DNA from: Promethearchaeota archaeon
GTDB lineage: Archaea; Asgardarchaeota; Lokiarchaeia; Sigyniarchaeales; SOKP01
Length of the DNA stretch: 12,095 nucleotides
Assembly (NCBI GenBank): GCA_018238625.1
Contig: JABCSY010000114.1
Location: 1 to 12,095 of the forward strand
Direction of reading: 5' to 3'
Below the pieces are notes generated by a model. That model was not told the origin of the DNA and searched no databases. It was given only the letters and a program-made list of their open reading frames with translations. The position numbers were made by a program, and so were the translations under genes. Of this stretch, positions 1 through 12,095 are shown piece by piece. Numbering within the stretch: the first letter of the stretch is position 1; each line of letters begins with the position of its first letter.

Positions 1-485
1 AGAAAAACGACTTAATCGTTAAATACGATTTGATTCCTTTTGCCAATTCAATTAAAGATAAGAAGTATTCTAAACTCGCCCAAAAAATAAATATCGCCTC
101 AAAAAGTGGAGATATTAAAACGCTTGCAAGTATTCGAAATAATCTAATTGAAGATATAGATTTCTCTAACAGAGCATATTTAATCAATTTATGTAATCAA
201 GAATTATACAAGCAAACAGTTACAGACTATATTTTTAAATATATGAACAATAAAGAGATTTGGGCAGATGTTGCGAGCGAATTCCCTAAATTGGATAAGT
301 CATTGCAAGAAGCCTTTAGTAGAAGACAAACGAAACAAATTAGAACTGAAGATTTATTGATCGAAATTAACGTTACAGGGACTAACGACGATTCCTTAGT
401 CAATATTCAAATTTCAGGGGGATCAGAAGCTTTAAAATTAAAATCTATTTTAGATAGTCTTAACCATATCCAGAAACAAGATTAA
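1..485 (+). CDS. 3' part of a gene running in from the left edge; hypothetical, possibly the C-terminal region of a MoxR-like AAA ATPase partner of the vWA protein
   Basis: The frame is open from base 3 (KNDLIVKYDLIPF...), so TTG at 30 is probably not the true start; stop TAA at 483-485. No diagnostic motif is visible. The AAA assignment rests only on context (vWA genes commonly follow MoxR ATPases). Confidence 0.7.
   Translation, partial: KNDLIVKYDLIPFANSIKDKKYSKLAQKINIASKSGDIKTLASIRNNLIEDIDFSNRAYLINLCNQELYKQTVTDYIFKYMNNKEIWADVASEFPKLDKSLQEAFSRRQTKQIRTEDLLIEINVTGTNDDSLVNIQISGGSEALKLKSILDSLNHIQKQD
430..441 (+). repeat. Left copy of 12-bp direct repeat (attL-like core) CTTTAAAATTAA
   Basis: Identical to 4551-4562; marks the start of the duplicated segment. 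Confidence 0.7.
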
Positions 486-502
486 AAGGATTTATTAGAG
501 TA

Positions 503-562
503 ATGGCACAATCAAAAAGAAAAAGAAGAATCAAAGAGAAGAAAGAAGAATTAACTTCTTAA
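503..562 (+). pseudogene. 19-codon remnant resembling the N-terminus of the vWA gene
   Basis: ATG at 503 gives MAQSKRKRRIKEKKEELTS*, versus vWA start MSKSRKKRIRSAPKKDLDK. It lies 17 nt after the gene1 stop, against 18 nt in the right-hand copy. Confidence 0.6.
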
Positions 563-623
563 GATATTTTTAGAAGTTTCACTTCAAGTAAGTTGGTCAA
601 TGAAGGGAAATAATTTTTTCGTC

Positions 624-685
624 CAAGAATTTCCACATTGCTCGCATTCAAGTTCAAAATCAAGCGAGTATGTTAGGAATTCTTG
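624..685. other. Imperfect inverted repeat overlapping the SIR2-TPR stop codon
   Basis: CAAGAATT(624-631)/AATTCTTG(678-685), CC/GG, ACAT/ATGT and CTCGC(641-645)/GCGAG(664-668), with bulged bases and an 18-nt loop. Confidence 0.45.
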
Positions 686-3033
686 ATAGATTTAATATTT
701 TCTTTAATAATCTTAGTATTTGGTGATTCGCTTAATCCTAGTACATTGAGAATTTGTAGTGCTTCTTCATACCGTTTCAATGCCTCTGGATAGCTCCCTT
801 GTGCTTTATAAATCATCCCGATGTTGTTAAGAACAGTGGCCTTTCCATTCAATTTCCCTAATTGTTCTGTTATTTGTAGTGCTTCTTCATACCGTTTCAA
901 TGCCTCTGGATAGCTCCCTTGTGCTTTATAAATCATCCCGATGTTGTTAAGAACAGTGGCCTTTTCATTCAAATTTCCTAATTGCTCGTCGATTTGTAAT
1001 GCCTCCTCATAGCACTTCAAAGCTTCCGAAATTTTCCCTTGTACTCTATAAATCATCCCGATGTTGTTAAGAACAGTAGCCTTTCTGTTCAAATCTCCTA
1101 ATTGTTCGTCGATTTGTAATGCCTCCTCATAGCACTTCAGTGCTTCTGGATAGTTCCCTTGTGCTTTATAAATCATCCCGATGTTGTTAAGAACAGTAGC
1201 TTTCTCTCTTAAATCTCCTAATTGCTCGTCGATTTGTAATGCCTCTTCGTATCGCTTCAATGCTTCCGGAATTTTCCCTTGTGCATCATAAATACTTCCA
1301 ATATTATTAAGACGGATAGCTTTTCCCGAAAGATCTCCCAATTGTTCATCGATCTGAAGCGCTACTTCGTATCGTTTTAGGGCTTCAGGATAATTTCCTT
1401 GTGTTTCATAAATGACTCCAATATTATTGAGATGGGTGGCCTTTTCCGAGAGATTTCCCAATTGTTCATCAATTTGAAGTGCTATTTCGTATCGCCTTAA
1501 GGCTTCAGGGTAGTTTCCTTGTGCTTTATGAATCCCTCCGATGTTGCTAAGAATAGTAGCCTTTCCGTTCAAATCTCCTAATTGATCGTTGATTTGTAGT
1601 GCCTCTCCATACCGCTTCAATGCCTCTGGATAGCTCCCTTGTGCTTTATGAATCCCTCCGATATTGTTAAGAACAGTAGCCTTTTCATTCAAATTCCCTA
1701 ATTGTTCCTCGATTTGTAGTGCCTCCTCATACCGTTTCAATGCCTCTGGATAGCCCCCTTGTGCTTTATAAATCTCTCCGATGTTGTTAAGAACAGTGGC
1801 CTTTCCGCTCAAATCTCCTAATTGCTCGTCGATTTGTAGTGCCTCCTCGTATCGCTTCAATGCCTTTGGATAGTTCCCTTGTGCATGATAAATCGTCCCG
1901 ATGTTGCTAAGAACAGTAGCCTTTCCACTCAAATTTCCTAATTCTTCAGCAATTCTCAAACTGTTTTCTGAACATATCATTGCTTTATCATAAATATCCA
2001 AATCCCAATATATTTTATAAGATATATAATACTTCATCATTTCACTTGGTAATGTAATATTTTTTCCTAGCCAATCCAACGCATTAACAGAGAATTTTTC
2101 TGAGCTTAATTTAGGTTTGGCATCCAAAATCTCATTTACTATTCTATGTGTATTCGCATTAACTTTATATACAGGAACTTTATTATTCATTCGCTTAATT
2201 TCAACTAAAATTTGATCGACTTTGTCTAATTCTTTTGGTTCATTTATTACGTCTGTAGTAATTTTATAAATTAACTCTTTCCCCTCATCATCGTGAACAT
2301 AATTAATCCAAATAATATTGTTGAGATTTTTCAAAACTTGCAAAGTTGGAACGATATCAAAATCATCGCTACCAGAATAGCCCATTATCACTAAAGAGCG
2401 ATTCTCCGTGATTTCTGCGAATGCAGGCTGTTTAAAGGATTCAAGTTGAAATACATTCTCTCCTTCTTTATTCGAACCGAATGCTTTAATTGTTGCGATT
2501 AACGAATCTCGCGTAGATTTCTTTGTAATAATGTTTTTAGTGGAGCCATGAATTTTATACACAGTTTTCTTTCCTTTTTCTAGTTGTTCATATGGGTCTT
2601 GAAATTCTTCAAAATCTTCCCGCGTTATCACAGGAACGATATCATCATCTGGAACTCCCAATTGTTGTAAAGCGTATTCTATTAAAAAGTCAAAATTAGT
2701 AGTTATTACAAAACTCCCTCTATTGATCATATCAGCGAGAAATAAATGCTGAGTATTCGGCTTATCACATAGTCCATAATAATCAATAATTTTTAATTTC
2801 TTATCTAACTGATCTCGTACTATCTCCACAAGTGCCTCAAATCGAAGATCTTTTAGCTTTTTAATGCCTTCAATTTCTAAATCAGCACACGTATAATCGA
2901 TAATCGCATCCATCATTGCCCTCCCTGCCGGTAAACACGATGGAGGATCAATGGAACATCCTGCACCAGCAAGGAATGTTAACTTCGAATCTGGGGTAAT
3001 TAAATCCCTAATTTTAAGATTTGTAAGTCTCAT
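673..3033 (-). CDS. SIR2-like (SIR2_2 type) NAD+-consuming domain fused to a C-terminal TPR array
   Basis: Sirtuin-fold motifs FLAGAGCS, ITTNFD, YKIHGS and MGYSGSDD, followed by ten 40-aa TPR-like units (KATVLNNIGxIYxAQGxYPEALKRYEEALQIDEQLG). Confidence 0.92.
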   Translation of the reverse strand: MRLTNLKIRDLITPDSKLTFLAGAGCSIDPPSCLPAGRAMMDAIIDYTCADLEIEGIKKLKDLRFEALVEIVRDQLDKKLKIIDYYGLCDKPNTQHLFLADMINRGSFVITTNFDFLIEYALQQLGVPDDDIVPVITREDFEEFQDPYEQLEKGKKTVYKIHGSTKNIITKKSTRDSLIATIKAFGSNKEGENVFQLESFKQPAFAEITENRSLVIMGYSGSDDFDIVPTLQVLKNLNNIIWINYVHDDEGKELIYKITTDVINEPKELDKVDQILVEIKRMNNKVPVYKVNANTHRIVNEILDAKPKLSSEKFSVNALDWLGKNITLPSEMMKYYISYKIYWDLDIYDKAMICSENSLRIAEELGNLSGKATVLSNIGTIYHAQGNYPKALKRYEEALQIDEQLGDLSGKATVLNNIGEIYKAQGGYPEALKRYEEALQIEEQLGNLNEKATVLNNIGGIHKAQGSYPEALKRYGEALQINDQLGDLNGKATILSNIGGIHKAQGNYPEALRRYEIALQIDEQLGNLSEKATHLNNIGVIYETQGNYPEALKRYEVALQIDEQLGDLSGKAIRLNNIGSIYDAQGKIPEALKRYEEALQIDEQLGDLREKATVLNNIGMIYKAQGNYPEALKCYEEALQIDEQLGDLNRKATVLNNIGMIYRVQGKISEALKCYEEALQIDEQLGNLNEKATVLNNIGMIYKAQGSYPEALKRYEEALQITEQLGKLNGKATVLNNIGMIYKAQGSYPEALKRYEEALQILNVLGLSESPNTKIIKENIKSIKNS
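745..1944 (-). repeat. Coding tandem repeat, 10 x 120 bp (TPR units)
   Basis: Strict 120-nt periodicity without indels; 752-844 is identical to 872-964 (93 bp). Confidence 0.95.
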
Positions 3034-3085
3034 TAATTCGATCTCTTCAAAATAGTTATTGAATAGTATTAAATCTGATCTATTC

Positions 3086-3099
3086 GTATTTAACCTTTA
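3086..3099 (-). promoter_or_regulatory. BRE/TATA-like element TAAAGGTTAAATAC upstream of SIR2-TPR; exact copy at 4542-4555
   Basis: Purine-rich run plus TTAAATA on the minus strand, about 55 nt before the ATG at 3033; the 14 bp are repeated exactly. Confidence 0.45.
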
Positions 3100-3174
3100 T
3101 GTCAGAATATCATTTTAAACGAAAAAAATAAGCGTAGACAATTAATATCCCATTCTTCTAACTAAATATAATTT

Positions 3175-4296
3175 CTATACGCGATAACTAGTCCTAATTC
3201 CACCTATCTTCCAAAAACGAATATATCCCGTGTCATCACCGGTATAAAATCCTAAAGGATGCGGATATAATTTTCTAATTAATGTGTCCTCCATGTAAAA
3301 ATGAAAGATTTTACCATAATCTTCATTCCAGAATGCCCAGACTCCGCCATAACCAGTTAGAACAAACCAATCACGGAAAAGTATCAAGTTAGAAGCTATA
3401 GTTGCACCTCTAACTGAAATTAAGTCCCAAATGCCTTTTTCTATAATATTACCCGTTTTTGAATTTAATTGAAAATAATTTCCTTTTATATCCACAATCG
3501 TGATCTTTTCAATATCCCCCAAAATCGTTTCAATCTTCTCTTGTGTCAATTTAATTCTCCATTGAATATCTCCCTCTGGAGTAATAGATGCAGTTTCCCC
3601 TTTCCAACTCGTAGCAATTATACTGTCAAATCCCAATTCCATTGTCGAAATCGGATTGTTGAAAAGATTGATACTTTTAAGAATTTCATCTTTCTCAATA
3701 TCCCAGATTTGGATAGTCCCTGTTTTTAATCCTAAATATAATCGATCTTCTATTCGAGAAATTCCCATAATTGATGATGGAATAGATTTTTTCCATAGAA
3801 TTAGGGGTTTCTCTTTATTATTCCAATCTAATTTTACAAGATAATATGAATGTGGTCCATTTATAGATTCACTTTCCCTCAGACCAAAATAAAACGTGTT
3901 CTCGGGGGTAACACACCCTTTTGAACAGTATTTTAAAGGATAAGAACATTTTATAACTAATTCTTCACCTTTTAATAAAGAAAATTCGCCTATTTCATAT
4001 GTGCCAAAATAATAACCATGAGTTGGCGTATCCATGAATAAATCGCGTATATATTGAGCTCCTGTAGCAACTCGACTTCTTTCTGATGCTAAATCAATAG
4101 AGATACTGTCAATTAATTTGTTGCTTTTATTATAAACGCGAAAAGAATTAAATGTTACTTTTGTAATATTTGCTATTCTTTCTCTATAAGATCTTGAACA
4201 TACAACTTTTTTAGATTTCAAGTCGAAACATTGAATACTGTCAGAGGAAAATAGAACTTCCATCGAATACTCTGGTATGTATTCAACTCGCCTCAT
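3175..4296 (-). CDS. WD40/PQQ-like beta-propeller protein
   Basis: Blade-like segments LYLGLKTGTIQIWDI, IIATSWKGETASITPEGDIQWRIKL and FYTGDDTGYIRFWKI; beta-rich pattern throughout. Confidence 0.75.
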   Translation of the reverse strand: MRRVEYIPEYSMEVLFSSDSIQCFDLKSKKVVCSRSYRERIANITKVTFNSFRVYNKSNKLIDSISIDLASERSRVATGAQYIRDLFMDTPTHGYYFGTYEIGEFSLLKGEELVIKCSYPLKYCSKGCVTPENTFYFGLRESESINGPHSYYLVKLDWNNKEKPLILWKKSIPSSIMGISRIEDRLYLGLKTGTIQIWDIEKDEILKSINLFNNPISTMELGFDSIIATSWKGETASITPEGDIQWRIKLTQEKIETILGDIEKITIVDIKGNYFQLNSKTGNIIEKGIWDLISVRGATIASNLILFRDWFVLTGYGGVWAFWNEDYGKIFHFYMEDTLIRKLYPHPLGFYTGDDTGYIRFWKIGGIRTSYRV

Positions 4297-4375
4297 ATCG
4301 TTTATTTATTTTAGTTACATAAAAAGATTTACCTAATTGTAGTAAGAATATATATATTATTTTAATTTGTTCTTA

Positions 4376-4522
4376 ATGTATTCTATGTTTTTTCTAAAAG
4401 TGTTGGCATTTGCAGTTTTATCTAATCCTAATTATACTGAAATATTTTTAACAGAACGAGGGAAGGAATATATAGAATTAATGTCTTATATTAGAGATTC
4501 CTACAAAAGTCATAAATGTTAA
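4376..4522 (+). pseudogene. 48-codon ORF resembling the C-terminal wing of a winged-helix protein (fragment or small protein)
   Basis: MYSMFFLKVLAFAVLSNPNYTEIFLTERGKEYIELMSYIRDSYKSHKC*. IFLTERGKEY matches the LTxxG wing motif of MarR/PadR-like wHTH proteins. Below the ORF-track size cutoff. Confidence 0.35.
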
Positions 4523-4549
4523 ATTTATAGAGATTAATATAGTATTTAA

Positions 4550-4606
4550 CCTTTAAAATTAAGGGAGATTTTAGACGAATTAGATTATATTCATAAGGAG
4601 GAATAA
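4550..4606 (+). pseudogene. Displaced paralogous 3' end of gene1 (attR-side fragment)
   Basis: Reads PLKLREILDELDYIHKEE*, colinear up to the stop with gene1 ALKLKSILDSLNHIQKQD* (9 of the last 17 residues identical, most others conservative). It has no start and is preceded by an in-frame TAA at 4547-4549. Confidence 0.75.
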
Positions 4607-4624
4607 TCTACAGAAATTTTTGAG

Positions 4625-6355
4625 ATGTCGAAATCTAGAAAAAAGAGAATAAGAAGCGCGCCAAAAAAAGATTTAGATAAAAAAGAACAACATATCATTG
4701 AATTAGCGAAAATAGCTTGGGCTAAAACGCAAAGCGAACTCTTTTTTCCTCCTTTAGATACGCCTAATTTTATATTCGATTACTCAAATTTAGAAGGCTT
4801 CTACATAGATCCCCAAAACAAATGGCAGATTACTATGAATTTAGCAAATACGCCTATTTTCATAGAAGATATAGACTATATCAATTACTTTCGCGCTATC
4901 ACCCTTCATGAAGTCTCCCATTACCAAATTATTCCGTATGACGGTTTAATAAACGCTAAATTACTTAAAGCGGCGATAAAATATGTTAATGAGAATTTTG
5001 CTCCGATAGTAGTTAATGTGTTCGCGGATTTTATTATTGACGCTAAACTTCACAAAAAGAATCCCGATTTGATCTCTTGGGAGTTGAAAAAGACTTATCA
5101 GCACATTTTAGACAAAAATCAAAATAACATGAGCGAATTTTCAAAATTTCTATTTCGGTCTTATGAACTGCTCTTAAATATAAAGATTACTGATAATGGC
5201 TCGTTCTCCAGCGTGGAAAATGTAGCTAAAAAAGTAGTGAATGTCGTGAAAAAGAATTTCGAAGATGAGACATTATGGGAAGAAAAAGTAGCTAAAACTG
5301 CTTATCATTTAAGAACGCTGGTTAATAACACATTTACTATGGTTGGAACTGGCGTTCGTCACGGTAAAGAAAAACCAGAGAGGAAATCTCCGGGGAGAGG
5401 TGGGTCAAAAATCGAGTTTCCCGAAGACATCTTAGAAGTAATGGATAATCCATTAGAGAATAAAAATTTAGATAAGTTAAAAAAAGATAATAACGACGAA
5501 TTAAGGCAAAAAGCAGAAGATTTTGCTAAAGAAACGCCTTATTCCGAATTTGGAGCTCCTGCCGGCCAAGCAGGAATATTAATTGACGGAAATCCATTAG
5601 CTACTTGGTATCGAGGTTTGGCTAAAGACTTAATTGAAATTAAAATATACGAAGAAAAACCGGGAGGACAAATACCCGTTTATCCCGAAGTTTGGCGCTT
5701 AGGAGAACCAATAGATGAGCTAGATATTGTCCAGACCCTTCTAAATAGCCCAGTTATTATTCCAAATATTACAACGCGAAAATGGGCGAAAAAAATAGGA
5801 CAAGGGCATTTAATGGAAAAAGAAATACCAGATTTACTCATTGTAATCGACTCTTCTGGATCTATGAAATGGAATTACCGAGCAAAATCTTCTAGAGGGA
5901 TATATCACACTGCTCTGTTAGCTTCTTTTGCAGCACTTCATTTTGCTGCTAATAAAGGCGTTAGGTTTAGTATAATTAATTTTTCTAACAGAGCAGATAT
6001 ATGTGATTGGACAAACGATTACCAAAAAGCAGAAAAAGTTTTGCTCAGGTATCAAGGGGGAGGAACGCAATTACCCGTTAAAGCTATAATTAAACAGAGC
6101 GAAAAATCAGAAAGAGAAACTCTAATTTTTATTATTACTGATTTTGGAATTTATAATTGGGGTAGTGCTAAAAAAACCCTTTTAGATTTATCCAATAAGG
6201 GACATAAAGTTGTAGGTTTTTTTATTGGCGCCTCAAAAATACCACAAGAGCGATTTAAAAGTTTACTTAGCAAGATAACATTTTATGCGATTAAAAATAG
6301 TAAAGATTTAATCAATTTGGTAATTTTTGAAGTAAAGAAGTATTATTTATCGTGA
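4625..6355 (+). CDS. Zincin-like metallopeptidase domain plus C-terminal von Willebrand factor A domain protein
   Basis: HExxH motif (TLHEVSH) with downstream NVFAD; complete MIDAS: DSSGS, GGT, ITD. Confidence 0.88.
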   Translation: MSKSRKKRIRSAPKKDLDKKEQHIIELAKIAWAKTQSELFFPPLDTPNFIFDYSNLEGFYIDPQNKWQITMNLANTPIFIEDIDYINYFRAITLHEVSHYQIIPYDGLINAKLLKAAIKYVNENFAPIVVNVFADFIIDAKLHKKNPDLISWELKKTYQHILDKNQNNMSEFSKFLFRSYELLLNIKITDNGSFSSVENVAKKVVNVVKKNFEDETLWEEKVAKTAYHLRTLVNNTFTMVGTGVRHGKEKPERKSPGRGGSKIEFPEDILEVMDNPLENKNLDKLKKDNNDELRQKAEDFAKETPYSEFGAPAGQAGILIDGNPLATWYRGLAKDLIEIKIYEEKPGGQIPVYPEVWRLGEPIDELDIVQTLLNSPVIIPNITTRKWAKKIGQGHLMEKEIPDLLIVIDSSGSMKWNYRAKSSRGIYHTALLASFAALHFAANKGVRFSIINFSNRADICDWTNDYQKAEKVLLRYQGGGTQLPVKAIIKQSEKSERETLIFIITDFGIYNWGSAKKTLLDLSNKGHKVVGFFIGASKIPQERFKSLLSKITFYAIKNSKDLINLVIFEVKKYYLS

Positions 6356-6391
6356 ATATTTATTGTAAGATCTAGTTAAAAAGATTTGTTT

Positions 6392-6655
6392 TCAATGCTG
6401 TTTATTCATTTCTCGCAAATACTGTTTCATAAAGTACCTTTGGCTTTCACAATACATCAATCTTTGATTATCATTTAAATGGGTGCATCTTTTTAAGACT
6501 GTTTGAATTTCTTCAAGTAATTTCATATTAGCTCTCTTGGCTCTTTCGGGCAGTTGATTTAACTTAGCCTCAATTTCTTTTTCGCTTATTTCTTCCTGAA
6601 ACAAATCTTTAAGATTGAGAATTGGTTCCGGATCACTTAACCTTGAAGTTATCAT
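6392..6655 (-). CDS. Small hypothetical helical protein (87 aa)
   Basis: ATG preceded by an SD-like GGGAGA; fills the gap without overlaps; protein-like charged composition; no recognisable motif. Confidence 0.65.
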   Translation of the reverse strand: MITSRLSDPEPILNLKDLFQEEISEKEIEAKLNQLPERAKRANMKLLEEIQTVLKRCTHLNDNQRLMYCESQRYFMKQYLREMNKQH

Positions 6656-6870
6656 AATTTTCTCCCTAAGGAACTTTGAATATGGTCTCTTCTACTTCAC
6701 AAGATATTCAGATAATAGCTGTGAAATATCTACGTATAATAAAAAACAGAATTCTTCTTCTTTTGAAACTAAGTAATATGCGTGTAACACATTTATAAAC
6801 TTAATAAGCCGACTAATTAGATCTTACCTAAATTTGCATAAAAAAGATCGAATTTAACAATAATGTCAAT

Positions 6871-7641
6871 CTATAATAAAGCTAAGCTTAAAAACATAAA
6901 AAACATTCCTGCTATGATTCCTAAAATGGATAGATGTTCGTTTCCAAAAATGCGAGAAGCGGGAAGTAATTCATCTAACGAAATATAGACCATAAATCCT
7001 CCGACAATCGCTAACATTGCTCCTAATAAAAGGTCATTGACAAATGGAAAAAGAATTAAGCCAAAAACGAGAGCTCCTATTGGTTCACTGATTCCAGAAA
7101 AAAACGACCAAAAGAAAGCTTTTTTTCTACTTTTAGTCGATGTGTATATAGGAATAGCTACGGCAATACCTTCAGGAATGTTATGGAGTGCGATAGCAAA
7201 CGCCAATAAAAATCCAAGCTCAACATCCTTTAAGGTACCCGCAAAGGTAACCATTCCTTCTGGGAAATTATGAATAAACACTCCTAGCGTAATTAATAGG
7301 GAAGTTCTTCTAAAATTAACGCTCTCTATGGATTTTCCTTTTTTTTCTTTTGATTTTGGTTCTTCAAATTCATAAATATGTGAAATAGAGACGTCAATTA
7401 AGAACATTAATCCCATTCCTAAAAAGAAAAATAAATGCCCTAGAATAAACCCGCTAGAGTCTATTCCTTGTTGTAATAATTCTACAAATGAAACTAGTAC
7501 CATCACTCCCGCTGAAAAACCCATAATAAGCGAAATAAATTTTGAGCTAGGCTTTTTAACTAAAATCGCAATAAAACTACCGATCGTTGTTGAAAGTCCT
7601 GCAATTAAAGTTAAGACAAGAGCAAGTACAAAAGATTCCAT
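6871..7641 (-). CDS. zupT: ZIP-family divalent metal transporter (ZupT/GufA type)
   Basis: Multiple hydrophobic helices; signature HNFPEG and HNIPEG, SGISEPIGA and ELLP. Confidence 0.93.
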   Translation of the reverse strand: MESFVLALVLTLIAGLSTTIGSFIAILVKKPSSKFISLIMGFSAGVMVLVSFVELLQQGIDSSGFILGHLFFFLGMGLMFLIDVSISHIYEFEEPKSKEKKGKSIESVNFRRTSLLITLGVFIHNFPEGMVTFAGTLKDVELGFLLAFAIALHNIPEGIAVAIPIYTSTKSRKKAFFWSFFSGISEPIGALVFGLILFPFVNDLLLGAMLAIVGGFMVYISLDELLPASRIFGNEHLSILGIIAGMFFMFLSLALL

Positions 7642-7703
7642 TTTTAATCCACTTTCTATGTTATTTTGTATGTTGTAATTATGTAATATTATTATTAAGA
7701 ATA

Positions 7704-8348
7704 TTAAAAGTTTTTATCAATCCAATCTTCAAATTTTATCTTTCTGAGTTGTTCTGCCCAAAGTACCTTGATATTGGGTTCGTCAGGAAGCAAGTTTTGA
7801 TTTTTTAAAAGTTCATAAAGTTTCTCGAGGGCTTTTTCGACTAAAATACCGTACAGATTAGTTTTTTCTTCGTAAATACCAAGTTTCTTTTTAACCTCTT
7901 CCTTGGTATCACTAATAACTTTTACCCAACTCTCCGCAAATTTTAAAACGTATTCTTCCATATCGTTTAAGCTTTCCATAGTAAATATTGGAAAAGTTAC
8001 TATGTACTTGTCTTCCTGTAATTTAACTAAATTGTACCATTCTAAATTTAACAAGTGATTTTTGATTGTTTCTTTAGTCCATTGATAATTTAGCTTACAT
8101 TCGTACTCTTCTTTTGATATTATCAGAGGTTTAGGTGAAAATTTAAGCGTTTCATACAACTCTTCGAATGTTTTTGGACTTTTAGCGAGTATAATTAGAA
8201 TTTCTCTTCTTACTTTATTATCCAGAACCCAAGGAACTTCTGACTCGTCCCAAGGTTGCGTTGTTCCAAAATCAAACCAAGGTTCAATCTCATCGACGTT
8301 AATTTTCCCTCTAAAACGGTAATTCTGGTACTTCGTGTTCTCTTTCAT
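7704..8348 (-). CDS. Winged helix-turn-helix (ArsR-like) domain protein, putative regulator
   Basis: LDNKVRREILIILAKSPKTFEEL ... TIKNHLLNLEWYNLVK pattern; SD AGGAGG upstream of the ATG. Confidence 0.65.
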   Translation of the reverse strand: MKENTKYQNYRFRGKINVDEIEPWFDFGTTQPWDESEVPWVLDNKVRREILIILAKSPKTFEELYETLKFSPKPLIISKEEYECKLNYQWTKETIKNHLLNLEWYNLVKLQEDKYIVTFPIFTMESLNDMEEYVLKFAESWVKVISDTKEEVKKKLGIYEEKTNLYGILVEKALEKLYELLKNQNLLPDEPNIKVLWAEQLRKIKFEDWIDKNF

Positions 8349-8402
8349 CCTTTCCTCCTTCCCTCTTACATTAATATTTATCCATCTATAATTAAATTTT
8401 CC

Positions 8403-8921
8403 CTATAATACTTCAAGTATTTCTGGGAGCAATAGCCATCCTTTTCTTTCGTGAATAACATTCCCTTGTTCGTCAATAACAAATTGTCCTGGACCCTGTT
8501 TCTCCCAACCTTCAAACTCACCGTGTTTAAGTCCTAATTTCCCAGCTTCCTTCAATTTGCTTCTAACTTTTGTTACTGCACCAGCGGTCATTAATCCTAA
8601 TCCGTATTCTTGGTATAACTCCTCTTTCGTTGATGGTATTACAGGAAAGTCAATTTTATATTTTTCAATAAACTCTTTAGCGACTTTTTCGCCAGATTGA
8701 GTTACATAAAGCAATTTTACTCCTTTACTTTTAATTTCAGCGACTTTTTCCATTAATATGTTCAAATCCAATTGACAAATTGGACATCCAAAGTATCTTG
8801 AGAAAATCAAGATAATCTTTTCTTTTCCTATCAATTCTCCTAAATCAATCGTTCCAGCGTTGTAGGAATCAATTTTGAACAAAGGAGCTTTATCTCCTTC
8901 CTTTATTTTATTCTTACCCAT
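8403..8921 (-). CDS. Peroxiredoxin-like AhpC/TSA (redoxin) family protein with CxxC
   Basis: GDKAPLF N-terminus, FSRYFGCPICQ, and GQFVIDEQGNVI. Confidence 0.88.
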   Translation of the reverse strand: MGKNKIKEGDKAPLFKIDSYNAGTIDLGELIGKEKIILIFSRYFGCPICQLDLNILMEKVAEIKSKGVKLLYVTQSGEKVAKEFIEKYKIDFPVIPSTKEELYQEYGLGLMTAGAVTKVRSKLKEAGKLGLKHGEFEGWEKQGPGQFVIDEQGNVIHERKGWLLLPEILEVL

Positions 8922-8966
8922 TTTTAATTTTCACTTTTCTTTCTTATTACCTTAAATTTGATTTAA

Positions 8967-9938
8967 TTATAATTCTACTTCCTCTTGAAGCATTGCTTCT
9001 ATAAGAACATCTGTTGCTTCTTCTTCGGATAAACCCTTAGCCATAAGCTCATCTAACCATTTTTGTGGAAACCTTCCTAAAGAAGCTTCGTGCGAAACGC
9101 TTGAAGTTGGGTCGGTAGCTCTAATGAAAGGACGAGCTCTACATATTGAACCATGTCCAAGAACAATCTCGCTACATTCAACGTGACCGTTACAGTAAGG
9201 TGCATTTCCTTCTGTAATTCCATACATTAAAACTTCCCCTCCATCCTTTGCGGCAGCTTTCATTTTAATAACGCTTCTAGCATTTTCTCCTTCGAGAAAA
9301 ACTGAATCTCGAATTCTTATTGAGTCTTTAATATTTTTTCCAAAAGCTTTAACATTTGATCTAATAACGCTATTCTTCATTGCGTAAATGTCAATTAATA
9401 TTTTAACCCTACCTGGGGTTCCTTTGGTAAGATTAAAGTTATTTTCAAAGACGCTATTTTCTCCAACATAAATATAATTTACGGGAGCAACTAAAGCTCC
9501 ACTCTTTTCACCATGGTAATGGGTTTCACTATATGTAAAATTACAATTTTTCCCGATGTAATAATGACCAAACATTTTGTGAATTAACCCGTTTGCGTTT
9601 GGAAAGCTACAATGAGCTTGAATTTTTACGTCTGTATTATCTTCGGCTATAATTCTTGGAAAAATCTCTTGAACCCCGGTCTCCTTATTTATTCCAAAAC
9701 ATAAGTGAATGGGTTCTTCAAGCTTAGTTCCTTCTTTTATAACGACATCAGCAACTATTCCATTTGGAATTTCGCGCCCCTTTATTACTATTCCCTCAAC
9801 TTGTTCGATCCCGGATATTTTGTTAAAGTCTAATAAGAGTTTGGCGCCTTTGCCGTGCCCCGGTAAAAAATCTCGAATATCTATGTTATAATCTTCAAGA
9901 CTTTGTAATATATCTTCAGGATAATCGCCATTTTTCAT
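8967..9938 (-). CDS. sufB: SufB/SufD-family Fe-S scaffold (SmsB-type)
   Basis: PIHLCFG, AHCSFPN, GHVECSEI, HEASLGR and LMAKGLSEEEA; short archaeal-type form; ATGA overlap with the upstream ATPase gene. Confidence 0.88.
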   Translation of the reverse strand: MKNGDYPEDILQSLEDYNIDIRDFLPGHGKGAKLLLDFNKISGIEQVEGIVIKGREIPNGIVADVVIKEGTKLEEPIHLCFGINKETGVQEIFPRIIAEDNTDVKIQAHCSFPNANGLIHKMFGHYYIGKNCNFTYSETHYHGEKSGALVAPVNYIYVGENSVFENNFNLTKGTPGRVKILIDIYAMKNSVIRSNVKAFGKNIKDSIRIRDSVFLEGENARSVIKMKAAAKDGGEVLMYGITEGNAPYCNGHVECSEIVLGHGSICRARPFIRATDPTSSVSHEASLGRFPQKWLDELMAKGLSEEEATDVLIEAMLQEEVEL

Positions 9939-10732
9939 GACAAGCCCTCTTCTTTAAATATTCTATCAATATAATCGTCATCAAAGCAAACTGCTCCATT
10001 TTTGTACAAAGTTCTTTTGCAAAACTCTTTAAGCCCTGCCTTAGCACAATATCTAAGCATTACTTTCGGAAACACGTCAGTAATAATATGGTCGCCACGC
10101 CATAACAATGTTCCATAATCTGCTACCATCCCAATGTCTTCGCGATGAGTTATCAATAAGATCGTCATGTTTAGCTTTTTAATCTTTTCAAAAATATTCA
10201 TAAAGTCCTCCAGCACTATAAAATCTAAACCGCTGTCAGGTTCGTCCAATATAATTAGTCGGGGCTCCATTGCGATAGCTGCAGCCAATTCTACTCTCTT
10301 TCTTTCTCCTCCGCTTAGTGATTCGTCAATAGTTCGGTTATAATACCTTTCGGGCTCTAAATTGACGATCTTTAAAGTTTCAACGACTTTCTCTCTTATT
10401 TTTGATTTGTCTTTCATACCCAAGGAAATGTATTTATGCACAGATAAACCGTCGATTCTCGCAGGTTCTTGCCATGCTAAAGTAATTCCAAGCCTTGCTC
10501 TTTCAGTTATACTCAAGTTAGTAATGTCAATACCATCGAAGCATATTTTTCCTTTTAACGCTTTATAATCCCCTAATCCCATAATGGTATATGCTAAGGT
10601 TGATTTACCGGAACCATTTGGTCCTATGATAGCGTGAATCGAACCTTCTTTAATTCCAAAAGAAACTTCATTTACAATGACGCACTTCTGGTCAAGAGTT
10701 GGAATTGTTAATTCATTAATTTCTAATAGCAA
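9935..10732 (-). CDS. sufC: SufC-like ABC ATPase (SmsC-type)
   Basis: Walker A GPNGSGKS, LAWQEP Q-loop, LSGGERKR signature, Walker B ILDEPDSGLD, ITH switch; TTG start with GAGG SD. Confidence 0.9.
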   Translation of the reverse strand: MLLEINELTIPTLDQKCVIVNEVSFGIKEGSIHAIIGPNGSGKSTLAYTIMGLGDYKALKGKICFDGIDITNLSITERARLGITLAWQEPARIDGLSVHKYISLGMKDKSKIREKVVETLKIVNLEPERYYNRTIDESLSGGERKRVELAAAIAMEPRLIILDEPDSGLDFIVLEDFMNIFEKIKKLNMTILLITHREDIGMVADYGTLLWRGDHIITDVFPKVMLRYCAKAGLKEFCKRTLYKNGAVCFDDDYIDRIFKEEGLS

Positions 10733-10982
10733 TTAAAAATCCTCGAAATGTCATTATATCTATTATAATCTTATAATTCGTCAAATTTTTAATATTTTAT
10801 TTAAAATATAGAAATATCTGTTTTTTTGAAAAGTTAGCTAAATCAGATCATTAACGATTCATAATAGGTTAATTTTAATATTGATTTGTTTATAATTATA
10901 TAATGTAAGACTTCAAATTGATAATTAAAAAACTAAATTAAAAAAAATTTAATATAATACTATAATCAAATAGGAGATAAGT

Positions 10983-11777
10983 ATGGTAAAAAAGGAATAT
11001 ATATGCGATAAGGGTAAACGAAGCTCAATTATTATAGAAGACCTCAAAACTGAGATAAAGGAAGGGGCTACAATGATTCTGGGGTTTGCGGGGATTGGGC
11101 TCATTGGACCAATCGTATCTAACGCGTTAATTAAGCAAATCCCTGATATAGTTGAAATAGGATTTATCACAAGCGAATATCTCCCTCCTATAAGCGTTTT
11201 TTACGAGGGTGTGCTAAAACATCCATTCAGAATCTATTATTCCCCTAAACATAACCTAATTGTTGGAGTCTCAGAAGTGCCGTTTCAAGTTTCGACCGCT
11301 TATAACGATTTGTCTAAAACTATAAATAATTGGTTATTATCTGACGATGTAAAGGCTAAGGAAGTTGTGATTTTCCAAGGAATACCTCAGCGTGGAATTA
11401 TTGACGATTATCCAATATATTATGCCGCTGAAGCAAATATGATCGACACTTTGGAAAAATATGGGATTAAGAAAGTAGAGAAGGGAATCATTGTAGGTCC
11501 AGAAGCAACCATATTAAACGAAGCATTATCAAGTAGATTAAACGCGTACGCATTATTCGCTCCCGTGTTAGAAATACCAACACCAGAGGCTGGCGCGGCA
11601 ATACTAGAGGTGTTAAATGAAATTTATAGTTTGAACATAGAAACATCCAAATTAATTGAGGAAGGGAAGGAGATTAAAGCGAAGATGCTCGAGCTGGCTG
11701 AGAAGGCGCAGCAGTACCAACAGCAACAACAAGTAGGGGAACCTAAAGAAGGGGGATATAATAAATATTATCTATAA
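10983..11777 (+). CDS. PAC2-family proteasome assembly chaperone homologue (Pba-like)
   Basis: GFAGIGLIGPI, HPFRIY, PTPEAGAAILEVL and LIEEGKEIK; SD AGGAGA; C-terminal YYL. Confidence 0.88.
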   Translation: MVKKEYICDKGKRSSIIIEDLKTEIKEGATMILGFAGIGLIGPIVSNALIKQIPDIVEIGFITSEYLPPISVFYEGVLKHPFRIYYSPKHNLIVGVSEVPFQVSTAYNDLSKTINNWLLSDDVKAKEVVIFQGIPQRGIIDDYPIYYAAEANMIDTLEKYGIKKVEKGIIVGPEATILNEALSSRLNAYALFAPVLEIPTPEAGAAILEVLNEIYSLNIETSKLIEEGKEIKAKMLELAEKAQQYQQQQQVGEPKEGGYNKYYL

Positions 11778-11923
11778 ATCTAATTTTGTTAGTAATCACA
11801 TTTTTTCTACTATTTTTATTATGTATCGTGTAAAAGTTAGGTAATAATAATTTATAAAAATTAATTTTATTATTCTTGGGCAATTTTTCTTAGTGAATCA
11901 ACAGTAATAAGAGGTAAATTCTC

Positions 11924-12095
11924 ATTAAGGAAAAATTCATTCCAATTCAAATTAACCAAGAGCTTTGTATGCGCTGCGAGAGATGTTTGAAAGCGTGTAG
12001 GAGCGACGCAATTTACTTTGATCATTCAGTTAGGCTTGTGGATTATTCTAAATGTAAAGGATGCTTATCGTGTGTTCAAGTTTGTCCTCGAAATG
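11924..12095 (+). CDS. 2x[4Fe-4S] ferredoxin-domain protein, 5' part (runs off the right edge)
   Basis: Translation KEKFIPIQINQELCMRCERCLKACRSDAIYFDHSVRLVDYSKCKGCLSCVQVCPRN contains two CxxCxxCxxxC motifs. Start inferred at ATT 11924, 8 nt after GAGGT. Not in the ORF track. Confidence 0.85.
   Translation, partial: MKEKFIPIQINQELCMRCERCLKACRSDAIYFDHSVRLVDYSKCKGCLSCVQVCPRN

Follow-up and report, generated by a model that had tools for sequence, protein, structure and literature searches.

In the icd gene of E. coli, e14 and phage 21 encode an integrase, recombine at a fixed att core, and supply a replacement 3' end to the gene that they enter, leaving the native end at the far boundary. Horizontal-transfer and defence hotspots in bacteria are, in turn, flanked by conserved core genes. 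To our knowledge, little is known about how accessory or defence genes move in Asgard archaea, none of which can yet be manipulated genetically.

A different route is homology-facilitated illegitimate recombination (HFIR). Here, homologous recombination anchors one end of the incoming DNA, microhomology joins the other end, and insertion is coupled to deletion (PMC3240628). A second source proposes the same model for T6SS effector-immunity arrays and for the displacement of rhs 3' ends (PMC5361080).

The DNA analysed here (the window) is a stretch of 12,095 nt from a Promethearchaeota genome, beginning at base 1 of contig C110. A first-pass annotation described in it an island that replaces the 3' end of one gene (gene1) and separates it from a gene for a vWA protein. 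The island extends over ~419-4550 (~4.1 kb) and carries two cargo genes. Its features, and those of its flanks, are as follows.

3-485, plus strand: 3' part of gene1 (160 codons), encoding a MoxR-like AAA_5 ATPase; cut by the contig start, and hybrid
402-418, plus strand: left crossover interval, 17 nt identical in the native and donor types (from alignments)
419-556, plus strand: foreign junction tract, 130/138 nt identical to the intact gene1-vWA junction of G103 (genus g28)
557-672, no strand: island-internal non-coding DNA, with a match of 32 nt at most in the rest of the genome and the fetched loci
673-3033, minus strand: cargo gene 1 (786 aa), a SIR2_2 domain followed by ~10 TPR repeats of 120 nt (Pfam)
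3034-3174, minus strand: region upstream of the SIR2-TPR gene that travels with its paralogues (87-92% identical upstream of those in G061, L147 and L139)
3175-4296, minus strand: cargo gene 2, a 373-aa beta-propeller protein (weak Pfam WD40/PQQ matches, structural model and Foldseek)
4436-4550, plus strand: right terminal module of the island, resembling sequence ahead of vWA in g28 loci that carry inserts
4551-4562, plus strand: right 12-mer copy, where donor-type sequence ends and native-type begins; join of the donor module to the recipient gene1 3' end
4551-4624, plus strand: displaced native gene1 3' end (17 codons and a stop at 4604-4606) with the native 18-nt spacer, recognised from the junctions of relatives
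4625-6355, plus strand: intact native vWA gene, 576 aa (Pfam VWA_2 9.7e-6, VWA 8.9e-4)

Gene1 is thus a hybrid, native-type through 401 and foreign-type from 419. A full-length gene1 on contig C75 (575 aa) matches Pfam AAA_5 at 1.2e-13.

The first-pass annotation started from an exact 12-bp repeat in identical codon phase, and this is readily found. The window has exactly two copies of CTTTAAAATTAA, at 430-441 and 4551-4562, with an offset of 4121 nt, and each begins at the second base of a codon. On the left, the gene1 tail is LKLKSILDSLNHIQKQD (stop at 483-485); on the right, it is LKLREILDELDYIHKEE (stop at 4604-4606). The spacers that follow have the reported lengths: 17 nt on the left (486-502), 18 nt on the right (4607-4624). 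The foreign tract at 419-556 comprises the last 22 codons of gene1 and its stop (to 485), the 17-nt spacer, and 18 vWA codons (503-556); the short ORF made from this vWA start, MAQSKRKRRIKEKKEELTS*, runs from 503 (rather than 504) to 562, its stop codon being 560-562. Removing 430-4550 in silico restores, as claimed, an in-frame gene1, which then ends ...SGGSEALKLREILDELDYIHKEE*.

By itself, however, the 12-mer repeat is nothing unusual in this AT-rich DNA. Within 1-6500, with the TPR array left out, 12 exact 12-mer pairs were observed, against 7.3 +/- 3.8 expected from 100 first-order Markov simulations; the particular word CTTTAAAATTAA has an expectation of 0.06 occurrences per window. Nor is the nucleotide similarity between the left and right junction copies significant (best local alignment z = 1.2, a score reached by 27 of 200 shuffles). 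As this internal comparison is uninformative, the copies were judged against other genomes. In the closest relatives, the native junction agrees with the right copy; for the left copy, the counterpart is an intact junction in another genus. This, in turn, means that both are copies of the gene1-vWA junction.

Some smaller signals were also considered. A 14-mer, GTATTTAACCTTTA, lies at 3086-3099 and again at 4542-4555; as a meaningful repeat it was rejected, having no extension beyond 14 nt (z = 2.9; 5 of 300 shuffles). A ribosome-binding site for vWA within the gene1 tail was likewise set aside, the GGAGG in question lying ~23 nt before the start codon and so too far from it. A scan for promoters and terminators gave counts no higher than those in shuffled sequence.

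The origin of the two flanks follows from comparison with other genomes. Gene1 adjoins vWA (gap of at most 28 nt) in 75 of the 95 family genomes that hold both genes on one contig, and abuts it in 17 of 19 fetched loci of the same genus; the two genes are 11-20 nt apart in the majority of genomes in this family of Promethearchaeota (Asgard archaea). The empty alleles that the island's description implied are therefore real, and indeed common. In the three closest relatives (G016, G026 and G008), whose vWA proteins are 95-97% identical in amino acid sequence to that in the window, gene1 is intact and adjacent to vWA. Their gene1 ends in LKLREILDKLDYIHKEE, which is the tail type stranded in the window at 4551-4606. 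Over 4551-4624, identity to their junctions is 69/74, 67/74 and 66/74, respectively, so that the right-hand C-terminus is indeed of the type carried by the closest relatives of gene1. The DNA before the island is also native: 260-401 is identical to G016 at 135 of 142 positions, and at most 74% identical to g28.

The tract at 419-556 is not native. It is at most 76% identical to 22 other junctions compared, versus 130/138 for G103, a member of a different genus. This bears out the earlier suggestion that the incoming junction came from another lineage. Taken together, the comparisons with the relatives and with G103 support the view that the native 3' end was displaced to the far boundary while gene1 received a foreign one, just as had been described.

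Alignments place the last native-specific base at 401 and the first donor-specific bases at 419, 422, 425 and 431, and contigs from runs X1 and X2 track the window to 418 before continuing with native TGGTTCTG. Judged from these alignments, the left crossover lies at 402-418, upstream of the 12-mer, and the right join within the 12-mer. The donor-type bases G 419, A 422 and A 425 occupy synonymous third positions; in principle, the three could instead reflect native polymorphism or later gene conversion.

At the other end, the right module (4436-4550) is 83% identical over 113 nt and 86% over 94 nt to occupied g28 loci (G147 and G104), where the matching sequence precedes vWA by 110-155 nt. 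Identity rises to 95% in metagenome contig L139, which has the same right junction, and the module runs directly into the right 12-mer. Rfam returned nothing for this module, and its predicted RNA folding is unremarkable (z = -0.42).

Such a mosaic could, of course, be an artefact: a mixed bin may yield a chimeric contig, and a tandem duplication may diverge in situ. The bin has a contamination of 7.59% and holds a second gene1 3' end, 94% identical, on C75; further, the window begins at a contig end inside gene1. But contigs from four runs, in four studies, independently bridge both junctions (360-823 and 1977-4652), L139 shows the same type of right junction and G064:C122 the same type of left junction, and divergence in situ cannot yield a left copy that is 94% identical to the junction of another genus. 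The bridging contigs, the L139 junction and the G103 match thus refute both forms of the artefact, which is left with almost no credence.

Other carriers show where else such exchanges have their limits. The same foreign tail is found in C75/G064, which departs from the native type from ~365 and whose foreign tail ends at the stop codon; the left junction type in G064 is on G064:C122, and its right junction lies outside the assembled sequence. Metagenome contig L142 has a vWA body that is 92% identical to the window from 4736 on, with a 5' end and upstream region of the g28 type, which places its right crossover inside vWA. A second, independent left tract of the g28 type occurs in G028 (115/130 to G098), and in both G004 and G028 the limits of the insertion differ from those in the window.

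These limits bear on the e14/phage-21 analogy of the first-pass annotation, read as a mechanism: a site-specific element with the 12-mer as its att core would bring a replacement 3' end and be served by an integrase in trans. An exact 12-mer flanking the island on either side, in matching codon phase, is what such an element would leave, as are the replacement 3' end and the displaced native end. Contigs joining 431 to 4553 also exist, in runs X2 and X7. Excision at the 12-mer would give a hybrid, donor-type GGGGGATCAGAAGCT followed by TTAAAATTAAGGGAG. At the X2 and X7 joints, native and donor bases at 419-425 are indistinguishable, so that these contigs neither show nor exclude excision; the sole readable empty-form contig end, from X1, carries native GGTGGTTCTGAAGCC, and thus represents the ancestral empty site, not an excision product. 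Against an att core stand also the donor-type bases, which start at 419, 11 nt upstream of it, and mean that the 12-mer was not the left crossover. Boundaries that vary among C75/G064, L142, G004 and G028 do not suit a fixed core, and 12-mer repeats are common in this AT-rich DNA.

The island was said to hold no recombinase, and a Pfam search agrees, finding no recombinase domain in either island ORF or in six further ORFs of the window; the window also has no tRNA gene and no Rfam match. The likeness to e14 and phage 21 therefore lies in the outcome, where a replacement 3' end keeps the target gene intact and the native end is displaced. As a mechanism the analogy fails: those elements encode an integrase and use a fixed att core, whereas the island yielded no integrase, has its left crossover outside the 12-mer (donor-type bases from 419) and varies in its boundaries among carriers. 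We consider site-specific integration quite improbable for this island.

Three mechanisms had been offered: mobilisation in trans, a decayed element, and homology-facilitated recombination. The last of these fits best; the site-specific att route does not. The direction and order of events, and the enzymology, we infer as follows. The donor would have belonged to a different genus, and its gene1 and vWA would already have been parted by accessory genes. A homologous left crossover, within gene1 at 402-418, would leave gene1 ending in 22 foreign codons, with the foreign spacer and 18 foreign vWA codons after them. The right join would have used the 12-13-nt identity CTTTAAAATTAA common to the end of the donor island and the recipient gene1. 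With only ~11 nt between the left crossover and this identity, which lies downstream, the recipient would keep intact the last 17 codons of its own gene1, its spacer and its vWA gene behind the insert. An element-encoded recombinase would be unnecessary, and cargo would turn over within the pocket. Such homology-anchored recombination of DNA from another genus, closed by a short-homology second join as in HFIR, probably explains the island.

The resemblance to HFIR is close in some respects and looser in others. The switch from native to donor type (401-419) lies inside gene1, which the two lineages share. Insertion is accompanied by replacement of ~11 nt of the recipient (the equivalent of 419-429), versus ~1 kb in typical cases, and the right join falls in an identity of 12-13 nt, longer than the 3-10 bp of HFIR, its donor side being reconstructed from the relatives G147 and G104. 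A product of HFIR would also depend on RecA/RadA and on uptake of linear DNA, in archaea that are as yet uncultured. Among the fetched loci, a g28-like genome with this cargo at the junction was not found, G103 itself being empty. The closest SIR2-TPR gene sits at another locus of the recipient's own genus; thus, the cargo and its frame differ in history, and a single event is not enough. The first insertion in the donor genus lies outside what an HFIR-like model explains.

A Campbell-type history could also place foreign DNA here. A circle bearing a foreign gene1-vWA pair and cargo would integrate by a single crossover in gene1 and give two chimeric copies of the region, with later deletions of most of the foreign vWA gene and most of the second gene1. 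E. coli often circularises linear DNA and integrates it by a single crossover (PMC3240628), and G028 keeps, between its cargo and vWA, a decayed second gene1 (aa 372-418) and second vWA (aa 16-81). In the window, however, tblastn finds no further gene1-like sequence between the cargo and 4551, and the deletion endpoint would need to fall within ~30 nt of the crossover. Further, the right module is collinear with the occupied g28 loci up to the 12-mer, an arrangement that random deletion would not yield. This history is therefore unlikely, and homology-anchored exchange with a short second join is the reading carried forward.

The junction has been entered more than once. It is occupied in 16 of the 95 genomes, by inserts of 0.6-9.1 kb that represent ~12 distinct cargo sets, so that different cargo at the same point, as anticipated for such an island, is found in other genomes. 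Cargo resembling defence or toxin-antitoxin genes accounts for 4-5 of the ~12 sets (SIR2-TPR in G000; PD-T4-4_A in G028, at 1.8e-36; MazE with PIN in G004; ParE in G151; and ParE among others in G090). The remaining sets comprise an ABC exporter pair, a Ras-like GTPase, a histidine kinase, MmgE/PrpD, oxidoreductases and ion transporters, which is to say transport, metabolic and signalling genes. Thus, of the defence hotspot proposed in the first-pass annotation, the recurrence of insertion stands, but cargo consisting mostly of defence genes does not. Counted at the gene1-vWA pair alone, the junction is a general insertion hotspot. Duplication of the junction is not a general feature of it; of 17 occupied loci examined, only two stand out, G004 (z = 12.3) and G154, the latter with a 22-nt tandem.

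The mixed cargo bears equally on the possibility that gene1, vWA and whatever lies between them work as a single "ternary" conflict system, with a variable effector slot in the middle. In conflict systems, MoxR-vWA pairs have been described together with a variable third partner, and within the genus, defence-like or toxin-antitoxin genes are present at three of four occupied loci. Yet elsewhere the slot holds transport, signalling and metabolic genes, often on the strand opposite to gene1 and vWA, and in 75 of 95 loci it is empty. The junction scars, moreover, show insertion into a pair that was once tight. A functional unit of this kind seems a poor prospect. Our searches found no literature on Asgard MoxR-vWA, and among the matches listed for Asgard defence systems, hotspots and integration, none was about this locus by its title or abstract.

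What the cargo might do can be approached through its domains. The SIR2_2 match (PF13289) in cargo gene 1 scores 48 bits (1.8e-12, residues 109-224), above the curated cut-off of 24.5, and TPR_12 matches at 2.5e-94. The protein contains TTNFD and KIHGS, which we take to be candidate SIR2 catalytic motifs (Asn and His). Genes of this SIR2-TPR family match in 132 of 154 genomes of the order, with many paralogues per genome; the nearest, in G061:C46, is 92% identical in amino acid sequence over the SIR2 part and lies at an unrelated locus in the recipient's own genus. The second cargo gene, conversely, is rare, being full-length in one of 42 genomes of the genus. Its AlphaFold model is all-beta (pLDDT 65.7, pTM 0.60), and all PDB matches listed by Foldseek are beta-propeller or WD40 proteins (E ~1e-11, TM 0.3-0.5). 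NCBIfam added nothing for this protein, gene1 or vWA.

Plausibly, the SIR2_2-TPR and beta-propeller proteins make up a predicted NAD-consuming defence module. SIR2 anti-phage proteins (ThsA-type SIR2_2, DSR, SIR2-STAND) likewise combine such a domain with a repeat "sensor" region, here TPR. Cargo gene 1 differs from them in matching the PADLOC SIR2 model weakly (3.6e-5), in having no Thoeris-typical partner that we could see, and in its many paralogues. A literature search on Asgard SIR2-TPR proteins in defence found only work on a human SIR2 homologue.

The locus is a case of gene flow between Asgard genera resolved to its breakpoints. It illustrates that a tight two-gene pair can act as a recurrent landing site, where scars in the form of heterologous junction copies record donor, recipient and crossover points. 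The junction is a practical place to seek new accessory and defence genes of Asgard archaea and, in metagenomes, to measure how far diverged lineages recombine. A wider and more tentative idea, perhaps a possibility worth keeping, is that the gene1-vWA junction serves Promethearchaeota as a family-wide exchange platform, across which "homology-armed" cassettes move accessory genes between genera. The arms of such a cassette may be a gene1 3' end with a vWA 5' fragment on one side and, on the other, a conserved terminal module whose end is a relic of gene1. If so, islands would spread and swap cargo by host homologous recombination only, and the archaeal relatives of eukaryotes would possess a recombinase-free counterpart of integrons or island-integration sites.

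Compared with bacterial transfer and defence hotspots between core genes, the junction shares constant flanks, mostly empty, with varied cargo in a minority of genomes, and turnover would likewise proceed by recombination in the flanks. Those hotspots lie between operons, however, whereas this site lies within a tight two-gene pair and retains heterologous junction copies as scars; here, exchange also crosses genera.

A close parallel is the displacement of 3' (C-terminal) ends proposed for rhs loci and Vibrio T6SS effector-immunity arrays (PMC5361080). In that model a conserved upstream gene likewise anchors the exchange, the incoming DNA brings a 3' end and new genes, and the old 3' part is orphaned downstream; there too, no element-encoded recombinase takes part, and repeated events build arrays. 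Relative to those cases, the host here is an Asgard archaeon, the anchor is a MoxR-like ATPase rather than a toxin gene, and the cargo is heterogeneous. Only 17 codons are orphaned and ~11 nt lost from the recipient, and the 12-13 nt used in the second join may themselves be a relic of the same gene.

The first-pass annotation read the exact 12-nt repeat at 430-441 and 4551-4562 as the trace of an island that brought gene1 (a MoxR-like ATPase gene) a replacement 3' end and displaced the native one. The window sequence bears out the details: the repeat, the tails of equal length, the spacers of 17 and 18 nt, and the two basic N-termini are present, deleting 4121 nt in silico restores gene1 in frame, and the short ORF behind the left copy exists, starting at 503 instead of 504. 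By itself, the repeat is unremarkable; positions 1-6500 hold 12 exact 12-mer pairs, against 7.3 +/- 3.8 in simulations. The DNA-level likeness between the two junction copies has no significance (z = 1.2). The case therefore depends on other genomes.

Genes of the window
3-485, gene1/vWA strand: gene1, last 160 codons, the rest beyond the contig start
673-3033, opposite strand: SIR2_2 plus TPR protein, 786 aa
3175-4296, opposite strand: beta-propeller-like protein, 373 aa
4625-6355, gene1/vWA strand: vWA protein, intact, 576 aa

A full-length gene1 copy (575 aa) on C75, another contig of the same bin, carries Pfam AAA_5 (MoxR/dynein-type ATPase domain; 1.2e-13). The predicted model of the 373-aa protein is all-beta (pLDDT 65.7), and every PDB match listed is a beta-propeller. 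Within the window, searches turned up no recombinase domain, no tRNA gene, and no Rfam family. The TPR array (632-2011) consists of ten tandem 120-nt units, in which adjacent copies reach up to 87% identity; how many units there are may be uncertain, because C75 and the contigs of further runs are broken or different in this stretch. At residues about 95-100, in its N-terminal half, the vWA protein carries HEVSH, an HExxH-like motif, in a region with no Pfam match.

Of 19 loci around vWA retrieved from the same genus, 17 have gene1 ending 11-21 nt ahead of vWA. In the closest relatives (G016, G026, and G008; vWA 95-97% and gene1 about 95% identical as protein), the gene1 C-terminus is LKLREILDKLD[YF]IHKEE, and window positions 4551-4624 match their junctions at 69/74, 67/74, and 66/74 positions, respectively. 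Thus, 4551-4606 is the native gene1 3' end. A survey of family f1 kept genomes with gene1 matched to at least residue 565 and vWA from residue 30 or earlier on one contig and strand, leaving out truncated rows and those of families f2-f4. Here, the gene1-vWA gap is at most 28 nt in 75 of 95 genomes, 45-185 nt in four, and 0.6-9.1 kb in 16.

The edges of the island are foreign. Sequence of the close-relative type holds up to base 401 (260-401 is identical to G016 at 135 of 142 positions). Positions 419-556 match the intact junction of G103, from g28, a different genus of the same family (130/138 identical, against at most 76% for the 22 other junctions compared). The left 17-nt spacer equals that of G103 with no mismatch, and the short ORF corresponds to codons 1-18 of a G103-type vWA gene, beyond which the sequences diverge. 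Since the native type runs to 401 and the G103 type begins at 419, the left crossover falls within 402-418, ahead of the 12-mer. At the right edge, two occupied g28 loci (G147, G104) have DNA, 110-155 nt upstream of vWA, with 83-86% identity to 4436-4548; the resemblance reaches into the 12-mer, from which native-type sequence follows. On these alignments, only about 11 nt of recipient sequence were replaced, and the apparent duplication is a donor copy of the junction next to the recipient's own. Genome comparison upholds the structural reading of the first-pass annotation.

Other carriers have other breakpoints. C75 and its counterpart G064:C122 have the same foreign tail, terminating at the stop codon, with a SIR2-TPR gene next. 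They leave the native type from about 365, about 55 nt further upstream than the window, and this upstream stretch resembles neither the native type nor G103. The metagenome contig L139 shares the right junction of the window, carries a further SIR2-TPR gene as an insertion at 4431, and has a 24-nt deletion in its orphan tail. Contig L142 has the propeller gene (91% aa identity). Its vWA shows 92% identity to the window over 4736 to 10696, but g28-type sequence in the first ~40 codons and in the DNA upstream, which places the right crossover inside vWA. In G028 (same genus), a 3-kb insert encodes a PD-T4-4_A-like ATPase (1.8e-36), and the left tract is identical at 115 of 130 positions to the junction of G098, another g28 genome. 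In G004, a 0.8-kb MazE + PIN insert has on either side a same-clade copy of the final 13 codons with the spacer (z = 12.3). Such variable breakpoints and donor-type flanks point to recombination in flanking homology rather than at an att site.

G028 has an in-frame TGA in gene1, and no ATG, GTG, or TTG around the expected vWA start (L056, 5720-5760). In G136:C132 (L108, oriented 392-3010), a broken gene1 copy (first 214 codons) and a gene for a 651-aa TPR protein precede full gene1, an arrangement that suggests a comparable displacement event on the 5' side. In G071:C40 (L110), the gene1 match ends at residue 325 and the vWA match begins at residue 32, about 100 nt on; this appears to be a deletion across the junction. 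The G022 genome lacks both gene1 and vWA matches; its contig C116 (L062) nevertheless retains 52 nt resembling the intergenic region of C75 (4468-4519) and 68 nt of propeller-gene 3' end (4603-4670, 88% identical). Two vWA N-terminus types occur, a long basic one with IAWAKT and a shorter one with IAFNKALAEF (5' ends in L057, L097-L102, L106, and L142). Of the loci read, those with the shorter type are mostly occupied; G142 has it and is empty.

The window corresponds to bases 1 to 12,095 of contig C110 in a 4.29-Mb MAG (201 contigs, 97.9% completeness, 7.6% contamination). C75, of the same bin, is 94% identical to window 1-486, against only 82% to the end of contig C89, upstream of gene1. Its gene1 is 98% identical to that of G064:C122, and its TPR gene has fewer repeats than the window's. 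C75 and G064:C122 represent a second lineage, and the presence of this G064-like lineage inside the bin agrees with the contamination figure. Logan contigs from four runs in four studies were aligned to 1-6400 and indicate presence only; one of the runs may be the source sample. Pieces span the left junction in X1 (408-747), X6 (360-823), and X7 (360-692), and the right junction in X1 (2867-4652) and X2 (1977-4652). Two runs, X2 (depth 5.6) and X7 (depth 81.7), also contain the empty form, with 431 joined to 4553 and 4121 nt omitted; these joints fit ancestral empty sites or excision products alike. In an X1 contig, native CAAATTTCAGGTGGTTCTGAAGCC immediately precedes 4553.

About 12 cargo sets are spread over the 16 occupied loci and G089, whose locus is divided between two contigs.

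Cargo at the gene1-vWA junction
SIR2-TPR + propeller: this window
PD-T4-4-like pair: G028
MazE + PIN: G004
ParE: G151
1024-aa WD40 protein + MmgE/PrpD + ParE: G090, G089
ABC exporter pair: G147, G132, G126
NosD-ABC + membrane proteins: G104
Trio of methyltransferase, membrane protein with CdhD-like domain and two 4Fe-4S motifs, and F420H2-reductase-like protein: G006 (L057 2980-5413, oriented) and, inside a 10-gene set, G138 (L100 4481-9339, oriented)
Hybrid histidine kinase: G145
Ras/Roc-like small GTPase, 180-188 aa, opposite strand, between gene1 and vWA: G076, G078, G074 (L103, L104, L105; one genus)
Oxidoreductase: G091

The two genomes with the trio belong to two genera. From this range, the junction is a general insertion site, with defence-like genes only part of its cargo. 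The proposed defence hotspot stands as a recurrently occupied site, "hotspot" meaning recurrent occupation and not a measured excess over a control site; as to defence, it holds only in part.

The closest SIR2-TPR gene lies at an unrelated locus in G061, of the recipient's own genus (92% protein identity; 86% DNA identity over 691-3169, no further than the gene plus its upstream region). Of 42 genomes of the genus, one has a full-length propeller gene; across the order, 7 of 154 have a match. Cargo and frame therefore differ in history. SIR2_2-TPR paralogues are matched in 132 of the 154 genomes, up to 14 per genome (e.g., G049, G077, G041), a large lineage-specific expansion, and such paralogues seem to come and go in the pocket (L139, L144, L147).

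No paper on this locus, or linking Asgard archaea with MoxR and vWA, was found, supplements aside. Elements such as e14 and phage 21 at icd of E. coli, the analogy originally drawn, have a similar outcome. Three features that define these site-specific elements were tested here, however, and none was found. The most modest mechanism then offered, homology-facilitated recombination, is the best supported, and we consider the recombination model fairly probable for this island. Among known processes, the island best fits 3'-end displacement through homology-facilitated illegitimate recombination, which has been described experimentally in transformable bacteria (PMC3240628); the same model has been put forward to explain T6SS effector-immunity arrays and rhs loci (PMC5361080). 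Here, the host and the anchor gene are different, the second homology is longer, and the deletion is tiny. The island is a new archaeal addition to a type of event and site already known.
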